In this document: piece by piece, positions 1 through 64,000 of the stretch
Position numbering within the stretch: position 1 is the stretch's first letter
Layout of the letters: every line of letters begins with the position of its first letter
DNA from: Escherichia phage ukendt
Sequence record: NC_052661.1
Strand: one strand, 5' to 3'
Length of the DNA: 64,000 nucleotides
Made by a program: the position numbers and the translations under genes
The notes under the pieces: model-generated
Told to the model about the DNA's origin: nothing
Seen by the model: only the letters and a program-made list of their open reading frames with translations
Databases searched by the model: none

Positions 1-183
1 AGCATTTTCATTTTCTTTGTCAACCCATTCTTCATAATTAGGCCATACATGAATCTCTACTCTACTTACAATATCTTCCATTCGCACAGTCCCAATGAAA
101 TACTCTTTGAGACTGCGCATAATGAAAGCTTCTCTCTCACGCCAATAATTTTCTATGACTTGAGAGGCAAGCTCGTCGATCAT
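1..183 (-). CDS. hypothetical protein, partial (runs off window start)
   Basis: Open minus-strand frame from ATG at 183 (MIDELASQVIENYW...) with no stop before position 1. Confidence 0.35.
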   Translation of the reverse strand, partial: MIDELASQVIENYWREREAFIMRSLKEYFIGTVRMEDIVSRVEIHVWPNYEEWVDKENENA

Positions 184-974
184 TTTTTAGCACCTACTTT
201 AACAACCCACTCTCCGAACTCTTCAGATAAGAGTTTGTCATAAAGCTCTGAATCTGTCAAGTCTAAATCTTTAATGCCAATAAAACCAACATTATCATAA
301 GCATTTGCCAGTTCTTTCAGGAAGCCAAACTTCTCATTACCAACGCCAACCATGAACCAATAAATAGGTTTATTCTTATTCTCTTCGATAAGACGACGAA
401 CAGCACTAGGATCACCATTCTCACCATCAGTCTGGAAGAATACAACACCAGGGGTAACGTCAGCACCTGGTTCAGATACAGCTACAACTTTTTCACGCTC
501 TACAGACACTGTTTCAGTTTTACCAAGCAGACGATTAAAGAAGCCTTTCTTTGGAGCCTCCTCTTGTACCACTTGTTTAGTGGTAATATATTTAGTAACA
601 GTGCCGAAATACTCATCGTAGATATCCGCCATTACAGGGGCGTAATTTGTTCCACCTCCGATACGAACATTACGCATACATTTACCAACATAGTCATCGT
701 AAACATCTGCTGTTGCTGGAGTAAGCTCTTGGGAACTCGTATTGAAGGCCCACATATCAATTTGTTGATTATCGTCGAACAGCATACCAAAAGGAAGCAG
801 TTTACCTACAAAATCACTCACTACCCCACTAGAATATAGACCATGCATACTACCAGAAATATCTAGAGCACATGCTACACGAAGAACAATCTTACCTTCG
901 TTCAGGTTCTTATTCTTTTTCAGAGAGAAAGCAAGGTTTTCTTGACGTTTTTTCAGGCTGATTTTCTCGGACAT
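180..974 (-). CDS. vWA-domain protein (TerY-like)
   Basis: 264 aa; MIDAS-like DISGSM motif near N-terminus. Confidence 0.5.
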   Translation of the reverse strand: MSEKISLKKRQENLAFSLKKNKNLNEGKIVLRVACALDISGSMHGLYSSGVVSDFVGKLLPFGMLFDDNQQIDMWAFNTSSQELTPATADVYDDYVGKCMRNVRIGGGTNYAPVMADIYDEYFGTVTKYITTKQVVQEEAPKKGFFNRLLGKTETVSVEREKVVAVSEPGADVTPGVVFFQTDGENGDPSAVRRLIEENKNKPIYWFMVGVGNEKFGFLKELANAYDNVGFIGIKDLDLTDSELYDKLLSEEFGEWVVKVGAKK

Positions 975-975
975 A

Positions 976-1320
976 TTATTTCTCCTTCTTAAGTGTAATA
1001 TTGGTAACTTCTAAATCTACTTCCACCATATTTGTATCTGGTGGGATGCAATGAGTATAGCCTCGTTGTGCTAGTGATCCATTAATACAGATCGCACTGT
1101 TTGTGGAATTTTTAATGAACACCAAGTTACGGTAGGTATCCAACCCTGCGTCTTCATAGGCATCATAATACATGAATGTGGCCCCTACGTCAAGATCTTC
1201 GAAAGCAATAGGTAAATCCTGACTTTTTTCTTCTTGAATATTGAATCTAAACACGCATACCTCCTCTACCAATTTTGAAGCCCAAATCGTAAGCTTCCTT
1301 AGTGATCTTTTGTAACTCAC
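976..1320 (-). CDS. hypothetical protein
   Basis: 114 aa ORF co-oriented in gene-dense minus block. Confidence 0.45.
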   Translation of the reverse strand: MSYKRSLRKLTIWASKLVEEVCVFRFNIQEEKSQDLPIAFEDLDVGATFMYYDAYEDAGLDTYRNLVFIKNSTNSAICINGSLAQRGYTHCIPPDTNMVEVDLEVTNITLKKEK

Positions 1321-1810
1321 TTATAGGAAGTGTTACAAGAGGATCATCTTCTTCAATTTCCATCTTGTCATCTTCTGTTTCAATGAGAGTATTATGCACT
1401 TTGTGATAAGGGTTGTCAACACGTTTAAACTTATTCTTTTCTGTGCTGAAAAAACAATCTGGATCTTCTTCACCATCACCCCAACCTTGATTAGGATCTC
1501 CGTCAGATTGTTCTGTAGGGATTTCACCTGTAAAGTACTCTTCCAGCACCATAGCAATACCGTCTCTTGGATTTGAGGAATGCATTAAATCACAAACCTT
1601 ACCCCAATCCGTAGCCCATTCGAACCGTTCACGAACGCCATTTTCACCCTCTTTTCCAGAGAAAACACAACCATAACTATCATAGTTGCCATACATCTCT
1701 TCAATAACAACACCGTCCTTCAAAAGAAAGAGGTAGCAAGGTGATCCGTCGAAAGAAGTAGAAAGGGCAGCTTTGCCCGATTCTTTGCACAAAAAGCTAA
1801 AACAACCCAT
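1247..1810 (-). CDS. hypothetical acidic protein
   Basis: 187 aa ORF, Asp/Glu-rich C-terminal half; overlaps next gene by 74 nt. Confidence 0.45.
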   Translation of the reverse strand: MGCFSFLCKESGKAALSTSFDGSPCYLFLLKDGVVIEEMYGNYDSYGCVFSGKEGENGVRERFEWATDWGKVCDLMHSSNPRDGIAMVLEEYFTGEIPTEQSDGDPNQGWGDGEEDPDCFFSTEKNKFKRVDNPYHKVHNTLIETEDDKMEIEEDDPLVTLPISELQKITKEAYDLGFKIGRGGMRV

Positions 1811-2013
1811 TACAAACCCTCCTTCAGATTATCAAGAGCTACAGTGGTTTCACAAGAGTCTCCATAAGTTTTATGATGTTCCAGAAAAGCTTCGGGTCCA
1901 CCCCAGTCATTATCTTGTGTATTCCAGCCATCAATAAAAGCATCTTCAATGATTGTGATCAGTTCTTGTCGGGTTAACTGGATAATATTAGGATCGTTAT
2001 CGTAGTTAAACAT
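1810..2013 (-). CDS. hypothetical protein
   Basis: 67 aa ORF, start overlaps upstream stop. Confidence 0.5.
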   Translation of the reverse strand: MFNYDNDPNIIQLTRQELITIIEDAFIDGWNTQDNDWGGPEAFLEHHKTYGDSCETTVALDNLKEGL

Positions 2014-2179
2014 CTTCTTCCTCCTCTAAAATATGGAACCCGTAATTACAATAATCCTGAAAGGTTTCGTGCGCAAGATCTTCTATATCCTCTTGAGACA
2101 TATCATCTTCAATTTCGATATCCACAACCTCATTGCATCCACACCAAGCAGTTTCAATATTCACTCGTAATATTTTCAT
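2006..2179 (-). CDS. hypothetical small protein
   Basis: 57 aa ORF not in track; ATG at 2179 overlaps stop of upstream gene (TAATG), acidic C-terminus. Confidence 0.3.
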   Translation of the reverse strand: MKILRVNIETAWCGCNEVVDIEIEDDMSQEDIEDLAHETFQDYCNYGFHILEEEEDV

Positions 2180-2379
2180 TACTCCTCCTCCTCCTCATTG
2201 AAGTCAATATCTGCAAGGAGTTCGAATTTACGGAAGTTACGACAACCTTCATAAATATAACAATCACGACAAACTGCTAGAACACTTGGGGGATATATAC
2301 CTCCCATCGGTGCGAATCGTTTTTCGTCATCATAACGGACACCAATGTCTTCATCAATTATATAGATACGGATTCTCAT
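2179..2379 (-). CDS. hypothetical protein
   Basis: 66 aa ORF ending in EEEEE. Confidence 0.45.
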   Translation of the reverse strand: MRIRIYIIDEDIGVRYDDEKRFAPMGGIYPPSVLAVCRDCYIYEGCRNFRKFELLADIDFNEEEEE

Positions 2380-3488
2380 TTACCAAGCCCTCGTTTCACA
2401 GCAGCTACCATCCCGTCTTCCAGAGATTGAACTTCATTAATATAATCAACACGAGCAGCACGGGCTTCCGTATTGATGCGGTTAGTTTCTTCCAACATCT
2501 TAACCAAGTTTTCCTGATCGTGACGCAGAGTTTCAATATCCAACACTTGACGGTTAGCCAGTGCTGCTGCTTCGATCTGATTCTGTGTGGCAAGATCGCT
2601 ACCCAGTTTAATTGCCAGGTTAAATTCATCAAGAACGTTATTCTGCGTCTCTGCTGCTTTCATTTGACGTAAGCTCTCGATATACATTGAGAAGTTAGCA
2701 GAGTAAGCAGGAATAACATTATTTACTATGTTACGCGCAGATCGCATTAAGCTTGCAGAAACTTTTTGCATACCTTGTACACGCGGTCCCATTTGGACAC
2801 ACAGTAGGCGCAATGCTTTTAAATCTGCAATACGAATCTCCAGAAGATCCAAAGTATCCCGGATCACTTGTCGCTGTTCTACTGCATCTTCTGGAAGAGC
2901 AGCCAAAGCTTGTTCTTCTTTTTCATAGGTTGCTGTTAGAAGCTGCATATCTCGGTTCAAACTTGCAGCATATTGTCCAATAGCTTGATGTAGCTTTTCA
3001 AGATATACCAAGGAATCTTCTTCTTTGCGAATATCCATTTGAAGGTTCTTTACCAACTCTTCAATACGGTTATTAACATTATCAAACTCCCCGAACAGGT
3101 CTTCTTTCATACCCATAACTTTTTTAATGAGTTTAGTAATACCTTTGCTTTGTTTAATAGAGTTTGGATCAAGTTGTTTTGCCTGTTTAATCAAAGCTGT
3201 GAGTCGTTCACTCATCTGATCGCCTTGATTACTACGTTGATGTTTTAATACCTCGGCATTCAAGGAACGCAAGGTTGTTCCTGCCTCTGCCCCAATCTCT
3301 TCGATCTCTTGTCGGGTCATAGAAGGCAAAACTGGAACTTCTTGCGGTGCTGCTGGTGCGTAAACAGGACTGGCATCTAACACGCTTGGAGCGAATACAG
3401 ATTTACTTGCATCTGTTGTTGCAGCAAATACGCTCATTTCAGGCTTCTTCTGACCACCAGTAGCTGCTTTTAAAAATGGACTTGTCAT
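2376..3488 (-). CDS. TelA-like (toxic anion resistance family) coiled-coil protein
   Basis: 370 aa, long heptad-rich helical regions, Ala/Pro-rich N-terminus; family call from overall resemblance only. Confidence 0.4.
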   Translation of the reverse strand: MTSPFLKAATGGQKKPEMSVFAATTDASKSVFAPSVLDASPVYAPAAPQEVPVLPSMTRQEIEEIGAEAGTTLRSLNAEVLKHQRSNQGDQMSERLTALIKQAKQLDPNSIKQSKGITKLIKKVMGMKEDLFGEFDNVNNRIEELVKNLQMDIRKEEDSLVYLEKLHQAIGQYAASLNRDMQLLTATYEKEEQALAALPEDAVEQRQVIRDTLDLLEIRIADLKALRLLCVQMGPRVQGMQKVSASLMRSARNIVNNVIPAYSANFSMYIESLRQMKAAETQNNVLDEFNLAIKLGSDLATQNQIEAAALANRQVLDIETLRHDQENLVKMLEETNRINTEARAARVDYINEVQSLEDGMVAAVKRGLGK

Positions 3489-4075
3489 TCTTCATTCTCC
3501 TCTTCTGCATCTCTTATATATGGTGAAACACCGTACTCTTTAGCTACTTTAACCCAATCGTCCCATTTATACAACCATAATTTTCCTTCGGTCCCTTCTT
3601 TATCTGATTTCAACCACATATTAGGTTGCTTACCTGGGTACATGCGATTAGGTTTACGATTATAACCTCTAACACATCTTGTCGCAAACCTATCTACCAG
3701 AACAAGAACATATTTATACTCGTGGTTCAACGGCTCTTTGGAAGTGGCTTTAGGATTAGCCCCTAATTCTGCTGCCAGTTTTTGCCAATGAGCACCGTGC
3801 CTACTAAACTTACCCATACAACCATCAATAGCATGAGCAATTTCGTGCTTCATTGTATCCACGATCATATCTCTTGTGGAGTTCTTATGCAAGTGCCAAT
3901 TTACAACAACAATTTTATCTCGGTAGTTGCACCAACCGAAAGAGTTATTCACTTTGTTTCTAACACAAGCTTTATATCCTGCTTCACGTAACATGTTGTA
4001 GTAAACAGGAAAATCTTCTTTTATTTCCTGCATCACTTCCCACCACAAGAGTTGCAAGTCTCTCTCGGTATGCAT
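3485..4075 (-). CDS. SprT-like zinc metallopeptidase
   Basis: 196 aa; HEIAH zinc-binding motif. Confidence 0.55.
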   Translation of the reverse strand: MHTERDLQLLWWEVMQEIKEDFPVYYNMLREAGYKACVRNKVNNSFGWCNYRDKIVVVNWHLHKNSTRDMIVDTMKHEIAHAIDGCMGKFSRHGAHWQKLAAELGANPKATSKEPLNHEYKYVLVLVDRFATRCVRGYNRKPNRMYPGKQPNMWLKSDKEGTEGKLWLYKWDDWVKVAKEYGVSPYIRDAEEENEE

Positions 4076-4078
4076 AAC

Positions 4079-4672
4079 TTACACCTTAAAAGCGAAATGC
4101 GTGGTCGTGGCTTCAAAATCAGGGCCAGATAAACTTGCACTGAAATCTGAAATATTTGTAATTAAAAAGCTTTTATACATACCTAACACAGCCACGCTTT
4201 CAATATCTTCTACTAACATTTCAATCATGTTAGAAACATGGCTGAACGTATAGTTTTGTTTTTTGATGGTGTAGAAAGAAAGACTCCCACCTGCTGTATA
4301 AGATACCTCTTCAAAATCTTTAATCGTATATTGTGTGCCATCAGTAAAGAAAATGGTAGCTTTATTAGTAGCACGTTTCTTGTTTTTTGGTCCTTTTTTA
4401 CGTTTACTGCGAGTAGGCAAACCGTTTGGAAATACTGTAGCTACAAATTCTTCAGGAGAAACCTCCTTACCGAAATCATAACCGTAAGAAACAGCGTCTA
4501 TAAACTCGTCGTCTTCATTTTTAAAATAATGAAAATAGGGCCAATTTGAGAGATTATCGAGCATCTTATGCTCATCCACAGCAGAGAACGTATCCCTCAA
4601 AGCACGTGTGATTTGCAAAGCATTAGGCAAACTTTTAACACCTGTAATGGAAGTACGAATAGAAATTGTCAT
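4079..4672 (-). CDS. hypothetical protein
   Basis: 197 aa ORF with basic patch RSKRKKGPKNKKR. Confidence 0.5.
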   Translation of the reverse strand: MTISIRTSITGVKSLPNALQITRALRDTFSAVDEHKMLDNLSNWPYFHYFKNEDDEFIDAVSYGYDFGKEVSPEEFVATVFPNGLPTRSKRKKGPKNKKRATNKATIFFTDGTQYTIKDFEEVSYTAGGSLSFYTIKKQNYTFSHVSNMIEMLVEDIESVAVLGMYKSFLITNISDFSASLSGPDFEATTTHFAFKV

Positions 4673-4686
4673 TGTTTTTCTCCTTA

Positions 4687-5124
4687 TTAACGTCGCTTGC
4701 TACGAGATGAACTCTTTTTACTTAAAGGGCTATTGTAAGATTTACGAGTTGTATAGCTACTATTTGTTTTAAAAGTTTGTCTCGGATTTTCATAAGTTTT
4801 TATCTCTTGTTTAGGCTTACCATAAAAATTAGTTTTCGGTTTAGGTGTATTATAATGCTTATTAATAATCGTTCTGTTATCGTTATAATCCCCACTGTTA
4901 CGATTACTACCACCACTCATCATATGCCCTAACAACATACCTGTAGCAAACTCACCAACACCGCTACTACTAGAACCGCCACCATTGTTGATAATAGTTG
5001 TATCTCCGTCAGATCCTTGTTGAGCGTATTGTTGAGGAGGTTGTTGGTATTGTGCAGGATTTGTTTCATCCTCGCAAGCTGTTAAAAAGATACAACCAAT
5101 TAAAATCAGGGCTAGTTTTTTCAT
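4687..5124 (-). CDS. lipoprotein, Gly/Ser-rich
   Basis: Start placed at internal Met giving signal peptide MKKLALILIGCIFLTAC with lipobox; RBS GAGGAA upstream. Confidence 0.55.
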   Translation of the reverse strand: MKKLALILIGCIFLTACEDETNPAQYQQPPQQYAQQGSDGDTTIINNGGGSSSSGVGEFATGMLLGHMMSGGSNRNSGDYNDNRTIINKHYNTPKPKTNFYGKPKQEIKTYENPRQTFKTNSSYTTRKSYNSPLSKKSSSRSKRR

Positions 5125-5311
5125 ATTTGCTTTCCTCATTTTGACTATTAATACATCTGTGTTTGAAATCTCCAGAGAAGCAATAAAGTTGCTCTCCATC
5201 TCGGTATAAACTCACTTTACTGCCGTTGATTACGCTTGTCAATACAAAAATTACAACAAACAACCCTATTGCAAAACAAATATTTTCAAACACAATCAAC
5301 AAGTATTTCAT
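5066..5311 (-). CDS. hypothetical membrane protein
   Basis: 81 aa ORF with hydrophobic N-terminus; start overlaps upstream stop. Confidence 0.35.
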   Translation of the reverse strand: MKYLLIVFENICFAIGLFVVIFVLTSVINGSKVSLYRDGEQLYCFSGDFKHRCINSQNEESKYEKTSPDFNWLYLFNSLRG

Positions 5312-5658
5312 TTTAAAAATACCTCATCATCAGTTTCATTATCCCAGAAGAACAAATCCCAACCATTCGGATCATTCCATTTGGCTGCTGGAGAAGTCCA
5401 TATTTGTTCGATATCAATATTCAAAACTTCACCGTTTCGTTTTGAAACAGCTTTAGTTAATTCCCAACGAGATACAGGCTCTACTTCCCCTGAACCACTC
5501 CCACAACAAGCTACCACGTTAGGAGGCAAATTAATTGGATCTTTGGTCACGATCATAACGCTTACCCCAGGGTAAACTTTTGAAAGATAATCTAAAACGT
5601 AATCCACATCACCAGATAAATCCCAAACAAGTTCTTGAATTTCATCAAAATTATTCAT
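5308..5658 (-). CDS. hypothetical protein
   Basis: 116 aa ORF, RBS AGGAGA upstream. Confidence 0.5.
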   Translation of the reverse strand: MNNFDEIQELVWDLSGDVDYVLDYLSKVYPGVSVMIVTKDPINLPPNVVACCGSGSGEVEPVSRWELTKAVSKRNGEVLNIDIEQIWTSPAAKWNDPNGWDLFFWDNETDDEVFLK

Positions 5659-5669
5659 AAGTCTCTCCT

Positions 5670-5696
5670 ATAAAATAGCCTCCCGAAGGAGGCTCA
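5670..5696 (-). terminator. rho-independent terminator after terC
   Basis: AGCCTCC-cgaa-GGAGGCT hairpin followed by a U-rich tract on the minus strand. Confidence 0.5.
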
Positions 5697-5700
5697 TCTA

Positions 5701-6675
5701 TTAAACAGCAGCTTCTTCTTTTTCAGGGAAGATAAAGCTTGCAATAACACCAAGAGCTAATGTGCCTAGAACAATCATCAGACTTACGTTAGGGGAAATA
5801 TCATGCGGGAGGAATGACCACTTGGCATGAAGTGTTTCACCGAACGGGTGATACATAAGTTTAGCACCGACAAATACCAGAACCACAGCAACAGCTTTCT
5901 CTAAGTGAACCAGATATTTCACAGCTACACTTAACACAAAGAAAAGTGCACGTAAACCAAGAACAGCCATCAGCATTGCAGAATAAACTAGCAGAGGTTC
6001 TTGTGTCACACCAATAACAGCCGGAACTGAATCAAAAGAGAACACAATATCTGTAAGCTCAATAACAAACACACAAAGAAGAGCAGGAGTTGCATATTTA
6101 ATACCATTCTTAATGGTAATGAACTTTTCACCATCCAGTGCGTTGTGCACAGGCAGAACTTTACCTACTAAACGAACAGCCCAATGTTTAGAGTAATCAA
6201 TATCTTCTTCTTCGTCACCACCTTTGATAATAGCAACGGCAGACCAAGCTACAATCAGACCGAACAACACTTGGACCGACCAATGCAGGTTAAACAAAGC
6301 TGTCCCTGCTGCAACAAAAACACCTCGGAAGACAATGGCACCTGCAATACCCCAAAGTAAAATCTTATGTTGGAGATGTGTGCTCTTAATTCCAAAGCTT
6401 GCAAAAATTGCCATGAACACCATTAGGTTATCTACAGAAAGACTCTTTTCCAACACATATCCACTTAGGAAAAGTGCGGCAAACTCTTTACCATGCTCTA
6501 CCCAAATGAATGCGTAATATCCTAAAGCTAAAGCAATCCAAAAAACAGACCAAAGCAAAGCAGATTTAATTCCAATTTCTTTATTCTCTTTATGACCAAA
6601 GAAATCGATACCAATAGACAATGCCAAAATACCAACTAAAACAACTACATCAATAATTGGGAAACCGAGTTGCAT
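5701..6675 (-). CDS. terC: TerC-family integral membrane protein
   Basis: 324 aa multi-pass membrane protein with EKSLSVDN and ELTDIVFSFDSVPAV motifs typical of TerC. Confidence 0.7.
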   Translation of the reverse strand: MQLGFPIIDVVVLVGILALSIGIDFFGHKENKEIGIKSALLWSVFWIALALGYYAFIWVEHGKEFAALFLSGYVLEKSLSVDNLMVFMAIFASFGIKSTHLQHKILLWGIAGAIVFRGVFVAAGTALFNLHWSVQVLFGLIVAWSAVAIIKGGDEEEDIDYSKHWAVRLVGKVLPVHNALDGEKFITIKNGIKYATPALLCVFVIELTDIVFSFDSVPAVIGVTQEPLLVYSAMLMAVLGLRALFFVLSVAVKYLVHLEKAVAVVLVFVGAKLMYHPFGETLHAKWSFLPHDISPNVSLMIVLGTLALGVIASFIFPEKEEAAV

Positions 6676-6692
6676 TCTTTTCTCCTCTCTTT

Positions 6693-6751
6693 GCGGGGAA
6701 CTATTCCCCGCTTCATGTGATATATCTTACTCTTTTTAAGAACTATGTCAA
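6693..6751 (-). promoter_or_regulatory. cassette-type promoter + 5' hairpin driving terC
   Basis: On the minus strand: TTGACA, 16 nt, TAAGAT, then ACATGAAGCGGGGAATAGTTCCCCGC hairpin, RBS, ATG at 6675. Confidence 0.55.
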
Positions 6752-6754
6752 CAC

Positions 6755-6976
6755 TTATTTTGTTGAATGAGAGGAAAAGATTCCTCGTAATACCGCCAGA
6801 ATAAACGAAACACAAACCACGGTCCAGAAGGTTACTGGGACAGTGATATCTGCATGACCCATAACTTCAGCAACATAGTTGTAAGCCAGCAACAGTAACC
6901 AAGCTGGAATCAAACTAAGCATAAAAGCAATAACAAAAAAGCTTACCACTGCAACAATACCTGCAAAAACACCCAT
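6755..6976 (-). CDS. small membrane protein
   Basis: 73 aa, two hydrophobic segments. Confidence 0.5.
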   Translation of the reverse strand: MGVFAGIVAVVSFFVIAFMLSLIPAWLLLLAYNYVAEVMGHADITVPVTFWTVVCVSFILAVLRGIFSSHSTK

Positions 6977-6988
6977 ACTAATCTCCTC

Positions 6989-7462
6989 TTAAAGTTTATA
7001 AATAGTCACATCGTGACCTGTTTTTACTAAAGTTTCTTCAATCATCACTTGGATGATAGCCCAATTACCTCCAGCATATCCAGCGCCAATCATAGGTAAG
7101 CCGATCTTACATTTTTGGTCACGGAGAAGCAAATCATTAGCCATAGCTATTAGTGCATCGTAAAGTGCATCATAGTCCAACTGACGACCTTTAGCATTGT
7201 ATCCGTAACGGTATTGTCCGTATAGATTATATACCAAAGGGTCTGATTGTTCGTCTGGCAACCCTAAACTAAAAGAACCTAACTTACTTTGATCACCAGC
7301 CATTGTGTCTAAATCTGCCGCATATGCATAAGGGAATGCTCGTTTAATTTGCGGAGCAATTCCTGCTCCCATATTACACATACAATTGCAACAATGAGCA
7401 ATAACAGTTACTTCTCCTGCTTTAGCGGCATCAATAAGATTACCTGTTTTCATTTTAAGCAT
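6989..7462 (-). CDS. macro-domain protein (ADP-ribose binding/hydrolase)
   Basis: 157 aa; VIAHCCNCMCNMGAGIA and IGLPMIGAGYAGG match the two macro-domain Gly-rich loops. Confidence 0.6.
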   Translation of the reverse strand: MLKMKTGNLIDAAKAGEVTVIAHCCNCMCNMGAGIAPQIKRAFPYAYAADLDTMAGDQSKLGSFSLGLPDEQSDPLVYNLYGQYRYGYNAKGRQLDYDALYDALIAMANDLLLRDQKCKIGLPMIGAGYAGGNWAIIQVMIEETLVKTGHDVTIYKL

Positions 7463-7476
7463 TTTTTAGCTCCTTA

Positions 7477-8304
7477 TTACAGAATATGTTGTTTTGTGTA
7501 ACGATCCAAGAATTCAAAGTTTTCAGCATACTTTGAAATTCGGTTGTAACCTTCTCCCAAACATCCAAAGAAAAGTTGCTCTACATAGTAGTGTGGCAAT
7601 TGGCTAAGAATGATTTTGAAGTCTTCGTGATTTTGGCCCATAAGATACTTAATAGGACGAACAAGGCACTGTGCATCACGTTCTTCATTAATCATTTTAA
7701 CAAACGCTTCTGGTGTATTGATGTAGTTAAAATTCAGTTTAGCTTCAGTATCTGCTTGATTACCTTCATATTTTGCAAAATACAAGAAGTAAACATCATT
7801 TTTAACTTGATTTTCATCAAGAATCTCAATCAGTTTGTCTTCATGAGTTCCGGTGATATTTACATCATCAATGAACACAAGCTTCTTATCACCCCAGAAT
7901 TCTTTGTTGCAGTAGAATGTATCCCCATCAATAAGTTTCTTACGACTAGCTTTATCCAAGAAACCATAATCGTTGATATAGCTAACTTTACGATGAATAA
8001 TATCCAGTTCTGCTGAACGACCTTGATCATATTGTGCTTGCAACATATTAAAGTAATTAATAAAATGATCTGTCATCATTGTTGCAGCATTATGCACATG
8101 GTTATAAGGAGAAGGGATGATAACAAATTGTTCCCCAATATGTTTCATTGCCACTTGAGCAAAAAACTGAAGTGCCAATTCTTTACCCATACGACGCGCA
8201 GCCTGGTTACTACCAAATTTCAATTTTGAATAGTCTTTGATATCAAAAGTAGCAGTTTCCAGGTCATCAAATTTATTTGCAAAAATTTGAGTTTGATTAC
8301 GCAT
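7477..8304 (-). CDS. type I phosphoribosyltransferase-fold protein
   Basis: 275 aa; PRPP-binding loop KLVFIDDVNITGT. Confidence 0.5.
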   Translation of the reverse strand: MRNQTQIFANKFDDLETATFDIKDYSKLKFGSNQAARRMGKELALQFFAQVAMKHIGEQFVIIPSPYNHVHNAATMMTDHFINYFNMLQAQYDQGRSAELDIIHRKVSYINDYGFLDKASRKKLIDGDTFYCNKEFWGDKKLVFIDDVNITGTHEDKLIEILDENQVKNDVYFLYFAKYEGNQADTEAKLNFNYINTPEAFVKMINEERDAQCLVRPIKYLMGQNHEDFKIILSQLPHYYVEQLFFGCLGEGYNRISKYAENFEFLDRYTKQHIL

Positions 8305-8953
8305 TTACAATTTCTCCTCTTTTAAGTTTCTCTAGTAAGTCGTTAGGGTTCTTAATATGACAGAAGTTAAATCCTAAGTCAACACATTTTCCATCATATT
8401 CTTCACTATCGCCTACGTGCAATACTTCGTGCCCTAACAGAGGGACCGGAGAATACGTGAGCGTGCGAGCAAAGAATCGCGGATCTGGTTTACAAAGTAA
8501 AGCTTCATCCGAGAAATGGGTGAACTCAAAACAATTCCAACTATCAAACTTACAAGCACGACGCAGGATATCCCCTGATATGAAGTTGGTATTGCTCTTA
8601 ATACTCAAATCATAACGCCCCGAAAGATACAGCAAGTACATCGGCAGATCCACGGCTACGTGTGGTGGAAACTTAAGGAACCACTGTTCACACTCGAAAC
8701 GAAGCTTTGCAGACTTCCAAGGCGTTATCCCAAGTTCAGAACCAAGTCTTTCCCAAGCGTATGCTGCACACTCGGCTTTGCCTTGAAGTGCTGCATTATC
8801 CAGTTCCTTTTTGATCTTCTTATAAGCTGCTCTTGCTTCCACTTCCGTAATATCTCCATATTTTGCGATAGTCCAGGCTCGCATGTCTGCGTAATTGGAG
8901 TTTGCTGTGATCAGTGTGTTCCATACATCAAAAGAGATATGTTTAATAGTCAT
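8297..8953 (-). CDS. HAD-superfamily hydrolase
   Basis: 218 aa; N-terminal FDVWNTL (DxD-type) and C-terminal HVGDS motifs. Confidence 0.5.
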   Translation of the reverse strand: MTIKHISFDVWNTLITANSNYADMRAWTIAKYGDITEVEARAAYKKIKKELDNAALQGKAECAAYAWERLGSELGITPWKSAKLRFECEQWFLKFPPHVAVDLPMYLLYLSGRYDLSIKSNTNFISGDILRRACKFDSWNCFEFTHFSDEALLCKPDPRFFARTLTYSPVPLLGHEVLHVGDSEEYDGKCVDLGFNFCHIKNPNDLLEKLKRGEIVNA

Positions 8954-8954
8954 A

Positions 8955-9560
8955 TTAAGCCCACCATGCGTCTAAGTTAAGATTACTGTCTACCACAACT
9001 TGTTCTATGTGGTAGCCTTTTATCTGTATCCCACTGTTCAAGAGCATATCATATGCTTCATTGAAACGCAACTTGTCTTCTGCGGAATATAAGCGAGCAT
9101 TATAAAATCGGTAATCAATTTCTTCAGCATTAGAAGAAATACGGAAGAAGTTTGTTTCTACTTCGGGATCACTTGCTGAAGTCTTAATGTGAACTTCTCC
9201 ATAATTTTCTTTGCTTAGATCCATGAAAAGAACACAGGCAACATGTTTAAACATTCGTTCCAGTTTGTAACGAACAACATTGAAACCTGCATTCTCAAGT
9301 TTTTCTACACACTGCAACATTAAAGTAGTGTCGAGATCGCTTTGATACTTTGTTAACATACGATCACGTTGAGACTTTGTATCCCGATGTAAATCAATTG
9401 TTGTGCATTTGGCACCAATAATCTTAGCTGCTTTCATCAACTCTTCAGAACTAACGTTAGATAAAGTAAGATGAAAATGGGCTTTCCACACTTTTTTAGC
9501 AGGGACACCAAAAGATTTATCCCCACTATTCGGCATGTTGACTACTACACTATGTTGCAT
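8955..9560 (-). CDS. hypothetical protein
   Basis: 201 aa ORF. Confidence 0.5.
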   Translation of the reverse strand: MQHSVVVNMPNSGDKSFGVPAKKVWKAHFHLTLSNVSSEELMKAAKIIGAKCTTIDLHRDTKSQRDRMLTKYQSDLDTTLMLQCVEKLENAGFNVVRYKLERMFKHVACVLFMDLSKENYGEVHIKTSASDPEVETNFFRISSNAEEIDYRFYNARLYSAEDKLRFNEAYDMLLNSGIQIKGYHIEQVVVDSNLNLDAWWA

Positions 9561-9575
9561 TACTTATCTCCTCAC

Positions 9576-9800
9576 TTAAAATGGAAGTCTTTGAAGTTCA
9601 TCTCCTCCGATATCAAGTAATTTAGCAACATCTCGATCAGAAAGCAACTCTTTTCTTTGTAAAATATCCACAAGGGTTGCAAGAATGTCCTTAACGTCCC
9701 GATCACTGTTCTTCAAAAGTTCTCCTGCCGTCCCTACCCTATCTCCTACAGCAAAATATGTAACCATAAAACCTCCTACGCTAATCTGATTGCCAACCAC
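9576..9800 (-). CDS. hypothetical protein
   Basis: 74 aa ORF overlapping nrdG 3' end by 20 nt. Confidence 0.3.
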   Translation of the reverse strand: MVGNQISVGGFMVTYFAVGDRVGTAGELLKNSDRDVKDILATLVDILQRKELLSDRDVAKLLDIGGDELQRLPF

Positions 9801-10251
9801 TCGCCGTTTTTGTCCATAATCTTTGATTATCTGACCCTCTGAAAGGTTTTGTGGTTGGATTGTTTATTTCATACTTTCCGTCTACAATAATGTCAACAAG
9901 ATTTTTAATATACAAAGGCACTTCCTCAAAAGTATATCCTGTATACACCATTATATCTTTGCTTGACCCATAAACGTCTCTAACCTTTTCTATAAGGTTT
10001 TTAACATTGTAAATATTCTGCGGATCTAATGGTTCTCCTCCTAAAATTGTTAAACCTTTTACAAACGGTCTTGACAAATCTTTTAAAACTTGCTCTACAT
10101 TTTCGTTAGTGAACGGTTTCCCATAAGAATAAGACCAGGCTTTCTGGTTAAAACAGCCACGACAACCGTGGCTACAACCACTAACCCAGAGGGAGCACCT
10201 AACTCCCTCACCATTAATAAGATCTACAGGTTCATATCCTGCAAAATTCAA
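9781..10251 (-). CDS. nrdG: anaerobic ribonucleotide reductase activating protein (radical SAM)
   Basis: 156 aa; CSHGCRGC cysteine cluster; immediately downstream of nrdD with overlapping stop/start. Confidence 0.75.
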   Translation of the reverse strand: MNFAGYEPVDLINGEGVRCSLWVSGCSHGCRGCFNQKAWSYSYGKPFTNENVEQVLKDLSRPFVKGLTILGGEPLDPQNIYNVKNLIEKVRDVYGSSKDIMVYTGYTFEEVPLYIKNLVDIIVDGKYEINNPTTKPFRGSDNQRLWTKTASGWQSD

Positions 10252-12062
10252 AGATGTTTCTCCCTTTGCAAAACTTCCTGCATTTTACCTTTGTTATAAG
10301 GCCGTGAATTAGGGGCAGAAAGATACCCTGATACACGTCTAACTACAGAAATAGTTTCTTCTTCATGGTTGCCACAATTAGGACACTCAAACCCTTTAGC
10401 CGTTGCCTTAAATTCTCCATGAAAACCACACTTAAAGCATTGATCCACGGGCTGATTAATACCAAAATAGTGAATATGTTCATAAGCGTAGTCTACTAAA
10501 GTCTCCAAAGCTTCTAAGTTATTCTTTAAGTTTGGTGTTTCGACATAACTTATGTTACCACCATTGCTAATCTGTGCAAAACCTGCTTCATAATCCCATT
10601 TTTCAAAAGGATTTGTTACCAACCATACAGGTTGATGAAAAGAATTAGTAAGATAATCTCTTTCTACCAGACCTGGATATTTTTCATTTAAAGCTGTTGC
10701 AAATTTATAGCACAAGGATTCTGCTGGAGTTCCATAAAGACTAAATGCCAACTTAGATCGTTCTTTAAACACAGCACACACATCTTTCATATGTTGCAGA
10801 ATGTTTTTACCTAGTGCCTTTTTATCTTTTTCCTCTGGATAAAGGATTTCCAAAGCTTCGGCAAGACCTACATAACCAATACTAATAGAAGCATAACCAC
10901 CTTCAAACAAAGCACCAATTTCATCGTTGGCATTTAAACGCGCTAAAGCCCCTTCCATGAAAAGAATAGGGTTTTCAGATGCTTTGGTATGTCTGATACG
11001 GTTTACACGTAGCATGTGAGCATCGTAGGCTATCTCCATATGTTTATTAAGAAGATCGGTGAAAGATTCTCCTTTACTTCTCGCTTCCGCAGCAATCAGA
11101 GGCAAGTTGATAGAAACTACTCCAAGGTTGAATCGTCCATCATATTTTTCTCCTTGTTCGGTGGCATAGTACGACAAAAAGGAACGACAACCCATACTCG
11201 TAACAGTACCATCTGCTGATCCCGTAACTTCTTTGTTCAAAGGAACAGAAATAAAGTCTGGATAAATACGATCAGCACAACATGCCAAAGCTTGTTGCTT
11301 AAGGTCATAGTTAGGATCACTAGGTTTCATGTTAACGCCTTCTTGTAAAAAGAAAATAACTTTAGGGAATACAGGCGTTACATGATCTTTGCCTAGACCA
11401 TTACTATGCACTTTAAGATAGTTAGCTGTGATCATTCTGCCAAAAACAGAGGTATCCAGACCCATACTGATTGTAATAAAAGGAGATTGTCCATTTACAC
11501 TCATTAAAGTATTAACCTGATACAAGAGAGTTTGCATAGCATCATATACATCTTGTTCGGTCATTTCCAGGGCTTCTTTCCTTGCATAACAGCCGTAGCG
11601 ACGTTTGGTTATCTCCATGTTTTTAAGGAAACTAGCTTCAACATAAGGACTAAGACCTTTATCAATGTGCGCACACGTTTGACCTCCATACTGACTGGAG
11701 GCAACAGCTTGAATGATTTGAGTTAGCACTGTAGTAGCTACCCCAATAGATTTTGGTTTTTCTATCTGTGCGGCTCCGATCTTAAAACCATTCTCTAACA
11801 TATCTTGATAATTAACAAGACAACAGTTTGTAAGAGGAGAGAGCAGATAATCCAAGTCGTGAATATGCCCAAAACCTTCTGTATGCCATTCTGACAAGTT
11901 TTTTGGCAGTATCTGTGTCATTGCCATATGTTTGCTTAAAATCCCCGCCAAGAGATCCCTATGCGTGTTAACGAGGTGGGAAGGTTTATTTGCATTCTCT
12001 CTAGTGTATGTTTCTGAAGTGCGATCTAAAAAAGAAAAAACATCTTGGTACAAATCTTTCAT
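10248..12062 (-). CDS. nrdD: anaerobic ribonucleoside-triphosphate reductase (class III)
   Basis: 604 aa; C-terminal glycine-radical motif RRVSGYL preceded by CxxC..CxxC zinc ribbon. Confidence 0.85.
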   Translation of the reverse strand: MKDLYQDVFSFLDRTSETYTRENANKPSHLVNTHRDLLAGILSKHMAMTQILPKNLSEWHTEGFGHIHDLDYLLSPLTNCCLVNYQDMLENGFKIGAAQIEKPKSIGVATTVLTQIIQAVASSQYGGQTCAHIDKGLSPYVEASFLKNMEITKRRYGCYARKEALEMTEQDVYDAMQTLLYQVNTLMSVNGQSPFITISMGLDTSVFGRMITANYLKVHSNGLGKDHVTPVFPKVIFFLQEGVNMKPSDPNYDLKQQALACCADRIYPDFISVPLNKEVTGSADGTVTSMGCRSFLSYYATEQGEKYDGRFNLGVVSINLPLIAAEARSKGESFTDLLNKHMEIAYDAHMLRVNRIRHTKASENPILFMEGALARLNANDEIGALFEGGYASISIGYVGLAEALEILYPEEKDKKALGKNILQHMKDVCAVFKERSKLAFSLYGTPAESLCYKFATALNEKYPGLVERDYLTNSFHQPVWLVTNPFEKWDYEAGFAQISNGGNISYVETPNLKNNLEALETLVDYAYEHIHYFGINQPVDQCFKCGFHGEFKATAKGFECPNCGNHEEETISVVRRVSGYLSAPNSRPYNKGKMQEVLQREKHL

Positions 12063-12133
12063 TATTAATCCTTATTTTGTGAGTAGAACTATTATTCTAC
12101 CTCTTCCAACCGAAAAAAGCTTTGAGGAAAATC

Positions 12134-12160
12134 AAAAAAGGCGCAAACTGCGCCTTTAAG
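12134..12160 (-). terminator. rho-independent terminator
   Basis: AAAGGCGC-5 nt-GCGCCTTT hairpin followed by TTTTGATTTT on the minus strand, just past the stop at 12163. Confidence 0.6.
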
Positions 12161-12162
12161 TT

Positions 12163-13524
12163 TTATTGTTTGGAGAGGAATTGTCTTCCCATGATCTTAC
12201 CGTTCTTTACAGCGGTCCCATCATGTCCATTATAATCCCAAGTTCCATCGATATTACGCAAGAAGCTATCACGAACAGTGTAGGCTTTACCGTTCTCTAC
12301 TTTACTTTCTTCAACAATGATTGCCATAACAAGCTTATTTTCAATTTCGGTAGTAACTGATTCTTTAATACCCTTTGTAACTTCACGATCATATTGGATA
12401 TAAACTCGCTCCTCGGTCACTTGCACGTCTACCACATTTTTAAATGTGTATGTCTGCTGTGTAGTGTAAAGGACACGAACGACACTCTTCTTACCTACTG
12501 GCGGCTTCTGACGACGCTTGCGGTAACGTGGTTTAGGGTTGTTAGTTGGAAGCCAACCAACAATATCCCGATCCTGTTCATGATGACCCCAAGTGAAATG
12601 CGTAGCCGATCCACTATCCGTAGTTCCGTCACGGAAGAGAACTTCTACGTGACCACCACAAGGGCGGTGTCCACCATTATGATAGTTGTATTTTGCCGTG
12701 CGCGGGAGAATGAAGTATTCTTTAATCGCCCATTCTTCCAGATCGTGATTATTGTCAACACTCCAGTTGAATACTGTCCCCTTAGCAACCTCTGTTTTAC
12801 CGTTGTTGAAGCGAACCTGCACGAAATCTTCTGAAGGCATAACACCTGTATTAGGAATATAGGTAGGCTCTGTGTCTTCTGGTTCAAAAGTCTCTTTTTG
12901 TTGTTCCACATCTTCCACTTTTCTTACATGTTTAGTATAAAACATATCTTTAAACTCCTGTGCTTCAACCTCAACTGCAAATTCATGTTCTCTGACAGCC
13001 GGAGGCACAAGGCTTCCACACTCAAGATGTAGAGCATCCAGACCTGCCATTTTATCGTAAAAGATAACTTTTCGATACTTCTTACCGTCTTCTGGAATAG
13101 CAGGGTCTACTCGTTTAAGACGGGAAGCATCGCTTTTAGTCCAAAAACTCTTCCCTGTTGTATTATTGAAAGTAGTAATCATTTCTCCAATTTCTTCTTC
13201 AGAAAGGTTACTAGTGTCTGTGTAAACATCTTCAATTTTTAGCATTTTAGTTTTCTTAAAAATTAAATCTAGCATTGCATCTCCTGTAAAACGTAGTTCA
13301 TTATCTCCTACTGTCGGCTCTCCAGAAAATTCATCGGTCCCGACTGTGTGACAGATGTATGGAAAATTTGTGCAACCGTGTAAAAGAGCATATTGTCCTG
13401 TAAGTTTAGGATCTGTCTCTTTAGTCCAACCATATGCAATCTCAATAGCTTTGCAAAGCCTATCGAACAAGCCCCGATTGTTTGCCGCTGTTACCAAATC
13501 TTGCTTATGTGCATATACATTCAT
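12163..13524 (-). CDS. hypothetical protein (weak RNase III-like signature)
   Basis: 453 aa; ELRFTGDAM resembles the RNase III ERLEFLGDA signature, no other support. Confidence 0.5.
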   Translation of the reverse strand: MNVYAHKQDLVTAANNRGLFDRLCKAIEIAYGWTKETDPKLTGQYALLHGCTNFPYICHTVGTDEFSGEPTVGDNELRFTGDAMLDLIFKKTKMLKIEDVYTDTSNLSEEEIGEMITTFNNTTGKSFWTKSDASRLKRVDPAIPEDGKKYRKVIFYDKMAGLDALHLECGSLVPPAVREHEFAVEVEAQEFKDMFYTKHVRKVEDVEQQKETFEPEDTEPTYIPNTGVMPSEDFVQVRFNNGKTEVAKGTVFNWSVDNNHDLEEWAIKEYFILPRTAKYNYHNGGHRPCGGHVEVLFRDGTTDSGSATHFTWGHHEQDRDIVGWLPTNNPKPRYRKRRQKPPVGKKSVVRVLYTTQQTYTFKNVVDVQVTEERVYIQYDREVTKGIKESVTTEIENKLVMAIIVEESKVENGKAYTVRDSFLRNIDGTWDYNGHDGTAVKNGKIMGRQFLSKQ

Positions 13525-14075
13525 AATAACCCTCCTCGTTTTATTGCAATAGATGCCCTAGGCTCTGCGATACCAGTGGCGTATAAATATGGATGACCTT
13601 GTGGAGAAGTTCTCATCCCAAACGAACCTAATTCTAACCCATACATATCTTCCACGTCAAGACCAATATCTGTCTCTATGATTTGAGTTTGAACTTTGTA
13701 ATACGTCCAAAAGAAATAGCGCATAGTTTCGGCATATTCTTTGACGGACGCTCCTGGATAAAACTCAATAATTTCCAACTTTAAGAAAATGTTAAAATGA
13801 GCATCATCCAACTCTTCTTCTGTTCGGTAGCAAGGTGTTAGAGCCATATAAGGATGATCTGTTGAAAATTCAAACCCATCTTTCTCCATCTGGAGGAAAG
13901 ACTGCTCTGCACTGGCTACGTAGAACTTACCATTAGGATGCCCCAAGGGGCGATCCTCTTTACCTTCTGGTAATGTATATGCAAGGATATCCGCATCTAC
14001 AAGATAAGGGACTTCCAACATCTCCGCAAATCGCCCGTAGTAATCAATAGCTTGAGCAATAACAGCTACGTTCAT
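13521..14075 (-). CDS. hypothetical protein
   Basis: 184 aa ORF, stop/start coupled to neighbours. Confidence 0.5.
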   Translation of the reverse strand: MNVAVIAQAIDYYGRFAEMLEVPYLVDADILAYTLPEGKEDRPLGHPNGKFYVASAEQSFLQMEKDGFEFSTDHPYMALTPCYRTEEELDDAHFNIFLKLEIIEFYPGASVKEYAETMRYFFWTYYKVQTQIIETDIGLDVEDMYGLELGSFGMRTSPQGHPYLYATGIAEPRASIAIKRGGLL

Positions 14076-14323
14076 GATCTTCCTCCTGTGCGGAAAGCGC
14101 GTTTAGTAATGCCGGACATAATGATTAAATCTTGTAAAGTCATATCTGGGAACTGTTGTTCTAAAACTCCTTCAACAGCCCCTATAATATCTGATAATTC
14201 AACAAGTTGCATTATTTTGCAATCCTGTTCAACAGCATCAAAAAGTTCTTCTACTTCCTCTTTAATCTTTTCTATGCTGCCATAAGGTTGTTTCTTAATG
14301 TCTGTTATGTGATACCCTGCCAT
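14072..14323 (-). CDS. small all-alpha protein, possibly MazG/HisE-like NTP pyrophosphohydrolase
   Basis: 83 aa; EExxE-rich helical pattern. Confidence 0.35.
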   Translation of the reverse strand: MAGYHITDIKKQPYGSIEKIKEEVEELFDAVEQDCKIMQLVELSDIIGAVEGVLEQQFPDMTLQDLIIMSGITKRAFRTGGRS

Positions 14324-15916
14324 TTAACGATCCTCTCTGATTTGATTAATCTTACGAGCAAGGGCAGCTATAAGTTTATCTTCTTCGGATATAGGAGCCG
14401 TGCTCTTACCTAAACGATGCATGTCTAGAATCTCTTGAACAGTCCGGTTCCATTGTAGACATTTAATACAACGTGTATGTGCAACATACAGAAGATTTCG
14501 TTCTGATTCTTCAAGACCTACCCACTCACCCTTCTTATCATAATTAGAAGGAAAGTCATTTGCAACAATAACCTGATCCCACTCCAAACCTTTTGATTTA
14601 TGGGCCGTAGTTAAAGTAACTTTAGCCGTTGGAGAGTTACGGTGCATACGTAAAGTGTATGCAATATTATTAGCTTTACCAGAAACAACAATGTTTAAAA
14701 GTCGTTTTGCATCAGGATCTGATTCTGCACACTCTACAAATTCTTCCCAAGAAGTGTAAGGTAGAACTGTCTCATGCTTAACTTTGTCCAAATCACCTCT
14801 ACGTAAAGCATTAACACTATCAACCATAGAAATGAAATCTTTGGTATCTACGTTAATAATAATCTCTTCTCCGTTAGCGATTCGATCCATAGCTTCGAGC
14901 AACAGGGTCAAATTCTTACGGAAAATAATGGTGTAAGGTTTACTATAATCTACCACATCAGAATGAAAACTTCCAGTGACAGTATCATAACCTTTCCCTA
15001 CCAGCGGATGCTTCAGAGGTGAGCGATCAGAAAGGATCGCATTAGCAATGTCCGCAACTTTAGGACCAAAGCGAAAACAAGCTGTCAGAGGCAACTCAAC
15101 CCCATATGTAGCCGTTTGCTTCATCATGTTCTGGCTTCCACGGAACTGATAAATACTCTGAAATTCATCACCCACAACAACAATACGTTTAGCCGATTTA
15201 GCATTGCGAAGGATAGACAGGAATGCAGGGTTAACATCCTGGAATTCATCTCCAAAAATAATATCGTATCCTAAATCTTCTTTACTCAATTCAAAGAGTT
15301 TCACATAGGTGTCATGAGTCATAATGGTTTCTGATTTAGGATCAATACGCTCACGCCAAAGTTGCTTCGCATATTTAACAACTTCGTTAATAAGTTTTTG
15401 TTCGTTGATGTTCTTACGTTTAAGATCTGACATATGCACTTTAGGAAAATGTTTATGTCCAATATGTTCATCGTCAGAAAACTCATATTTAGCTAAAGTT
15501 TGTTTTACCATTAACCCGATCATTGCACGAGTCAGTAGCACTTTACCATTCTTATCAATCAAGTTCTGAATCTTGAATTTTTTGGCAATCTCACTACCAG
15601 TTCCAGCTACGTTAACATATTGGCCTTCTGGACGAGACAATTTGTGTCGAAGGTTTTGTGGAAGACGCTGGTAACAGATTGAATGTAGCGTTCGGCACAT
15701 AACATTAGGCGGCATTTTACGTCGAGCTTCCTCTGCCATACTTTTGTTAAACGCCAAGTATAGAATACTATCATTTGTGCCATTAGCCAACATATACAGT
15801 GTTGACGTTTTACCTGATCCAGATTTAGCTTGAATTGTAACGAAACGATTTTCTTGATACCCACTTTCAATAGCGTATTGTTCATCGGTAGGTGTAAAAC
15901 TCAATTGTGTAGACAC
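14324..15916 (-). CDS. SF1 DNA helicase (UvrD/Dda-like)
   Basis: 530 aa; Walker A AKSGSGKTS near N-terminus, DEFQ-type Walker B. Confidence 0.6.
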   Translation of the reverse strand: MSTQLSFTPTDEQYAIESGYQENRFVTIQAKSGSGKTSTLYMLANGTNDSILYLAFNKSMAEEARRKMPPNVMCRTLHSICYQRLPQNLRHKLSRPEGQYVNVAGTGSEIAKKFKIQNLIDKNGKVLLTRAMIGLMVKQTLAKYEFSDDEHIGHKHFPKVHMSDLKRKNINEQKLINEVVKYAKQLWRERIDPKSETIMTHDTYVKLFELSKEDLGYDIIFGDEFQDVNPAFLSILRNAKSAKRIVVVGDEFQSIYQFRGSQNMMKQTATYGVELPLTACFRFGPKVADIANAILSDRSPLKHPLVGKGYDTVTGSFHSDVVDYSKPYTIIFRKNLTLLLEAMDRIANGEEIIINVDTKDFISMVDSVNALRRGDLDKVKHETVLPYTSWEEFVECAESDPDAKRLLNIVVSGKANNIAYTLRMHRNSPTAKVTLTTAHKSKGLEWDQVIVANDFPSNYDKKGEWVGLEESERNLLYVAHTRCIKCLQWNRTVQEILDMHRLGKSTAPISEEDKLIAALARKINQIREDR

Positions 15917-15930
15917 GTATTTCTCCTCTC

Positions 15931-16446
15931 TTAATAAAAACTCTTGACAATCCTCATCATTTCCTTAGCTCTGCTGGCGTAAGGTTCTTTTAGATTAGGT
16001 GGCAAATGTGCATTAATGTATCCCATTTGTTTTTCCCATGTCCACTTATCTTTAAATCTTGGCATGGTGTCTCCTGCTAAACTGTTTTCTTTTCGTGTTT
16101 GAATAATCCAATTACATGGAAAATGCACACCACCTTTACGGAAGGGAATATAATGTCCCAATGTGAATGCCTTATTGTTCTTTAAACGTCCAGCTAAATT
16201 AAGATTAACAATAAGACTACGAAACACGTAGTATTGATAAAGATTGTCAACAGTATATACAGAGTAGTATGCTCTAAGTGCATTATCTCGACTAAGATTA
16301 CCAACATCCAAACTGCACCAGTTTAAATTACTTGGATCGTAGTTGTGATTATCAATCCATTCTTCTCTTTCCTCAAATTCTGCATTAACAGCAGACTGCC
16401 CTGTTGTAGATACAAAAAGAGAATTTGCATCAAAGAACATACTCAC
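15931..16446 (-). CDS. hypothetical protein
   Basis: 171 aa ORF. Confidence 0.5.
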   Translation of the reverse strand: MSMFFDANSLFVSTTGQSAVNAEFEEREEWIDNHNYDPSNLNWCSLDVGNLSRDNALRAYYSVYTVDNLYQYYVFRSLIVNLNLAGRLKNNKAFTLGHYIPFRKGGVHFPCNWIIQTRKENSLAGDTMPRFKDKWTWEKQMGYINAHLPPNLKEPYASRAKEMMRIVKSFY

Positions 16447-16454
16447 TCCCCCCT

Positions 16455-16808
16455 CTAGTTTACATCGTTTAGAGCATTACCAATCTTTAAGATAATAACA
16501 TCATTAAGAGCTTCTTCTCCATTAAGGCCAGAGAAAGCAGGAGTAACGAAAGTTACCATATAATAATGGTCTTCTTGTAGAATTGCGATAACGCCGTCTA
16601 GTTTAACATCTCCTGTGAAACGAAAAACTTTCAACTTTTGTTCTAAAGGAAGATCTCCTTCAACATTTAAAACCATATCTCCGACACCAAACTTTTCTGC
16701 CCCGATGTAGATGTAAGCTTGGTCCTCTTTTTTATGATAATACAATGTTGCTTGTTTGTCTTGTAGTGTTGTGATACCAAACACATCTACATCAATAATA
16801 TTTTTCAA
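16455..16808 (-). CDS. hypothetical protein
   Basis: 117 aa ORF. Confidence 0.5.
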   Translation of the reverse strand: MKNIIDVDVFGITTLQDKQATLYYHKKEDQAYIYIGAEKFGVGDMVLNVEGDLPLEQKLKVFRFTGDVKLDGVIAILQEDHYYMVTFVTPAFSGLNGEEALNDVIILKIGNALNDVN

Positions 16809-16820
16809 AAAATTCTCCTC

Positions 16821-17364
16821 TTATTTTGTGTTGACCTTATTTCGCATTAACCTGTGGGATACAGAGTTGCGAGATCTGTTTAGAACCTTACCAATCCCTG
16901 CATGACTATACCCTTCACTATTTAACTTTTCAAGAATCTGGTCTTCTTCCTCTGTCCAGTAGCGGCGTTTAGCTTGTCTATCATCCACACCATACATGAT
17001 AGGTTGCTTTACATCCATCACTTTTAGCAATCTGACAGCCTCTTCCGCTTTCTCTTTTTTTGAAACGGAGATAAGGGATTAAATTCTCAAGCAATCTTAT
17101 CACACTTTCTCTGCTGCTAACATTGATATTATACATCAAATTATCATATTTTTCAGCCCAAGCTACGCGCGATGTGAAAGAGACAGTATATCCATAACTT
17201 TCCAACTCTTTAGCCAAATCGGTCATTTCTTCTGCCGATCTCTCGTGTTGTGTAAGGTTTACTGTGTAGGAGTCTGAAGTCTCCCTGTTTCTGCTTATAA
17301 TAGACCCATCACAATCTATGCAACCTGCGTAGTAAGCATAAAACAGTTGTTCTTTTATGTCCAC
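16821..17364 (-). pseudogene. LAGLIDADG homing endonuclease, split by a frameshift at an A7 run
   Basis: Upstream ORF carries YYAGCIDCDGSI (LAGLIDADG-like); the downstream frame opens at the A7 run 17055-17061 and encodes an HTH-like tail. Confidence 0.45.
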
Positions 17365-17368
17365 AATA

Positions 17369-17731
17369 TTAACCTAAACACATACGTGCGATCAGACCCT
17401 GGATGAGTTTATCTGCTTCTTCACGATCATAGTCGGTATCTTCTATACCACCATCTTCGTCACGATAAACTTTACCTTCCAGGTACCCAGCATCGATCAA
17501 ACCAATAATCAAATCAAACTGCCAGCAAGAGTTACCGAAAGGGCGTTTTCCACTGAAACTGTCTTCTTCTTCCCAAAGTGTAGAGAGCAGTCGTCTGAAA
17601 TATTCACGCACAGTAACAGTTCCAAGATCATCGTCTTCAAAAACAACATCTAAAGCGTCTGGTTCAGCTTTCTCTACAACAGGCACATAACGTTGACCAT
17701 TAATAACAACATCTACAATCGTTTCTCTCAT
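17369..17731 (-). CDS. hypothetical protein
   Basis: 120 aa ORF. Confidence 0.5.
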   Translation of the reverse strand: MRETIVDVVINGQRYVPVVEKAEPDALDVVFEDDDLGTVTVREYFRRLLSTLWEEEDSFSGKRPFGNSCWQFDLIIGLIDAGYLEGKVYRDEDGGIEDTDYDREEADKLIQGLIARMCLG

Positions 17732-18090
17732 TTTTCCTCCTTCTTGTATTCTAAGAACATGTCAACTTCATAAGCTGTCCGTTCATTAAATTTACTAGGA
17801 TCTACTAAAATAAAAAGTTGTTTATTTATATCTTGAAACTCTTTTACTACAATGTAAAGGTGTTTCTTACAAGAGAAGCCTGTTGCTTGATAAGCATCGC
17901 CCCAATCATCCACACCTTTTAATGTTTCTACATACTTACATTTTATTTTATCTTTACCGTCTTGGTAAAGTGCTTCACCTCCGAACCATGTGAAGAATTT
18001 AGTGCGATCTGCCCCAACCTTAAAGCCGTCACGAGCAAAAACACCAGCAGAGGCTAATAACAGCAAGGCAAACAGCACTTTTCTCATCAC
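17728..18090 (-). CDS. secreted protein
   Basis: 120 aa; signal peptide MMRKVLFALLLLASAGVFA. Confidence 0.5.
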   Translation of the reverse strand: MMRKVLFALLLLASAGVFARDGFKVGADRTKFFTWFGGEALYQDGKDKIKCKYVETLKGVDDWGDAYQATGFSCKKHLYIVVKEFQDINKQLFILVDPSKFNERTAYEVDMFLEYKKEEK

Positions 18091-18395
18091 ATCTCCTCGT
18101 CGGACTTCAAGGCTTTAGAGAATACTACATTAAACATTTCACCGCAACCATTATTAACATAATACATGATGTAATTATCATCTTCGTCTACAGGCGCACG
18201 ATACTCCAATTCATAACTATACAGATTAGAATTACTTGTGCAACCTTGTGGATACCAAAAGTAAAGTTCACCACAAGATTCTACCCATTTAAGACCAGTC
18301 CGATCTTCAAACACCAATGTAGAAGGGTTTTCTGAATCTTTCACAGCTTCTTCATACTGTTGATGTACCATAACTGCTAATGATAATGTACTCAT
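18087..18395 (-). CDS. hypothetical protein
   Basis: ORF 18087..18398 in track; ATG at 18395 with GGAGG RBS preferred. Confidence 0.5.
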   Translation of the reverse strand: MSTLSLAVMVHQQYEEAVKDSENPSTLVFEDRTGLKWVESCGELYFWYPQGCTSNSNLYSYELEYRAPVDEDDNYIMYYVNNGCGEMFNVVFSKALKSDEEM

Positions 18396-18568
18396 CACGC
18401 CTCCAAATAGTGTTTACAAATGACAAAACGCCATGTTTGTTTATAATAGTCTCTTTTTTCAAGAGCCTCTTTGTAAGAGGGTATACGTTGCGACAGAAGC
18501 ATCCATTCACAATCTGCACCCATTCTTCCATAAAGCGCGTAACGGATGTTACTTTGTTTATCTCCCAT
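18395..18568 (-). CDS. hypothetical small protein
   Basis: 57 aa ORF not in track; RBS AAGGAGG; stop overlaps next start (ATGA). Confidence 0.3.
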   Translation of the reverse strand: MGDKQSNIRYALYGRMGADCEWMLLSQRIPSYKEALEKRDYYKQTWRFVICKHYLEA

Positions 18569-18611
18569 AAATGCCTCCTTAATCTTGTTTACAAGTATAC
18601 CCTCTAATTAG

Positions 18612-18809
18612 TTACACTTTTTCCCAAGTACCAAAAGCACAGGAAGGGTAGATTCCAACTTGAGGGTTTCCGTTATCATCTTTGAAAGTAAAACTGTTGT
18701 TGTCTTTATCAAGAACTGTAGAATAAATCTTACCAACAGTAACGCAGTTGGAAGCTTGACCCAGTTCAGTGAGAGTAAGACATTTCATTTTCTGTTTCTT
18801 TGTAGCCAT
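18612..18809 (-). CDS. hypothetical protein
   Basis: 65 aa ORF with sigma70-like promoter upstream. Confidence 0.5.
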   Translation of the reverse strand: MATKKQKMKCLTLTELGQASNCVTVGKIYSTVLDKDNNSFTFKDDNGNPQVGIYPSCAFGTWEKV

Positions 18810-18839
18810 TTATAAAATCTCCTTAGTAAGTGAATCTTT

Positions 18840-18869
18840 ATTCTACACAAAGAGCTTTGCACATGTCAA
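18840..18869 (-). promoter_or_regulatory. sigma70-like promoter
   Basis: On the minus strand: TTGACA, 18 nt, TAGAAT, upstream of the gene starting at 18809. Confidence 0.45.
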
Positions 18870-18891
18870 GTAACTCTTTGTCAGATTAGTC

Positions 18892-19161
18892 TTAATGATT
18901 AGTGATGTTGATGACAATCTTAGTTTCAACCTTAGCCCAACAGTAGTCTGCTTCATTAAAACGACTAGTCACAATGTATTCTCCTGCACGAGAACCTGTT
19001 AAGCACACTGCACCTGTATCTGTAGCTAAGTAGTAGTCCCGTTCTTGTTCACTTACTTCTGAATCGTAGTAGTAGAAAACAGACATAGGTTCAATTTCAT
19101 CTAAACGATATAATTTTGGAACAGGGGATTTCTCGATAAACTCGATAGAAGTCTTACTCAT
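18892..19161 (-). CDS. hypothetical protein
   Basis: 89 aa ORF. Confidence 0.5.
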   Translation of the reverse strand: MSKTSIEFIEKSPVPKLYRLDEIEPMSVFYYYDSEVSEQERDYYLATDTGAVCLTGSRAGEYIVTSRFNEADYCWAKVETKIVINITNH

Positions 19162-19394
19162 TTGTTTTCTCCTAGATCTAAACTAATTAAGAAGTCACGA
19201 AGGATGATCATTTGTTCTGTAGATAATGATAATACACCTTCTCCATAAATATCACCAGACCATTCAGCAGTTAGATCTAGTGTACCAGTACCAGGAAACC
19301 AATCAATAGTGATCTGATTACCATTAGAGTCAGGTAGTATTTCACTAACTAACATAACACACTCTCCTATTATTGTTCTTGATCTTACGATCAT
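19158..19394 (-). CDS. hypothetical protein
   Basis: 78 aa ORF. Confidence 0.5.
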   Translation of the reverse strand: MIVRSRTIIGECVMLVSEILPDSNGNQITIDWFPGTGTLDLTAEWSGDIYGEGVLSLSTEQMIILRDFLISLDLGENK

Positions 19395-19464
19395 CTACCG
19401 ATAAGAACAAGTACTTAAATCTCTGTTCTTCGAACATCTAACGATAGAGATTAATCTATTACAT

Positions 19465-19528
19465 AATCTATACTCGCTATCGCTCGACCCTTCGGGGTTA
19501 GGGTAGCATATTTTTTGAAAAAAGTCAA
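19465..19528. repeat. conserved 65-bp intergenic element, copy 1
   Basis: AATCTATACTCGCTATCGCTCG, hairpin ACCCTTCGGGGT, then TTAGGGTAGCATATTTTTTGAAAAAAGTCAA. Confidence 0.55.
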
Positions 19529-19881
19529 CACTTATTTTTGGTAAGTAGAGAAATCAATTGTTCACCTGCTTCTGGTGCATATAGTGCTTTAGTATCGAAG
19601 TCAAAGAAGTGAGTGACCCCTGTTACTTTGGATGCCTGAATAGATAATCGTGCAAGCTTAAGCAGATTATCCATTTCCGCAATCTTTGCACGAAACACTG
19701 CACGTGTAGCGTCAAAAGCTGTATGTGGCATGTATTTACGATTTAGACTACTACGTTTAAATTTACGATAATCTGCAATGATTCTGTTACGTTCTTTGTT
19801 CAAGTGTTTTACCAGTGCAGTGTATACATGTGGTTCTTTGTTAGCCATTGTTAATCTCCTCTTCATATGTTGGTAGTGCAT
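19525..19881 (-). CDS. hypothetical protein
   Basis: 118 aa ORF. Confidence 0.5.
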   Translation of the reverse strand: MHYQHMKRRLTMANKEPHVYTALVKHLNKERNRIIADYRKFKRSSLNRKYMPHTAFDATRAVFRAKIAEMDNLLKLARLSIQASKVTGVTHFFDFDTKALYAPEAGEQLISLLTKNKC

Positions 19882-20053
19882 GGTATGCGATCACAGGTGC
19901 CAAGTCAAAATAAAAATGACCATTGATAACAGCTATCGTGCCATTGCGTGTTTTGTTAACTTCACAGAATCCCTTCTTGCCGTTTGCCATGATTACAAGC
20001 CACTCTCCGATAGGAACATCCTCGGTACCAGATACTTTAATCCATCCACTCAC
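19841..20053 (-). CDS. hypothetical protein
   Basis: 70 aa ORF. Confidence 0.45.
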   Translation of the reverse strand: MSGWIKVSGTEDVPIGEWLVIMANGKKGFCEVNKTRNGTIAVINGHFYFDLAPVIAYHALPTYEEEINNG

Positions 20054-20307
20054 TTTACTCCCCCTTTGTAATCGGACACTATACCAGGTCTTACTTTTGC
20101 CTTAAGATGTTTCAACTCTACCATAGGAGTTGCCACTTGTATAGGGCTAACTTCAACCTTGTAGATAGTATATTCATAAGTCGCATATTTACCGATGGAA
20201 TGCAAATACTTAATTGCGTGTTCAGGGGAATCTGCTTCAACATACCCTAAATCTTTCGTAGTACGACCTTCGGTATCGCCTTCAGTGGTTACGTGATAAA
20301 GTGTCAT
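20050..20307 (-). CDS. hypothetical protein
   Basis: 85 aa ORF. Confidence 0.5.
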   Translation of the reverse strand: MTLYHVTTEGDTEGRTTKDLGYVEADSPEHAIKYLHSIGKYATYEYTIYKVEVSPIQVATPMVELKHLKAKVRPGIVSDYKGGVK

Positions 20308-20627
20308 AAAACCTCCTTCTGGTTGGCTGCTTCAATCATAACGTTAAGAGTCTCCATACCGCTTTCAACTGCTTGAGCAATCTCTTGGAACACTGTTTTC
20401 TTAAAGATGTATAAAGATCCTGCCTGTAAGCGTTGCACACAGCATAAGAGGGTTTGGTGATCCATAACAAAGTCTCCATAAGCACAATCAATTTTCCCTG
20501 TGATTGGGTTGTCTCGTGAGCGAGGATCGTATTCTAATGTGATATGCGTTACACCAGGTAAAGTAACAAACTGACAACGGATGTTGACACGTGGTGCAAT
20601 TGACACGCTAAACAAACTGTTTGACAT
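20304..20627 (-). CDS. hypothetical protein
   Basis: 107 aa ORF, RBS GAGGAGG. Confidence 0.5.
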   Translation of the reverse strand: MSNSLFSVSIAPRVNIRCQFVTLPGVTHITLEYDPRSRDNPITGKIDCAYGDFVMDHQTLLCCVQRLQAGSLYIFKKTVFQEIAQAVESGMETLNVMIEAANQKEVL

Positions 20628-20774
20628 TTAAACCTCCTCGTAGTAAGGCAAAGCTTTGATCAGCTGTTCTGAAGTGCCATTCTCTGTCCATGTAACCCCG
20701 TTGTCAAGAGAAACATACCCTTTCTTATCGATAAATTTACGGAGACAACCAGTGAACTTGTTTTTGTAGATCAT
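20628..20774 (-). CDS. hypothetical small protein
   Basis: 48 aa ORF not in track; start overlaps upstream stop (ATGA). Confidence 0.3.
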   Translation of the reverse strand: MIYKNKFTGCLRKFIDKKGYVSLDNGVTWTENGTSEQLIKALPYYEEV

Positions 20775-21214
20775 TTCTTCTTTCCTTTCTTTAATTTGTT
20801 GTGACCTTTACCCTTATAAAGCTTGTGATTACGAGCAGATGGGTTATTTTGGTTCTCCAGTCGGCTAACAGGTGTATTCCAAAGATTTCCTGCTACAAAA
20901 GATGCTGCCACAAGTTCTTCCAGGTATACAAAATCCAAAGCAGGTATCTTTGTTTCCCTCATCTTGCGTTCTACATTAGACAACACGCCTTCTTCCTTAC
21001 TGTCTTCTTTTTCAATTACAGACCAACCCTCTTCCTGCCAAGCTTCCCCTCTGAACCAAGTTTCCATGTTATAACCTTGTTCGTCGAGAATAACACCATC
21101 TCGCATCTCAAACCATTCGCCACCACAAAAATGGCGGTGCTCAACACGTCTACCTTCCTTCATTGCTTCTTTAGCTTCGGGCCAAGTCAGTTTGATGTTT
21201 TGGATGTTTTGCAT
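20771..21214 (-). CDS. hypothetical protein
   Basis: 147 aa ORF, first gene of minus block. Confidence 0.5.
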   Translation of the reverse strand: MQNIQNIKLTWPEAKEAMKEGRRVEHRHFCGGEWFEMRDGVILDEQGYNMETWFRGEAWQEEGWSVIEKEDSKEEGVLSNVERKMRETKIPALDFVYLEELVAASFVAGNLWNTPVSRLENQNNPSARNHKLYKGKGHNKLKKGKKK

Positions 21215-21328
21215 TTGTTTTCTCCTTTTGTTTGGTAGGAGTTGATCTTAACAAGATTAAAAAGTATGTCAATACTTGATCTGAAATTATTTTCAGGTAT
21301 CATGTATGAACATTAACAAGAGAGGTAG

Positions 21329-21622
21329 ATGATGAACATTACTTTAGCAACTAAGAATATTTCTGAAACAATTAACGGTTTTGGTGTGATTGTAGCCTTG
21401 CACGGTAACAATGAGAAATGGTTGGCTTCTTTTGAAGAGGATCGCCAACACAACATTATTTTAGATGCCCCTATAAAAGTTATGCATATCGTTGGTGAAA
21501 GCAAAGTGCTCACTTCCTCCCGTTCAAAAGAACAAATTACAAATGAATTAGTAAAACTGCTTGACAATGTTCTTAACATGTTTGATAATGCACCCATCGA
21601 TACAAAACGTGTCTTAATGTGA
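21329..21622 (+). CDS. hypothetical protein
   Basis: 97 aa, first gene of plus block, RBS AGAGAGG. Confidence 0.5.
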   Translation: MMNITLATKNISETINGFGVIVALHGNNEKWLASFEEDRQHNIILDAPIKVMHIVGESKVLTSSRSKEQITNELVKLLDNVLNMFDNAPIDTKRVLM

Positions 21623-21634
21623 GAGGAGAACAAA

Positions 21635-21922
21635 ATGTACTATTCACAAGACGAAGCAGCAAACATTAAACTGGCAGTGGGCGATCTTATTGTGTCACCT
21701 AACTACCATTGGGATAACACAGACTTGGTTGAAGTAGTAACCCATGTTGGAGTTGAAGGTATTGTGCTCTACACACTAGGTGGAGGTGTTGTTGGGGAAA
21801 TGGAACGTTATACAACGACCAAGAAACTGGTAAGCTCTTATCGCATGTTTTTACACCAAGGTTCTGAAGAGTATACAGCTTTCTTGTCGAAATTAGATGC
21901 AGATCGGGAGAATGCACGATGA
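21635..21922 (+). CDS. hypothetical protein
   Basis: 95 aa ORF, RBS GAGGAGA. Confidence 0.5.
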   Translation: MYYSQDEAANIKLAVGDLIVSPNYHWDNTDLVEVVTHVGVEGIVLYTLGGGVVGEMERYTTTKKLVSSYRMFLHQGSEEYTAFLSKLDADRENAR

Positions 21923-22275
21923 AAATTGTACACGATGAAATTCAAATAGAAGAAAGTGACCTGATGGATTTGGATGCAGCTTTGGGGAAGGTAATCTATG
22001 CAGGAATTAAAGCCTTCCGTGAGAAGGCAAACAATAGCACGTTTGTCATGATCCCCACTAAACTGATGCGTGTTTTGTATCCAAATAGAAGTGCGCCGTA
22101 TACAGATGAAGAAGAGGAGACAGGTAGAAGAGAGTGGTTAAATATTTTAGAAAAGATGGAGAATGCTTTTATTGATAGTGGTAATCCAGAAATCGTGTAT
22201 GCTGAAGATCAAAGGAAGGCACGGTTAGAGGGCCGTCTTTTATTCGCTAGTTATTTTGATAATCTTTGGAGCTAA
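21919..22275 (+). CDS. hypothetical protein
   Basis: 118 aa ORF. Confidence 0.5.
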   Translation: MKIVHDEIQIEESDLMDLDAALGKVIYAGIKAFREKANNSTFVMIPTKLMRVLYPNRSAPYTDEEEETGRREWLNILEKMENAFIDSGNPEIVYAEDQRKARLEGRLLFASYFDNLWS

Positions 22276-22277
22276 AT

Positions 22278-22454
22278 ATGTCTGAATTCTTCACAATGGC
22301 TTTCTTAGGGATCTATCTGATTATTAGTGCTGTTGGCTTAATCATGTCTCTAATAGAGGAAATGGGAATTAAGTGGAATTGTGCATTCGGTATAGCTCTT
22401 ATGCTCACTCCAGTTTGGATTTACATTTGCAAATCGGTTGAACTAATTGGTTAA
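22278..22454 (+). CDS. small membrane protein
   Basis: Start refined to ATG at 22278; two hydrophobic segments. Confidence 0.45.
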   Translation: MSEFFTMAFLGIYLIISAVGLIMSLIEEMGIKWNCAFGIALMLTPVWIYICKSVELIG

Positions 22455-22464
22455 TGGAGGTAAT

Positions 22465-22803
22465 ATGTTTAGTAAAGAAATGAGAGAGGTGATCGCTACT
22501 CTGGTAGTTGATCATGGTGTTGAAGTTGAGCGTCACGTTTGGAAAGATGAGCCTCCTTTCTTTGATTTGGCATCACGGGCTAAAAGTCACATGTATCTCC
22601 TTGAAGATGATAAGGATTTTATTCTGCGTATGCGTTATGATCGAGAGTTTAGAATTCCTCTTGACACAGATCCTGATGATGTAGTATTGTGGTTGGCAGA
22701 GCATTTCGCATTTAACGCTCTACATGGAAGAAGTTTTGGTAATGAACGTTGGGATACCATTTGTCGTAAACATAATATTGAACCAGAATACGGGAGTATG
22801 TAA
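22465..22803 (+). CDS. hypothetical protein
   Basis: Start refined to ATG 22465 after GGAGG. Confidence 0.5.
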   Translation: MFSKEMREVIATLVVDHGVEVERHVWKDEPPFFDLASRAKSHMYLLEDDKDFILRMRYDREFRIPLDTDPDDVVLWLAEHFAFNALHGRSFGNERWDTICRKHNIEPEYGSM

Positions 22804-23054
22804 TGTTAAGCGTTAAGCCTAAGATGATCAGTGAAGACCAGAAAGATTTCATTTACAAGTGTGGACGAATCTGGAGAGAGTATACCAAGGGTAACGAGGT
22901 CGTGGTGGTTACTGAACACCAGATTGAAATCTCTGATCTTTTCGGTGATTATTTGCAAGTGATCAAATTAGGCATTGACAGAGGTTTGGTGCAGGTGTTA
23001 ACATTATCCCAAGTTGAAGCAGAACACTTAGACAAAATCATTGTCGAGTTCTAA
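22803..23054 (+). CDS. hypothetical protein
   Basis: 83 aa ORF. Confidence 0.5.
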   Translation: MLSVKPKMISEDQKDFIYKCGRIWREYTKGNEVVVVTEHQIEISDLFGDYLQVIKLGIDRGLVQVLTLSQVEAEHLDKIIVEF

Positions 23055-23067
23055 GAGGAGAAAGAAT

Positions 23068-23232
23068 ATGATCTCTTTAGAATCAATAGCTTTTAAGAAA
23101 GGGTATACCGCAGGGTTCAAGTTTGGTATGTTTAATAAAGTAAATCCATATTGTCCAATGACACACAAAAAGGAATTCGAAGAATGGGAAGATGGATTTT
23201 CTAAAGGCTATCAGGCAAAGGGTTGGTTGTAA
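23068..23232 (+). CDS. hypothetical protein
   Basis: Start refined to ATG 23068 after AAGAGGAG. Confidence 0.45.
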   Translation: MISLESIAFKKGYTAGFKFGMFNKVNPYCPMTHKKEFEEWEDGFSKGYQAKGWL

Positions 23233-23241
23233 GGAGAGAAT

Positions 23242-23406
23242 ATGATTTTAAACTTCATCATCAACTTGTGTTTGACATTGGGACTACTTTGTGCAATAGT
23301 ATCCCCTTTGGTTGGTGAATATTGTTCTGAATTGGCGATGTTTATAGTTCTTGGTGCGGCTATTGCTAATATGTTTGTCGCTGCGATTTGTATGTTGTGG
23401 GAATAG
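23242..23406 (+). CDS. small hydrophobic membrane peptide
   Basis: 54 aa ORF not in track; RBS AAGGAGAG. Confidence 0.35.
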   Translation: MILNFIINLCLTLGLLCAIVSPLVGEYCSELAMFIVLGAAIANMFVAAICMLWE

Positions 23407-23417
23407 GAGGGAAGTTT

Positions 23418-23774
23418 ATGAAAAAATTAATCTTAGCCACATTGCTGGCTACCGTAAGCTTCACCACTTACGCTCAAAAATTTGTAGCAGTTAAAACGGA
23501 TATTGGTAAAGATGTTGTGATCACAGGCAACAAGTTTTACTATACACCTGGGAATGGTGTTCTAGAAGAGTGCAAAGATGTTGAGGCATATACAGGAAAA
23601 GAAGATAACACGGAACGTCCTTTTTATTCGATTATAGCTACTTGCAAAAATGAAATAGTAGCTATTAAACAATACAAAGATGCCCCTGGAGGAGAATACT
23701 TATTAATCAAGAATATTAAGAGTGAAAAAACTGCAAAGTTTACAGTAATTATTTTAAAAGGAGAAACGTTCTAA
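23418..23774 (+). CDS. secreted protein
   Basis: Start at ATG 23418 gives signal peptide MKKLILATLLATVSFTTYA. Confidence 0.5.
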   Translation: MKKLILATLLATVSFTTYAQKFVAVKTDIGKDVVITGNKFYYTPGNGVLEECKDVEAYTGKEDNTERPFYSIIATCKNEIVAIKQYKDAPGGEYLLIKNIKSEKTAKFTVIILKGETF

Positions 23775-24913
23775 TGAAATACACTATTTTTGGAGATGTG
23801 GCTGTTGTAAATAAGGAATATGGTGTTGAAGCTAATAAACTTCCTGCTGGAGTTTGGGTTGTCAACTGCGATCCGCACGGTAACTACTCTTTAGTGCGTG
23901 GCGAAAGTTTCTCTCTTCCGAACACTCTTTATGGGGAAACTAAAGACCGCGCCGCACATGTTATTAAAACATTTGCTCGTCGTAGTAAAGAAGGTAAAAA
24001 TACTGGGGTGTTACTGACAGGGACAAAGGGCAGTGGTAAGACGATGTTAGCTAAACTGATTAGCATGTCCCTAATGTCCACAGAAGGTTTAGGTATTCCA
24101 ACCATTTTGGTGACACAGCCTTACACAGATGCTGGATTCTTAGAATTTATGAGTAAAATTACAGATCGCGCTGTTGTTTTATTTGACGAGTTTGATAAAG
24201 TGTACGCTAAGAAAGAAGATCAGGAAGCACTGTTGACCTTGTTAGATGGAACAGGAAGTGGAAATAAACTTTACATCCTCACTAAAAATAGTGGCTATAT
24301 CTCGGAATATTTTGTAAACCGTCCTAGTCGTATCTATTACAGTTTCAATTACGATAAACTGTCTAGTGAAACTATGTTAGATTACTTGGATAAGAACTTG
24401 GTAAATAAAAAACACGTAGATAACTTCCAACGTTTATGGGATGTTAGCACAGAGTTGTCTTTCGATGTTATTCAAGGCATTGTAGAAGAATTGAATTTCT
24501 ATCCAAAAATGACTTTTAAAGAATGTCTTGAAATGATGGGTATTTCTTTAGGGAACGATGCTAAATGGAATGTGGCTTCTATCGTAGCTAATGGCAAAAC
24601 CTTGAAGGTGAATTGGATCAATAACTGGCACGACTTCACCCCTACTAAGTTTTTGTCGGGTGCTTGTTCCCTGAACATCTATCTACAAAGTTTGAAAGAT
24701 GGTGAAGTGGAAGCAATGGAAACCAACAGTTATGTTATCCTGGATGAAGATGGTGATCCACATATTGATCTATGTGCAACGGCTGATGGTCTAACTTGTG
24801 ATCTGATTGAAGGTGGTAAGATTCTGGTTATGAGCACTACACCAGGAAACACTCTGCGAGTGGTGCTGGAGCCTGTAACACAACGTTCCACCACACTGGG
24901 TAGCGTGTTCTAA
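23774..24913 (+). CDS. AAA-family ATPase
   Basis: 379 aa; Walker A GTKGSGKT and Walker B VVLFDEFD. Confidence 0.55.
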   Translation: MKYTIFGDVAVVNKEYGVEANKLPAGVWVVNCDPHGNYSLVRGESFSLPNTLYGETKDRAAHVIKTFARRSKEGKNTGVLLTGTKGSGKTMLAKLISMSLMSTEGLGIPTILVTQPYTDAGFLEFMSKITDRAVVLFDEFDKVYAKKEDQEALLTLLDGTGSGNKLYILTKNSGYISEYFVNRPSRIYYSFNYDKLSSETMLDYLDKNLVNKKHVDNFQRLWDVSTELSFDVIQGIVEELNFYPKMTFKECLEMMGISLGNDAKWNVASIVANGKTLKVNWINNWHDFTPTKFLSGACSLNIYLQSLKDGEVEAMETNSYVILDEDGDPHIDLCATADGLTCDLIEGGKILVMSTTPGNTLRVVLEPVTQRSTTLGSVF

Positions 24914-24918
24914 TAAAG

Positions 24919-24940
24919 ATGCCCCGCAAGGGGCATTTCT
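24919..24940 (+). terminator. rho-independent terminator
   Basis: ATGCCCC-GCAA-GGGGCAT hairpin then TTCTT, after the AAA ATPase gene. Confidence 0.5.
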
Positions 24941-24954
24941 TATAGGATGAAATC

Positions 24955-26163
24955 ATGAGTAAAGCTAAAAGTTGGGAAGAATATAAAGCAGAATGCGAGA
25001 TCATAGCTCTCTCTAAAGGATATAAAATTTTAGGCCATAAAGAATGGAAAGGGTGTGAGACTAAACTCCTGATAGAATGTCCTGTGCACGGTGTATGGGA
25101 TACTTGTAAAATATCTAACTTTAAAAGTGGGAAGTCTTGCCCTTCTTGTGGTGAATTAACAAAAAGGGAGAAGAGAACGAAGAGCAGAGAGGACCAAGAG
25201 AAAGAGTGTGAAGAAGAAGCGTTAAAAAGAGGTTGGCGCTTCTTGGGTATCTACGGAGAATGGCTGAAAGCTAAAAAGACACGAGTAATCTTACGTTGTG
25301 ATAGGGGTCACGAGTTTAACACATCTACCATAGACAACTTTAAGAATAATAAACAAGGTTGTCCAGTTTGTCGTTTAGAGGATATAGGTAAACACAATAA
25401 GCTTTCAGACGATCAGCACATACAAGATTTCATGAGTACGGGTGTGTTTCCCGAAGGCACTACCTTCACTAATACAGGGGAAAAAGCTGGGAGGAGCGAA
25501 ATACTTTGGAGTGTATTTTGCCCTATCTGTGCTATAGACGAGTTTTCCAAAGCTGGGGTAGGAACGGGATATTTTATCGGTAGAGGTAGTTCATTAAAAC
25601 AGGGTATGCGCCCTTGTCGTTGTTCTGCCAGTTACAAATATTCTGAAGAAGAGATGACATTTAGAGCAAAAAGTGACGTAGAACGTAGAGGGTACGTGTG
25701 GTTGGGGTGGATCGGGAAAGCTTCTATACTTGGGGATTTTGAATATGGTTGCAAGGATCATGGGAAACATGTGTGTAGTGCTAACAATTGGTTAAATAAG
25801 GGGTGTGGTTGCCCTGGTTGTGCAGGTATGAATCAACAACAAGCCTACATTAATTATATTTACGATGAGCAAGATATTATCTGTGCACTGAAGTTTGGTA
25901 TTGCTAATAATAGTAATCGCCGTATCAAAGAACAAAATAGTCGTAATGTGTTTACTATGAAACAGAGCCAAGTGTGGCACTTCCCTACTGTGAAGCAATG
26001 CAAAGATGCAGAAAAGCGTTGTAAGCGTGTCCTTCACACGGAAGCAGTGAGCAAATATTCTATGCCAGATGGCTACACAGAGACAGTGGAGTTATCTTGC
26101 ATGGCATCAATACAAAATATTTATAAACTTTATGGTGGAACATTACAGGAGGAAACATGTTAG
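24955..26163 (+). CDS. Cys-rich repeat protein with four zinc-ribbon-like modules
   Basis: 402 aa; four repeats of G(Y/W)xxLG...CxxGHxF...GCPxC pattern. Confidence 0.5.
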   Translation: MSKAKSWEEYKAECEIIALSKGYKILGHKEWKGCETKLLIECPVHGVWDTCKISNFKSGKSCPSCGELTKREKRTKSREDQEKECEEEALKRGWRFLGIYGEWLKAKKTRVILRCDRGHEFNTSTIDNFKNNKQGCPVCRLEDIGKHNKLSDDQHIQDFMSTGVFPEGTTFTNTGEKAGRSEILWSVFCPICAIDEFSKAGVGTGYFIGRGSSLKQGMRPCRCSASYKYSEEEMTFRAKSDVERRGYVWLGWIGKASILGDFEYGCKDHGKHVCSANNWLNKGCGCPGCAGMNQQQAYINYIYDEQDIICALKFGIANNSNRRIKEQNSRNVFTMKQSQVWHFPTVKQCKDAEKRCKRVLHTEAVSKYSMPDGYTETVELSCMASIQNIYKLYGGTLQEETC

Positions 26164-26522
26164 TTGACGTTCAAATTATGCGCAACGAAAGAATGGACTT
26201 CTTTGAAGCAGTAGAGAAACATCTGATCCGATGGGACTATGAATTTGTTCCTGCTGGATGTGGACCAGTAGAGCATTTAGCGGAAGACGACGATGTATAC
26301 ATGATCATTCGTCAAGTGTACCAGACAGACCAGTGTGAAGAAACTCCCGAACTGATTTTGTTTGAGTGTAAAGATCTTGCAAAATATTTTGACTATGGCG
26401 GAAAAGAGGGTCATAATCTCTCCAGATACAATAAACGTCTACTTATCTTAGACTACATGCGGAACAACAAACACAAACTCATCGACGCAGAAGCAGTTTA
26501 TGGCTACTGGTGGATGGACTAA
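26157..26522 (+). CDS. hypothetical protein
   Basis: 121 aa ORF. Confidence 0.5.
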   Translation: MLVDVQIMRNERMDFFEAVEKHLIRWDYEFVPAGCGPVEHLAEDDDVYMIIRQVYQTDQCEETPELILFECKDLAKYFDYGGKEGHNLSRYNKRLLILDYMRNNKHKLIDAEAVYGYWWMD

Positions 26523-26535
26523 CAAAGGAGAAACT

Positions 26536-26715
26536 ATGGCACGTTTAGCAGATCATGAAATCTTTAAACCTATTCTGAACCACTATGATGAACTTAAAGC
26601 AGTGTTGGATTGTTATAGAGAGGATGAAGAACGTTTGGAAGTCAATCTTAAGATAGTTCTGATGAAAGCTTTTCAAGACGGGCAAGCTAAAGTTTTAGAA
26701 GGCATGAAAAAATGA
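26536..26715 (+). CDS. hypothetical protein
   Basis: Start refined to ATG 26536 after AAAGGAG. Confidence 0.45.
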   Translation: MARLADHEIFKPILNHYDELKAVLDCYREDEERLEVNLKIVLMKAFQDGQAKVLEGMKK

Positions 26716-27254
26716 GAATAACTGATGAATATGTATTCTTCTTTTCACATAAAGATGTGTTTAGTAATTGGTATATTGCACCCTTTACAGAAACTGAACC
26801 AGGTTACAATGAGACTTTCTGTTGTGTTGAGCAATATATGATGTGGCGTAAGGCTTTGCTGTTCAAGGATCATGCGATTGCAGCAGCTATCCTTGATCAC
26901 TCAACTATACGTGACAACGAGAGGAAACAAGCATACTACAAACGTATGGGTCGAGCGGTATCTGGTTTTAATAATGATATGTGGGAAGAGAACCGTGAGC
27001 GTATTGTTATGCGAGGCTTATGCTTGAAATATGTACAGAATCCAGATTTGTATGCAGACTTACACCTTTACCAATACAAAACGTTTGTTGAAGCAAGCCC
27101 CTACGATAAGGTTTACGGAATTGGAATGGGGATGTATGAACCAGGGGTGCTAAACCCTGCTACCTGGAAAGGGCAGAATCTTTTAGGCAAATATCATAAT
27201 AAACTGATCGAAATACTCTTCCAAGACAAAATACCGCAAAGACGATATTTGTGA
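26712..27254 (+). CDS. NADAR (YbiA-like) domain protein
   Basis: 180 aa; FFFSHKDVFSNWY...CCVEQYMMWRKA matches the NADAR signature. Confidence 0.6.
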   Translation: MRITDEYVFFFSHKDVFSNWYIAPFTETEPGYNETFCCVEQYMMWRKALLFKDHAIAAAILDHSTIRDNERKQAYYKRMGRAVSGFNNDMWEENRERIVMRGLCLKYVQNPDLYADLHLYQYKTFVEASPYDKVYGIGMGMYEPGVLNPATWKGQNLLGKYHNKLIEILFQDKIPQRRYL

Positions 27255-27310
27255 TATTTTAACTTTTTTCATTTTTAGAACAAAGGTGTCACTTTGTAGC
27301 ACAGAAATAA

Positions 27311-27345
27311 GGCTCCTACAGCACCGTAGAGAGCCTGTTATTTTA
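27311..27345 (+). terminator. rho-independent terminator after the NADAR gene
   Basis: GGCTCCTAC...GTAGAGAGCC hairpin followed by TGTTATTTTA. Confidence 0.45.
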
Positions 27346-27496
27346 TCCTATACAAACCCTTGTCTTTTTCAGTTTGCATCACTAGGATTCGATCTGAGTG
27401 GGTTCCTGAAGGTCTGCCAATAAGATTAAAGGTTATCTCAAATTCCCACTACCTATTATCTCAAAAATCCCTCAAATTATTTAAACTTTTTAAGAA

Positions 27497-27536
27497 TTTA
27501 CAAAAGTGAAAGTTGAAAACCAAAATTTAAAGTTTA
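27497..27536. repeat. direct repeat, copy 1 (TTTAAAGTTTA-containing unit)
   Basis: TTTACAAAAGTGAAAGTTGAAAACCAAAATTTAAAGTTTAG, imperfectly repeated at 27636. Confidence 0.5.
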
Positions 27537-27635
27537 GGAAAATTATCTTAAAATGTTAGATACAAAACAAAACTCAAAAGTCAAGGAAAATTTTAAAAAT
27601 TTTGCGCGCCCACAGTATTTAAAGTTTTTTTGCTT

Positions 27636-27675
27636 TTACAAAAATGAAAGTACAAAAGCAAAATTTAAAGTTTAC
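27636..27675. repeat. direct repeat, copy 2
   Basis: TTTACAAAAATGAAAGTACAAAAGCAAAATTTAAAGTTTAC. Confidence 0.5.
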
Positions 27676-27722
27676 AAAAATTTTTATGCAGGTGAAAATG
27701 AGAAGAGTTCTCATATGGAAAT

Positions 27723-27745
27723 GCAAATGATAATGATTCGCATTT
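27723..27745. promoter_or_regulatory. Fur-box-like operator (site A)
   Basis: GCAAATGATAATGATTCGCATTT, about 14 of 19 to the Fur consensus, 60 bp upstream of site B. Confidence 0.4.
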
Positions 27746-27761
27746 AAGTTTATAAATGAGA

Positions 27762-27803
27762 TTGATTCTTATTTAATAAGGTAAATGATAATCATTCTCA
27801 TTT
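27762..27803 (+). promoter_or_regulatory. promoter with Fur-box-like operator across the -10 (site B)
   Basis: TTGATT, 18 nt, TGATAAT; palindrome AAATGATAATCATTCTCATTT matches the Fur consensus GATAATGATAATCATTATC at 16 of 19 positions. Confidence 0.5.
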
Positions 27804-28021
27804 AGAGAATGACGCGCAGGGGCGGTGTTTGTCTCGCGCTCCCGTGTCCCCTCGCCATGTAATAAGAATAACAGATCCAGCCAGGAAAGCAAGAGATTAT
27901 TTTATCTTTACATTTCTTTACAAATATATAGCGCCCAGCCTACCGGCGATCAACCTTCCAACCAGTGCCTCTGGTATGTTAGCCCCGCCTTTACGCCGTG
28001 GGGTGGCGCTTCCTCTTCTGT

Positions 28022-28056
28022 ATGTAAAACAGTATAAGCCCGATCCCTGGGCTTGT
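28022..28056 (-). promoter_or_regulatory. sigma70-like promoter reading leftward into non-coding DNA
   Basis: On the minus strand: TTGACA, 17 nt (AGCCCAGGGATCGGGCT, itself a hairpin), TATACT. Confidence 0.4.
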
Positions 28057-28061
28057 CAAGA

Positions 28062-28328
28062 TTATTTTTTGTTTTCTTGCCAGGATAGGACACCTAACCA
28101 AAAATACATATCGCCCCGCGCCCCTGGTGGTATCTTGCTTTCCCCGCCGCCACTGCAAGCCCATAGATAACCATTTGCGAACGTATCAAAATGATCTATC
28201 TCTTCCACCTTATGATCGCCCAGGTTGAGAACGGTTTCAACCTTTAAGCCCGTTGCGCTTGCTACCTGGTGCACCGTGCCGCCTTGCCAGCCCAATGAGT
28301 GCATAAGGTGTAATGTAGTATTTGTCAT
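28062..28328 (-). CDS. hypothetical protein (divergent gene at left edge of cassette array)
   Basis: 88 aa ORF in GC-richer DNA; GC hairpin about 30 nt upstream of its ATG. Confidence 0.4.
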   Translation of the reverse strand: MTNTTLHLMHSLGWQGGTVHQVASATGLKVETVLNLGDHKVEEIDHFDTFANGYLWACSGGGESKIPPGARGDMYFWLGVLSWQENKK

Positions 28329-28437
28329 GGTATCGCCCTTTCTTTGATGTGCGCCCTGGTTGGCGCGGTAGAAAGATGATAGCCCTTTCTTTTATATATA
28401 GCAAGCAAAAAGAAAATAAAAAAGATTGAAAAAGTGA

Positions 28438-28496
28438 TTGACGTTCGCCAGGTGGCGGCATAATATTTACCACGTAGGGCGGCAATGGTGCCGCTC
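28438..28496 (+). promoter_or_regulatory. cassette promoter + 5' hairpin module
   Basis: TTGACG, 17 nt, TAATAT, then ACGTAGGGCGGCAATGGTGCCGCTCA hairpin. Confidence 0.55.
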
Positions 28497-28515
28497 ATTA
28501 TTTGGAGTTAAAATC

Positions 28516-28713
28516 ATGGCAACATTGCACATTGTGGCGAAAGCTGGACAAATAAACGTGGTAGTAAACGGTTTTACTGAGTTCAGTCATCCCCAGGATG
28601 ATCATGAAACGGTTTTATCTTTCATTGATTCACTGTTAGAAATGGGAGTAATTACAGAAGACCAGCACGCTACAAAATGCAAACGCGTTAATCAGATTGC
28701 AGGAATAGAATAA
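28516..28713 (+). CDS. cassette small protein
   Basis: 65 aa; own promoter-hairpin module; GGAG RBS. Confidence 0.5.
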   Translation: MATLHIVAKAGQINVVVNGFTEFSHPQDDHETVLSFIDSLLEMGVITEDQHATKCKRVNQIAGIE

Positions 28714-28720
28714 AAAGTAT

Positions 28721-28783
28721 TGACAACAACCAACAACCTGATAAGATGTATCACATAGGGCGGCGGAATGGTCCAGCCGCTCA
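28721..28783 (+). promoter_or_regulatory. cassette promoter + 5' hairpin module
   Basis: TTGACA, 16 nt, TAAGAT, then ACATAGGGCGGCGGAATGGTCCAGCCGC hairpin. Confidence 0.55.
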
Positions 28784-28805
28784 CAACAGAAGAGAGATTA
28801 TAATC

Positions 28806-29078
28806 ATGGCATCATATAGCGCAACAATGATCGTAGCTGGCACCACTGGTAAACCTATGAGCGGTGGCGGATCTTTCGCAAATATCAACATTGACGGGCG
28901 TTTATCCCTGGACGCAGCGATCACCGTGGCGCGGGAAACATTTAAGAAAGAATGTAAATTCAATAAACAAGATTATCTCGGTTTTGCTATTGAAAAAACC
29001 GCGCGTTTTGTTGATTATAAAAGCCCAAAAATGGTTGATACTACACTAAAAGCGCAAGATGTAGCGTTTTTGCTTTAA
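28806..29078 (+). CDS. cassette small protein
   Basis: 90 aa; promoter-hairpin module; start refined to 28806. Confidence 0.5.
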   Translation: MASYSATMIVAGTTGKPMSGGGSFANINIDGRLSLDAAITVARETFKKECKFNKQDYLGFAIEKTARFVDYKSPKMVDTTLKAQDVAFLL

Positions 29079-29082
29079 GGTT

Positions 29083-29136
29083 TGACATTAACGAATAATT
29101 TGTTAATATGTTACATAAAGCGGGAATAGTTCCCGC
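29083..29136 (+). promoter_or_regulatory. cassette promoter + 5' hairpin module
   Basis: TTGACA, 16 nt, TAATAT, then GCGGGAATAGTTCCCGC hairpin. Confidence 0.55.
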
Positions 29137-29154
29137 TATTTGTAAGGTGGTAGA

Positions 29155-29412
29155 ATGTTTTACATCAAATTAAAAGGTCACGTGATCGCGTTCAAGGATA
29201 ACGCTTTTTACAGATTAGCAAAGTATGCGTTAATACATCCCCATTATGTTTATATAAGGGGGCGTGATGAAATAAATATTTTTGATCAAACAACATGCGA
29301 GAACATCGAGATCCGCAAGGTTGGCGTACGTGACTATCGTACATCTTTCTACCCTTGCAAGGATTCAGCAAGTCTTTTTAAAGTATGCCGATTGTTGAAA
29401 AAAGGTGGTTAA
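29155..29412 (+). CDS. cassette small protein
   Basis: 85 aa; promoter-hairpin module. Confidence 0.5.
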   Translation: MFYIKLKGHVIAFKDNAFYRLAKYALIHPHYVYIRGRDEINIFDQTTCENIEIRKVGVRDYRTSFYPCKDSASLFKVCRLLKKGG

Positions 29413-29413
29413 T

Positions 29414-29971
29414 ATGGGCCGCGAATATGTGATCCAGTCTTGGGTAAAACATGAAGCAGATGATCCGCGCATCATTCCTGATTATCTTGTCGATGAATCC
29501 ACGGGCTATAGCGGGGAGCAAATAGGTAACAGATTAGCACGTAGTAACGGCAACGTAAAAGCGCGTTATGTGCGCCCTGGTTGGCTGGCAAATGGTAACG
29601 CTGATTTATCCAGTGCGGAAGATGCGAGCGACGGCGCGAAAGATAATCCCTTGTACAAAGTTGATCCGGCTTTTCGTGTCCTGGATGAATACCCCAACAA
29701 GATAGCGGCGCTTGATGAAGCACTAGAAAGTAAGCGCATCACCTGGACCGCTTACAACATGGCAAAAAACGTACTTGATGGTAAACTGATTCAAGCGGAG
29801 AGAAAATTAGCCAAAATTGCAGCCATAGCCCAGGAGGAAGACGAGGAGACAACGGAAGAGGAAGAGTACGAAGAGATCCCGCCGTTGTTGTGTGTTGATG
29901 CTTTTCCTGATTATCAGCCGACAGAGGAAGAAAAAAGGATCGCCCTAGAAAACTTTGAAAATAGTCTTTGA
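29414..29971 (+). CDS. cassette protein with highly acidic C-terminus
   Basis: 186 aa; EEDEETTEEEEYEE tail; co-transcribed with preceding gene. Confidence 0.5.
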   Translation: MGREYVIQSWVKHEADDPRIIPDYLVDESTGYSGEQIGNRLARSNGNVKARYVRPGWLANGNADLSSAEDASDGAKDNPLYKVDPAFRVLDEYPNKIAALDEALESKRITWTAYNMAKNVLDGKLIQAERKLAKIAAIAQEEDEETTEEEEYEEIPPLLCVDAFPDYQPTEEEKRIALENFENSL

Positions 29972-30026
29972 CATATCGCCGCCACTAGCATAATATTTAC
30001 CACGTAGGGCGGCAATGGTGCCGCTC
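29968..30026 (+). promoter_or_regulatory. cassette promoter + 5' hairpin module
   Basis: TTGACA, 17 nt, TAATAT, then GCGGCAATGGTGCCGC hairpin. Confidence 0.55.
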
Positions 30027-30053
30027 ATAGTGAAATTATACAAGAGGCTTACA

Positions 30054-30149
30054 ATGATTAATAAAGAAAATAGCTTGACGGTTGGAACGATTAACGGTAT
30101 CATTCTAGCCGTTCCATTTTGGATTGTAGTAGCGGTTATTATTTTCTAA
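30054..30149 (+). CDS. cassette hydrophobic peptide
   Basis: 31 aa; own promoter-hairpin module. Confidence 0.35.
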   Translation: MINKENSLTVGTINGIILAVPFWIVVAVIIF

Positions 30150-30157
30150 AAATATTC

Positions 30158-30218
30158 TTGACAACGTTTTTTAATCTGATAAGATGTATCACATAGGGCG
30201 GCGGAATACTTCCCCGCC
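30158..30218 (+). promoter_or_regulatory. cassette promoter + 5' hairpin module
   Basis: TTGACA, 16 nt, TAAGAT, then GGGCGGCGGAATACTTCCCCGCC hairpin. Confidence 0.55.
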
Positions 30219-30239
30219 AAAACAAAAAAGGGTAACACA

Positions 30240-30602
30240 ATGAGCAAGCAAATCAATACTATCATGTTTAATCTGGTATCTTTCCGCGATGATATGAAAA
30301 ATTTACCACGTGAAACGGTTGATATTCATGTTTCAGCTTATCGCGCCCTTATTGACATGTTACCGCTAAAACGTGATCAACATGCCGCTAATATGATGCT
30401 TAATGCTATGCTTAAAAAGATGATTCAAACGGATCTTACTCTGGCATATGAGTATCAAGGGCGCTTATATGCAACTTACAACAAGGCGGTACCTGGTCTG
30501 GGAAGTACCGAAGAGTTGCACGGCTTAAACCTGGATCAAAACACTTGGGATAGTATGCGCCGCGTTATGGTATGGGCCGAAAGCGGTAAAATTTACGAAT
30601 AA
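30240..30602 (+). CDS. cassette small protein
   Basis: 120 aa; promoter-hairpin module. Confidence 0.5.
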   Translation: MSKQINTIMFNLVSFRDDMKNLPRETVDIHVSAYRALIDMLPLKRDQHAANMMLNAMLKKMIQTDLTLAYEYQGRLYATYNKAVPGLGSTEELHGLNLDQNTWDSMRRVMVWAESGKIYE

Positions 30603-30608
30603 AAACGG

Positions 30609-30668
30609 TTGACACTGTTTAAACTTCTGGTATAGTTTACCACATAGGGCGGGAAGTGGTTTCCCGCC
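30609..30668 (+). promoter_or_regulatory. cassette promoter + 5' hairpin module
   Basis: TTGACA, about 17 nt, TATAGT, then GGCGGGAAGTGGTTTCCCGCC hairpin. Confidence 0.55.
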
Positions 30669-30690
30669 AACAATTAAAAAGGTTATCATC

Positions 30691-31056
30691 ATGGCTATTA
30701 ATATTAATGTTTCCTCTTATGCTACCCTGGCTGACACGGCTAAAATTGAATTATCCAGCATTGAGGCGGTGCATATTAGCGCCCGTCGCTGGTTTCAACA
30801 GTCCTACGGTAACACATATTTTTCTTTAATGGTTGACGTTGAGATCGGCGGTAAACTGATCGAGGTGGTTAACGTTCCGTTTCAATATGGTTATGGTGAT
30901 CATTTTGATACCGTCGCCCTGGAAGAATTTAGCAAGGTCGTTAATATGGAAGGTAAAGAGTTTTCACGCGGCGCGTATCTTTCCCGTTTTTGCCGTGACA
31001 ATGGGATCACTGTATACAGTCATGCAAGCGATGTTAAACGTAAAAAAGATCTATAA
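30691..31056 (+). CDS. cassette small protein
   Basis: 121 aa; promoter-hairpin module. Confidence 0.5.
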   Translation: MAININVSSYATLADTAKIELSSIEAVHISARRWFQQSYGNTYFSLMVDVEIGGKLIEVVNVPFQYGYGDHFDTVALEEFSKVVNMEGKEFSRGAYLSRFCRDNGITVYSHASDVKRKKDL

Positions 31057-31063
31057 AAAGCAT

Positions 31064-31121
31064 TGACAGCACGAATAAAAAGAGTAAACTGTATTACATA
31101 GAGAGCGGGAACACTTCCCGC
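31064..31121 (+). promoter_or_regulatory. cassette promoter + 5' hairpin module
   Basis: TTGACA, 16 nt, TAAACT, then GCGGGAACACTTCCCGC hairpin. Confidence 0.55.
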
Positions 31122-31145
31122 CTCACTGAAAAAGAGAGAAAAATC

Positions 31146-31385
31146 ATGGCTAAATCTAAAATGTACAACGGTCACAAAAACAAAACTCATTGGAATGTAA
31201 GCCTTTGGATTAATAACGATGAATCATTGTATCGGTTTGCATTGGGATTGATCAATGAGTGCGGTAATAAAGATCAGGCGGCTGATTTAATGTGCTACCG
31301 TTTGAAACAGGATGGAATCACTACAACGCCAGACGGCTTTAAGTATAGTAAAACTGCAATCCGCGCCGCTATGGTTGGAATGTAA
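31146..31385 (+). CDS. cassette small protein
   Basis: 79 aa; promoter-hairpin module. Confidence 0.5.
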   Translation: MAKSKMYNGHKNKTHWNVSLWINNDESLYRFALGLINECGNKDQAADLMCYRLKQDGITTTPDGFKYSKTAIRAAMVGM

Positions 31386-31394
31386 TAAAAACAG

Positions 31395-31454
31395 TTGACA
31401 ACGTTTAAAATTAGTGTAAGATGTATCACATAGGGCGGGAAGTGGTTTCCCGCC
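31395..31454 (+). promoter_or_regulatory. cassette promoter + 5' hairpin module
   Basis: TTGACA, 16 nt, TAAGAT, then GGCGGGAAGTGGTTTCCCGCC hairpin. Confidence 0.55.
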
Positions 31455-31476
31455 AACAACAGAGAGATTAAAGATT

Positions 31477-31704
31477 ATGGCTATCAATATTGTTCGTGTA
31501 TCCGGCACCGTTGGCAGTTCCCAGGTTGTAGCAGTTATCACAGAGAAGAAAGGGGATGATCTTCACTCTTCCTTGAATAGCTGGGCGGTCGCTAACTTCG
31601 GGCAATGGTCGAGCGTTGAGTACATCGAATCCTACCAGGTGCCGACGATTAGCCTAACCGATCTCAACGTTGATCGCTTGTTGTGCCTGGATGAATTAAT
31701 CTGA
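31477..31704 (+). CDS. cassette small protein
   Basis: 75 aa; promoter-hairpin module. Confidence 0.5.
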   Translation: MAINIVRVSGTVGSSQVVAVITEKKGDDLHSSLNSWAVANFGQWSSVEYIESYQVPTISLTDLNVDRLLCLDELI

Positions 31705-31714
31705 AAAAAGATTG

Positions 31715-31772
31715 TTGACACCGGAAAGAAAAAGAGTAGAATATATTACATAGGGCGGCAATGGTGCCGCTC
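31715..31772 (+). promoter_or_regulatory. cassette promoter + 5' hairpin module
   Basis: TTGACA, 16 nt, TAGAAT, then GCGGCAATGGTGCCGC hairpin. Confidence 0.55.
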
Positions 31773-31795
31773 ACAACAGAAGAGAGATTATCACG

Positions 31796-32011
31796 ATGGC
31801 TAATATCCGCACTTTACTGAAAAATGCAAGTCAAGTTTTATTTTCAGATGACGAGTATTTCAATAAAGACATTACAGGCGTGAAAAATTTAAAAGACGTG
31901 AAGGATGTTATCGGTATTCGTGGATCTTTACGTAAAGGTGATTACTATGGTAACAAGGTGCAATATAAACTGTCAAAGGATTACAATTTTACTTTGACAA
32001 TTATTTCATAA
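31796..32011 (+). CDS. cassette small protein
   Basis: 71 aa; promoter-hairpin module. Confidence 0.5.
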   Translation: MANIRTLLKNASQVLFSDDEYFNKDITGVKNLKDVKDVIGIRGSLRKGDYYGNKVQYKLSKDYNFTLTIIS

Positions 32012-32017
32012 AACCGC

Positions 32018-32077
32018 TTGCAATACTGCAAAAATAAAGTAAACTATATTCATCAAGGCGGGGAATGGTCCGCCGCC
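32018..32077 (+). promoter_or_regulatory. cassette promoter + 5' hairpin module
   Basis: TTGCAA, 16 nt, TAAACT, then GGCGGGGAATGGTCCGCCGCC hairpin. Confidence 0.5.
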
Positions 32078-32101
32078 TAACAAAGAGAAGAGGAAAACAT
32101 C

Positions 32102-32275
32102 ATGATCACTTTCGCTACCCGTGAAGCCGCTCGCAACGTTGCACGTAAAGTTAACGCCGCCAACCTGGGCGCTACACTTAAAGCCCCGGTGAAAGATGAA
32201 TCAGGCAAATGGATCTTCCCTGGTCTGCGTCATGCTGACAAGTTAGGTACTTTAAGCCTTAAAAATAATCGTTGA
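32102..32275 (+). CDS. cassette small protein
   Basis: 57 aa ORF not in track; promoter-hairpin module. Confidence 0.4.
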   Translation: MITFATREAARNVARKVNAANLGATLKAPVKDESGKWIFPGLRHADKLGTLSLKNNR

Positions 32276-32309
32276 CTTTTCGTTATAGCGCCTTACAATG
32301 GGCGCTATA
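32272..32309 (+). promoter_or_regulatory. variant cassette promoter with palindrome across the -10
   Basis: TTGACT, 16 nt, TACAAT, embedded in TATAGCGCC...GGCGCTATA inverted repeat. Confidence 0.45.
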
Positions 32310-32342
32310 GAGAAGAGAAACCACTATTAACAAGGAAACATC

Positions 32343-32564
32343 ATGATTACTTTTGCTATTGTCGCCGTTGTTGCTGGTCAGGTTTACGTAAATGATACAT
32401 TCACCACAGAAGACAAGGCAGCAGGAGACATCACCGCCGCTTATAATGAGTGCAAGGCAGTAGAAAGGATGTTAGCGCCTTGTATGCTAATGAGTGAACG
32501 CCAGGACGGAATAACAGTATTTACTAACATTGAAACAGGGTACCAAATGGTAGTAACAAAATAA
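32343..32564 (+). CDS. cassette small protein
   Basis: 73 aa; variant promoter with palindrome. Confidence 0.5.
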   Translation: MITFAIVAVVAGQVYVNDTFTTEDKAAGDITAAYNECKAVERMLAPCMLMSERQDGITVFTNIETGYQMVVTK

Positions 32565-32567
32565 AGC

Positions 32568-32624
32568 TTGACACCGATTTAATTTTTAGTAAACTGTTAC
32601 ACGTAGGGCGGGAATAGTTCCCGC
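32568..32624 (+). promoter_or_regulatory. cassette promoter + 5' hairpin module
   Basis: TTGACA, 16 nt, TAAACT, then GCGGGAATAGTTCCCGC hairpin. Confidence 0.55.
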
Positions 32625-32643
32625 TCAAAAAGAGAGAAAGACC

Positions 32644-32997
32644 ATGAAAGCACAAAATGCAATTAAAGAGTACATCCTTGCCGCTATCGATTTTAATGAT
32701 TACGGTATTACAACCGAAAAAGAGAAGATCGCGGAATTGATGCGCCGTTTTAATTCCGAGTACTGGTACCCTGATAACCAATCACGTTTTAATTATAGTA
32801 TTGTTAAAGCACTTGCATCATGGTTACAAGGCTTGCCATCAGATATCAATATCGCTTTCGAATATTGGGAAATTGATCGCCTGTTAACATCCTGGGGATA
32901 CATTAAAGAGAATAGCAGCGATGATAAAATCCAACGAGAAAGGGAAAATTATTGGCTTTATATTGCAGGCGTGATCCTTGCTTGCTCTTATGAATGA
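32644..32997 (+). CDS. cassette small protein
   Basis: 117 aa; promoter-hairpin module. Confidence 0.5.
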   Translation: MKAQNAIKEYILAAIDFNDYGITTEKEKIAELMRRFNSEYWYPDNQSRFNYSIVKALASWLQGLPSDINIAFEYWEIDRLLTSWGYIKENSSDDKIQRERENYWLYIAGVILACSYE

Positions 32998-33003
32998 TAA
33001 ACC

Positions 33004-33058
33004 TTGACAATTTTACAAAACAGTTTAAATTAACAATATAGCGGCAATGGTGCCGCTC
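33004..33058 (+). promoter_or_regulatory. cassette promoter + 5' hairpin module
   Basis: TTGACA, A/T-rich -10 region, then GCGGCAATGGTGCCGC hairpin. Confidence 0.5.
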
Positions 33059-33076
33059 ATATGAAGAGGAAACAAA

Positions 33077-33223
33077 ATGAATACATCTAATCGCGCAGAA
33101 AAAATTCAATCTTCCAAGATCCGCAAGGCCTGGAACGAGGAAGTGATCCGCAAAGGCGACAAGCGCAATAAAACAAAGCGCGGGAAGAGTGACAAATATA
33201 ATTGGATGGATTTAGAGGATTAA
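33077..33223 (+). CDS. cassette small basic protein
   Basis: 48 aa Lys/Arg-rich; promoter-hairpin module; followed by terminator. Confidence 0.4.
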   Translation: MNTSNRAEKIQSSKIRKAWNEEVIRKGDKRNKTKRGKSDKYNWMDLED

Positions 33224-33230
33224 CATAACA

Positions 33231-33257
33231 AGGGCGCATCAAGCGCCCTTTCTTTTT
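33231..33257 (+). terminator. rho-independent terminator inside the cassette array
   Basis: AGGGCGC-ATCAA-GCGCCCT followed by TTCTTTTT. Confidence 0.6.
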
Positions 33258-33278
33258 ACATGTAGAGGATAAACAAAA

Positions 33279-33464
33279 ATGATTTTAAACGAGCTTAAAA
33301 CAGCCTACAACGCAACATTAAAAATAGCCGTGCGTTACCGTGATGCGTACGGTTTTATCGCGCAGGGCGTGATCCTGGGCTTTTCTGACGATGGTTTGAT
33401 CTATGTTGATGCACATCACAACAAGGTTAAACCGGAAAACGTTATCAATATAAAATATCTTTAA
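33279..33464 (+). CDS. cassette small protein
   Basis: 61 aa; RBS GAGGA. Confidence 0.45.
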   Translation: MILNELKTAYNATLKIAVRYRDAYGFIAQGVILGFSDDGLIYVDAHHNKVKPENVINIKYL

Positions 33465-33470
33465 AAGTGG

Positions 33471-33527
33471 TTGACACCATAACCGGACCTGTTAAACTGT
33501 ATTACATCAGGCGGGGAATAGTTCCCC
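33471..33527 (+). promoter_or_regulatory. cassette promoter + 5' hairpin module
   Basis: TTGACA, 16 nt, TAAACT, then GGGGAATAGTTCCCC hairpin. Confidence 0.55.
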
Positions 33528-33550
33528 CACCATACAAAAAGGTAAATATT

Positions 33551-33757
33551 ATGATCACCGCAAAACAAGAAAAAATCATTATCGACGTTGCAGCCGTTGC
33601 CGCTATTGCTATTATTGGATCTTATTATGATACCCGTTTCCCGTCGGCTATGCATGAGATCGCCGCCGTTGCATCAGTCGGCGTGCTGTTTTACGTTGGT
33701 AAACGCTATTTATCACCAATGATTAACAAGCTGACACCGTGGAAAAATAAAGGTTGA
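33551..33757 (+). CDS. cassette small membrane protein
   Basis: 68 aa; promoter-hairpin module; start refined to 33551. Confidence 0.5.
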   Translation: MITAKQEKIIIDVAAVAAIAIIGSYYDTRFPSAMHEIAAVASVGVLFYVGKRYLSPMINKLTPWKNKG

Positions 33758-33810
33758 TCCTGTTTTATATTGTGTTATAGTTATCGTGTAGGGCGGCAAT
33801 GGTGCCGCGC
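33754..33810 (+). promoter_or_regulatory. cassette promoter + 5' hairpin module
   Basis: TTGATC, 16 nt, TATAGT, then GCGGCAATGGTGCCGC hairpin. Confidence 0.5.
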
Positions 33811-33829
33811 CCCCTTTGAGGATGAAATC

Positions 33830-34114
33830 ATGAGTAAAGCTAACACCGTGCTAATGTTTTCCCTGATTAATGATCCCGCTTACTTGTCCAACATGACGCA
33901 GGAGGGTAACACATTAACGGCAACATTCACCAATAAGCTTGACCGAGTGATCATCATCTCACTGAAAACAGTTAGTAAAGGCTTTTACTCGTTAGCTTAT
34001 CATTGGATCACCGATACCGATGAGACAAGCCAGGACTATAGCGCCCCTTTCCCTGAATCAATGGCACGGGAGATCATCGCCGCCGTTGTAAATGATGGTT
34101 TGTTTACTGCATAA
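33830..34114 (+). CDS. cassette small protein
   Basis: 94 aa; shares 25-nt initiation region with gene at 24955. Confidence 0.5.
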   Translation: MSKANTVLMFSLINDPAYLSNMTQEGNTLTATFTNKLDRVIIISLKTVSKGFYSLAYHWITDTDETSQDYSAPFPESMAREIIAAVVNDGLFTA

Positions 34115-34131
34115 ATAATTTAGAAAAAGGC

Positions 34132-34188
34132 TTGCAATCATTTTGAGATAGTGTATATTTAATTCATAGGGCGGCGGGAATAGTTCCC
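34132..34188 (+). promoter_or_regulatory. cassette promoter + 5' hairpin module
   Basis: TTGCAA, 16 nt, TATATT, then GGGAATAGTTCCC hairpin. Confidence 0.5.
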
Positions 34189-34211
34189 AAAGCAAACGAG
34201 AGGATTACACG

Positions 34212-34330
34212 ATGAGCAAGTACACAGTAGAATACACGGTAGAAAATCCGGCAGTATCCGAAGGTAAAAAGATGACATTTGCCATCAGTATAATCGCTTT
34301 CGTTGTCACTATCTTATCAATCATCTTATA
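34212..34330 (+). CDS. cassette hydrophobic peptide
   Basis: 39 aa with C-terminal TM segment; promoter-hairpin module. Confidence 0.35.
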
Positions 34331-34341
34331 AGGTGCACACC

Positions 34342-34503
34342 ATGAAAACAACAGATATTATCAAAGAGATCGCCCTTGCCGCTGGCGTTGAGATCGAGGA
34401 AGTGATCGCGCTCAATCTTACAGAAAACGATCTGCGCAACTATGAAGCGGAAAGCGTGAAAGCAAGCGGTGCGATCCTGGCATATAATCCGGCTAACAAG
34501 TAA
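34342..34503 (+). CDS. cassette small protein
   Basis: 53 aa ORF. Confidence 0.35.
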   Translation: MKTTDIIKEIALAAGVEIEEVIALNLTENDLRNYEAESVKASGAILAYNPANK

Positions 34504-34512
34504 GGGGATAAC

Positions 34513-34623
34513 ATGAATCCGAAAGATATGCAAGCATGGAAAGGGTACGACGATCTGAGCGCCTTGCGTAATAAGTCCAGCCGTAACCTTAGACGATTGC
34601 AAGCAAAGAAAAAGAAAAAATAG
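34513..34623 (+). CDS. cassette small basic protein
   Basis: 36 aa ending KKKKK. Confidence 0.3.
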   Translation: MNPKDMQAWKGYDDLSALRNKSSRNLRRLQAKKKKK

Positions 34624-34624
34624 T

Positions 34625-34682
34625 TTGACAAGTCCGCTTAATCTGATAATATGTATCTTGTAGGGCGGCAATGGTGCCGCTC
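34625..34682 (+). promoter_or_regulatory. cassette promoter + 5' hairpin module
   Basis: TTGACA, 16 nt, TAATAT, then GCGGCAATGGTGCCGC hairpin. Confidence 0.55.
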
Positions 34683-34701
34683 ACAAGAAGAGAGAAAAAT
34701 C

Positions 34702-34986
34702 ATGAAAATCACAAAAAGCCTAACTAATTATGCAGCACGTCGCGGATTATGTTTAACCGTTGAAAACTTAGGGAAAGAAGACTTTTTGTGTTTTTGGGAG
34801 CTTGAAAACGATTGCGAGTGGATGTTTTCCTATTCTATCTGCGAAGATCAAAACGGTTGTTTGTTAACCTGGCGCGGTAATATTTATTTACCGGAAGAAA
34901 TTAAAGAGGAATTACCAGGTACGATCATGACAGAGAGACAGCTTAAGGAAATGATTAATTTTGTAGGGCAAAACATTAAAAAATAA
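34702..34986 (+). CDS. cassette small protein
   Basis: 94 aa; promoter-hairpin module. Confidence 0.5.
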   Translation: MKITKSLTNYAARRGLCLTVENLGKEDFLCFWELENDCEWMFSYSICEDQNGCLLTWRGNIYLPEEIKEELPGTIMTERQLKEMINFVGQNIKK

Positions 34987-34987
34987 T

Positions 34988-35050
34988 TTGACAGCACGCA
35001 AACAACGTAGTAAAGTTTACCACATAGGGCGGCGGAATGGTCCACCGCTC
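34988..35050 (+). promoter_or_regulatory. cassette promoter + 5' hairpin module
   Basis: TTGACA, 17 nt, TAAAGT, then GGGCGGCGGAATGGTCCACCGC hairpin. Confidence 0.55.
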
Positions 35051-35071
35051 ACAACAGAAGAGAAACAAATC

Positions 35072-35242
35072 ATGATCCCGACTATGTTTTATGTATCGCG
35101 CAAAGGTCACAATATTTTTTGGTCTGAAGATTTAAATGAAGCCATGACGTTTGCCCGTGATCGTGTTGCTATCGGTGGCGTTAACATCACCGTAACCGAT
35201 GAAAATGGCATTGAATACTATAACGGCGACGATGAAGAGTAA
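35072..35242 (+). CDS. cassette small protein
   Basis: 56 aa; promoter-hairpin module. Confidence 0.45.
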   Translation: MIPTMFYVSRKGHNIFWSEDLNEAMTFARDRVAIGGVNITVTDENGIEYYNGDDEE

Positions 35243-35249
35243 TTAATGA

Positions 35250-35267
35250 GGCGGGGAGTACCCCGCC
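35250..35267 (+). promoter_or_regulatory. cassette-type GC hairpin without recognisable -35/-10
   Basis: GGCGGGGAGTACCCCGCC, 20 nt upstream of the ATG at 35287. Confidence 0.4.
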
Positions 35268-35286
35268 GTCAATAAAGAGGTAAATC

Positions 35287-35556
35287 ATGAAAATATCATT
35301 GGACGTTGCAATCAAGGCCATCGAATCCGGTTACATCCTGGTAAAAGATGATAAGGCTAAAATAGTGCATCATGTTAACAAGGAAACAGGCGAGAGCATG
35401 ATCACATATAAAGCCGCCTACTTTCTCCAATCAGTAGCAGATCCGCGCGTACAACGCCAGGTTACAGCGGCTATTGCTAAAAAATTATGTGCTTTACAGG
35501 GTGCAAGTTTTAACGAGATTGCCCCGTGTTTTGAGTGGTCAAGCTTGAAAAAATAA
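35287..35556 (+). CDS. cassette small protein
   Basis: 89 aa; preceded by GC hairpin only. Confidence 0.5.
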   Translation: MKISLDVAIKAIESGYILVKDDKAKIVHHVNKETGESMITYKAAYFLQSVADPRVQRQVTAAIAKKLCALQGASFNEIAPCFEWSSLKK

Positions 35557-35557
35557 T

Positions 35558-35619
35558 TTGACAACAATTATAAATCGGGTAGAATGTATTTCGTAGGGCG
35601 GGGCAATAAGGCAACGCCC
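35558..35619 (+). promoter_or_regulatory. cassette promoter + 5' hairpin module
   Basis: TTGACA, 16 nt, TAGAAT, then GGGCG...CGCCC hairpin. Confidence 0.5.
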
Positions 35620-35634
35620 ATTAATGAGGGTAGA

Positions 35635-35742
35635 ATGATGTTAGAGAAAATTTTCACGGTTGTAATAGTGGGCCTGGCGTTATCGGTTGGAGTGGTTGCA
35701 ACTATGGCTAACATGATCCTATCTTCCCACGGTATCGGCTAA
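35635..35742 (+). CDS. cassette hydrophobic peptide
   Basis: 35 aa single TM; promoter-hairpin module. Confidence 0.35.
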   Translation: MMLEKIFTVVIVGLALSVGVVATMANMILSSHGIG

Positions 35743-35752
35743 GGTGAAACAA

Positions 35753-35968
35753 ATGATCACGAATAAGACAGGTAAAACGGAATTTTTACGCGGCTTGCAA
35801 GTTGGTAAACCTGAGATCTGGCATTGTACTAAATCCGCGCATAATGAAATGAAAGATTTTACCGCTACTTTACAACGTGTTAAAATATCTATCACACAGA
35901 AAAAAGCCTTGTTAGTAGTAGAAAACGAGATCCCGCAAACTATTATTATTGTCGAGCGTACAGCATGA
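35753..35968 (+). CDS. cassette small protein
   Basis: Start refined to ATG 35753. Confidence 0.45.
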   Translation: MITNKTGKTEFLRGLQVGKPEIWHCTKSAHNEMKDFTATLQRVKISITQKKALLVVENEIPQTIIIVERTA

Positions 35969-36351
35969 AAACAGAAATCATTATTGAAATCATCAACGGT
36001 TATAAAGAAGCCTTTATTTTTGCTGAATCAGCAAGGGATCATGAAGGTAATTTTATTGAAAACTTAGACGATTATGATTTTTCTCCTAGCGCGGACGAAC
36101 GGATCGCCCAGGATGTAACAGCCTTTATTAATGCTAATCTTGCCGCTATCTCTGAGGCAATGAGCGACGGCGCAACAGCCAACCAGATCGGGAATGATTT
36201 ACATTTTACCCGTAACGGTCACGGCGTAGGCTTTTGGGATCGCCCTGAAATATACACCACTAACACGGCGAACCGCCTAACCAATGCAGCTAAGTTTATG
36301 CCGAACGTGTCGGCTTACATTGGTGAAGATAATTTGATTTATATTGAATAA
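35965..36351 (+). CDS. cassette small protein
   Basis: 128 aa; translationally coupled. Confidence 0.5.
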   Translation: MKTEIIIEIINGYKEAFIFAESARDHEGNFIENLDDYDFSPSADERIAQDVTAFINANLAAISEAMSDGATANQIGNDLHFTRNGHGVGFWDRPEIYTTNTANRLTNAAKFMPNVSAYIGEDNLIYIE

Positions 36352-36357
36352 AAAGTA

Positions 36358-36415
36358 TTGACACAGATCGCCAGTGTGCTAATATTTACCACGTAGGGCG
36401 GCAATGGTGCCGCCG
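36358..36415 (+). promoter_or_regulatory. cassette promoter + 5' hairpin module
   Basis: TTGACA, 16 nt, TAATAT, then GGCGGCAATGGTGCCGCC hairpin. Confidence 0.55.
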
Positions 36416-36432
36416 ATAATGAGGAAAGTAAA

Positions 36433-36732
36433 ATGGAAACTATCGCTATTGTTACCGTAGAAAAACTGGTTGTTGGTGATGTATTCGCGTTAATGGTGCC
36501 TAACAGCAGCAAGCTGGGCGCTTATGAAGTAATGGATCATAAAAATGAATCATTTGGCGACGGTTGCACAATGGCGGTAAAATCTTTAAAGGATGGAATT
36601 ATCCGCCAGGCTAACTGGCACAAAGGGAATCAAGTCGGTTTAATATCAGCTAATTTCTTGCCAGAAGAGCAAACGTTAGACCAACTATCAGGCGGTAAGA
36701 CGTTAGCCGAACTACTGGAAACAGCGATCTAA
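36433..36732 (+). CDS. cassette small protein
   Basis: 99 aa; promoter-hairpin module. Confidence 0.5.
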   Translation: METIAIVTVEKLVVGDVFALMVPNSSKLGAYEVMDHKNESFGDGCTMAVKSLKDGIIRQANWHKGNQVGLISANFLPEEQTLDQLSGGKTLAELLETAI

Positions 36733-36739
36733 TCGACAA

Positions 36740-36755
36740 GGGGCGGCAACGCCCC
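36740..36755 (+). promoter_or_regulatory. cassette-type GC hairpin without recognisable promoter
   Basis: GGGGCGGCAACGCCCC between stop at 36732 and ATG at 36786. Confidence 0.35.
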
Positions 36756-36785
36756 CATTAAACGCAATAGGAAGAGGATAGACAC

Positions 36786-37076
36786 ATGAAAAAGATGATC
36801 GCAGTAGTTGCCCTGGTTGTTGGTATTAACGCGCCTGTAATGGCGAAAGAGTTGCCAGAATCCATCACGTTAACCGATATCAACGCAATAAACCGGATCG
36901 GCGTTAATTATCGCCTATGCCTTGCCGCTAAAACTTTCCAGGACGGCACAACAGAGTACTACGGATTCGAGGGTACCCGCTGCGGTGAGCTTGCACGCGA
37001 CCTTAAGGAAGATCCAGACCTTGAGGCCATACCGATGACCGTAAACGGTAAAGCTTACGTAAACCGCCAACAATGA
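36786..37076 (+). CDS. cassette secreted protein
   Basis: 96 aa; signal peptide MKKMIAVVALVVGINAPVMA. Confidence 0.5.
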   Translation: MKKMIAVVALVVGINAPVMAKELPESITLTDINAINRIGVNYRLCLAAKTFQDGTTEYYGFEGTRCGELARDLKEDPDLEAIPMTVNGKAYVNRQQ

Positions 37077-37207
37077 GAAAGGTAATCATCACAATGGGGA
37101 TCGTAGTAGCAACGCTGGCGCTTATCCCCTTCATGGTTGAACATGTGCTGATCAGTGTTGTCCTTGTAGTCAGTGACCTATTGGAAACGGTTGGCACCTG
37201 GTTTTAA
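37073..37207 (+). CDS. cassette hydrophobic peptide
   Basis: 44 aa ORF overlapping upstream stop (ATGA). Confidence 0.35.
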   Translation: MRKVIITMGIVVATLALIPFMVEHVLISVVLVVSDLLETVGTWF

Positions 37208-37381
37208 GATAATAAATAGGGCTTGCAATAGTCCTATTTTTTGTTATACTTATTGAACGGGCGGCACCTGGGAGCAGGGGAAGATAATCACCGGAAGACC
37301 CCGCTATATATTGATAACTAACGCCTATCAAACAACAAAACATCAAAGGAACAAACTATCAAATCTTTACAATTCTACCTA

Positions 37382-37410
37382 TTGACACCGGATCACGCTT
37401 ACATTATTAT
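37382..37410 (+). promoter_or_regulatory. sigma70-like promoter with degenerate hairpin
   Basis: TTGACA, 17 nt, TATTAT, then ACGTAGGGC without the complementary arm. Confidence 0.45.
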
Positions 37411-37456
37411 TTATCACGTAGGGCAAATCATTTTAAACGGTAAACGAGGAATCACC

Positions 37457-37840
37457 ATGAGCAATATCATCAACCTGGCAGCGACTGTAAACGGTAAAGA
37501 CTTTAACGGCGCTGTAGACCGTGATCCTATGTGGTGCTTGTCAGTGTTTAAAGGTGACTTGGTTGAAGTTAGAACAACCGAAGGGTATAGCGATGATTAT
37601 AAATGCGAGATCCATTTACATAACTGGTACACGGGTAAAACTTATGCGCTGAATCATGCGTTTATCGGCAAGGTTGAATATAGAGAAATGATCGACGATG
37701 AAACGGGGCAGGATTTTAGCGAAAACGTTTATATTCGTTCCGAGACATTAGCCGAACGTTTGATCGAGAAAATGAAAGCAAAAAATAAAATTAATTTATC
37801 TCATTGGATTGATATAACAAACGATCCAGCTTATCAGTAA
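37457..37840 (+). CDS. cassette protein
   Basis: 127 aa; promoter without hairpin; followed by terminator. Confidence 0.5.
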   Translation: MSNIINLAATVNGKDFNGAVDRDPMWCLSVFKGDLVEVRTTEGYSDDYKCEIHLHNWYTGKTYALNHAFIGKVEYREMIDDETGQDFSENVYIRSETLAERLIEKMKAKNKINLSHWIDITNDPAYQ

Positions 37841-37855
37841 ATAACATTTCATACC

Positions 37856-37882
37856 AGGGCGCACAAAGCGCCCTTTCTTTTT
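37856..37882 (+). terminator. rho-independent terminator at the right end of the cassette array
   Basis: AGGGCGC-ACAAA-GCGCCCT followed by TTCTTTTT; near-identical to the terminator at 33231. Confidence 0.6.
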
Positions 37883-38019
37883 GCCCGAACAATGTTGATA
37901 GCTTTCGCCTATGAAAAACCGACACAGAACAAAACTGAATAAATCACGGTATCAAGCTAATCGACCATTAAACGAATAACCATACATCCCAGGGCAACAG
38001 GCTGTTAGAGAGCTATTTA

Positions 38020-38360
38020 GAGCGGTTAAAATCGATCAACAACCAACAACAAACCATCAAAAACACCCTTTTACCTCCTTTCTAGTGCAATGATAACCAT
38101 TATCATCTACCCATGATTATCTATGCAATATAAGCGCATAATTATAATGTTGATAATAGTTCGCAACAACTAACCAACAAACAACATAAAACAATAAGCA
38201 AACTAATCATAATCAAAGGAATAATAGCAAGATGATTGATAACGACAAACAATCAAACCATGATGAATACTAAGCAAAACAACGATAACACGACAAAACA
38301 ACCAACTAACGAACAATAACAAACGAAACCATTAAAATAACAACTATTAGCAAAATAGTG
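38020..38360. repeat. A+C-rich low-complexity tract with AAC/CAA repeats
   Basis: Long runs such as CAACAACCAACAACAAACCATCAAAAACACCC with almost no G on the plus strand and no ORF. Confidence 0.55.
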
Positions 38361-38489
38361 CCTAAATGAAATCATTACAAAACGAATCATTCACAGGATC
38401 ATCATTAGCACGCTATGCCGGACACATAGCGAGCTAATAATAAGCCAACTACACCCCAACAATCATAACCATCGGTGACGGTTATTTCT

Positions 38490-38520
38490 TGTTACTGCGT
38501 AGCTTGCAATAATTGCAAGC
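38490..38520. repeat. perfect palindrome CTTGCAATAATTGCAAG
   Basis: 17-bp inverted repeat within the non-coding region. Confidence 0.45.
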
Positions 38521-38843
38521 GTAATGACGCTTACACTTATTGCGCTGGCTTATTATTAGCATTATATGTAATTACCAAGATCATAACATTAGCGCAATAA
38601 CAATAATCATTGTGGTAATTACAAGATGAAATCATTAGCAAGATGAATAATTGCACGTAGCAACATGAGCGAATAGCGACAGGTTGCATAGTGTGCACAT
38701 AGTGTATAAACATACAAGAAAATAAAGGCTAATCTTTTGGGGGCGAATACTATCGCGTAGCGATATGTTGAGCACCTTCTCTTAAACGTAAATAAAATCA
38801 GAAAATTCTTGATTTATTTTAGTTTTTATGTTAATAAACGTTT

Positions 38844-38864
38844 AAATAATAATCATTCTCATAT
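38844..38864. promoter_or_regulatory. Fur-box-like operator (site C)
   Basis: AAATAATAATCATTCTCATAT shares the core AATCATTCTCAT with sites B and D. Confidence 0.4.
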
Positions 38865-39002
38865 AAATAATAGTCTGCTTGTCATGAGCGGGATTAGTTG
38901 ACAATGTTCCGTCATATGATGAAGTTGCCAAACCATTGATAAATAAGTGTTTGTGTGATTTATAATCAAGTGGCCCACCTTGTCGCTATGTTGGCATGAG
39001 CC

Positions 39003-39044
39003 TTGCATAAGTCATTGAATACGAATGATAATTATTCTCATTCG
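39003..39044 (+). promoter_or_regulatory. promoter with Fur-box-like operator across the -10 (site D)
   Basis: TTGCAT, 17 nt, TGATAAT; palindrome CGAATGATAATTATTCTCATTCG. Confidence 0.5.
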
Positions 39045-39374
39045 CATGATATTTGGGAATTGTCGCTGCGTGGACCTGACGGCCCGAAAATTCGCGTTAA
39101 GCACTTCTTACGTATGCGCCATGATTTTTGCCATATGATATTGATTCTATTAGATATTCTTGCCATGAAACAAGGTGTGTCGAAATAATCTCTCCCCGTA
39201 GATATTTTGGGTTACTTTTTATACAAGAGTGGGGTGTCAAAAATAATCGGTATATATGGGATAATTGATAGGAATCCCCTATGGTAATTCGATTGTAATT
39301 CCTTAAGATTGATCGTATGATGTTGGTGATTGATGATTGCCATGAAAGATGGCTAACGATGAGAGGAGATTGTC

Positions 39375-39749
39375 ATGCAAGAGAGTAAAAATATTCCGTT
39401 GAGTAGTGCAACATTGCTTCGCTTCTATAAAGCATGGATTGCCAACTATCCTGCAATGAATCGCACAACGAGTGGCTTATGTGGTTGTCTGGTAGATTAT
39501 GTAGATGATTTTGTTGGTGAGACAACTAGAGAAGAAGATAGAAGATGGCGTGATCATTTGTTGGACCGTTTGAAATATGAAATGAGGAAACAATTTACAT
39601 GTGCAGGGCTGGACTACAATCTTCCGTTCAATGCAGATTGCATGGATTACCTTTCAGAGTGTATAAACTTGGCGTGTCATACCAACACGTTACGTCTTCA
39701 ATGGGTGAAAGATCGGATTGAAGATGCAAATAATGCTTGCATTGAATAA
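39375..39749 (+). CDS. family A paralog (WVKDR motif)
   Basis: 124 aa; GLCxxL...LPF...RLQWVKDRI shared with four other ORFs. Confidence 0.55.
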   Translation: MQESKNIPLSSATLLRFYKAWIANYPAMNRTTSGLCGCLVDYVDDFVGETTREEDRRWRDHLLDRLKYEMRKQFTCAGLDYNLPFNADCMDYLSECINLACHTNTLRLQWVKDRIEDANNACIE

Positions 39750-39798
39750 AGATGTTTGTATAATGGATGACATAACAGATAGCCAATGAGGAGATGAA

Positions 39799-40008
39799 AT
39801 GAAGAATTTGAAAACTGTCACAATGTTCTTGACTGATCCTACACGTGTGCAAGCACTGGCTAAAGCCAGCCGTGTAGCTGTAGAATTCCAAAACTTTAAG
39901 CCGTCCGTTGTGACAGGCAGTGAAACGTGTGTTATCGATTTCATTAACGAATACTTCCGAGGGAATCCGGTTGGTCGTTACTTTATTAAGGGTCTGAAGG
40001 ATGCATAA
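39799..40008 (+). CDS. hypothetical protein
   Basis: 69 aa; RBS GAGGAG. Confidence 0.5.
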   Translation: MKNLKTVTMFLTDPTRVQALAKASRVAVEFQNFKPSVVTGSETCVIDFINEYFRGNPVGRYFIKGLKDA

Positions 40009-40231
40009 CATGAAACGCATGAAAATTCGTATTGAGAATGGTGGTGGTTATAAAGGATTGGCACATGCAAAATTTCCACTTGTGTTGGAAGCTACAGTGG
40101 AATACAGTGGGCTTGCTCATGTGCGATTCTCGAAGATGATGGAAGTGCAGGAATGGTTTTGGGACGAGATAGATGCACGAGAAGGAGAAGATTATGTTTT
40201 CTTTCCTCACGAATATAACATTGTCTATTAA
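40001..40231 (+). CDS. family B paralog (EGxDYVFF motif)
   Basis: 76 aa; WFWDE...EGEDYVFF shared with 44336..44557. Confidence 0.5.
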   Translation: MHNMKRMKIRIENGGGYKGLAHAKFPLVLEATVEYSGLAHVRFSKMMEVQEWFWDEIDAREGEDYVFFPHEYNIVY

Positions 40232-40243
40232 AGGTTGTGTGCA

Positions 40244-40483
40244 ATGATCACACCACAACAGAATGAAGCAGCAATGGATCTTCTTGATAGTTTGTATTTC
40301 GATAATTGGTACTCTGAATGTGAATGGATGAATGTGCAAACTCTGAAAGAGAAGACAGAAGCGTTGATTACCGTAGATCAATTTCTTGCAGAGACGGAAA
40401 GAATGAATTATGATATGGCATCTCGCGCACGACGCGTTTCCATTTTCAATAAAATGTTAGCATTATGGGGAGGTAGAAAATGA
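40244..40483 (+). CDS. hypothetical protein
   Basis: Start refined to ATG 40244. Confidence 0.45.
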   Translation: MITPQQNEAAMDLLDSLYFDNWYSECEWMNVQTLKEKTEALITVDQFLAETERMNYDMASRARRVSIFNKMLALWGGRK

Positions 40484-40941
40484 GACAATTCACTATACTG
40501 GCAGCTTATGTGCAATGTGTTCACGACTATGTTAGTGCTCATACAGGTGTGCTGGAAGTTACCAGTAAAATTGAAGGTAATATGGGTACTGTCTGTGTGC
40601 AACATACTTTATCCAATGTGCCGTTTAAAGTGTTCACTGTTGTAGCTGCCGATTACAATCGTGTAGATGTGCGTTTCTTGGATCATAATTTTCGTAACGC
40701 ACTAGATAATATCGAAGATTATCTTCCCGTGAAACCTTTGTCATTTCCACCGAGTCGTGCAAATAATGTAGTGACAAACCTTAATGAAAGGAATGTGGCT
40801 ATGCACAAAAAAGTTCGTCAATTGAAAATGCTGATGGAAATGCAAGAAGAGATTGAAAAAGAACTGAAAGAAGATTTCGGTATGCTTCCAAAAGACGCTT
40901 TGAAATGGTATGATGAACTAGGAGGAGAAAGTTATGAATAA
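40480..40941 (+). CDS. hypothetical protein
   Basis: 153 aa ORF. Confidence 0.5.
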   Translation: MRQFTILAAYVQCVHDYVSAHTGVLEVTSKIEGNMGTVCVQHTLSNVPFKVFTVVAADYNRVDVRFLDHNFRNALDNIEDYLPVKPLSFPPSRANNVVTNLNERNVAMHKKVRQLKMLMEMQEEIEKELKEDFGMLPKDALKWYDELGGESYE

Positions 40942-41128
40942 AGGAACTACTGTATATTTAGTGACTAAGAACACCCCAGGTTGGAATCAGTGCACAACAA
41001 CTCCATATAAAGTCTGTGCAACACTGGAATTAGCACAACGTGCAGAAGCAGAAGTTGATGCTATGCAATACAGCTACGGTGAAATCATTCCTTTTACTCT
41101 TGAACAAGAAGGAGCACATCATGTTTAA
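40934..41128 (+). CDS. hypothetical protein
   Basis: 64 aa ORF. Confidence 0.45.
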   Translation: MNKGTTVYLVTKNTPGWNQCTTTPYKVCATLELAQRAEAEVDAMQYSYGEIIPFTLEQEGAHHV

Positions 41129-41906
41129 AGTAGGTTTTGTTTATAATTTCAAATCGGAAGATACCAAAAAGAATTTTGGTAAAGCCAGTATTCGTAACGC
41201 TTTCTTTGTAGGTTGCATTCAAGATAGTAAGTTTAAAGTTTTAGATGTTGATTTTCTAGGTTCTGTGTCAAAGGTGAAGGTATTAGACACAAATAAGATC
41301 ATCGAAGGTAGTTCTGGGCTTTTTCCTGAAGGCTATAAGCTTGTAAGTTGTATAGATTATAGTCGTTTTGAAGAACATCCTCCTGAAGATTATGAGGATT
41401 CTCCTACAGGAGGTTGTGTCTTTGTAGAAGGTGGTGTCTATAAGTTTGCAAGTGAACAAGATCGTAAGCTTTTCGCCAATTATATTGACGGCGGACAAAC
41501 GACAAACAATGTAAACCGAAAAATTTCCGATCTTATTGGCGATGATCCTTTCGTGATCACAAAGATGGTTGGACAAGATGTAACAGCAATCCGTAGGCTT
41601 GTATGTAATACAAATCATGTAGCAGGTGAAGGTTGGTTCAAGGAAGCTTGTGCGCTGCTAATCAAAAGTGATAACCCTTATTTTAAAAATATTAAAGATG
41701 TTGTTGAGCCTAAACAAGAGGAACCCGCAGCGAATTTTAAACACTATGCTATTGTTAAAGGTATGAATGTCCAACTGGTGTCACATTCTTACGAAGAGAT
41801 CGCCACAGAAGCAAAAAAGATGAAGGAAGAATACCCAATTTCTACTGTTGAGATCTATGAGCGTATTGGTGTTGTTAGTATTGAGCCTACTGCGGTAATA
41901 AAATAA
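41121..41906 (+). CDS. hypothetical protein (MFKV family)
   Basis: Start refined to ATG 41121; N-terminus MFKVGFVYNFKS paralogous to 41916..42353. Confidence 0.5.
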   Translation: MFKVGFVYNFKSEDTKKNFGKASIRNAFFVGCIQDSKFKVLDVDFLGSVSKVKVLDTNKIIEGSSGLFPEGYKLVSCIDYSRFEEHPPEDYEDSPTGGCVFVEGGVYKFASEQDRKLFANYIDGGQTTNNVNRKISDLIGDDPFVITKMVGQDVTAIRRLVCNTNHVAGEGWFKEACALLIKSDNPYFKNIKDVVEPKQEEPAANFKHYAIVKGMNVQLVSHSYEEIATEAKKMKEEYPISTVEIYERIGVVSIEPTAVIK

Positions 41907-41915
41907 GGAGCTATT

Positions 41916-42353
41916 ATGTTCAAAGTTAATGCTGTTTACTGTTTCAAAAGCAAAGCTGCATGTGAAGCTTTCTCTATGATCTCTGATGAAAATTTCAAAA
42001 TGGCAGCTTTGATTGAAGGGTCTTGTTTCCGCGTCGAAGATGTTAGTGAATCAGGGTCTGTTTGCTCATTGACTTTATTGGACAGCGGAGATATTATTGA
42101 AGCTGGACAGTATCCGTTCAGAAGTTGGGAGATATTGTTAGCTCGCGGAGAGCGTAACTTTTTTATGTGCGTGTCTGCGGGGGAAGTTGTGAAAGAAACT
42201 AAGGATGTTTCTGTTTACAATTCTGAATTTATAAGTTATAGTGAGTATCAACATCTGGAAGGCATTGTTGGTCACTTGTTATCTCTGATTGACATTGAAT
42301 GTGACTTGCCTGAATCATTGAAAGAAGAGTTGAAAGCATTAGATCTGCTGTAA
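41916..42353 (+). CDS. hypothetical protein (MFKV family)
   Basis: 145 aa; N-terminus MFKVNAVYCFKS. Confidence 0.5.
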   Translation: MFKVNAVYCFKSKAACEAFSMISDENFKMAALIEGSCFRVEDVSESGSVCSLTLLDSGDIIEAGQYPFRSWEILLARGERNFFMCVSAGEVVKETKDVSVYNSEFISYSEYQHLEGIVGHLLSLIDIECDLPESLKEELKALDLL

Positions 42354-42380
42354 TGTTCCGCACAACGAAAGGAGAATAAA

Positions 42381-42680
42381 ATGAATCTGACCGAACAGTT
42401 ACGCCGTATTGCAAAAGAAGCTTCCTTCAACTTCCCTGTTGAAGAAGTGATCGAGACATGTTTTGCTGAAGCACGAGCGGGAAACTCTTCAAGAAATTTC
42501 ACGCCATCTGATTTTGGTCTGGATAATTCCCCTACCCACCCAGGGGAGATCTACAATCAGGTGAAGTGGATGGATGAAGCAGTAGCAATTCTTCGTGAGC
42601 GTGGGCTTATTGTTTATAAAGAAATGGATCTGAACGGGGCATACGAGTGGATCACTATTGATTGGTCGGAGGTGAAATAA
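42381..42680 (+). CDS. hypothetical protein
   Basis: 99 aa; RBS AAAGGAG. Confidence 0.5.
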   Translation: MNLTEQLRRIAKEASFNFPVEEVIETCFAEARAGNSSRNFTPSDFGLDNSPTHPGEIYNQVKWMDEAVAILRERGLIVYKEMDLNGAYEWITIDWSEVK

Positions 42681-42889
42681 TGGTTACTATCACATTGACA
42701 GTTACACAAGAGCAAGCAGAAGAATTACGTGATGCAGTGGCATACATGGGACGCTCTTATTATATGCCTTATAAATCACAAGATGTTTTTGCTACAGCCA
42801 TTGAGAAAGCTTTAAACAAATATCGAGAAACTCATGCCGTTCCTAAAGTATCAGCAGAAGAGTTTGGCACTTGGCACGAAGTTAACTAA
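42680..42889 (+). CDS. hypothetical protein
   Basis: Start refined to ATG 42680. Confidence 0.45.
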   Translation: MVTITLTVTQEQAEELRDAVAYMGRSYYMPYKSQDVFATAIEKALNKYRETHAVPKVSAEEFGTWHEVN

Positions 42890-42899
42890 GGAGGTATCG

Positions 42900-43133
42900 A
42901 TGAAAGGTAACAAGATGAAAGTTAATCAGGTACCGAGTGCATACACTTTGTGGCTTGCGCGAGCGTTACACCAGACGATCAAAAATCCTAAGAAGCCAAT
43001 GAAGAGTGGGAAGAAGTTTATGTCTAAGGGCAAAACAACCTTTGGCTTCACTCGTATGTCTGTTAAGATGGAAAGGCTGGGGTACAAGCCAAACTACGCT
43101 CGTTACCCTTCCGAATACAACTGGTTTGACTAA
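42900..43133 (+). CDS. hypothetical basic protein
   Basis: Start refined to ATG 42900 after AAGGAGG. Confidence 0.45.
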   Translation: MKGNKMKVNQVPSAYTLWLARALHQTIKNPKKPMKSGKKFMSKGKTTFGFTRMSVKMERLGYKPNYARYPSEYNWFD

Positions 43134-43148
43134 AGAGGAGAACAAAAC

Positions 43149-43433
43149 ATGAAAACATCTATTCGCGTGAAACATGATCCGAACAGCAGTTACCCATACG
43201 TGTATGTTGAACGTCATGAAGGGGACTATTACACCATAAAACGTAAAGTCCCAACTGACACAGGGTTTAACTTCGATGTTATCGCACTGGATGATCAAGG
43301 TGTTGATAATCTGGTGAATGCATTACTCGCATTGAAGGAAGTACGACATGAAAATCAGACTAAAGGTAAAGTGGCTTTCGATTCTTGTGATCGTTTAGCC
43401 GAAGAGATTGCCGAATGGCGTGATACTCACTAA
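43149..43433 (+). CDS. hypothetical protein
   Basis: 94 aa; RBS AGAGGAG. Confidence 0.5.
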   Translation: MKTSIRVKHDPNSSYPYVYVERHEGDYYTIKRKVPTDTGFNFDVIALDDQGVDNLVNALLALKEVRHENQTKGKVAFDSCDRLAEEIAEWRDTH

Positions 43434-43448
43434 AACAGGAGAAAGATT

Positions 43449-43625
43449 ATGGCTACTTTTCAACAACTCAAAGATGTTTCACGTTTAGTAAGAAAAATCC
43501 GAGAAGCAGACGCTGCTGTGCGGAATGCATTAACGCCAGCAGAGCGTGAAGATCTTGAAGAGGAGGTGAAAACAGCCGAGAATGCTTTTGCTGCGTATCT
43601 TTCAACACTGTACACAGGAGGTTAA
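43449..43625 (+). CDS. hypothetical small protein
   Basis: 58 aa ORF not in track; RBS CAGGAGA. Confidence 0.35.
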   Translation: MATFQQLKDVSRLVRKIREADAAVRNALTPAEREDLEEEVKTAENAFAAYLSTLYTGG

Positions 43626-43940
43626 ATGTCAGAAGAACTTAAAGAATTTTATCAGGCATATCATAACTGGCTGTTAGCTGGTGCTCCAGATAATAATCCT
43701 TTCTGGCACGATAAAGGGTTATGTAGTTGCCTCTACCTTTGGACTGGTGGTTACGATGATCTAAATTATGAAATGCAAATGCAATTTCGAGAAGCAGGGT
43801 TGTCTGAAGAATACCCGTTTGATGACGGGGACAGGTTTAAATATGATTTTGCACAAAGAAACGGGCTGCTACATTTGAATGCTGCCCGTATAAAATGGGT
43901 AAAAGATCATGCTACACAGGAGGATGTGCAATGCCTATAG
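43626..43940 (+). CDS. family A paralog (WVKDR motif)
   Basis: 104 aa; WLLAGAPDNNPF...GLCSCL...RIKWVKDH. Confidence 0.55.
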   Translation: MSEELKEFYQAYHNWLLAGAPDNNPFWHDKGLCSCLYLWTGGYDDLNYEMQMQFREAGLSEEYPFDDGDRFKYDFAQRNGLLHLNAARIKWVKDHATQEDVQCL

Positions 43941-44131
43941 TGTTTGTTTTCTTGGCGATTGTTATTGTAGTTCTTTTCGCTGCATGGCTTTGGGATTTTG
44001 ACCCAGGAGCCGCGCAGCAAAGAGCTACAGACTTGAAAGAACAATGTATTGTGCTCAAACATGAACGAAATGCGGAGAAATTTCTTGACCTGGAGTGTGA
44101 TCGCCTTGTAAGATACAAGCAAGATAAATAA
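43931..44131 (+). CDS. small membrane protein
   Basis: Start refined to ATG 43931 (MPIVFVFLAIVIVVLF). Confidence 0.45.
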   Translation: MPIVFVFLAIVIVVLFAAWLWDFDPGAAQQRATDLKEQCIVLKHERNAEKFLDLECDRLVRYKQDK

Positions 44132-44145
44132 CCTTGAGGTGCAAA

Positions 44146-44334
44146 ATGGTAATTGAGATTAAACTTGAATATGCTGGGGCTGTTGCCTTGATCGCACAAA
44201 TGCTTGGAGCAAAGATTGAAGAAGTGTATATCAATGCCTGGAGCGTAGAGATTGATGTTCCTATGGATAACATTGCTAATCGCTTGCTGGTAGCAGAGTG
44301 TGAACGCACCAACATAATCTACAAAGGAGCATAA
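44146..44334 (+). CDS. hypothetical protein
   Basis: Start refined to ATG 44146. Confidence 0.45.
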   Translation: MVIEIKLEYAGAVALIAQMLGAKIEEVYINAWSVEIDVPMDNIANRLLVAECERTNIIYKGA

Positions 44335-44335
44335 T

Positions 44336-44557
44336 ATGAAAATTAGAGTTTGTGATGTATTGGGTTATGTTGGTTTTGAGAATGTTCAGATTCCTTTTGT
44401 TGTTGAAGCACATCTTGTTAGCGATGATATGACAACATTCTTTGTTACGATAGAAGAAATGTCTAAAGTTGAGGGATGGGAGTGGTTTGAAGAAGATGTT
44501 TGGGAAGGTTGTGATTACGTATTTTTCTCTGACGAAGTGAATGTTCTTTCGGAGTAG
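44336..44557 (+). CDS. family B paralog (EGxDYVFF motif)
   Basis: 73 aa; WEWFEEDVWEGCDYVFF. Confidence 0.5.
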   Translation: MKIRVCDVLGYVGFENVQIPFVVEAHLVSDDMTTFFVTIEEMSKVEGWEWFEEDVWEGCDYVFFSDEVNVLSE

Positions 44558-44559
44558 GT

Positions 44560-44766
44560 ATGTCTTGTTTTACAAAAGCAGTGTCCATATGTAAGAAACA
44601 GTATGAAAGTGATTACGGAATATTTAATCTTCCAGTGGATCATACGGAGTATTGTTCATGTGGTGGCAGGATGAAGAAAACAGTGATTTATGCGGATAAT
44701 GGAGATGAACTTGTTCCGGTTATGGTTTGCAAAGCTTGTCATTCTGTTAAAACATTAAAAGCGTAA
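44560..44766 (+). CDS. zinc-ribbon small protein
   Basis: 68 aa; CSCGG...CKAC. Confidence 0.45.
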   Translation: MSCFTKAVSICKKQYESDYGIFNLPVDHTEYCSCGGRMKKTVIYADNGDELVPVMVCKACHSVKTLKA

Positions 44767-44861
44767 GGAGTCGGGACACCCGACGATTGGAGCTAAAAAT
44801 TTTGCGTACAACCCTTTCCGCCCAACAGGGGCGCGTCGGGTAAATAAAGAGGAGAGTTTAT

Positions 44862-45260
44862 ATGAAAAAGATCATCGTAGGTTTCTTGTTACTCATTGCA
44901 TCACTTGGAACAGCAAGTGCGTCTCAAGTTTATGAGTGTGTGTCAGATGTGGTTGTTAAAAATCTGAAAGGTGAAGTGATTTCTGGTCCTAAGAAAATGG
45001 CTTCTGTTATCATTAATAAAGATAACTCCTTTATCCTTAAAAATTCGGGTGGTGCTTTGATGAGTGGCATTCTGCAATACACAGGAGAAAAAAGTAAAGA
45101 TGGTAGTGCTATGTACGGTTCACAACAGTTTATTGGCACTACTGAAGTTGTGATGATGCGCACAGAGTATCGAGACACTTTGGCTTGGTTTGCATTTCTA
45201 AAAAATGATAAAACAATAACGAATGTTCTTACTCTAGAAGCTGATTGCACGCAACGATAA
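44862..45260 (+). CDS. secreted protein
   Basis: 132 aa; signal peptide MKKIIVGFLLLIASLGTASA. Confidence 0.5.
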   Translation: MKKIIVGFLLLIASLGTASASQVYECVSDVVVKNLKGEVISGPKKMASVIINKDNSFILKNSGGALMSGILQYTGEKSKDGSAMYGSQQFIGTTEVVMMRTEYRDTLAWFAFLKNDKTITNVLTLEADCTQR

Positions 45261-45269
45261 GGGGTATTT

Positions 45270-45716
45270 ATGACTAAAATGAGACATTATGCTGTAAACT
45301 GTAACGATGTTTGGCGTTTGTGTCCTGATGATCCGACAGAAGGCACATTTGTAAGATATGAGGATTATAAAGAGTTATCAGATGCTGTGATCGCATTGTT
45401 AACTGATATCCGTTCACGTTATCCAGGACAAGATTTCACTTGCCCTCACATCAAACTTCTTGCTTGTCTGGTAGAAGGTGAGAAAGAAGTGGAAGATGGC
45501 TTCAAGCGTGTAGAGTATCAAGGTGAAACTTTAGAGGTTCCTGAATTTGTTAATTATATTGCAACAGATTCGAGTGGCGAGCGTTATGGCTACAGCCATA
45601 AGCCAGAGATTCCTGATTGGATTCCCGCTTGGAGATATTCCGTTAGTACCGGAGACTATATCTTCCTTGGTGTAGGTAGTAGTAAGGATTGGCGTTTCTC
45701 TTTGACAGAGGTTTAA
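45270..45716 (+). CDS. hypothetical protein
   Basis: 148 aa ORF. Confidence 0.5.
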   Translation: MTKMRHYAVNCNDVWRLCPDDPTEGTFVRYEDYKELSDAVIALLTDIRSRYPGQDFTCPHIKLLACLVEGEKEVEDGFKRVEYQGETLEVPEFVNYIATDSSGERYGYSHKPEIPDWIPAWRYSVSTGDYIFLGVGSSKDWRFSLTEV

Positions 45717-45720
45717 TAAT

Positions 45721-45984
45721 ATGAAAGAGACATTGCCAGCAGCATACCGTTTGAATGATGAACGTATTTGGGAGTGGACCGACGTTTCTTGTTTTTACCC
45801 TGAAATAGTTCAATATTGGCGAGCGAAAGGGTGTGTTGTAGTTATCAACCCTTGTGGACCAGTAGATGAAGATTGCTTGTATCTCGATGGAAAGTGGCAC
45901 AGTTATTGTCGCTGGCCTTTTGAGTGGATGTGTAAAGAAGATCTCCCAGAGGGTTGGGAGTATCCAAAAGCAAATAGGAGATAA
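45721..45984 (+). CDS. hypothetical protein
   Basis: 87 aa ORF. Confidence 0.5.
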   Translation: MKETLPAAYRLNDERIWEWTDVSCFYPEIVQYWRAKGCVVVINPCGPVDEDCLYLDGKWHSYCRWPFEWMCKEDLPEGWEYPKANRR

Positions 45985-45985
45985 T

Positions 45986-46348
45986 ATGTCTAAAGATTTT
46001 GTTGAAGTGTTTGTCAAAGACGAAGAAACTGGTTTAGGCACAGGTTTCATTTGTGAAGAAACCTTTAAGCGTGAACAAGAAAAAGCTATTCTTATGCGAA
46101 ACTATGATCACGCATTAGAACAATGGAAAAATGCAGAACAAAAATGCAAAAACCTTTATGCAGAAAATAGAAAACTACAAGATCAAATGGAGTTGTTAGC
46201 TATCAGTTTACGATCTCTCATTTTGGCTGTAGAAGATGGTTTTAAAAATCCAGATGGTTTTCCTGTGAGCGATATTGAACATGATTTGTATCTTGCTCGT
46301 GGTGCTTACTTTTATGTTAAACAGAAGTCTGTAGAAGGAGAGAAGTGA
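45986..46348 (+). CDS. hypothetical coiled-coil protein
   Basis: Start refined to ATG 45986 after AGGAGA. Confidence 0.45.
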   Translation: MSKDFVEVFVKDEETGLGTGFICEETFKREQEKAILMRNYDHALEQWKNAEQKCKNLYAENRKLQDQMELLAISLRSLILAVEDGFKNPDGFPVSDIEHDLYLARGAYFYVKQKSVEGEK

Positions 46349-46545
46349 TGGAAGAAAAACTGGAACGTATTATCGAGTTAGCCATGTCTATTGGCTACGA
46401 CGATTGTTTTATCCAAACTATTGGAGAAACACAGAACGATTACGACTCTTGGGTGAAAGAGTTGGAAGAACTCAAAACTTCCTTGATTGCTGACTTTGCT
46501 GAAGCAGAGGATAAAGCAGATCGTTACAACTATCTGTGTCGATAA
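46345..46545 (+). CDS. hypothetical protein
   Basis: 66 aa ORF. Confidence 0.45.
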   Translation: MMEEKLERIIELAMSIGYDDCFIQTIGETQNDYDSWVKELEELKTSLIADFAEAEDKADRYNYLCR

Positions 46546-46607
46546 ACCTTGACATTTATTTTATGTATGGTATACATACATTATCAACGTGAGCAAGGTG
46601 GTGTAAT

Positions 46608-46880
46608 ATGAATAAAGATCGGTTTCTTTCTTTAGTCGCGGAAGCGCCTTTTGATGTTCTTGGGGTGAGATTATGGAAAGACAGAAACTATGGGTTAGAT
46701 GTTCAAACATATTCTCTTTGGTTGGTTGGGGAGCACAGCTTAGATGAAAGCTTGTGCATGGGTAGGGATTCTCGTTCCCTTTGTTTAAAGTTCAGAAGCT
46801 TAGAACGCGCAAACAAAGAGCAAGAAAAACTAACGAGGTGGCTAAATGAAAACAAGCACAGGGTTGATGGAGTTTTATAA
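46608..46880 (+). CDS. hypothetical protein
   Basis: 90 aa ORF. Confidence 0.5.
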   Translation: MNKDRFLSLVAEAPFDVLGVRLWKDRNYGLDVQTYSLWLVGEHSLDESLCMGRDSRSLCLKFRSLERANKEQEKLTRWLNENKHRVDGVL

Positions 46881-47172
46881 AATTTATCTAGCATGGATTG
46901 ATGTTGGTGCTCCTGATGGTAAACCTTTTCGGCGGGATTGTGGTTTGTGTGCCAACTTGTTCGATTATGTGCACAGAGGTAATTACAACCCCATTATAAC
47001 AACCTTGTCAGATGAAATGCACGCACAGTTTTACCATAAAGGGTTGAATCAAGGACTCCCTTTCAATGAGAACTACGATGCATATGTCTTAGAGTCAGAT
47101 GCAGATGCCTGTCACCTGAACGTGGACAGAATTAATTGGGTAAGAGATCGTATTGCAGAGGAGGATGAATAA
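46846..47172 (+). CDS. family A paralog (WVKDR motif)
   Basis: 108 aa; WIDVGAPDGKPF...GLCANL...RINWVRDRI. Confidence 0.55.
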   Translation: MKTSTGLMEFYKIYLAWIDVGAPDGKPFRRDCGLCANLFDYVHRGNYNPIITTLSDEMHAQFYHKGLNQGLPFNENYDAYVLESDADACHLNVDRINWVRDRIAEEDE

Positions 47173-47399
47173 TGTCGGATTATAACTGGTATGAACTTGA
47201 AGCTGTTTGTCAGTTTTATGATTCAATAGTTCTACGTGATCCAATCTGTCAAGAATTGAGTCGCCGTGCAAGTGCATTGGCAATCCGTGTTAAAATAAAT
47301 GGTTGGAACCCAGACTTGGAAAAAGAGTTGGAATTTCTCTTAGAAACAACACGTGTCTTCCACAAAGTGTTCCCTGAATGGTTCGAGATGGAAGAATGA
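47172..47399 (+). CDS. hypothetical protein
   Basis: 75 aa ORF. Confidence 0.5.
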   Translation: MSDYNWYELEAVCQFYDSIVLRDPICQELSRRASALAIRVKINGWNPDLEKELEFLLETTRVFHKVFPEWFEMEE

Positions 47400-47401
47400 T
47401 C

Positions 47402-47617
47402 ATGTGGATTGTACGTCTTAAATATGATGGCCCTGATCCTTGGGTGCATAACGTTTGCGGTTGTGATTCCGAAGAAGCAGCACATAAAGCAGGAAGAGCA
47501 GTAAGTGCCTTCTATAATGACAAACCTTTTTGTTTAGAAATGGCAGGTGTGGTTTGTATGAGCATGTTCGAATACTACTCTTATGAAATCAAAGAACACC
47601 AAGGGGAATGGAAATAA
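47402..47617 (+). CDS. hypothetical protein
   Basis: Start refined to ATG 47402. Confidence 0.45.
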   Translation: MWIVRLKYDGPDPWVHNVCGCDSEEAAHKAGRAVSAFYNDKPFCLEMAGVVCMSMFEYYSYEIKEHQGEWK

Positions 47618-47679
47618 ATCGTTGACAGAAGGATCTGTCTTTGTCATAATCATCTCATCGAAACAAAGAGGAGAAAATC

Positions 47680-48093
47680 ATGAAAAAGTTTATTTGCACC
47701 CGTTCCACTAACAGTGATATCCTTGTAGGTAAGGTTATCAAAGGAGAACTCTTCCATGCAAATGGTAAGAAATATATTCTGCTGAAAGATTCTTTCAACG
47801 GGGAATATCCGCGCTGCACTTTCTTCAATTACAACACTCCATTTGCTTTAGAAGGAGATGCTTGGGAATGGGCTGAACTCAATCCTTGTTATGAGGAAGA
47901 AGAATCTATGTTCTTAGGTTTAAACGTTTACCGTGTAGATTACACCATGTGCGGAGCGGAACATTCTGTTCGCGTAGAAGCCGAATCCAAACTACAAGCA
48001 CCTTTCAAGGCAGGATTGACTTTGGGTCATTGTTTGGCAAACATTGAAGATGTTGTGATCCAAAGAGTTGTTTTAGAGAAAGAGGCTATTTGA
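47680..48093 (+). CDS. hypothetical protein
   Basis: 137 aa; RBS GAGGAG. Confidence 0.5.
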   Translation: MKKFICTRSTNSDILVGKVIKGELFHANGKKYILLKDSFNGEYPRCTFFNYNTPFALEGDAWEWAELNPCYEEEESMFLGLNVYRVDYTMCGAEHSVRVEAESKLQAPFKAGLTLGHCLANIEDVVIQRVVLEKEAI

Positions 48094-48147
48094 CAGAAGA
48101 CGGTACAATATTTAAAATATAAAGATTAACCACAAAAGGAGAGAAAC

Positions 48148-48447
48148 ATGCAAGTTGAAGACCTGATCAAGATTCTGAATAAAGCCAAAGAGAAGGGTGC
48201 TATCAAAGACTGGAAACGTGAAACAAGTGAAGATTTATCTCATTGTTGTCGAGAATTTTACATTGAAGGTATTGCTAACGATCATTATACTATTGAATGG
48301 TATATTAACTTAATGACTCTTAAACACGGTTCATTTGAGGTTTGGTTTGATGACATTGATGTAAATGGTTTTCATCCTGGCTATAAAATCGCTATGCAGT
48401 TATCTTATCGTAGAGAAGTTGTAGCACATTTGGGTTTACATAACTAA
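48148..48447 (+). CDS. hypothetical protein
   Basis: 99 aa; RBS AAGGAGAG. Confidence 0.5.
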   Translation: MQVEDLIKILNKAKEKGAIKDWKRETSEDLSHCCREFYIEGIANDHYTIEWYINLMTLKHGSFEVWFDDIDVNGFHPGYKIAMQLSYRREVVAHLGLHN

Positions 48448-48457
48448 GGAGAAAAGA

Positions 48458-48781
48458 ATGCAAGCAGTTGTTAACGAAGCTATTATGAACTTATCCTTCT
48501 TGTTAGCTGGTTTAGGAGGTGTTCTCATAGGTTTGGCTCTTATCTGGTGTATTCGTCGATTAATCGGGTACCGACAAAAAGGTGTTTCATGTTTTGTATC
48601 TTACAATTTTACAACTGCTTACAGCAATGAGGTTGGATCTGGTAATGCTCAAGCATTTTTACCAACATATCCTCCTACGGTGGAAGATATTCGAAACTTG
48701 GAAGTAGAACTTATGGGACTAAGTGATAACTATACATCTCTCGTTATTCAAAATATTTTTCGACTAAAACAGGAGGCGTGA
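48458..48781 (+). CDS. membrane protein
   Basis: 107 aa; N-terminal TM segment. Confidence 0.5.
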   Translation: MQAVVNEAIMNLSFLLAGLGGVLIGLALIWCIRRLIGYRQKGVSCFVSYNFTTAYSNEVGSGNAQAFLPTYPPTVEDIRNLEVELMGLSDNYTSLVIQNIFRLKQEA

Positions 48782-48994
48782 ATGAAGGCACATTACCCTC
48801 ATCCCTTTGATCCTAAAAACAAAGCCGTAATTCTTCGTCAGTGGCAACGGGTTTGTCGTACTAAATGTCCAATTAATAGCCAACACAATGTGGACAAGGA
48901 TTATCTTGGGACATTTGTTGAATACACTTACATAGACAAAAACAAGCGTAAACAACATGTCGAGGAATACTGCTTAAAAGTAGAATGGCTGTAA
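48782..48994 (+). CDS. hypothetical protein
   Basis: 70 aa ORF. Confidence 0.45.
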   Translation: MKAHYPHPFDPKNKAVILRQWQRVCRTKCPINSQHNVDKDYLGTFVEYTYIDKNKRKQHVEEYCLKVEWL

Positions 48995-49064
48995 ATAATA
49001 AATACCTTGACAAGTGTTTATTCGTTTTGTAAAGTGAGAATACAGCAATGGTTTAGGAGTGGTT

Positions 49065-49736
49065 ATGAAAAAGTTTGTTGTTTACAGTCGTCTTTCTAAA
49101 CAGAAAAAAGGTGAGGCACAATATGGTATGGAGAGCCAAGAGAACGATATCCGTTACTTCTTAGACTCTGTGCCTGACGCTGAAGTTATTGGTCAATTTT
49201 CTGAATACTATTCGGGTAAGGGCGATTGGAAGCAACGTAAGGAACTGGTTAAAGCGGTTGAAATGTGTAAAGCTACCGGAGCAACTTTATTGGTAGCTAA
49301 AGTTGACCGCTTGGGTCGTAACAACGCCTCCGTAGCAACTCTCCTAGAAATGATCGATGTTAAGATAGCCATCATGCCAGACGCAGATAAAATGGTTATA
49401 CAGCTTCTGTCTGTTTTGGCTGAACAAGAAGTTAGAGGTATTGCTGATCGTATTAAAAAGGGTCTTGCTGTAGCAAAAAGCAAAGGTGTTTTATTAGGCA
49501 GTGCTAATCCTAAAACTGCCGCTGCACGTAGAAAAGGAAAAATGGAATACAACTCTGTTAAAGCAGACGCTTTTGCAGAGACATTCCGTGAACGCTTGGA
49601 GATCCTTAGAGATTTAAATACACCTTACAAAACTATTGCTGAAAAATTTAATAGTAAGAAAATAGCAACAGCACGTGGTGGTAAATGGGATGCTAAGACT
49701 GTTTCTCGTTTGTGTGCCAGACTGAACATTAAATAG
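49065..49736 (+). CDS. serine recombinase (resolvase/invertase family)
   Basis: Catalytic-region motifs VVYSRLS and VAKVDRLGRN; C-terminal HTH-like segment; start refined to ATG 49065. Confidence 0.6.
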   Translation: MKKFVVYSRLSKQKKGEAQYGMESQENDIRYFLDSVPDAEVIGQFSEYYSGKGDWKQRKELVKAVEMCKATGATLLVAKVDRLGRNNASVATLLEMIDVKIAIMPDADKMVIQLLSVLAEQEVRGIADRIKKGLAVAKSKGVLLGSANPKTAAARRKGKMEYNSVKADAFAETFRERLEILRDLNTPYKTIAEKFNSKKIATARGGKWDAKTVSRLCARLNIK

Positions 49737-49744
49737 GAGAGGAT

Positions 49745-50167
49745 ATGAAACAAGAAAATGAATCTGTAGATCACTTAATCATGCTGTCAGCCCTTTTTGC
49801 AGGATGGGACGTATTTTTTGAAAATTTGTTCAATTCTGCTACAGATGGTTCCGATTTTATGCGCCAGTTTAAACGACGAACTGTTGAGGACTATGCTTTC
49901 TATTCAGGTCGGATTGAAAAAGGTTACGAAGATACAAATACAACACTCACCATTAAAGTTTTAGATGTGATGTTTAGTGTTATAGATGCTATCGACGAAA
50001 GTCTTCCGATCCTAGACAATTGTAATACGAAAGCCTATGTTTACAAAATAGCTCGTGCTTATGTGTCTGCAAACAGTTGCCTTCTTTCCACCCAGATTGC
50101 CGTGAACAATCTTGCCAACTTGTTCGATGAAGGAGAAACTTTTTATGACAATCGATTTGAAGTGTAA
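49745..50167 (+). CDS. hypothetical protein
   Basis: 140 aa ORF. Confidence 0.5.
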   Translation: MKQENESVDHLIMLSALFAGWDVFFENLFNSATDGSDFMRQFKRRTVEDYAFYSGRIEKGYEDTNTTLTIKVLDVMFSVIDAIDESLPILDNCNTKAYVYKIARAYVSANSCLLSTQIAVNNLANLFDEGETFYDNRFEV

Positions 50168-50510
50168 GAGGATTCTTTTAGATTTCTATAATAATTGGTT
50201 AGAACACCTCCGTCTCTTTCCAAGAGAAAGTGGTTACGCTGATGTTGGCTTATGCCGAGGTCTACGTATGTATATAAGTGATGAATTTCGGGCCGAGCAT
50301 TCTTTAGCATATTCTGTTTATGGTATGCAATTAGCCAGTTTTGAAAACGCTGGCTTAGATACAACTTTCCCATTTAACACAGCAAAATCTTTTGAGCAAG
50401 AGTGTAAGGAAAAACGTTGCATGTTTAATGAAAAACGTGTACAGTGGGTTAAGGATCGAGTTAAACAACTGGAACAAGAGTTGGATTTCTTCTATGATGA
50501 GGCAGAATAA
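50145..50510 (+). CDS. family A paralog (WVKDR motif)
   Basis: Start refined to ATG 50145; GLCRGL...FPF...RVQWVKDRV. Confidence 0.5.
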   Translation: MTIDLKCKRILLDFYNNWLEHLRLFPRESGYADVGLCRGLRMYISDEFRAEHSLAYSVYGMQLASFENAGLDTTFPFNTAKSFEQECKEKRCMFNEKRVQWVKDRVKQLEQELDFFYDEAE

Positions 50511-50782
50511 TGGATAGACAAACCTTAAAAACAATGGCAGATGCCACTAATTCCCCGTACTTTGAAAAAGTAAGTAAATTGGTAGCTCAAGCCGCAGAGG
50601 AAGGATATTATAACATAAACATCCACAACCCAAGTCTTATACTAGAAATGCCAAGTGATAAGAAGATACAAGAGAGTATCTGTGAAGGTATTGTTAGTTA
50701 CTGGCGCGAGCGTGGGTGTGGTGCAAACATGGCTTTAGACAGTGCAAACATTGTAAGATATATAAATATTTCTTGGGGGTGA
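50510..50782 (+). CDS. hypothetical protein
   Basis: 90 aa ORF. Confidence 0.5.
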   Translation: MDRQTLKTMADATNSPYFEKVSKLVAQAAEEGYYNINIHNPSLILEMPSDKKIQESICEGIVSYWRERGCGANMALDSANIVRYINISWG

Positions 50783-50786
50783 TTTT

Positions 50787-51398
50787 ATGATTCAATGCAC
50801 TCATATCCAAATTACTTGGAGAGATGAACTTTACCATTTGGGACAATTTACTGTAGGGGAAACATACCCTATCATTAAACATAATCCTAACATCGCAAAC
50901 TTTGACAGGATGGTTCTTGTTGAGGACGATCTAGGTCAAACTTATTCTTTAGATCTAAAATATCCGTTTTCTTACGGCTACGATTGGATCGTTACTTTTG
51001 AAGACGTGGAGGAAAATAAAACAATGAACGAAAAAAATTCTTGGTATTATCGTTGTGAACTGCCACCAGTAGGTGAAAAGGTTATCTTTGTCCCTGATTT
51101 GGAAAGATATTCTTGGGACAGTTCTTATTCTGTTCCTAAAGAAGGCACCGAAGTTGAAGTTATTGCACATCGCACAACTTCGCATGGTAACGATGTAGCA
51201 GTTGTTTTCTGGGATGATGAAGGCGCTGCTTGTGCAGGTGGCTTTGTTGCAGGTAATTTTGAACCCCTGCCAGATCCTTTGAAGGAGGCAATTTTAGGCG
51301 TAGCTTCTTTTGGACTCTCTTACACATCTGCACAAGAGATCGTAGAAGGTATTTTAAACGGTACCGTTCCAAACGAAATTTTTAAACAGATTAAATAA
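50787..51398 (+). CDS. hypothetical protein
   Basis: 203 aa; followed by terminator. Confidence 0.5.
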   Translation: MIQCTHIQITWRDELYHLGQFTVGETYPIIKHNPNIANFDRMVLVEDDLGQTYSLDLKYPFSYGYDWIVTFEDVEENKTMNEKNSWYYRCELPPVGEKVIFVPDLERYSWDSSYSVPKEGTEVEVIAHRTTSHGNDVAVVFWDDEGAACAGGFVAGNFEPLPDPLKEAILGVASFGLSYTSAQEIVEGILNGTVPNEIFKQIK

Positions 51399-51404
51399 TA
51401 GTTG

Positions 51405-51430
51405 CACCCCGTTCTGCGGGGTGTTATTGT
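51405..51430 (+). terminator. rho-independent terminator
   Basis: CACCCCG-TTCTG-CGGGGTG followed by a T-rich tract. Confidence 0.5.
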
Positions 51431-51449
51431 ATATGTAAAGGAGGCGCTA

Positions 51450-51788
51450 ATGTATTACACTGAAGACTACATATTGTATAACTTTTTTAAAGGTTGGTTG
51501 AAATGGGCGGAACAAGCTCCTGTCGGAGATTGTGTTTTTCCTTGGGATTCTCGTCAAGGCTTGTGTCGTTGTTTGGAAGATTGGCTTATAACCACAAACT
51601 ACAATTCAGAAACTAAGAAATCTACATCAAACAGATTAAAAATGTTATTTGAAGAAGATGGTTTAGATCCAATTTATCCTTTCGGTGCTGAAAGCTTCCA
51701 CAATAGTCTTTTTCTTGGCACTCAACATTATGACAAAGATCGCGTAGATTGGGTAAAAGAAAAGGTAGCACAGTATGAATGGGGCTAA
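51450..51788 (+). CDS. family A paralog (WVKDR-like motif)
   Basis: Start refined to ATG 51450 after AAAGGAGG; GLCRCL...YPF...RVDWVKEKV. Confidence 0.5.
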   Translation: MYYTEDYILYNFFKGWLKWAEQAPVGDCVFPWDSRQGLCRCLEDWLITTNYNSETKKSTSNRLKMLFEEDGLDPIYPFGAESFHNSLFLGTQHYDKDRVDWVKEKVAQYEWG

Positions 51789-51978
51789 GACTTATCATCG
51801 TTGGTTAGAAAGTTATATTAAGAAATGTGAACTTGGTGTTCCAGGTTATACTTACGACACGGACGAGATTCTTGATGAGATGGAAGTTTGGTTTAAAGAG
51901 CCTCGTGAACTATTGTCAAATATTCTAATGGCTTGGGATGGTACAGCACAAAGCATCGGAGGAGGTAGAAATGAGTAA
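51775..51978 (+). CDS. hypothetical protein
   Basis: 67 aa ORF. Confidence 0.45.
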   Translation: MNGAKTYHRWLESYIKKCELGVPGYTYDTDEILDEMEVWFKEPRELLSNILMAWDGTAQSIGGGRNE

Positions 51979-52105
51979 GAAATTGTTTAATATTCGTGAG
52001 AACCGTGATGGATCGTTCTCTGTAGTTAATGAGTTTAACGTTTCGGTTGGGACTTTTATTACTAAACGTCAAGCAGAACAAGTAAGAGATACTTTAAACA
52101 AGTAA
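51971..52105 (+). CDS. hypothetical small protein
   Basis: 44 aa ORF not in track; RBS GGAGGAGG. Confidence 0.3.
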   Translation: MSKKLFNIRENRDGSFSVVNEFNVSVGTFITKRQAEQVRDTLNK

Positions 52106-52122
52106 GTTTTTAAGGGGGACTT

Positions 52123-52542
52123 ATGTTAGGTAAGATCAAAGCTTTTTTCAAACGTATTATTGAAGGAAGTCCAACAGAAGGTGCATTAGGAAGATCTCTA
52201 ACAGGAGAACCACTTTCCATAATTTCTATCAGTCGGTATGGTGGATATTCAATTCGACAAACACCTTTAGGTATAGAAGGTAGTATGCTTTCTTGGACAA
52301 TATCTCAAGTTGGTGATAACAGACTTGCAGCTATAGCGTTACTTCGTGGGGAGTATGACTACTGTTTATCAGCATCTTGTAAAAAGCACCTCATAGAGCA
52401 CATTAGAGACAGAGTAGAAAGAGAAGGCGGATACTTCTTCGAAACTAAGAGAAACGAACAAGGAACTCTTGACTTCACTAAGGTTTACTGGGACAATCAT
52501 ACTCGTCAAACTGTTGAACAACTTCTGGAGGAAAGATGTTAA
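52123..52542 (+). CDS. hypothetical protein
   Basis: 139 aa ORF. Confidence 0.5.
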   Translation: MLGKIKAFFKRIIEGSPTEGALGRSLTGEPLSIISISRYGGYSIRQTPLGIEGSMLSWTISQVGDNRLAAIALLRGEYDYCLSASCKKHLIEHIRDRVEREGGYFFETKRNEQGTLDFTKVYWDNHTRQTVEQLLEERC

Positions 52543-52745
52543 AAGCTTTTGCTATATACTCTACTGTAGGATTCTTTTATTGGATTATAGTTATTGTTGG
52601 ATGTTGGTTAGGTTCTTCTGTTGTGATGGGAGAATGGTTAACATACAATGTATTTGAATGGGATGTATTTTGTAGATCATTACTTGTTATATGGACTGTT
52701 ATTGTTTGTTGGATAACTGTTAGTCTAACATTAGATCTATACTGA
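52536..52745 (+). CDS. small membrane protein
   Basis: 69 aa; two TM segments. Confidence 0.45.
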   Translation: MLKAFAIYSTVGFFYWIIVIVGCWLGSSVVMGEWLTYNVFEWDVFCRSLLVIWTVIVCWITVSLTLDLY

Positions 52746-52839
52746 TTAATAGATGGTAGATAGATGATTATAGTTTATCTACCTTCACTTACGTTTCATA
52801 CCTCACTATCGTGAGTAACATGAAACATTATTATATAGA

Positions 52840-52904
52840 AATCTACTACTCGCTATCGCTCGTAAACATATGTTTAGGGTACCATATTTTTTTGAAAAAG
52901 TCAA
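52840..52904. repeat. conserved 65-bp intergenic element, copy 2
   Basis: AATCTACTACTCGCTATCGCTCG, hairpin AAACATATGTTT, then TTAGGGTACCATATTTTTTTGAAAAAGTCAA. Confidence 0.55.
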
Positions 52905-53105
52905 TGCTGGTTCACCTATCAATTATGTGTTTAAGATAAGTCTTACCTATCAATCCAATTCTTACTTTATATTACACCCATAGTAAGACTATTCTTATGG
53001 TTATTAATCACCTTCTTCTGTAGAATGTAATTAGATCCTTGACAAACTCACAAAGCTTGTGTTACATTATGTCTCACAGGTGAATAATACCGAACAGGAG
53101 GAAGA

Positions 53106-53321
53106 ATGAGTTCCAATTTTCTATACAAAGCAAAAGATTCACGAGATGGAGAGAACCATTGGTGGTTGATCACAGAAGATGGTGTTATCATCCTACCGTG
53201 GGACGGAGAGACGAAAGTTCAAATACTAGAGAAAGTAAAAGGCGTTAGTTTTAATGTTAGTCATGACATAACAACTTTCAAAGCTTTTGCTATGAATCCT
53301 AGTCTTATTGCTGAATGGTAA
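53106..53321 (+). CDS. hypothetical protein (C-terminal LIAEW)
   Basis: 71 aa; RBS CAGGAGG. Confidence 0.5.
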   Translation: MSSNFLYKAKDSRDGENHWWLITEDGVIILPWDGETKVQILEKVKGVSFNVSHDITTFKAFAMNPSLIAEW

Positions 53322-53334
53322 TCCAGGAGAAAAT

Positions 53335-53553
53335 ATGACTAAAATGTATGCAGCCGTTGATAAGCTGGATGGGTCTGATTCTGTTTTTATTTTGAATAAA
53401 ATGGGTGTCTTAGTTTATGCCCGAACTTCTCAAAACATAGAGCACCAAGTGGAAGCAGCACAAATTTTAGAGCAAATAACCCCTCCATACCTATACTCAA
53501 ATGTTGAGCGTTTTAACGATGCACTTGGTTTGACGTTAATAGCGGAATGGTAA
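53335..53553 (+). CDS. hypothetical protein (C-terminal LIAEW)
   Basis: Start refined to ATG 53335. Confidence 0.5.
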   Translation: MTKMYAAVDKLDGSDSVFILNKMGVLVYARTSQNIEHQVEAAQILEQITPPYLYSNVERFNDALGLTLIAEW

Positions 53554-53555
53554 TA

Positions 53556-53753
53556 ATGGCGAAAATGTTGGAAATTGATAATGTCGTAACAATCACTACG
53601 TCCATACCTTGTCCTCCTATACCTTGCCCCTATTGTGGTGGTGCAGGATATGTTATGGCAGATGTAGGTCAAATTTACGAGTGTAACCCGTGCAAAACCA
53701 CAGGCTATATCGAAATAGAATCAGAGGAGAAACACTATGAGCCAAAACGCTAA
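53556..53753 (+). CDS. DnaJ-type CxxCxGxG zinc-finger small protein
   Basis: CPYCGGAGY and CNPCKTTGY repeats. Confidence 0.45.
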   Translation: MAKMLEIDNVVTITTSIPCPPIPCPYCGGAGYVMADVGQIYECNPCKTTGYIEIESEEKHYEPKR

Positions 53754-54186
53754 AGAAAAAGAAGTAATCACGGCAATCCGTCAGATGGAAGGTGCCGAAA
53801 ACAATGCTTTTGTTACTAAGATTCTTCTTAATATCTTTGAAGATATTATTTTAAACAATCCTGGTCATAAAGATTATCAGTATGATGTTATGATGGGTGC
53901 TTTGCTTGAGATTAACAAAAACACTTTTGCTGAATATGAGCAACACATGCTTTTACCAGAGGAAGATCAGGATTATTTGTTATCTGGTGCTTTAAGTGCA
54001 CAAGAAAATTTCTACCACGTTCTTAATATGGCTTATGCAGATGAACTGGCTGTATCCCTTGAAGAGCGGATTCAAATGGTCCGTGATGTAATGAATGAAC
54101 AGATCCAAGAAGTTGAAGATTTGGTAGCAGAACCTTTAGCAGAAGTTCGTGCAGCTATTGAAAAACAAAAAGGAACTCAATCATGA
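53737..54186 (+). CDS. hypothetical protein
   Basis: 149 aa ORF. Confidence 0.5.
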   Translation: MSQNAKEKEVITAIRQMEGAENNAFVTKILLNIFEDIILNNPGHKDYQYDVMMGALLEINKNTFAEYEQHMLLPEEDQDYLLSGALSAQENFYHVLNMAYADELAVSLEERIQMVRDVMNEQIQEVEDLVAEPLAEVRAAIEKQKGTQS

Positions 54187-54350
54187 TGCAAGTAGGTGAT
54201 GTGGTTTGTCTTAAAGGTGCAAACAAACAAATGACAGTAATAGAAAGTTATGGCGAATCTTGTAAAGTAACGTGGTTCGATGAAAACGGAGAGTTGCAAC
54301 ACGCTATATTCGATCAAAAAGCTTTGCGGAAGGTTGAAGAAAAAGAATGA
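54183..54350 (+). CDS. hypothetical small protein
   Basis: 55 aa ORF not in track. Confidence 0.3.
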   Translation: MMQVGDVVCLKGANKQMTVIESYGESCKVTWFDENGELQHAIFDQKALRKVEEKE

Positions 54351-54610
54351 GCTATCCGTCAATATTCTTCTGTTTTGTAGATCTTGAAAACGAATCTTTA
54401 ATCGTTGATAGTGATGGTTACTTCACTTATTGGGAATCCGAGCACGAAACTATAAGTGTAGTGAAAGAAATTATGCAAACTAATCCAAACCTACCAGCAC
54501 ATAAGTACGGTATTGCAAAAGTGTTTGTTACTAAAACAGAGTACACAAAAGAGCGAAGCACTTTGTATCATAATATTGAAGTGATTCACTATTTCAAAGA
54601 TGTTATTTAG
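54347..54610 (+). CDS. hypothetical protein
   Basis: 87 aa ORF. Confidence 0.5.
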   Translation: MSYPSIFFCFVDLENESLIVDSDGYFTYWESEHETISVVKEIMQTNPNLPAHKYGIAKVFVTKTEYTKERSTLYHNIEVIHYFKDVI

Positions 54611-54618
54611 GAGGTTAT

Positions 54619-55227
54619 ATGGAAGAGAAGATTTGGGATGGTAAAGATCCTTTAGAAGTGGGACATGTAGCACGTGTCAAAAAATCTACTACAGGCCCTG
54701 GTTTTTCTGGTTTGTATCATATACCAGAAGAGGGTCAGCACGTTACAATTTTGGCTCGTGACAAACAAAACGGATCAACACCTGTGTGGATTGTTCGTTG
54801 GTATGACAAAGATCTTAACATTTGCTTGTCACCTATTATGGCTCATTTGCTGGAAGCCCCTTGCTCTGAAGAAGCTCTCATTTTTGTTTCGGCTTTTCAG
54901 AAAGCCACAGGTTTAACATTAGATGCAAAAGATGTGCAAAAAGCATTTGACATTATTCAGGAAGACAACGATACTACATCTAACGACGAACTGGTTGAAG
55001 TTACAATCTTATCTTCAGCAGATATTCGAGAGATTGATAATTGTGATTTTCCAATCACATTTAAAATGTCACAGAAAGACGTGCAGTCATCTGGAAGTTG
55101 TTTTGGTATACCTCGTTGGTTTTTTGATTCTATCAAAAATTCTACTACAGAGGGATCAGATTATGATCAAGATGACATGCTTTGGTTCTTAAAAAACCGA
55201 GAGATTGTTCTCTCACCACTTAAGTAA
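54619..55227 (+). CDS. hypothetical protein
   Basis: 202 aa; RBS AGGAGG. Confidence 0.5.
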   Translation: MEEKIWDGKDPLEVGHVARVKKSTTGPGFSGLYHIPEEGQHVTILARDKQNGSTPVWIVRWYDKDLNICLSPIMAHLLEAPCSEEALIFVSAFQKATGLTLDAKDVQKAFDIIQEDNDTTSNDELVEVTILSSADIREIDNCDFPITFKMSQKDVQSSGSCFGIPRWFFDSIKNSTTEGSDYDQDDMLWFLKNREIVLSPLK

Positions 55228-55236
55228 GGAGAAATA

Positions 55237-55338
55237 ATGGTTTCATTTATCGTAGGTGTAGTTGTAGGCTATCTTATTAACAAATATCAAGACGTTATCA
55301 CGGCAAAAGTAAAAGACATTTTAGACTCATCTAAATAA
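55237..55338 (+). CDS. small hydrophobic peptide
   Basis: 33 aa ORF not in track; RBS AAGGAGA. Confidence 0.3.
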   Translation: MVSFIVGVVVGYLINKYQDVITAKVKDILDSSK

Positions 55339-55390
55339 TCTATCAAAGCTGCATCTTCAATAGGTGCAGCCTTTTAAAAGGAGATACGGC

Positions 55391-55564
55391 ATGACTAAAC
55401 GCACTGATTTTAAATGTATGCATTGTGGGAAATCTTTTGGGGATCATCAAGCTCGCACATTCAATTGTCCACGTAAAGGTCGCGGAAATTTTAAAGGTTT
55501 TAATCCCGCACATGTTTATTCTCCAGATTACGATAAACCAGAAGAAGAAAAATTTGTTATTTAA
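55391..55564 (+). CDS. zinc-finger small protein
   Basis: Start refined to ATG 55391; CMHCG...NCPRKG. Confidence 0.45.
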   Translation: MTKRTDFKCMHCGKSFGDHQARTFNCPRKGRGNFKGFNPAHVYSPDYDKPEEEKFVI

Positions 55565-55576
55565 TAAGGAGGTAAT

Positions 55577-55858
55577 ATGGAACTCGTTCAAGAACTGTAT
55601 AATGCTTTAGGAGCAAAAGGAAAAGATTGGCCCGAACATGCGCTTATTGCTATAAGAGACTCCGATGGTGAGATTAAGTTTTCAAGCGTAAGTAAAGAGC
55701 ACATTGTACAAACAAAACTGGGTATTTATATGCGTGGAACTTATTGCTTATTCAACACCAGAATGGTAGAAGCCCCTGTTATCGAGGATGGAACAAAAGG
55801 TTGCCCCACAATCGTAACAAAAGCTGAATATGAGAAGTTTTTCTACGCTAAGGCTTGA
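55577..55858 (+). CDS. hypothetical protein
   Basis: 93 aa; followed by terminator. Confidence 0.5.
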   Translation: MELVQELYNALGAKGKDWPEHALIAIRDSDGEIKFSSVSKEHIVQTKLGIYMRGTYCLFNTRMVEAPVIEDGTKGCPTIVTKAEYEKFFYAKA

Positions 55859-55902
55859 CACAGAAACAATACTATAGGATAGTGATTCTATCGTAGCAAT
55901 AG

Positions 55903-55925
55903 AACCCGCTTCGGCGGGTTTTTTC
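55903..55925 (+). terminator. rho-independent terminator
   Basis: AACCCGC-TTCG-GCGGGTT followed by TTTTC. Confidence 0.6.
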
Positions 55926-55949
55926 ATATCTGTAGCAATAGGAGGTCGT

Positions 55950-56180
55950 GTGTTAAATAAAATCGAAGAAGGTTGTATGGCATTTTTGGTAGATAACCCG
56001 TTTCCGTTTATGGTTAAGATCCATGTAGGAGAGTATTTAGGTAATGACGAATGGGATTGTAGTATCAATAGCGAAATGCACTACTACCAACCAACAATAC
56101 TTAAGACGGATCAAATGGCGCGTATTACAGTAGAGGATGAATTGATCATTGAGTTATACGAGAGAGCACTGCACAAATAA
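55950..56180 (+). CDS. hypothetical protein
   Basis: 76 aa; last gene of plus block. Confidence 0.45.
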   Translation: MLNKIEEGCMAFLVDNPFPFMVKIHVGEYLGNDEWDCSINSEMHYYQPTILKTDQMARITVEDELIIELYERALHK

Positions 56181-56221
56181 GCTAGAACCCACCTAAATCG
56201 AACAGAGACGCTCTAAAATAG

Positions 56222-56250
56222 AAAAGGCACCCACTTGGGTGCCTTTGTTT
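56222..56250. terminator. bidirectional rho-independent terminator at the convergent junction
   Basis: AGGCACCCA...TGGGTGCCT hairpin flanked by an A-run upstream and a T-run downstream. Confidence 0.6.
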
Positions 56251-56522
56251 TATTCTTCGTTAGATTGCGTTTCAGATGCGTTAAATTCGGTTTCAGTACA
56301 ACTTGCTAGGTAACTTATATTTTGCATCACTACAACTACAGGTGTTTGAAGTTTATCTTCTAGCCCCGCAGCTACTTGAGCCAAGGCATTATCAATATTT
56401 GATTTCCTAACACCTGTTCCATGTCCTGTTGCCAAGTAAAGATTACCTTCCCCTTTTTGTGTAGCATTAGCAAAGTAGTAAACGTAATGTGCAAGGTAGT
56501 AATCACGGATTTCTTCAGTCAT
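56250..56522 (-). CDS. hypothetical protein
   Basis: 90 aa ORF between two terminators. Confidence 0.45.
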   Translation of the reverse strand: MTEEIRDYYLAHYVYYFANATQKGEGNLYLATGHGTGVRKSNIDNALAQVAAGLEDKLQTPVVVVMQNISYLASCTETEFNASETQSNEE

Positions 56523-56539
56523 TTTATTCTCCTAATAAG

Positions 56540-56562
56540 AAAGGGGCCGAAGCCCCTTGAGT
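56540..56562 (-). terminator. rho-independent terminator after the Sir2 gene
   Basis: AAGGGGC-CGAA-GCCCCTT hairpin. Confidence 0.45.
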
Positions 56563-56565
56563 GGT

Positions 56566-57366
56566 TTATTTGTTTAAATGGTCTTCAACCATTTTGATAA
56601 AGCCTTCATCACTGAAGACTGTTCCTGCTTTCTCTCGGTAGACAAGCACTCCACGTTCTTCGTAGAGAGTTTGTTCTACAAAATTCAAACCTGGGTTAAC
56701 TACAACCATCTTAACCCCAATATTCAGGGCAGGGAAGAGTTCCCAGTTGAAGTTGATTACTTGGTTAGAGCAGCCTACAACGATAACCATATCTTGTGAT
56801 GTTAGTTGATCCAGTTTGTGATACATGTCTGTGTAGAGCGGTGCATTCTCACCAAAAAACACCACATTAGGCTTCACATATTTGTAATCGTCTACATCAA
56901 TAGCTGCGTAACCCACATCTTTGATAATTTTGTTATCAACAACAACTTCTGGCAAGAAACCATGAACGTGCAATATTTCTTCTCTATCGATTCCAGCGCG
57001 TTCTAATAGATCGTCAACGTTAGTAGTGATGTTAATAATCCTTTCTGCACCGTATTTTTCGAACCATTCTCCAATCTGAAGATGTGCTGGATTCGGGTCA
57101 ACTTTCTCTAATTCCACGCGACGTTTATTGTAGAAGTCGTGAGTTTTACGGTAGAGGTTATATCCTTCCACATCTAAGCCACCCATAGCATCAGGAATAC
57201 CCTGTTCTTGCTGATAACCGTCACGGAAGTTGAAAATGTCACAGACTTCTGTCAAATCGTATTCATCCCATAATGCCTTTCCAGAATCTGTTTCTGTGCG
57301 AAATGTTTGGATTCCGCTGTCAGCACTTAGTCCCGCACCACTAATAAAATATACACGTCTTGGCAT
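56566..57366 (-). CDS. Sir2-family (sirtuin-like) NAD-dependent protein
   Basis: 266 aa; FISGAGLSADSGIQTFR, HG, NVVFFGEN and VVGCSN motifs; no obvious zinc-ribbon Cys4. Confidence 0.6.
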   Translation of the reverse strand: MPRRVYFISGAGLSADSGIQTFRTETDSGKALWDEYDLTEVCDIFNFRDGYQQEQGIPDAMGGLDVEGYNLYRKTHDFYNKRRVELEKVDPNPAHLQIGEWFEKYGAERIINITTNVDDLLERAGIDREEILHVHGFLPEVVVDNKIIKDVGYAAIDVDDYKYVKPNVVFFGENAPLYTDMYHKLDQLTSQDMVIVVGCSNQVINFNWELFPALNIGVKMVVVNPGLNFVEQTLYEERGVLVYREKAGTVFSDEGFIKMVEDHLNK

Positions 57367-57839
57367 TATTCGTCCTCCTCAAATGGATCATAAGAATCAT
57401 ATTCGTAAGTATCATCTTCTGAAAATTCTACTTCAAAATAAATATCAAACTCTGCAAATAGACAGAGGATGTTAGACATGCTATAATAATTATCGTAGGC
57501 AGATTCAGCTTCATAATAAACATAAAGCAAATGGTTAGCCTTATCATCTTCCAAATATTTCCCGTCTGCATAAGCATAATCCGCATATGCTTTACCTGCA
57601 TCTTCTACAAAGGAACGATCAAGCAGAGTAGGAAAGGGTTTCTCTTTTTCTTTTAGTTTGCTCACCAACCAATGTGCAATCTCACTCCAGTCTGCATCCA
57701 TTCCACTGAAACAACTGGCACCTTCACCAAATTCTGCTTCTCCTAAGTCCCCTTTAATAGTAACTACAGTAGAGCTATTGTAACCGCAATCTTCACAGTC
57801 TGAATAACTATTGTGGACATTAATTTCTACTTGAAACAT
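57366..57839 (-). CDS. highly acidic protein
   Basis: 157 aa Asp/Glu/Tyr-rich; stop overlaps Sir2 start. Confidence 0.5.
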   Translation of the reverse strand: MFQVEINVHNSYSDCEDCGYNSSTVVTIKGDLGEAEFGEGASCFSGMDADWSEIAHWLVSKLKEKEKPFPTLLDRSFVEDAGKAYADYAYADGKYLEDDKANHLLYVYYEAESAYDNYYSMSNILCLFAEFDIYFEVEFSEDDTYEYDSYDPFEEDE

Positions 57840-57854
57840 ATTCCCTCCTATAAA

Positions 57855-57880
57855 GAAAAGCCCCCTGAAACAGGAGGCTT
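57855..57880 (-). terminator. rho-independent terminator
   Basis: AGCCTCCTG-ttt-CAGGGGGCT hairpin with one mismatch, then TTTTCTTTAT on the minus strand. Confidence 0.45.
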
Positions 57881-57896
57881 TGTTCAGATGTTGGCA

Positions 57897-58550
57897 CTAT
57901 ACCAGACTTTGTAGGTATTTGTCAAGGGCTTCTTGATCACCTTGGCAAACATAGCAACGGAAGTCTTGAGACGAAGGTTGTTTATTTTCATCCCAATCCC
58001 AATAAACATTACCTTTATAACGTGAGCCAGGAAACTCAAAAGAGGCTGTATGTGTAATGTATCCTGGGCCACCAGTGAAATCACAGAATGAGAATTGAGG
58101 GTATGCCGCCTTTACTGCCTCAATAAACCAAGCTTTACGATCTAATGCTTCATTGATGCTATATGCATGTCTCTCCATTTCTTCCCAAGTTTTCCAGACA
58201 CTTCTCTCATCAGGAGAAAAGACAAGCCATTCTGGAAGGTAGAGAGTGTCATAGTAATCATCATATTCGATCTCGGAGGCGCACGAAGCTGACTCCTCCA
58301 GTTTTGAGTAATCAAAAGCCGAATATACCCACCAACCATCTTCCAGTAAGGCTTTGATAGGGACGAAGCCTTTATCAACATATTGATCGAATTGTTTGAC
58401 ACGGTGGCTTGTGCAGTCTTCAAACTCACATTCTAAACGATAGGCACCTTTTCGACGAGCCTCAAGACCGTGTGTACTGAAAATAACAACACTTCCTTCA
58501 CCATCGTTACGATCTACTTGATAAGCAACTACTGGTTTTGAATTTGACAT
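57897..58550 (-). CDS. hypothetical protein
   Basis: 217 aa ORF. Confidence 0.5.
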   Translation of the reverse strand: MSNSKPVVAYQVDRNDGEGSVVIFSTHGLEARRKGAYRLECEFEDCTSHRVKQFDQYVDKGFVPIKALLEDGWWVYSAFDYSKLEESASCASEIEYDDYYDTLYLPEWLVFSPDERSVWKTWEEMERHAYSINEALDRKAWFIEAVKAAYPQFSFCDFTGGPGYITHTASFEFPGSRYKGNVYWDWDENKQPSSQDFRCYVCQGDQEALDKYLQSLV

Positions 58551-59275
58551 TATTTCTCCTTATCTAGAAGATTGTTAGACAAAAACACGGCACGAGCAAA
58601 ACCACGTGCGGTTAGGGATCTAAGTTGTTTTGTTTTTGCACTAGCTCCACCTAAGCTTTTCCAACCCCAGAAGCAGCCTATATGATCTACTGGTTTCTTC
58701 ACTGGTTGAACAAAACCATTGCCGTGCCAAATACAAGTTTTCTTTGTATACCCATCACGGGTAGGCATTTTAGGATGAAAGCTCCCTTCCTCTTCAAACA
58801 AATACCCACCATACTCATAAGGATCAAAGTAAAAATCGGGTTTACGCCATAAGGTTGAAAGTTTACCTACTGGGTTCTCAATCATCCAAGGAACATTATA
58901 TTTGTTACCCAAAGCTTCCACTACACGAATATTAGCTAAAGCTTCATCCAATTCCTCTGTGCTACGTTCGTGTTTGCTACCACTACCTGCTAACATAGTG
59001 CAAGGTGGAAATCCAAAAATAATATCGGGTTTAGGTATCCCATGATCTTCAGGGTTGAATGTAGAATCTATCCAAGCATTCACATAGGTTATGTTTGGGT
59101 GCTCCATCCTAACCTCGTATTTACCGTGATCCCCTTCATCAGCGTTTACACAAAAACACTTGTGACCTGCTTCGGCATAACGTAACACCATGATCCCAGA
59201 TCCGTCAAACATAGACAAAACTGTTTTACTCATTACCCCTCCATTCAAGACAAGCCATAACTTTACGCCAATCAC
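58550..59275 (-). CDS. C5-cytosine methyltransferase-like protein
   Basis: LSMFDGSGI (motif I-like), FGFPPCT (PC motif-like), IENPVG (ENV-like); short, no clear target-recognition domain. Confidence 0.4.
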   Translation of the reverse strand: MIGVKLWLVLNGGVMSKTVLSMFDGSGIMVLRYAEAGHKCFCVNADEGDHGKYEVRMEHPNITYVNAWIDSTFNPEDHGIPKPDIIFGFPPCTMLAGSGSKHERSTEELDEALANIRVVEALGNKYNVPWMIENPVGKLSTLWRKPDFYFDPYEYGGYLFEEEGSFHPKMPTRDGYTKKTCIWHGNGFVQPVKKPVDHIGCFWGWKSLGGASAKTKQLRSLTARGFARAVFLSNNLLDKEK

Positions 59276-59639
59276 TTTCTGTAAGAAAAATCTCGTTTGC
59301 TTTCTTCCACAAATCTAAATCGTGAAGGGTTGGAATACGATATGTTAGTTCACAGAATCTATGCTCTTCTTCTGTAATATAACCAAAATGCAGAGCCACA
59401 TCGTGAAACCAACACCAACCATGCATCTCTCGAACAACATGGTCATGCTGAGACATTGTTTTATGCCGTAAACCTAACCAACAAGGAACAGATACTTTAG
59501 TAGTCTTTAATCTGTGATCAACAATATTAGAGTATTCAATAATAGCTGTCAGTTTCAATCGTGCTTTTTCTAAATCCTCGTGGGTCACTTTGAAATAACT
59601 TTCTGAAAGATATCCACACATATTAATAACCTCCTTCAA
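59226..59639 (-). CDS. hypothetical protein
   Basis: 137 aa ORF. Confidence 0.45.
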   Translation of the reverse strand: MKEVINMCGYLSESYFKVTHEDLEKARLKLTAIIEYSNIVDHRLKTTKVSVPCWLGLRHKTMSQHDHVVREMHGWCWFHDVALHFGYITEEEHRFCELTYRIPTLHDLDLWKKANEIFLTESDWRKVMACLEWRGNE

Positions 59640-60564
59640 AAGGCTTAACTACATGTTGATTAGCTTTAAAACGTTCAACATAGTCGTTTTCACCCATGTT
59701 TTCATATAGCTTAGTAACAACATAAAAGTTTTCCCAAGCATATTCCCTAAACCAACCACTAGTGATGGATGTGCAGACTTTAGATAAAGCCATTATAAAA
59801 CTTTGCTTAGGGGTTGGACCTCCGATCTCTCCACCGAAAGGAATTTGTGAACGTTCCAAAGCCAAAACACACGCTTCTTCATAAACACCTAACAGGCGCA
59901 CATGTTTTGGTTGAGCAAAAAACTTTTCTTTGCTGGTCATAACTTCACTTCCATCCTTCATATAAGATTTATATGCTGGAGCATCCATTACTGCGATTGC
60001 TTCATGAATAGAGTCATGATCATAAACATACGGAACCTCATCACCTTTAAAGAAGTCTTTACTTCTCACGTTTAAGTTTGGATGAGAGTAAGTGTATGTT
60101 TCTTTCTCACGCAACTCATAAATACTCTTAAGATTTTCTGGGATCTTTGCGCCTAGTGATCGCATGAAATGAATATCTTTCATAGTTTTAAAGAAGTGAG
60201 GACTATCCTTTTTAAAACGATGACTCATTTTAAGAAGGTAGAGCACATCTAAAGGAGCAACAACGTGTCCAGCGTAAGTTCGACGAATATCATCAGAGTC
60301 TTCACAATAACTAATCAAAGCTTCTGTGCTATCTCCTTGAGAAGCAATATCGTATTCCAAGTGTGCACCAGCTATCATTTTGACATGGCCCTTGTTCCCT
60401 TTACGCTCTACAAGTTCAACAAACTCATCTTGAGAGAACATTTTTGATAATTCTTCCCACTCTTGTTCTGTACAGAGATAATCTAAATCTACACAAGGGC
60501 GATACAAGTCTTTTCCCATGTCCATAGCATGAATTTGTAATGCACGGCTACCAATTAACACCAT
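59623..60564 (-). CDS. hypothetical protein (possible nucleotidyltransferase fold)
   Basis: 313 aa; N-terminal GS...DLD pattern; sigma70-like promoter upstream. Confidence 0.45.
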   Translation of the reverse strand: MVLIGSRALQIHAMDMGKDLYRPCVDLDYLCTEQEWEELSKMFSQDEFVELVERKGNKGHVKMIAGAHLEYDIASQGDSTEALISYCEDSDDIRRTYAGHVVAPLDVLYLLKMSHRFKKDSPHFFKTMKDIHFMRSLGAKIPENLKSIYELREKETYTYSHPNLNVRSKDFFKGDEVPYVYDHDSIHEAIAVMDAPAYKSYMKDGSEVMTSKEKFFAQPKHVRLLGVYEEACVLALERSQIPFGGEIGGPTPKQSFIMALSKVCTSITSGWFREYAWENFYVVTKLYENMGENDYVERFKANQHVVKPFEGGY

Positions 60565-60589
60565 AATATTTCTCCTCTATTGGTTGATA

Positions 60590-60618
60590 GGTTAAGTTTA
60601 TCAAGCTTCCAGATTTCT
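60590..60618 (-). promoter_or_regulatory. sigma70-like promoter
   Basis: On the minus strand: TTGACA, 17 nt, TAAACT, upstream of the gene starting at 60564. Confidence 0.45.
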
Positions 60619-60622
60619 GTCA

Positions 60623-60650
60623 ATAAAAAACCCGCCGAAGCGGGTTATTA
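60623..60650 (-). terminator. rho-independent terminator
   Basis: AACCCGC-TTCG-GCGGGTT followed by TTTTTTATTG on the minus strand. Confidence 0.6.
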
Positions 60651-60654
60651 TTTA

Positions 60655-60927
60655 CTAACACATTGAGGAAGAAGAGATCCAAACACCTCTTGTGGTTAAA
60701 CCATTTTCATCCAACTCTACACCATAATCTTCACAAATGAAATCAATATAGTGATCTGCGGCTGGCGTTCCTGTAGGGTAATAAGTTTCTCCGTTACCGT
60801 AGTCACCTATCCAAGCTTGTTCCTGAAACTGTTCACAAAGTTCTTCAATCTCCTTACGAAACTTTCTTTGTGCTTGTTCCATCTCTTTAACTTTCTTTTT
60901 TATCAGCAGTTCGCCTTCAGACTCCAC
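60655..60927 (-). CDS. small protein, C-terminal W-x-SSS-C family
   Basis: 90 aa; ends GVWISSSSMC. Confidence 0.5.
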   Translation of the reverse strand: MESEGELLIKKKVKEMEQAQRKFRKEIEELCEQFQEQAWIGDYGNGETYYPTGTPAADHYIDFICEDYGVELDENGLTTRGVWISSSSMC

Positions 60928-60936
60928 AATCTCTCC

Positions 60937-61197
60937 TTAACAGCTACTACTGTGCCAAACGCCTTGAGAATTAACGACGAAACCATCATCACCTTCACCA
61001 TAACAAGAAGAGGATTGCCAATCTTCAAAACAGATTGCGTCATTTTCTAAACTAAGACCAAAACCAGCATCTTCAGCTTCTTTTGTAAGTTCGTCCACTA
61101 AAGCCATAATAGCTTGGGCTTTTTCAGTTAATTCTTCAACATTACGATCACTCATTAGTATTTCTCCTCTGGTTGGAAAACTGAACGACAAGCCCAC
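60937..61197 (-). CDS. small protein, C-terminal W-x-SSS-C family
   Basis: 86 aa; ends GVWHSSSC. Confidence 0.5.
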   Translation of the reverse strand: MGLSFSFPTRGEILMSDRNVEELTEKAQAIMALVDELTKEAEDAGFGLSLENDAICFEDWQSSSCYGEGDDGFVVNSQGVWHSSSC

Positions 61198-61469
61198 ATA
61201 CTAGCTTCTTTTAAATGTTTAATAGCACAACGGATTTGATCAATACGTTCGTATGCAAGATCTAATTCTTTTTCTGTGCCGTCAAAAGACCCATGATATG
61301 CTTCACAATACTCTTCCTCTAAAGCTTTGAAGATTAAACCTAAACGCTCTTCTGCATCTTTAATAGCGTTAACCTTGCCAATCTTATCGTCAGTATGCGC
61401 CTTATAACCTTTGATATCTTCGATTCCCACTTTACCTCCTATTAACAACTTAAAGAAGATGGGTGCCAA
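61155..61469 (-). CDS. hypothetical protein
   Basis: 104 aa ORF. Confidence 0.45.
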   Translation of the reverse strand: MAPIFFKLLIGGKVGIEDIKGYKAHTDDKIGKVNAIKDAEERLGLIFKALEEEYCEAYHGSFDGTEKELDLAYERIDQIRCAIKHLKEASMWACRSVFQPEEKY

Positions 61470-61639
61470 TTTGTTCCAGTATTCTCATTTTCATCTTCTG
61501 GATCATAATAGCCACCCATCCCATATTCAGGGGAGAAACGGAAACCTTTACCAGTCTCATCTGCTAACTGCTCTGCTTCCGCTAAAGCCTCATAAGCTGC
61601 TTTTACGGCTTCTTCTACTGTTTTAAACTTGGTCGTCAT
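61442..61639 (-). CDS. small protein, C-terminal W-x-SS-x-SC family
   Basis: 65 aa; ends NWHPSSLSC. Confidence 0.45.
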   Translation of the reverse strand: MTTKFKTVEEAVKAAYEALAEAEQLADETGKGFRFSPEYGMGGYYDPEDENENTGTNWHPSSLSC

Positions 61640-61913
61640 AAAATTTCTCCTCTCCTAAAGACATGTTGACATGAAATGCACGATATGTAAATTCGTTGTC
61701 CGTTGTGTTTGAATAAAACTCAAATTGAACAACACCGTCTTGAGAAGACAGATACATGCCAATTTGAACTGTTCCTTCTGGTACCAGGTAAGCATACTCT
61801 GGACGTAGTGTTACATTGTAAAAATAAAGTTCCCCAACACCCATTTCATCCCAAGCTTCCCAAGCGGTAACGAAGTTACTTTCAAAACTTGTTACTGATC
61901 TGAACTCTGCCAT
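61623..61913 (-). CDS. hypothetical protein
   Basis: 96 aa ORF. Confidence 0.5.
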   Translation of the reverse strand: MAEFRSVTSFESNFVTAWEAWDEMGVGELYFYNVTLRPEYAYLVPEGTVQIGMYLSSQDGVVQFEFYSNTTDNEFTYRAFHVNMSLGEEKFYDDQV

Positions 61914-62404
61914 AAAACCTCCTCAATCTTGTAGTTTGACTCCATCTCCAACACATTTCCACGAACGTCTCTCCGAAGAAAGGCATAAGCTTTATTAGGT
62001 ATTGTAGACTCATATTTAACCATATCTGGCACAGCAAAAGATACTACTACTCCTGCTGGGCTTCTGTCAAGAGCCTTATTAATATTTCTAAGGATATCGT
62101 TAGCCAAGATTTCTGCCAATTCTCCAAGAACGGTTTCGGTTATATCTTTATATCCCATTAAGTATTTGTTGATATCTTTCATCTCTGTATTGTTCAGAGT
62201 ATAATCCAAAGGATAGAAATTCAAAGCGGAGTCACTTTTATGTGTCCACATGAAATGCACCCGATCCGAGCAGAATCGTAACCCTCTTTGAAGAATATCT
62301 TCTACAACAGGCAGAATTTCTTTTGTCACATCATTAACCATGTTGTAATCTAAGATTTCTGCCAAGTTTGTTCTTTGTTCACCACGTTTACGTTTAGGAA
62401 TCAC
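61892..62404 (-). CDS. hypothetical protein
   Basis: 170 aa ORF. Confidence 0.5.
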   Translation of the reverse strand: MIPKRKRGEQRTNLAEILDYNMVNDVTKEILPVVEDILQRGLRFCSDRVHFMWTHKSDSALNFYPLDYTLNNTEMKDINKYLMGYKDITETVLGELAEILANDILRNINKALDRSPAGVVVSFAVPDMVKYESTIPNKAYAFLRRDVRGNVLEMESNYKIEEVLWQSSDQ

Positions 62405-62999
62405 TTGTTATTGCCCTCATTACCAAAGGTCGTAGAAAATCGTAAATCTCTTGTTTTGTTTTCCCACGAATGTTTAAACAAGGAACATTATTGGCTTTAG
62501 CTATCTTCCAAGCCGTAGCTGTTCCGCCTTTTGCATCCCCATGTTTATCAGTATTAGCACAAGCCAACAAGAAACACGATGGAGCAGGATTCTCCAAATC
62601 TCTGCCTAACACCTGATGCACATTACGTTGGTGCAATTTTCTAGCACCCTGCTTAAGCTTTTCATAAGCTGGGTGAACATCTTTGATCCATTGCACAGAG
62701 ATAGCATAGTTCATTGTATCTGGTTTTGCAAGAACAATAACATCACCTGGAATCTGATTACCTTTGAAATTTTCCCAAGGAACATAAATCTCCTTGTTAG
62801 TAGGATTTTCAGACTCTTGGACACCTGTTTCAAAAGCAGAATCACTACCCTCTGCCTTCCCAGACCTTAATTTAAACCCAAGGTTTGAAAGCCATTTCCC
62901 TATGCCTACCATCAAAGCCCACTCTTCTTCAGATATATCTCTACTTCCAACTCCCGTATAGAACAGTTCTGCCATAATCACCTCAACAAGTAATTTCAA
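62394..62999 (-). CDS. DprA/Smf-like Rossmann (SLOG superfamily) protein
   Basis: 201 aa; GVGSRDIS, LRSGKAEGSDSAFETG and GGTATAWKIAKANNVP resemble DprA nucleotide-binding loops. Confidence 0.4.
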   Translation of the reverse strand: MKLLVEVIMAELFYTGVGSRDISEEEWALMVGIGKWLSNLGFKLRSGKAEGSDSAFETGVQESENPTNKEIYVPWENFKGNQIPGDVIVLAKPDTMNYAISVQWIKDVHPAYEKLKQGARKLHQRNVHQVLGRDLENPAPSCFLLACANTDKHGDAKGGTATAWKIAKANNVPCLNIRGKTKQEIYDFLRPLVMRAITSDS

Positions 63000-63291
63000 A
63001 AGGTGTATAGGGTTCCGTATTTCTCATGATCCAAGGACTGCTAGGATTGCTCGGATCATAAGGACCAAAAGGTTTTATGGTAGGTTGTGTTTCTTTCTTC
63101 TGAATCTCTTCAAAAATACGACGAAGTTCAGAATATTCTTGATCCACCATAAGATTCGGTGCATCCGATTCTACAGTTTGCAGGTTATCTTCCTTAAAAA
63201 CAATCTCACGAACAAGATTAACATCTTCTGTTTCTAAGATAACTTCTTTACGGATATTACCTACACTTTGAATAATTGTAATCTTATACAT
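62983..63291 (-). CDS. hypothetical protein
   Basis: 102 aa ORF. Confidence 0.5.
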   Translation of the reverse strand: MYKITIIQSVGNIRKEVILETEDVNLVREIVFKEDNLQTVESDAPNLMVDQEYSELRRIFEEIQKKETQPTIKPFGPYDPSNPSSPWIMRNTEPYTPFEITC

Positions 63292-64000
63292 TAATCCTCC
63301 TCAAGAGTTGAATAAAATTGAAGACCACCGTCCATATCGAAATAAGCAAATGTTAAGTTATTATTGAACACAGATCCAGTATCCATATAAACACGATTCG
63401 CATTGATAATAGGTGTTTTTACATAAGAGTGTCCATGGAACACATAGTCCACACCCATCACAACAGGAAGTTTCATTCCCTCTTTAGCACAGTCCACCAT
63501 ATCTCTGTCCCACATAAGTGCTTCAGCAAAACGGTTTTCCTGTGTTTTTGTCATCTTCAAAGTGTATTCTGGAATATCTGTTACAGGGAGATATTCCAAA
63601 GAAGATGGATACCCACCATGAATAAACGCAAGTTTCATGCCTCTGTAGTTAACAATGAGAACAACAGGTAAATCTTCTGTCATCATTGCTAAGGCTGTAG
63701 CTCCTTCTTCACCACATTCTTCAAGGACTGTATATCCTCCATTTTGATACCAACACTCGAAGTAGCTACGATCTCCTTCCAGCATACCTTTAATCATCAT
63801 GTCTTCATGATTTCCACGAATAGCGTAGCGATTGTGTTTACGAGTAAATTCTAAAACACAACGAAAGTTTTGCTTTCCACGGTCAGTAAGATCTCCTAAA
63901 GATACAACTACATCTGTATCTCGGATACCTAACTTTGCCTTTCCTTTTTCATACAAATTATAACAACCGTGTAGATCTCCAATTATAAAAAGATCTTGAT
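63291..64000 (-). CDS. Ser/Thr protein phosphatase (calcineurin-like metallophosphoesterase), partial
   Basis: GDLTDRG and GNHE motifs; frame stays open past 63956 and encodes GDLHG near the window end, so the true start lies beyond 64000. Confidence 0.6.
   Translation of the reverse strand, partial: QDLFIIGDLHGCYNLYEKGKAKLGIRDTDVVVSLGDLTDRGKQNFRCVLEFTRKHNRYAIRGNHEDMMIKGMLEGDRSYFECWYQNGGYTVLEECGEEGATALAMMTEDLPVVLIVNYRGMKLAFIHGGYPSSLEYLPVTDIPEYTLKMTKTQENRFAEALMWDRDMVDCAKEGMKLPVVMGVDYVFHGHSYVKTPIINANRVYMDTGSVFNNNLTFAYFDMDGGLQFYSTLEED

Follow-up and report, generated by a model that had tools for sequence, protein, structure and literature searches.

A LAGLIDADG homing endonuclease gene of Escherichia phage ukendt, split by one extra adenine, is probably a young pseudogene

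Two small neighbouring genes of Escherichia phage ukendt, the phAPEC8-like Phapecoctavirus from which our window (the whole 64-kb stretch of DNA that was analysed) originates, are best explained as the two parts of one broken gene. The locus would be a free-standing homing endonuclease gene encoding 180 aa, with an I-CreI-like LAGLIDADG domain, a flexible linker and a C-terminal helix-turn-helix (HTH) domain. In phAPEC8-like phages it occupies a variable slot, flanked on both sides by a conserved early gene. In ukendt alone, the A6 tract coding for Lys102-Lys103 would have gained one A by replication slippage; translation would then leave the frame after residue 103 and stop 24 codons on, and helix α4, the linker and the HTH domain would be lost from the product. 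We consider it probable that this was a recent and real A6-to-A7 insertion, which inactivated the gene and did not create a recoding site. The gene would thus be a very young pseudogene, found at the degeneration stage of the usual cycle in which homing endonuclease genes invade, become fixed, decay and are lost. [quoted passage not shown]

The split gene and its intact relatives

The whole gene (16821..17364, minus strand) is 544 nt long in the window, one base over the length of the intact allele of relatives, which has 543 nt and encodes 180 aa. The 5′ ORF bears YYAGCIDCDGSI and reads ...LIPYLRFKKRE..., encoded by TTC AAA AAA AGA GAA. Its residues 1–103 are native and comprise the LAGLIDADG core, including D19, Q39 and K102, and what follows is a run of out-of-frame codons that ends in TGA, 24 codons past the second Lys, in agreement with the initial annotation of this DNA, which had described a LAGLIDADG-like ORF at 16981..17364 stopping soon after FKKRE. 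The 3′ frame, open from about 17079 and ending at 16821, encodes helix α4, the linker and the HTH domain and is translated as KKEKAEEAVRLL...WTEEEDQILEKLNSEGYSHAGIGKVLNRSRNSVSHRL...NTK (stop); a second rendering of the same frame runs from KKEKAEEAVRLLKVMD to WTEEEDQILEKLNSEGYSHAGIGKVLNRSRNSVSHRLMRNKVNTK, with the same end. The 77 codons previously counted in this downstream frame were recovered as E104 to K180. The frame had also been said to open exactly at the A7 run, which is the only inaccuracy in that description, as it opens six codons upstream of the run, after a TAA (SLISVS-KKEKAEE).

Table 1 Positions in the window of the parts of the endonuclease gene and of the genes on either side of it.
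Feature	Position	Strand	Description
5′ piece	16981..17364	-	127-aa ORF with GTG start; ukendt gp029 (QHR64825.1 / YP_009986685.1)
3′ piece	16821..17030	-	69-aa ORF from TTG; ukendt gp028 (QHR64824.1); GAGG 8 nt upstream
A7 homopolymer, site of the extra base	17055..17061	-	T7 on the plus strand; A6 (AAA AAA = K102 K103) in relatives
LAGLIDADG motif	17302..17334	-	Residues 11-21, YYAGCIDCDGS; placed by alignment to I-CreI
C-terminal three-helix HTH / Myb-like domain (predicted)	16827..16970	-	Residues ~132-179 of the repaired protein; Pfam and AlphaFold
Conserved upstream neighbour	17369..17731	-	120 aa, no Pfam match; its stop codon is the 5′ boundary of the variable slot
Conserved downstream neighbour	16455..16808	-	117 aa, TTG start, no Pfam match; its ribosome-binding site is the 3′ boundary of the slot

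The A7 run is the sole A7 within the 64-kb window, and deletion of one A in silico gives a 543-nt ORF of 180 aa. Because the repaired protein is 99–100% identical to the single annotated CDS of relatives, the break at the homopolymer does not reflect a chance pairing of two ORFs. When related phage genomes were compared at the DNA level, A6 and an uninterrupted ORF were found in eight out of eight. The stretch is annotated as one 543-nt CDS in KKP 3954, Schickermooser, 10C3_SA_NWU, iGC_PHA_EC001 and MirsaeidiM_Esher1; in WPEC4 the DNA is intact but the CDS has been called from an internal ATG, 536P1 has A6 too, and WPEC1 reads RFKKEKAEE in frame. An alignment of the window with six relatives showed A7 versus A6 as the sole frame difference, with otherwise three SNPs among the seven sequences, and the extra A is the only private change of the ukendt allele in this gene.

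The protein collection gave the same picture, with the in-frame product (180 aa, or 134 aa from the internal ATG) on ~110 contigs versus one contig with a split gene. The exact 180-aa protein (P0001) was present on 23 contigs, and the exact 127-aa and 69-aa split products on one contig each on record, from phage ukendt only. The initial annotation had proposed looking for A6, A7 and A8 variants among orthologues as a check on frameshifting, and A6 was found in every other copy.

More distant sequences were also informative. Homologues at 50–77% identity are all single ORFs (175–191 aa), the pattern F-K-K-x-K-A is invariant over the junction among the six closest homologues, and K102 is invariant in 48 family members. 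At the DNA level the homologue with 77% identity has AAA AAA GAA, in frame; homologues with 50–57% identity encode Lys-Lys as AAG AAG or AAG AAA, and therefore the slippery run is not conserved. Dozens of further clusters (50% identity), again single chains with the same end-to-end architecture of ~175–200 aa, were retrieved by an exhaustive profile search.

Many database entries (P0004–P0012, and WPEC4 at L006 928-1332) are called from the ATG of M47 as a 134-aa 'helix-turn-helix domain-containing protein'. We rejected this internal-ATG form as a real gene because it is without the LAGLIDADG motif and the sequence is conserved from the N-terminus across the family. It follows from the same N-terminal conservation that the GTG start, which gives 180 aa, is the correct one.

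Family and fold of the repaired protein

Searched alone, the repaired protein matched LAGLIDADG_3 of Pfam at residues 10–94 with 20.1 bits, below the gathering score of 22.5 bits, and HTH_38 (residues 132–175, E 2.4e-4) and Myb_DNA-binding (E 1.6e-3), both likewise under their gathering scores. It also matched PHROG 16747, a group of unknown function, at 7e-46, and gave weak sequence matches to I-MsoI, I-CreI and I-CvuI in which the alignments cross the repaired junction uninterrupted. Use of the family as a whole strengthened these signals. Aligned by hhalign, the 48-member family alignment matched I-CreI with a probability of 97.3%, and D19, Q39 and K102 aligned with I-CreI D20, Q47 and K98, which we take to be catalytic residues. 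The family profile retrieved I-MsoI at 7e-22 and I-CreI at about 3e-9. Within the LAGLIDADG motif, A13, D17 and G20 are invariant in the 48 homologues, at least 90% of which also have D19; taken individually, 21 of the 48 matched LAGLIDADG_1 in Pfam, 10 matched LAGLIDADG_3 and 8 matched HTH_38.

The AlphaFold model (mean pLDDT 79.5) has an α-β-β-α-β-β-α-α core at residues 3–115, composed of helices at 3–18, 44–56, 85–98 and 103–115 and strands at 21–26, 31–36, 61–68 and 75–82, followed by a disordered linker (119–131) and a three-helix bundle (138–149, 154–160 and 165–179). The top 46 matches of this model in the PDB, obtained with Foldseek, were all I-CreI, I-CvuI, I-MsoI or engineered derivatives such as E-DreI and single-chain I-CreI, with a probability of 1.00 over ~115 columns and an rmsd of 2–4 Å for the top matches. 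Taken together, the profile, AlphaFold and Foldseek results identify the gene product as an I-CreI-like LAGLIDADG nuclease of the single-motif type, which carries an HTH domain for DNA binding at its C-terminus. The earlier description, of a LAGLIDADG homing endonuclease that would reach about 180 aa once joined and end in an HTH segment, is upheld by the profile and fold evidence. As there is one motif per chain, a homodimer is expected by analogy, and the intact enzyme presumably cuts DNA and is mobile.

With respect to these elements, the frameshift site lies between helices α3 and α4, and the 127-aa product keeps all three of the mapped catalytic residues (D19, Q39 and K102). The truncated product is presumably inactive; given that those residues are kept, complete loss of its function is something that we infer.

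Free-standing LAGLIDADG enzymes that carry an added HTH domain make up a sizeable uncharacterised family of dozens of clusters (50% identity), most of it apparently borne by phages. No papers were found when the literature was searched for LAGLIDADG in combination with Phapecoctavirus. We suggest that ukendt gp028 and gp029 be joined under a single annotation, as a frameshifted LAGLIDADG-HTH homing endonuclease pseudogene, and that the intact orthologues, now listed as 'hypothetical protein' or as 134-aa 'HTH domain proteins', be renamed LAGLIDADG endonucleases of 180 aa with a GTG start.

Origin and consequences of the extra adenine

A single-base homopolymer difference seen in one deposited genome only, in a gene without any other private change, is also what would be observed if the phage itself had A6 and an intact gene, the extra A having been introduced by consensus calling at the homopolymer. 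The initial annotation, too, had allowed for a sequencing error here. Errors of this sort at a 7-mer are, however, uncommon with Illumina data. The genome of ukendt is a CLC and SPAdes assembly of Illumina NextSeq reads, with a listed coverage of ~438x (PMC7552041), and no other conserved gene is split by a frameshift in the 64-kb window, despite its 40 A6 and 27 T6 runs. This last point was established with a tblastn scan for split ORFs, used instead of a raw list of indels between the window and 536P1 and anhysbys, which mosaic divergence made too noisy. When all ORFs of 70 aa or longer in two relatives were searched against the window, no other genuine gene was found to be frame-broken: of five flags, the endonuclease was the only real gene, the rest being antisense or upstream non-coding stop-to-stop segments. 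The depth of Illumina coverage and the lack of any other split gene favour a real insertion over a consensus error, which we regard as rather unlikely, and we infer that the extra A is really in the phage DNA, having arisen in nature or during propagation.

One-base homopolymer differences from relatives (e.g. T6 versus T5, A5 versus A6 and C5 versus C4) were seen in the window at 7462, 16812, 19535, 30148, 31704, 32261, 33524 and 33810. No conserved ORF of 70 aa or longer is split by any of these eight, and those at 7462 and 16812 lie outside coding sequence.

If the insertion is real, the question is whether the full-length enzyme could still be made or the pieces put to use. The initial annotation had raised a programmed +1 frameshift at this site. 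In such a ribosomal shift at AAA AAA AGA, the P-site tRNA-Lys would re-pair one base forward while a slow AGA occupies the A site, the 180-aa enzyme being the functional product. In favour of this, tRNA-Lys can re-pair perfectly on A7, the two frames overlap suitably, and a slow-to-decode codon in the A site generally favours +1 shifts (reviewed in PMC5009743). Yet a need to shift exists in ukendt only, the ~110 contigs and eight genomes being in frame with A6, and the diverged homologues are without the A-run. Nor is AGA the rare codon that it had been taken for: it is the second most used Arg codon, accounting for 17% of Arg codons in the long ORFs of the window and for 7 of the 15 in the endonuclease gene, and the gene-bearing relative 536P1 encodes a tRNA-Arg(UCU) in its tRNA cluster. 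There is also no SD-like sequence, which could act as a stimulator, within about 10 nt upstream of the A-run. A recoding signal would be conserved and A7 is a singleton, which leaves programmed frameshifting unsupported and, in our judgement, with a practically negligible probability. A -1 frameshift on A7 was rejected as well, since only a shift of +1 or -2 brings the ribosome back into frame. No tRNA genes were found when the window and the syntenic loci of relatives were scanned for them, and the 11 tRNAs of ukendt are placed outside the window.

Low-level rescue is a different proposition, in which slippage between A6 and A7 toggles the enzyme, or a small amount of transcriptional or translational slippage yields a little full-length protein (a 'savior indel'). 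Homopolymers do mutate reversibly, compensatory frameshifting at a low level has been documented at indels in runs, an example being herpesvirus thymidine kinase with its G7 run (PMC5009743), and an active endonuclease can be costly, which would make attenuation conceivable. Set against this are the single A7 allele among ~110 in-frame copies, with no sign of recurrent switching, and the nature of the rescue needed: it would have to be of the deletion type, with one A lost from the transcript, and A7 is under A8. In reporter assays, slippage by E. coli RNA polymerase went undetected on runs below A8, and none of the poly(A) runs examined gave rescue of the deletion type (PMC6260861). Starvation for AGA is also unlikely. 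A trace of leaky product is at most conceivable and nothing suggests that the phage uses it, so that we hold rescue or switching of either sort to be very unlikely. In its most novel form, the A6/A7 tract would attenuate a costly endonuclease or turn it on and off reversibly, with low +1 shifting at AAA AAA AGA supplying just enough enzyme in the A7 state. A phage homing endonuclease gene would then contain a contingency locus, but we would give this form only the slightest chance.

The pieces might finally work as they are, the 127-aa product as nuclease core and the 69-aa HTH protein, made from a start of its own, either alongside it or independently. The 5′ piece does keep D19, Q39 and K102, and a plausible ribosome-binding site precedes the 3′ ORF, which is an annotated gene. 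That the split is a singleton, that the 5′ piece has lost helix α4 and gained 24 unrelated residues, and that the family members are all single chains leave this arrangement next to no probability. Inactivation by a recent insertion, which the initial annotation had put forward as the simple alternative to frameshifting, fits the comparative data, and the split gene would then be an ordinary singleton homopolymer frameshift, of little importance beyond annotation.

The variable slot and related systems

The gene lies in a slot at 16809..17368 of the window, between the two conserved neighbours listed in Table 1. It is present in about 12 of 69 related records; in most records the slot holds instead a DUF4326 gene of 369 nt that is unrelated to it (phAPEC8 gp037; Pfam E 1.3e-21; L008 906-1274) and is often annotated as 'NrdA-like'. 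The slots of AV126, nepoznato and DIJ07P2 (L007 909-1021, L020 and L021) are 'empty' except for the final ~100 nt of the endonuclease gene, the three phages having in common a ~440-nt 5′ deletion of it. WPEC1 (L009 885-1682, minus strand) has an endonuclease ORF joined after residue ~160 to ~105 unrelated residues, giving 265 aa, which could be either a rearrangement or an assembly artefact; the WPEC1 assembly is 161 kb long and has several matching places. Independent nonsense mutations in relatives had been named beforehand as a sign of decay, and independent damage is seen in the 5′ deletion of three phages and in the fusion allele of WPEC1.

Within the eight gene-bearing genomes, nucleotide diversity (π) is 0.0014 inside the gene versus 0.018–0.021 in the adjacent flanks, a more than tenfold difference. 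No flank SNP on either side tracks the presence of the gene, and no co-conversion tract is visible. The low diversity of the gene, together with the absence of tracking SNPs in its flanks, would fit a cassette on shuffled backgrounds that has spread recently. Presence or absence at a fixed slot, low diversity and independent damage fit the homing-endonuclease cycle of invasion, decay and loss. In distant phages (L016/L018 2647-3000) an endonuclease homologue sits directly 3′ of a DUF4326 gene, and this position hints that the DUF4326 locus may be the target of the endonuclease or its preferred landing site. Alternation with the DUF4326 gene in the slot suggests a testable target for homing experiments.

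Several other features of these genomes were noted along the way. The gene at 17728..18090 (minus strand), upstream of the neighbour of the slot, has two very diverged alleles, with π of about 0.20 compared with about 0.02 next door, and is a mosaic boundary near the nuclease gene in gene-bearing phages. A short, highly divergent patch at 12534-12790 of the window, with many small indels relative to 536P1 and anhysbys, lies in the orthologue of anhysbys gp045 ('ribonucleotide reductase'). In 536P1 (L010 11692-12472), ~780 extra bases are found with respect to the window (about 11180-11190) and anhysbys, in the region of the gene for the large subunit of anaerobic ribonucleotide reductase; candidates for this extra DNA are an intron, an intein and a further endonuclease insertion. 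One metagenomic relative has a T5orf172/DUF723/CapR-type gene inserted upstream (L015 489-1508), as well as a UvrD-type helicase with Hint and Intein_splicing matches (L015 4436-6528), and its sequence suggests that this helicase may carry an intein which is absent from the helicase of the window (14324..15916).

The resemblance of the ukendt site to programmed +1 sites such as prfB (CUU UGA C) and yeast Ty1 (CUU AGG C) is superficial. It has a P-site codon that allows re-pairing, an Arg AGR codon next and overlapping frames; unlike those sites, it has neither a conserved need to shift nor a conserved sequence, there is no SD-like stimulator upstream and its A-site codon is not rare, and we do not count it as a member of this class.

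The closest likeness of the protein is to I-CreI, I-MsoI and I-CvuI, the single-motif homodimeric LAGLIDADG enzymes of group I introns in algal organelles. Like these, the ukendt-type enzyme has one LAGLIDADG motif per chain and a predicted α-β-β-α-β-β-α core, and the PYLRFKKEKA helix of the repaired protein matches PFLKLKQKQA of I-CreI. Unlike theirs, the phage gene is free-standing and outside any intron, sequence identity is only about 18–25%, and a predicted HTH/Myb-like domain follows a flexible linker where I-CreI has C-terminal helices and a loop.

In its organisation and history the gene is like those of the Seg and Mob proteins of T4 and the HEGs of ICP1, in which the nuclease and the DNA-binding domain occupy opposite ends, the usual layout of free-standing phage homing endonucleases, and which are frequently inactivated by frameshifts (PMC10448857). 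With these it also shares a fixed slot, presence that varies between close relatives, and damage by frameshift or deletion. It differs from them in alternating with a DUF4326 gene in its slot and in adjoining no essential gene, and from other free-standing phage HEGs, mostly GIY-YIG, T5orf172 or HNH, in that its nuclease is a LAGLIDADG enzyme. The direct analogue of the split gene of ukendt is the pair gp115/gp116 of ICP1, a nuclease ORF and a DNA-binding ORF separated by a frameshift (Barth et al. 2023, PMC10448857).

Follow-up and report, generated by a model that had tools for sequence, protein, structure and literature searches.

The window analysed here, a stretch of 64,000 nucleotides, comes from a phAPEC8-like Escherichia coli myovirus of ~150 kb (Phapecoctavirus, Stephanstirmvirinae; 97–99.5% identity), with vB_EcoM_01 (PP129558) as the closest relative. 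Its genes lie on the minus strand from 1 to 21.2 kb, on the plus strand from 21.3 to 56.2 kb and again on the minus strand from 56.25 kb onward. Two copies of an intergenic element occur in it, copy A at 19465–19528 between minus-strand open reading frames (ORFs) and copy B at 52840–52904 between plus-strand ORFs, and both have the same DNA orientation, so that they form direct repeats with ~50 nt identical between them. The block TACTCGCTATCGCTCG is identical in A (19471–19486) and B (52847–52862), and window shuffles contain 0.17 matches to it with 3 mismatches permitted; a second common block, TTAGGGTA(G/C)CATATTTTTT, has an expectation of 0.06. The central 12 nt are ACCCTTCGGGGT in A and AAACATATGTTT in B, each palindromic, and differ in 3 of the 4 stem pairs. 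The first-pass annotation had reported the two copies with these shared blocks, which lie where it placed them and exceed shuffle expectation, and had noted their common orientation against opposite local transcription, which the flanking ORFs bear out; its further statement that the copies bracket the plus-strand block holds loosely, A lying 1.7 kb outside the start of that block and B 3.3 kb inside its end. The proteins encoded beside the copies all belong to PHROGs of unknown function, a tRNA search of the 64-kb window found none, and Rfam gave 0 matches in the window at gathering thresholds and chance-level matches only in the A and B regions at relaxed thresholds. No match was found in the E. 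coli genomes searched with the element, which argues that it was not borrowed from the host. The small ORFs annotated across the element in relatives (phAPEC8_0059, bas61_0171, bas61_0091, and MVUOKPPV_CDS0245) were judged spurious because they encode 32–45 aa, have no ribosome-binding site (RBS) and lie over a conserved non-coding motif. The features of both copies are collected in Table 1.

Table 1. Features in and around the two copies of the element, in window coordinates; promoter elements and starts are predictions.
Feature	Coordinates	Strand	Remarks
Copy A, putative -35 hexamer TTGACT	19523–19528	-	5/6 match to TTGACA
Copy A, putative extended -10, TGC (19506–19508) and TACCCT (19500–19505)	19500–19508	-	Spacer 17 nt
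Copy A, hp1 ACCC-CGAA-GGGT	19487–19498	-	Loop contains predicted start G 19493
Copy A, box CGAGCGATAGCGAG	19473–19486	-	C-G, G.A, A.G, G-C, C-G, loop GATA
Copy A, rest of predicted 5' leader (~136 nt in all)	19356–19472	-	Post-box AGATT 19465–19469, further hairpins, RBS AGGAGA 19363–19368
Copy B, putative -35 hexamer TTGACT	52899–52904	-	5/6 match to TTGACA
Copy B, putative extended -10, TGG (52882–52884) and TACCCT (52876–52881)	52876–52884	-	Spacer 17 nt
Copy B, palindrome AAACATATGTTT	52864–52875	-	Predicted start A 52869 within
Copy B, box CGAGCGATAGCGAG (52849–52862) with 3-bp outer stem TTA (52863–52865)/TAG (52846–52848)	52846–52865	-	
Two hairpins 3' of copy B (52791–52828 and 52752–52786)	52752–52828	-	Fill the ~100 nt before the 3' end of convergent gene 52536–52745
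Two ACCTATCAAT direct repeats, 31 nt start to start	52914–52954	+	10 and 41 nt upstream of B -35

The first-pass annotation had read the element on the plus strand, and it is the minus strand that proves informative, through a -35 and extended -10 followed by a leader and through the G.U pairs described below. On this strand, both copies consist of TTGACT-N14-TG(C/G)-TACCCT-AA, a 13-nt variable segment, the block CGAGCGATAGCGAG (hereafter the box) and (T)AGATT, and the -35 of copy A shares bases with the stop codon that ends the minus-strand ORF 19525–19881 upstream. The pattern TTGACT-N14-TGN-TACCCTAA matches the two copies only, each on the minus strand; the version TTGACT-N14-TGS-TACCCTAA was rejected as a stand-alone diagnostic, unrelated matches occurring at about chance expectation. 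TACCCT shares 3 of 6 positions with TATAAT (T-12, A-11, and T-7 are kept) and is preceded by TG at -15/-14, and it is because of this 3/6 match that A and B are absent from a consensus promoter scan. Counting the usual 7 nt from the -10, transcription would be predicted to start at G 19493 in copy A and at A 52869 in copy B. Pattern searches in viral and metagenome contigs extended the family to 35 distinct sequences, a first viral-contig pattern (TCGCTCG-N-TTAGGGTA) having been abandoned as too loose, with mostly chance matches. The -35/-10 spacer is 17–18 nt long in 35/35 of these sequences while its letters vary. TGN is found in all members, partly because the search patterns require it. 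TACCCT and TTGACT, too, are invariant in the metagenome-derived sequences partly because the patterns demanded them, which makes this observation partly circular. A pyrimidine-purine step at positions 6/7 past the -10, read by eye from the sequences rather than computed, is present in ~12 hand-checked copies, the C-type copies (see below) being exceptions. None of the sigma-32, sigma-54, sigma-28, and sigma-E promoters appears to fit the module, which may resemble a sigma-S-like -10 in part (C at -13 and -8). No transcript or start-site data were found in the searchable literature on this phage group, and the promoter scans in the rV5 and ASO2A papers give generic sigma-70 promoters only.

The number and arrangement of the copies are conserved across genera. 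The claim that the element is present twice is correct inside the window; genome-wide searches of two complete relatives return exactly three copies. In vB_EcoM_01, a relaxed whole-genome search detected a third, diverged copy (C) at ~55.2 kb of PP129558, beyond the window and inverted. The box alone (CGAGCG-N1-2-AGCGAG) has exactly 3 matches each in vB_EcoM_01 and EmilieFrey, and 6/6 of them carry TTGACT, TTTACT, or TTGACA 17–18 nt upstream of TACCCT, a link between box and promoter that the search did not impose, as only the box was queried. The three copies are syntenic between one Phapecoctavirus and one Justusliebigvirus genome, agreeing in order, orientation, and spacing (A–B, 31.7 and 28.6 kb; B–C, 41.1 and 39.6 kb). 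Exactly three syntenic copies per complete genome and no match in the E. coli genomes searched do not fit a dispersed REP/MITE-like repeat, which would have many copies at non-syntenic sites. In every lineage sampled, A runs along both of its neighbours, C along its downstream genes and B antisense; each copy keeping its own orientation, and the third being inverted, speaks against the orientation-independent role proposed in the first-pass annotation. An 81-nt query around A matched 135 phage records; among the matches listed, there are two places per genome in Phapecoctavirus and the Klebsiella phages and mostly three in Justusliebigvirus. Over its 81 nt, the element reaches at least 99% identity in 59 phage records, and the surrounding 1.5 kb does so in only 3, a comparison with the flanks that points to purifying selection on the element. 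The family spans three named or provisional genera (Phapecoctavirus, Justusliebigvirus, and the Klebsiella phages) and unclassified metagenomic lineages.

The most constrained part of the module is the box, which on the minus strand reads CGAGCG-AT-AGCGAG in the window and folds into a C-G pair, a tandem G.A/A.G, a G-C pair, a C-G pair, and a GNA or GNNA loop. It is 13–14 nt long, with a fixed stem and a loop that differs between lineages (GAA, GATA, GCA, or GGGA); among the 35 sequences, it varies only at its centre (A, AT, C, or GG), and the sequence after the box and the 12–16 nt past the -10 vary. The core GCG-N(1-2)-AGC is present in 34/35 family sequences and absent in the distant member L137, where GC-loop-GC is replaced by GTGC-CATA-GCAC and the flanking CGAG..CGAG is kept. 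RNAalifold predicted the box pairs unprompted from two different alignments. The isolated box has a nearest-neighbour energy of -1.5 kcal/mol with RNA parameters and of 0 to -0.8 kcal/mol with DNA parameters, the DNA model not containing the special stability of the mini-hairpin motif discussed below. In many members an outer stem lengthens the box hairpin, and its sequence changes in a compensatory manner, from TTA/TAG in copy B of the window to TACC/GGTA in Justusliebigvirus B, TTAAC/GTTAA and CCCCC/GGGGG in C copies and GTGC/GTAT in lineage L157. Over 25 distinct sequences, 72.5% of the outer-stem cells pair, versus 31–54% with the partners slid, and the covariation score is 0.241, versus at most 0.165 for controls, a value reached by 0/500 shuffles; at the pair adjoining the box, 14 sequences have C-G and 8 have A-U. 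Of the paired outer-stem cells, 23 are G.U, which would be A.C on the plus strand and mismatches in DNA. Since G.U pairs work on the minus strand only, the structure is assigned to this promoter strand, and the compensatory changes and the G.U pairs together favour RNA as the molecule that folds; the plus-strand version of the box is C-rich and unstructured. The structure under selection claimed by the first-pass annotation is upheld for the central hairpin, with the qualification that the most constrained structure is the left block, a small hairpin in its own right when read as CGAGCGATAGCGAG on the other strand. Candidate roles for the box include factor binding, antitermination, RNA stability or processing, and a replication-priming DNA mini-hairpin.

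Between the -10 and the box lies the central palindrome, hp1, of 3–4 bp, which is found in all A-type copies, in 3/4 B lineages, and in no C copies. About 10 kinds of stem occur in relatives, including ACCC/GGGT, ACCT/AGGT, AACC/GGTT, CAC/GTG, AAAC/GTTT, and GAC/GTT, often with a GAA loop, and the summed stem length of 81 exceeds the 59 ± 3 of base-shuffled controls, which confirms that a central stem-loop is kept as its sequence changes. The hp1 of copy A folds at -2.4 kcal/mol under DNA parameters and at -3.7 kcal/mol under RNA parameters. The loop centre falls 6.5–8 nt past the -10, that is, on the predicted start, so the 5' arm would be missing from the RNA of the module's own promoter, and in several copies the 3' arm shares nucleotides with the box's outer stem, which makes the two structures mutually exclusive. 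The palindrome may be used in read-through RNA, which is conceivable because the A-type copies sit within an operon, or at the DNA level, or it may merely fill the only free 13–16 nt of the module.

The surroundings of the three copies differ. Copy A lies within the leftward block, 1.7 kb below the block head, and runs in the same direction as the neighbouring genes. Its predicted leader ends at the ATG at 19355 of gene 19158–19355, for which the PHROG and the annotation in relatives place the start at 19355 rather than at 19394. Orthologous A leaders of 8 other lineages share a second hairpin of 16 pairs, 7 of them compensatory, with invariant U.G pairs and an apex of C-GUA-G or C-GUUA-G; an RBS comes next, and then a small ORF that is conserved (MDVMT...). 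This hairpin is good evidence that the promoter strand is transcribed and that an RNA structure is selected. Copy A looks like an internal promoter with a structured 5' untranslated region (UTR), placed upstream of a small gene in a leftward replication and nucleotide-metabolism block. Copy B is surrounded by a block of small early-type genes that run rightward, and its own direction opposes that of both flanking genes. In every lineage, the ~95–104 nt from its box to the 3' end of the convergent gene consist of hairpins and hold no ORF; these hairpins have no clear U-tract, and the relative ASO2A annotates a plus-strand terminator in the same region. The fold of the predicted B RNA is more stable than that of shuffled sequences (z from -1.2 to -3.5), and because it runs against both neighbouring genes and lacks an ORF, it is probably a non-coding small or antisense RNA, with a candidate length of 100–130 nt. 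A cross-genus consensus structure for the whole B transcript recovered the box hairpin alone, the sequences having diverged too far to align, and a conserved MLLT peptide 3' of B was rejected, as it has no RBS and its length ranges from 3 to 10 aa. Copy C occupies a divergent intergenic region and points into a block that contains a tRNA array and then structural genes.

Taken together, A, B, and C probably form one class (we put the probability at roughly 0.6) of three sigma-70-type promoters that each run on into a conserved 5' hairpin box; promoter activity, start sites, and the function of the box are what we infer from the sequences. Host RNA polymerase with sigma-70 would bind the near-consensus TTGACT, 17 nt upstream of the extended -10 TG-n-TACCCT, and would begin transcription ~7 nt past the -10, at the starts predicted above (G 19493 in A, A 52869 in B). 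The first 25 nt of the transcript would then include the invariant 13–14 nt of the box, which would fold into a compact hairpin. In this scheme, A would drive its small gene through the long structured 5' UTR, B would fire against its plus-strand neighbours into ~100 nt of hairpins and yield a small or antisense RNA, and C would head the tRNA and structural-gene block from its divergent intergenic region. A trans-acting factor most likely recognises the box and through it marks, or acts on, the three transcripts or the polymerase that makes them; its binding could affect RNA stability or processing, or render transcription resistant to termination. The invariance of 13–14 nt across genera and paralogues argues for specific recognition. 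Against the promoter model stand the 3/6 match of the -10, the position of hp1 astride the start, the lack of a gene for B to drive, and the weak nearest-neighbour energy of the box. The 5' stabiliser hairpins of the ompA type share with the module a hairpin within the first 4–10 nt of the (here predicted) transcript, followed in both cases by an AU-rich segment, AGAUU in the module, resembling an RNase E site; they differ in needing no particular sequence, whereas the 13–14 nt of the module are invariant across genera and paralogues. An intrinsic terminator was rejected, as neither hairpin is followed by a U-tract on the minus strand and the plus-strand T-run is 11–12 nt away.

The same arrangement also occurs in unrelated environmental podovirus-like contigs, which carry TACCCTA, ~10 nt, CGAGCGAAGCGAG, and a flanking stem, as a divergent pair upstream of the terminase gene; no match to this environmental element was found in the cultured phages searched. 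It is this occurrence that leaves room for a different account of the box, namely as a portable cis hairpin that would act on the transcription or replication machinery itself rather than through a phage-specific partner, which we regard as unlikely. Such a hairpin could take the form of a put-like antitermination RNA or of a non-template DNA mini-hairpin, which would turn the three modules into transcription-primed origins. Among the antitermination signals of lambdoid phages, the lambda nutL and nutR sites consist of boxA and a boxB hairpin, the putL and putR sites of HK022 are RNA hairpins, and qut sites are located at PR'. Similar to the module, nut, put, and qut sites occur in few copies per genome, just past promoters, and combine a short conserved box with a small variable hairpin. 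The minus strand of the module, however, has no likeness to boxA (CGCTCTTA) and no boxB-type pentaloop, copy B heads no operon, and no N, Q, or put-like partner was identified for the module. A lambda-type nut site was rejected in particular: boxA is missing from the minus strand, and on the plus strand, which is otherwise unsupported, just CGCTCG(T/A) resembles it.

The DNA form of such an explanation, a replication start signal, is unlikely on the available evidence. It holds that the displaced non-template strand folds into DNA mini-hairpins (C-GAA-G in hp1 and GC-GNA/GNNA-GC in the box), which would stabilise an R-loop or recruit a primase-helicase, the modules being transcription-activated origins or priming sites. 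The mini-hairpins d(GCGNAGC) and d(GCGNNAGC) described by Hirao and colleagues occur in the complementary-strand origins of G4, St-1, and alpha3, and the same class includes the RSF1010 ssiA site (CCGAAGG) and the promoters of the phage N4 virion RNA polymerase (PMC13037366). The inner part of the copy A box is GCGATAGC and fits d(GCGNNAGC); the box cores GCGAAGC, GCGATAGC, GCGCAGC, and GCGGGAGC all fit exactly, as does the CCGAAGG in the hp1 of copy A, which is identical to the ssiA mini-hairpin (PMC13037366). All 34 family sequences with a standard box fit one of the two motifs, and the L137 variant does not. In addition, the loops GATA, GCA, and GAA are a closer match to the DNA motif than to a GNRA tetraloop of RNA, an hp1 astride the predicted RNA start is easier to explain at the DNA level, each 150-kb genome has three copies, and, like the known mini-hairpins, the module would be placed where nucleic-acid synthesis is predicted to start. 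On the other hand, the many G.U(T) pairs in the outer stems and in the A-leader hairpin would be mismatches in DNA and point to RNA, the two complete genomes show no enrichment of the mini-hairpin motif by itself, the box reaches only 0 to -0.8 kcal/mol under DNA folding parameters, and A is without AT-rich unwinding elements or iterons. The module also differs from the known mini-hairpins in lying in a double-stranded genome past a sigma-70-type promoter and in having an extra layer of tandem G.A and C-G. These phages are not known to have a single-stranded DNA stage, a primase site, or a polymerase of the N4 type, and the annotation of the complete relative EmilieFrey lists no RNA polymerase gene. 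An N4 virion RNA polymerase promoter, with its Watson-Crick stem of 5–7 bp and 3-nt loop, was rejected, the box having 2 inner G-C pairs and G.A. Among origins of large lytic phages, the T7 primary origin comprises promoters 1.1A/B and an AT-rich region, and the T4 origins ori(uvsY) and ori(34) each pair a middle promoter with a downstream unwinding element. They resemble the module in coupling a promoter to a conserved downstream element, in several copies and in a large lytic phage genome; in contrast, their downstream element is AT-rich and not sequence-specific, and that of the module is a GC-rich invariant hairpin.

That the box is instead a duplex DNA operator at about +8 to +25, where a phage or host repressor would silence the three promoters together and the hairpin potential would be incidental, appears quite unlikely. 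Its position just past the start is the classic one for a roadblock, and its sequence is invariant in all three paralogues and across lineages. The distance between CGAGCG and AGCGAG, however, varies by 1 nt (the centre being A, C, AT, or GG), and in a duplex this would turn the half-sites relative to one another; such a shift is easy for a loop and awkward for an operator. Moreover, the halves of the box are direct rather than inverted repeats, between 6 and 16 nt separate the -10 from the box, L137 has a longer complementary inner stem in place of the usual one and keeps CGAG..CGAG, and the outer stems on either side show covariation. A structured RNA or attenuator on the plus strand, with a C(UUCG)G hairpin and then a T-run, is highly improbable. 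Copy A would indeed form ACCC-UUCG-GGGU there, with a very stable tetraloop, and the scan lists a terminator-like site at 19487–19504 (+); yet UUCG is confined to copy A, the terminator-like call is missing at B, the T-run begins 11–12 nt past the hairpin, the box is C-rich and unstructured on that strand, the 23 G.U cells turn into A.C mismatches, and the RNA would be antisense to the genes at A and point away from those at C. Recombination, in which the copies would be site-specific or homologous substrates bracketing an excisable or invertible block, as the first-pass annotation had suggested, has next to no likelihood: A and B are direct repeats with ~50 identical nt and EmilieFrey has an annotated site-specific recombinase, but that gene is tens of kb distant and not adjacent to a copy, order, orientation, and spacing match between the two complete genomes, one per genus, no deleted or inverted genome was seen with BLAST, which places two to three copies in each relative among the matches listed, and the element has no dyad-symmetric half-sites around a central crossover dinucleotide, which, with no rearrangement in the two complete genomes, excluded a serine recombinase site.

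Phages of the Stephanstirmvirinae (phAPEC8- and phi92-like) have often been isolated and have been proposed for therapy. Nothing published was found on their transcription programme, and no description of the element was found in the literature on phAPEC8 promoters, on Stephanstirmvirinae, or on the literal box sequences. The module is real and strongly conserved, and it is apparently an undescribed regulatory signal and not a recombination repeat. If this is correct, the group would gain its first defined regulatory signal, a class of three promoters that share an invariant hairpin leader, and with it a handle on how a replication-gene block, a tRNA and structural block, and an antisense or small RNA are coordinated. 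If the box were a polymerase-modifying or origin-priming hairpin, it would be of interest beyond this phage group. Because the box is small, invariant, and structurally unusual (tandem G.A with a GNA or GNNA loop), it lends itself to easy testing by mutation, pull-down, and reporter assays. Separately from the shared module, copy B is preceded by the two ACCTATCAAT direct repeats listed in Table 1, which are a possible regulator-binding site; CCTATCAAT likewise occurs twice in phiWec188.

The third copy of the module (copy C), diverged in sequence from copies A and B and inverted relative to both, lies beyond the window in a divergent intergenic region, with the tRNA array and the structural genes downstream of it. 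A covarying stem of 5 bp encloses its box in the loop and reads TTAAC/GTTAA in one of the two relatives compared (vB_EcoM_01 and EmilieFrey) and CCCCC/GGGGG in the other.

Two sequence motifs accompany the modules. The exact direct repeat ACCTATCAAT lies just upstream of the copy B -35, and in phiWec188 CCTATCAAT is likewise doubled; these repeats may bind a regulator that is particular to module B. The AGATCTAA motif, with the core TAGATCTA and a GATC site, occurs only ∼14 times per 150-kb genome and is found 110–340 nt downstream of the module at all three copies in vB_EcoM_01 and two of three in EmilieFrey, on the same strand as the module or, when palindromic, on both.

Public annotations of relatives place 'hypothetical protein' ORFs of 32–45 aa directly on top of the conserved non-coding module, and these are probably false gene calls. 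For the ORF downstream of copy A, both PHROG coverage (residues 14–78) and the annotation of relatives indicate that the real start is not the mechanical one but the ATG at 19355, preceded by an AGGAGA ribosome-binding site.

The window also contains many promoter-like sites besides the modules, with a perfect TTGACA, a spacer of 16–17 nt, and a -10 that is either G-initial (GATAAT, GAGAAT, GATACT, or GATAGT) or TAAGAT preceded by TG. Such sites may represent an early class of promoters separate from the three TACCCT modules. Where the plus and minus blocks converge, a GC-rich hairpin with T-runs on both strands is likely a bidirectional terminator.

Coordinates of the modules and associated features
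Feature	Location	Strand	Detail
Copy C, vB_EcoM_01	L004 5212-5267 (PP129558.1 about 55212-55267)	+	
Copy C, EmilieFrey	L152 39054-39111	+	
Direct repeats ACCTATCAAT	window 52914-52923, 52945-52954	+	31 nt apart
AGATCTAA motif	window 19271-19278, 52731-52738	-	
AGATCTAA motif, vB_EcoM_01	L004 5360-5371		
ORFs annotated over conserved non-coding module	window 52820-52939	+	ASO2A_058/phAPEC8_0059, bas61_0171, bas61_0091, MVUOKPPV_CDS0245
ORF downstream of copy A	window 19158-19394	-	mechanical start 19394
Promoter-like sites	window 20679-20707, 21245-21272	-	
Promoter-like sites	window 21561-21589, 54947-54975, 55855-55883	+	
GC-rich hairpin	window 56223-56246		perfect 10 bp, AAAGGCACCC-ACTT-GGGTGCCTTT
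Module-like element, environmental phage contigs	L154 935-1070		∼30 further IMG/VR contigs (L153-L186)
Distant B-type copy	L137 1531-1720	+	IMG/VR contig, 91.8 kb

The environmental element (TATACCCTAT-CCCCCCCAA-CGAGCGAAGCGAG-TGGG) is carried by unrelated phage contigs that encode a terminase, an SU10-type portal, and Cpn10. Two inverted, divergent copies of it lie upstream of the terminase gene. It has the layout of the module (TACCCTA, ∼10 nt, and the box, with a flanking stem), of which TACCCTA and the box were preset by the search pattern, so that only the flanking stem, intergenic position, and pairing are independent. A search among cultured phages gave no match to this element. In the distant B-type copy the box takes a variant form (CGAG-TGC-CATA-GCA-CGAG). 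After it come about five more small hairpins, in which CC/GG closes a loop of GUA, AUA, or UAU, and the region looks like a multi-hairpin non-coding RNA.

Follow-up and report, generated by a model that had tools for sequence, protein, structure and literature searches.

Organization of the locus

The window analyzed here, a 64,000-nucleotide stretch of Escherichia phage ukendt (NC_052661.1), showed 97.8% nucleotide identity to the Escherichia phages iGC_PHA_EC001 and ESCO5, and on sequence its source is assigned to Phapecoctavirus, as a phAPEC8-like E. coli myovirus. The initial annotation of the region had described an AAA ATPase of 379 aa followed, after a terminator, by a 402-aa protein with four cysteine-rich repeats. 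Both open reading frames were recovered exactly, at 23774-24913 and 24955-26163 of the plus strand, the former with Walker A and Walker B motifs and the latter with four Zn-ligand modules and four Pfam CapR stretches. The features of the locus are as follows:

23774-24913, plus strand: AAA+ ATPase gene, 379 aa (ORF list; Pfam PF00004; phrog_2376)
24919-24936, plus strand: GC-rich terminator-like stem-loop ATGCCCC-GCAA-GGGGCAT, then TTTCTTAT, between the ATPase and nuclease genes
24943-24946, plus strand: Shine-Dalgarno-like AGGA, 8 nt 5' of the ATG at 24955 (read from the sequence)
24955-26163, plus strand: predicted CapR x4 - T5orf172/GIY-YIG endonuclease gene, 402 aa (ORF list, profiles, model)
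24967-25152, plus strand: predicted Zn module 1, aa 5-66, ligands C42, H45, C62 and C65 (CapR 6.8e-8, 33 bits; AlphaFold2 model)
25186-25374, plus strand: predicted Zn module 2, aa 78-140, ligands C115, H119, C136 and C139 (DUF4379 treble-clef 6.9e-4)
25408-25626, plus strand: predicted Zn module 3, aa 152-224, ligands C189, C192, C221 and C223 (CapR 5.7e-10)
25639-25824, plus strand: predicted Zn module 4, aa 229-290, ligands C266, H269, C286 and C289 (CapR 1.1e-3)
25837-26160, plus strand: predicted C-terminal T5orf172/MUG113-type nuclease domain, GIY-YIG fold, aa 295-402
26157-26522, plus strand: downstream ORF, 121 aa, phrog_24465 (ORF list, phrog match)

The Walker A motif of the ATPase is GTKGSGKT (residues 83-90) and its Walker B motif is VVLFDE (residues 134-139). 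The protein matched Pfam AAA (PF00004) with 29.8 bits (cutoff 21.2) and phrog_2376 ATPase with an E-value of 9e-111, while classical AAA proteins such as Rix7 and VCP matched it weakly. A stem-loop of 7 pairs, 5 of them G-C, lies in the 41-nt intergenic region that follows, and to this extent the terminator proposed earlier is borne out; its T tract is weak, however, and the scan called a terminator on the minus strand only. The phages carrying a 486-aa allele of the nuclease have an identical hairpin at the locus, and the other allele classes and phi92 have a different one, AAACCCGC-TTCG-GCGGGTTT, in the same place. On the 3' side, the ATG of the 121-aa ORF overlaps the stop codon of the nuclease gene and its ribosome-binding site falls within the last nuclease codons (GGAGGAAACATGTTAG), an arrangement by which the two genes are predicted to be translationally coupled. 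An Rfam search of the window returned no match.

Predicted zinc modules and nuclease domain of the 402-aa protein

Scanned as a whole, the 402-aa protein matched Pfam CapR (PF21817) in four stretches with 80.6 bits (cutoff 24.2; E 9.6e-23), and by this profile the repeat signal of the four predicted modules is far above chance. When the modules were scanned singly, module 1 (33 bits) exceeded the CapR cutoff of 24.2 and module 3 gave a full-length match (39.7 bits, profile positions 2-67), while module 4 reached 19.5 bits against the same cutoff and module 2, one of the four CapR stretches when the whole protein was scanned, matched the DUF4379 treble-clef profile instead. The motif G(Y/W)xxLG...GH...GCPxC given in the initial annotation holds for modules 1, 2 and 4, whose ligands follow the C-x2-H ... 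C-x2-C variant that characterizes the treble clefs of DUF723 and DUF4379, but not for module 3, which belongs to the CxxC...CxC subtype. In this module C189-x2-C192 and C221-x-C223 are separated by 28 residues, an arrangement of the canonical CapR type, whose published signature is CxxC ...(24-26 aa)... CxC (Netter et al., 2021; PMC8096241). Cysteines C115, C136 and C139 of module 2 and C189, C192 and C221 of module 3 are at least 90% conserved in homologues, and C289 of module 4 is invariant in 70 of them.

In the AlphaFold2 model module 1 is formed by a helix, three strands and a helix, and the protein is predicted to contain four treble-clef-like zinc modules that fold independently and are connected by helical linkers. 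Neither self-BLASTP of the protein nor a direct-repeat search of the DNA of its gene detected internal repeats, because the modules are too diverged for such tools; they are ancient and recognizable by profile or ligand pattern only. A tblastn search of the window with the protein sequence returned no paralogue. Searching the PDB by sequence yielded nothing but a chance match to a RING finger (E 0.6), and Foldseek of the full model against the PDB gave nothing significant, the top match being to tandem dsRBD proteins (E 1.2e-3, probability 0.44), which probably comes from the common helix, three-strand, helix topology; no solved CapR structure was found by either search. CapR has been described as a DNA-binding zinc finger of the CxxC...CxC type whose Cys-to-Ser mutants lose DNA binding (PMC8096241). 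The earlier suggestion of a four-module, zinc-ribbon-like and probably nucleic-acid-binding protein holds good.

Residues ~295-402, which the initial annotation had passed over, hold no repeat and instead show the nuclease motifs Y298-I-N ... K313-F-G315 ... R323 ... E353 ... E376. The isolated domain scored slightly below the cutoffs of two profiles, T5orf172 (PF10544; 19.4 vs 20) and MUG113 (PF13455; 20.6 vs 22.3), while the nuclease scores of its homologues phi92 gp222 (20.2), P0012 (22.4) and P0013 (20.1) were above cutoff, and a T5orf172 match at E<0.01 was obtained for 25 of 70 homologues. NCBIfam gave no match for the nuclease. The AlphaFold2 model (pLDDT 94) gives the domain a beta-beta-alpha-beta-alpha-alpha topology, and the core of the GIY-YIG fold is present in this predicted structure. 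Over the 70 homologues no part of the protein is better conserved than the nuclease motifs, with K313, G315, R323, E353, G373, E376 and T377 invariant and Y298 and N300 conserved in at least 90%. The residue set expected of an active site is thus retained, namely the strand 1 tyrosine (Y298), the helix 1 arginine (R323) and two acidic residues of the metal-ligand type (E353 and E376), from whose conservation a catalytic role for each may be inferred.

Membership in a described endonuclease class

The repeat architecture had been regarded as unusual and as belonging to no named family, a view that has to be abandoned: the modules are Pfam CapR, related to the DUF723 and DUF4379 treble-clef fingers, and the protein falls into the described CapR-T5orf172 class, as indicated by CapR, by phrog_681 'endonuclease' (E 4.5e-75) and by homology to ICP1 gp165. 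Alignment of the family profile with ICP1 ORF165/gp165 by hhalign gave a probability of 100% (E 4e-55) over 368 columns that include the nuclease domain, and tblastn linked the protein to the ICP1 'putative homing endonuclease' (E about 1e-16). Moreover, a deposited protein annotated 'endonuclease' is 100% identical to the 402-aa protein, and its homologues are named 'CapR homology domain-containing protein' in UniRef and 'endonuclease' at NCBI. The architecture of repeated CapR domains followed by T5orf172 has been described before (Netter et al., 2021, PMC8096241; Barth et al., 2023, PMC10448857), and several fingers of the CapR, DUF723 or DUF4379 kind are common in T5orf172 homing endonucleases, which lie at recombination boundaries (10.1101/2023.03.23.533998 = PMC10448857). 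As a deposited and annotated representative of a class of phage endonucleases already described, the protein does not constitute a new family. For this particular locus, the supplements of Barth et al. do not list phAPEC8, phi92, ESCO5 or the protein accessions and include Mt1B1_P17 for its RepA_N nuclease only, and a literature search combining Phapecoctavirus and homing endonuclease returned nothing on it.

Variation of the locus among related phages

Comparison with nine relatives revealed flanks of 96-100% nucleotide identity, the ATPase gene included, on either side of a nuclease gene of 16-70% identity. The left break in identity lies exactly at the ATPase stop codon and the right one either within the nuclease domain or where the gene stops, beyond which the 121-aa ORF is again 98-100% identical among relatives. 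The nuclease gene is a sharply bounded and highly divergent cassette set between near-identical flanks. Its alleles at this locus have 3, 4 or 5 modules and the wider homologue family has 2-6, with members in unrelated contexts and phage lineages: between ssb and frd in GEC-3S (Straboviridae), in KB57 (Vequintavirinae), in ICP1 and in the jumbo phage RaK2. Such a hypervariable cassette fits the turnover of endonuclease alleles.

Occupancy was counted with a junction query over 69 Phapecoctavirus records, and the nuclease locus was occupied in 68 of them. The same synteny was observed in the sister genus Justusliebigvirus. The lone joined site, that of EP57, is not a clean empty site, as the deletion removes the ATPase stop codon and fuses two ORFs; its interpretation as an ancestral empty site was rejected on account of this fusion and of the record itself, which is 130 kb long and full of short CDS calls. 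Classical homing would lead one to expect many empty sites, and sporadic presence and absence with intact empty sites was not found among the 69 records. The gene looks fixed, since 68 of the 69 records are occupied and the synteny extends to Justusliebigvirus, a pattern that fits a domesticated function equally well.

Discussion

The domain architecture and the allele pattern of the locus suggest that the 402-aa protein is a free-standing GIY-YIG endonuclease of the T5orf172 branch and of the homing type, with alleles that replace each other at a fixed locus, a reading to which we assign a probability of roughly 0.75. According to this proposal, each module would hold one Zn ion and contact a few base pairs, so that the string of modules would read a long asymmetric DNA site and the tethered nuclease would cut close to it. 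In a mixed infection the break would be repaired from the co-infecting genome, and the genome that was cut would thereby acquire the nuclease allele, at times together with its flanks. Because break repair would copy the nuclease allele in this way, alleles with different module sets could displace one another at the fixed locus, and the AAA ATPase would merely be a conserved gene beside which the nuclease element sits.

The closest known counterparts are the T5orf172 homing endonucleases of ICP1 (gp165, gp174 and others), which share the N-terminal tandem CapR-type fingers and the C-terminal T5orf172 domain and are likewise encoded by free-standing genes at a break in nucleotide identity (Netter et al., 2021; Barth et al., 2023). 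Homology to gp165 extends along the whole length of the 402-aa protein, although identity to the ICP1 endonucleases is only about 21-28%, and the 402-aa protein differs from them in having four intact fingers, three of which use C-x2-H...C-x2-C ligands. Besides, the ICP1 genes vary in presence, whereas almost all relatives carry a gene at the Phapecoctavirus locus. The GIY-YIG homing endonucleases I-TevI and the T4 Seg proteins have a domain order that is reversed with respect to the 402-aa protein, with its C-terminal nuclease. Their DNA binding relies on a zinc finger, a minor-groove helix and a helix-turn-helix instead of a tandem zinc-finger array, and where they have the canonical GIY and YIG tyrosine motifs, the 402-aa protein has the T5orf172 variant (YIN...KFG). 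The T5orf172 domain is also combined with an exchangeable DNA-binding module in ICP1 Odn, a RepA_N-T5orf172 nuclease that cuts the origin of the PLE satellite, and in the Odn-like RepA_N-T5orf172 nucleases of Inny, Muut and Mt1B1_P17. These coliphages belong to the same subfamily as the window phage, Stephanstirmvirinae, but their nucleases are encoded by a different gene, carry RepA_N instead of CapR fingers and have a satellite-origin target that is known or inferred.

Proposed by Barth et al. as anti-satellite nucleases, the Odn-like proteins lend some weight to an explanation in which the 402-aa protein is a domesticated targeting nuclease that is kept for the benefit of the phage, may be directed against competing phages, satellites or the DNA of the host, and has fingers that vary through an arms race over targets and not through selfish homing. 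The near-constant occupancy of the locus, its synteny over two genera, the invariance of the catalytic-type residues and the joining of deeply divergent DNA-binding arrays to a far more conserved nuclease domain are all consistent with it. However, the turnover of homing endonuclease alleles predicts the same pattern, the explanation names no satellite, host or competitor as target, the protein has no RepA_N or other borrowed domain that would point to one, and EP57, if its assembly is correct, suggests that the gene is dispensable; on balance we consider domestication unlikely. The CapR modules could also belong to a sequence-specific DNA-binding regulator, mainly a repressor, with an inactive or secondary nuclease domain. 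CapR domains act as transcriptional repressors in the capsid repressor of PLE, the V. cholerae phage satellite (PMC8096241), and in the anti-CRISPR CasPRs (bioRxiv 10.64898/2026.02.23.707548), I-TevI offers a case of autorepression, and the predicted coupling of the gene to the next ORF agrees with such a role. PLE CapR has the CapR domain in common with the 402-aa protein, whose module 3 bears its CxxC...CxC signature, but it is a single 15.5-kDa domain acting as a repressor and without a nuclease, as opposed to four modules and a nuclease domain. Similarly, the CasPRs are phage proteins with one or two CapR domains and sequence-specific DNA recognition that, unlike the 402-aa protein, have an AP2 domain and no nuclease, occur in Bacillota prophages and silence the transcription of cas genes. 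Given that the known repressors of the CapR type lack T5orf172, and that conservation of the 402-aa protein is highest in the nuclease motifs and the predicted nuclease fold is intact, a principally regulatory function is very improbable.

The initial annotation, by grouping the ATPase with the repeat protein, implied that the two belong together, and the fact that they are neighbours in the same orientation in every Phapecoctavirus and Justusliebigvirus genome inspected would agree with a two-gene system resembling those of defence or anti-defence, in which the ATPase loads or regulates the nuclease. The evidence from the locus speaks against this pairing, which appears the most implausible of the alternatives: a hairpin lies between the genes, the identity break falls exactly there, with the ATPase constant (96-100% identity) while nuclease alleles of less than 60% identity are swapped, homologous nucleases of other phages (GEC-3S, KB57 and ICP1) have no ATPase neighbour, and PADLOC found nothing for the nuclease, its matches for the ATPase being weak and of the generic P-loop kind. 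The ATPase is a conserved syntenic neighbour without a demonstrable functional partnership with the nuclease.

Beyond the homing endonuclease that we favor, a broader and doubtful possibility is that the locus, instead of being a drifting selfish element, houses in Stephanstirmvirinae a reprogrammable cassette for DNA targeting that is never vacant. In this cassette a conserved GIY-YIG head would be joined to exchangeable arrays of 2-6 fingers, upheld by diversifying selection because each allele would cut genomes carrying other alleles or competing mobile elements. If true, it would represent a system of inter-phage exclusion or allelic warfare and, at the same time, a natural modular zinc-finger nuclease code.

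The locus provides a clean natural example of the general proposal of Barth et al., with a nuclease gene placed exactly at a boundary of genetic exchange, where the DNA-binding array differs between alleles in the number of its modules and in its sequence, and the catalytic head and the flanking genes are nearly constant. Should the modules act additively in reading DNA, the many natural alleles found at this one locus would constitute a panel for the recognition code of CapR fingers, and they would also permit testing the displacement of endonuclease alleles in mixed infections.

Genomic setting

Escherichia phages iGC_PHA_EC001 and ESCO5 share 97.8% identity with the region 23300-27300 along its entire length. 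In all, the region was matched by 69 phage records, virtually all of them from Phapecoctavirus, phAPEC8-like myoviruses of the subfamily Stephanstirmvirinae; the small, closely packed ORFs and the G+C content of about 39% are consistent with this origin. At a larger scale, both the sign of the GC skew and the coding strand change at about 21250 and 56000, from a minus-strand gene block (up to ~21.2 kb) to a plus-strand block (21.3 to ~56 kb) and back to the minus strand, indicating divergent and convergent transcription units. The features of the locus are:

23774-24913, + strand, ATPase gene (379 aa)
24919-24936, hairpin ATGCCCC-GCAA-GGGGCAT, then TTTCTTAT, in the 41-nt ATPase-nuclease spacer
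24955-26163, + strand, endonuclease gene (402 aa)
26157-26522, + strand, downstream ORF (121 aa)
26712-27254, NADAR-domain protein gene

A predicted CapR-T5orf172 endonuclease

The initial annotation had described the 402-aa product as an unusual four-repeat protein not recognised as a named family. The observation was confirmed, as Pfam recovered four stretches of one family, the CapR homology domain (PF21817; E = 9.6e-23, whole protein), but the interpretation is only partly supported, since the family matches, an alignment with ICP1 gp165 and the published description of such enzymes place the protein in an already described type, CapR fingers plus T5orf172 (Netter et al., 2021; Barth et al., 2023). 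It matched phrog_681 'endonuclease' (4.5e-75), its homologues are named 'endonuclease' (NCBI) or 'CapR homology domain-containing protein' (UniRef), and tblastn reached ICP1 'putative homing endonucleases' (~1e-16). The family profile aligned with ICP1 ORF165/gp165 over 368 columns including the nuclease domain (probability 100%, E = 4e-55), gp165 being among the ICP1 CapR-domain T5orf172 homing endonucleases (Netter et al., 2021, PMC8096241; Barth, Dunham and Seed, 2023, PMC10448857). Barth et al. (PMC10448857) report CapR, DUF723 or DUF4379 fingers in 87% of T5orf172 homing endonucleases, frequently more than one per protein, strung like beads, and place the genes for such enzymes at genetic-exchange boundaries. 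The 402-aa protein is already known both in kind and in sequence, an identical protein having been deposited and annotated.

The modules were also scanned separately, one by one, with the following results.

Modules of the 402-aa protein (residues; best match in separate scan; E value; ligands)
Module 1; 5-66; CapR; 6.8e-8; C42/H45/C62/C65
Module 2; 78-140; DUF4379 treble-clef finger; 6.9e-4; C115/H119/C136/C139
Module 3; 152-224; CapR, full-length; 5.7e-10; C189/C192/C221/C223
Module 4; 229-290; CapR; 1.1e-3; C266/H269/C286/C289

The proposed G(Y/W)xxLG...GH...GCPxC pattern describes modules 1, 2 and 4, which carry C-x2-H ... C-x2-C ligands, but not module 3, which is of the canonical CapR subtype CxxC...CxC. 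Module 3 shares this signature with the PLE satellite protein CapR, on which it was defined and whose DNA binding is abolished by mutation of the four cysteines (PMC8096241). In the AlphaFold2 model (pLDDT 94, 70-sequence alignment), modules 1, 2 and 4 each fold as a helix followed by three strands and a further short helix; the second ligand pair lies where the following helix begins, as in a treble clef. Strands and helices are arranged differently in module 3, and helical linkers separate the modules.

The non-repeat part missed initially, residues ~295-402, showed sub-threshold matches to MUG113 (6.9e-4) and T5orf172 (1.6e-3) and GIY-YIG topology in the model. The corresponding region passed the T5orf172 cutoff in the homologues phi92 gp222, P0012 and P0013, and 25 of 70 homologues matched at E<0.01. 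Across the 70 homologues the sole invariant residues were C289 (module 4) and K313, G315, R323, E353, G373, E376 and T377 (nuclease domain), with Y298 and N300 at least 90% conserved; by this measure the nuclease motifs are under the strongest constraint in the protein.

Divergent alleles between conserved flanks

When the window was compared with nine Phapecoctavirus loci at the nucleotide level, the flanks (23488-24884 and 26137-27254) were 96-100% identical, apart from separate downstream mosaic patches inside the right flank (26534-26634, 26734-27034). From precisely the ATPase stop codon onward, identity was only 16-70%, and it was restored at ~25870-25966, within the nuclease domain, in UP17, Ec-G1, phAPEC8 and KKP3954, and only at the nuclease gene stop in AV126, WPEC6 and nieznany. 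Alleles at this locus have three (330 aa), four (394-402 aa) or five modules (486 aa), the wider family ranging from two to six (263-562 aa); at least 11 clusters (90% identity) had at least 55% identity to the window protein, whose own allele was found in six records only. The terminal codons (..QEETC) are retained in every allele because they encode the Shine-Dalgarno GGAGG of the next ORF and its start, which overlaps the nuclease stop (ATGTTAG, 26157-26163).

The upstream gene encodes the expected 379-aa Walker A/B ATPase (GTKGSGKT, residues 83-90; VVLFDE, 134-139), matching Pfam AAA (29.8 bits, cutoff 21.2) and phrog_2376 'ATPase' (9e-111), with generic classical AAA proteins as its only PDB relatives. 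The spacer hairpin, whose T tract is weak, is plausibly the stem-loop terminator proposed after it. The hairpin counts with the variable part of the locus: two hairpin types occupy this position, in different allele classes. The ATPase is a conserved neighbour of the nuclease and not its partner, since a recombination boundary and the hairpin lie between the two genes, related nucleases in other phages lack an ATPase neighbour, and no defence-system model matched the nuclease.

Homing, fixation or domestication

For an empty-site search of the 69 records, the query combined 200 nt from the 3' end of the ATPase gene with the 200 nt that immediately follow the nuclease gene; its halves were contiguous only in Escherichia phage vB_EcoM_EP57 (OR544956.1), the only relative without the endonuclease gene. 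EP57 was rejected as a clean empty site: its deletion begins three codons ahead of the ATPase stop, ends 14 nt short of the nuclease stop and fuses the ATPase, minus its last three codons, in frame to the 121-aa ORF (501-aa CDS, 1561-3066). It could be either genuine or an assembly artefact, the record being 130 kb, ~20 kb shorter than its relatives, with many ~100-nt CDS calls. Because the sole joined record is a fusion deletion and the sister genus is also occupied (phi92 gp221 ATPase, gp222 CapR x4-T5orf172, gp223 NADAR), the classical presence/absence pattern of homing was not seen. Other hallmarks of homing were found, namely unrelated insertion contexts (GEC-3S between ssb and frd, KB57, ICP1), the sharp identity break at the nuclease gene and allele replacement. 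In the T4-like Krischvirus GEC-3S (NC_025425.1, 2408-3586), a distant CapR-T5orf172 homologue (25% identity) is flanked by the gp32 ssb gene and frd and has its own annotated promoter and a terminator upstream, a set-up typical of a free-standing homing endonuclease.

In our reading, these sequence patterns reflect a homing-type endonuclease gene that became fixed at the locus, where its alleles now replace one another. Less probably, the protein has a domesticated role, such as that of an exclusion nuclease or of an anti-satellite nuclease like Odn, the RepA_N-T5orf172 nuclease of ICP1. Beyond the domain composition, fold, conservation pattern and cassette behaviour documented here, the named families suggest how a fixed homing-type enzyme would work: each module would hold one Zn ion, the array would read DNA additively, the tethered GIY-YIG head would cleave it, and alleles would spread via break repair during mixed infections.

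Downstream region

The NADAR-domain protein (PF08719, 3.4e-35; PADLOC PDC-M42C, 3.5e-35) is labelled 'GTP cyclohydrolase II' in several GenBank records, and its gene contains a mosaic patch (26834-26934) with 66-69% identity to four relatives and 97-100% to five others. In the non-coding stretch 27255-28437, a ~22-nt palindrome with the pattern AAATGAnAnnnATTCnCATTT occurs four times at 29-nt spacing (27696-27804), and the last copy (GTAAATGATAATCATTCTC, 27781-27799) fits the E. coli Fur-box consensus with three mismatches (expected 0.04 per window); the four may form an operator cluster for host Fur or a phage repressor. A 72-nt direct repeat (27473-27544 and 27611-27682, 82% identity) lies in AT-rich intergenic sequence, both copies with promoter-like TTTACA-N17/18-(C/G)AAAAT boxes, and is followed by a G+C-rich segment (27806-27860). 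No Rfam family was found anywhere in the window.

Significance

If the locus is a maintained, reprogrammable targeting cassette, this would add a modest upside to an otherwise low significance.
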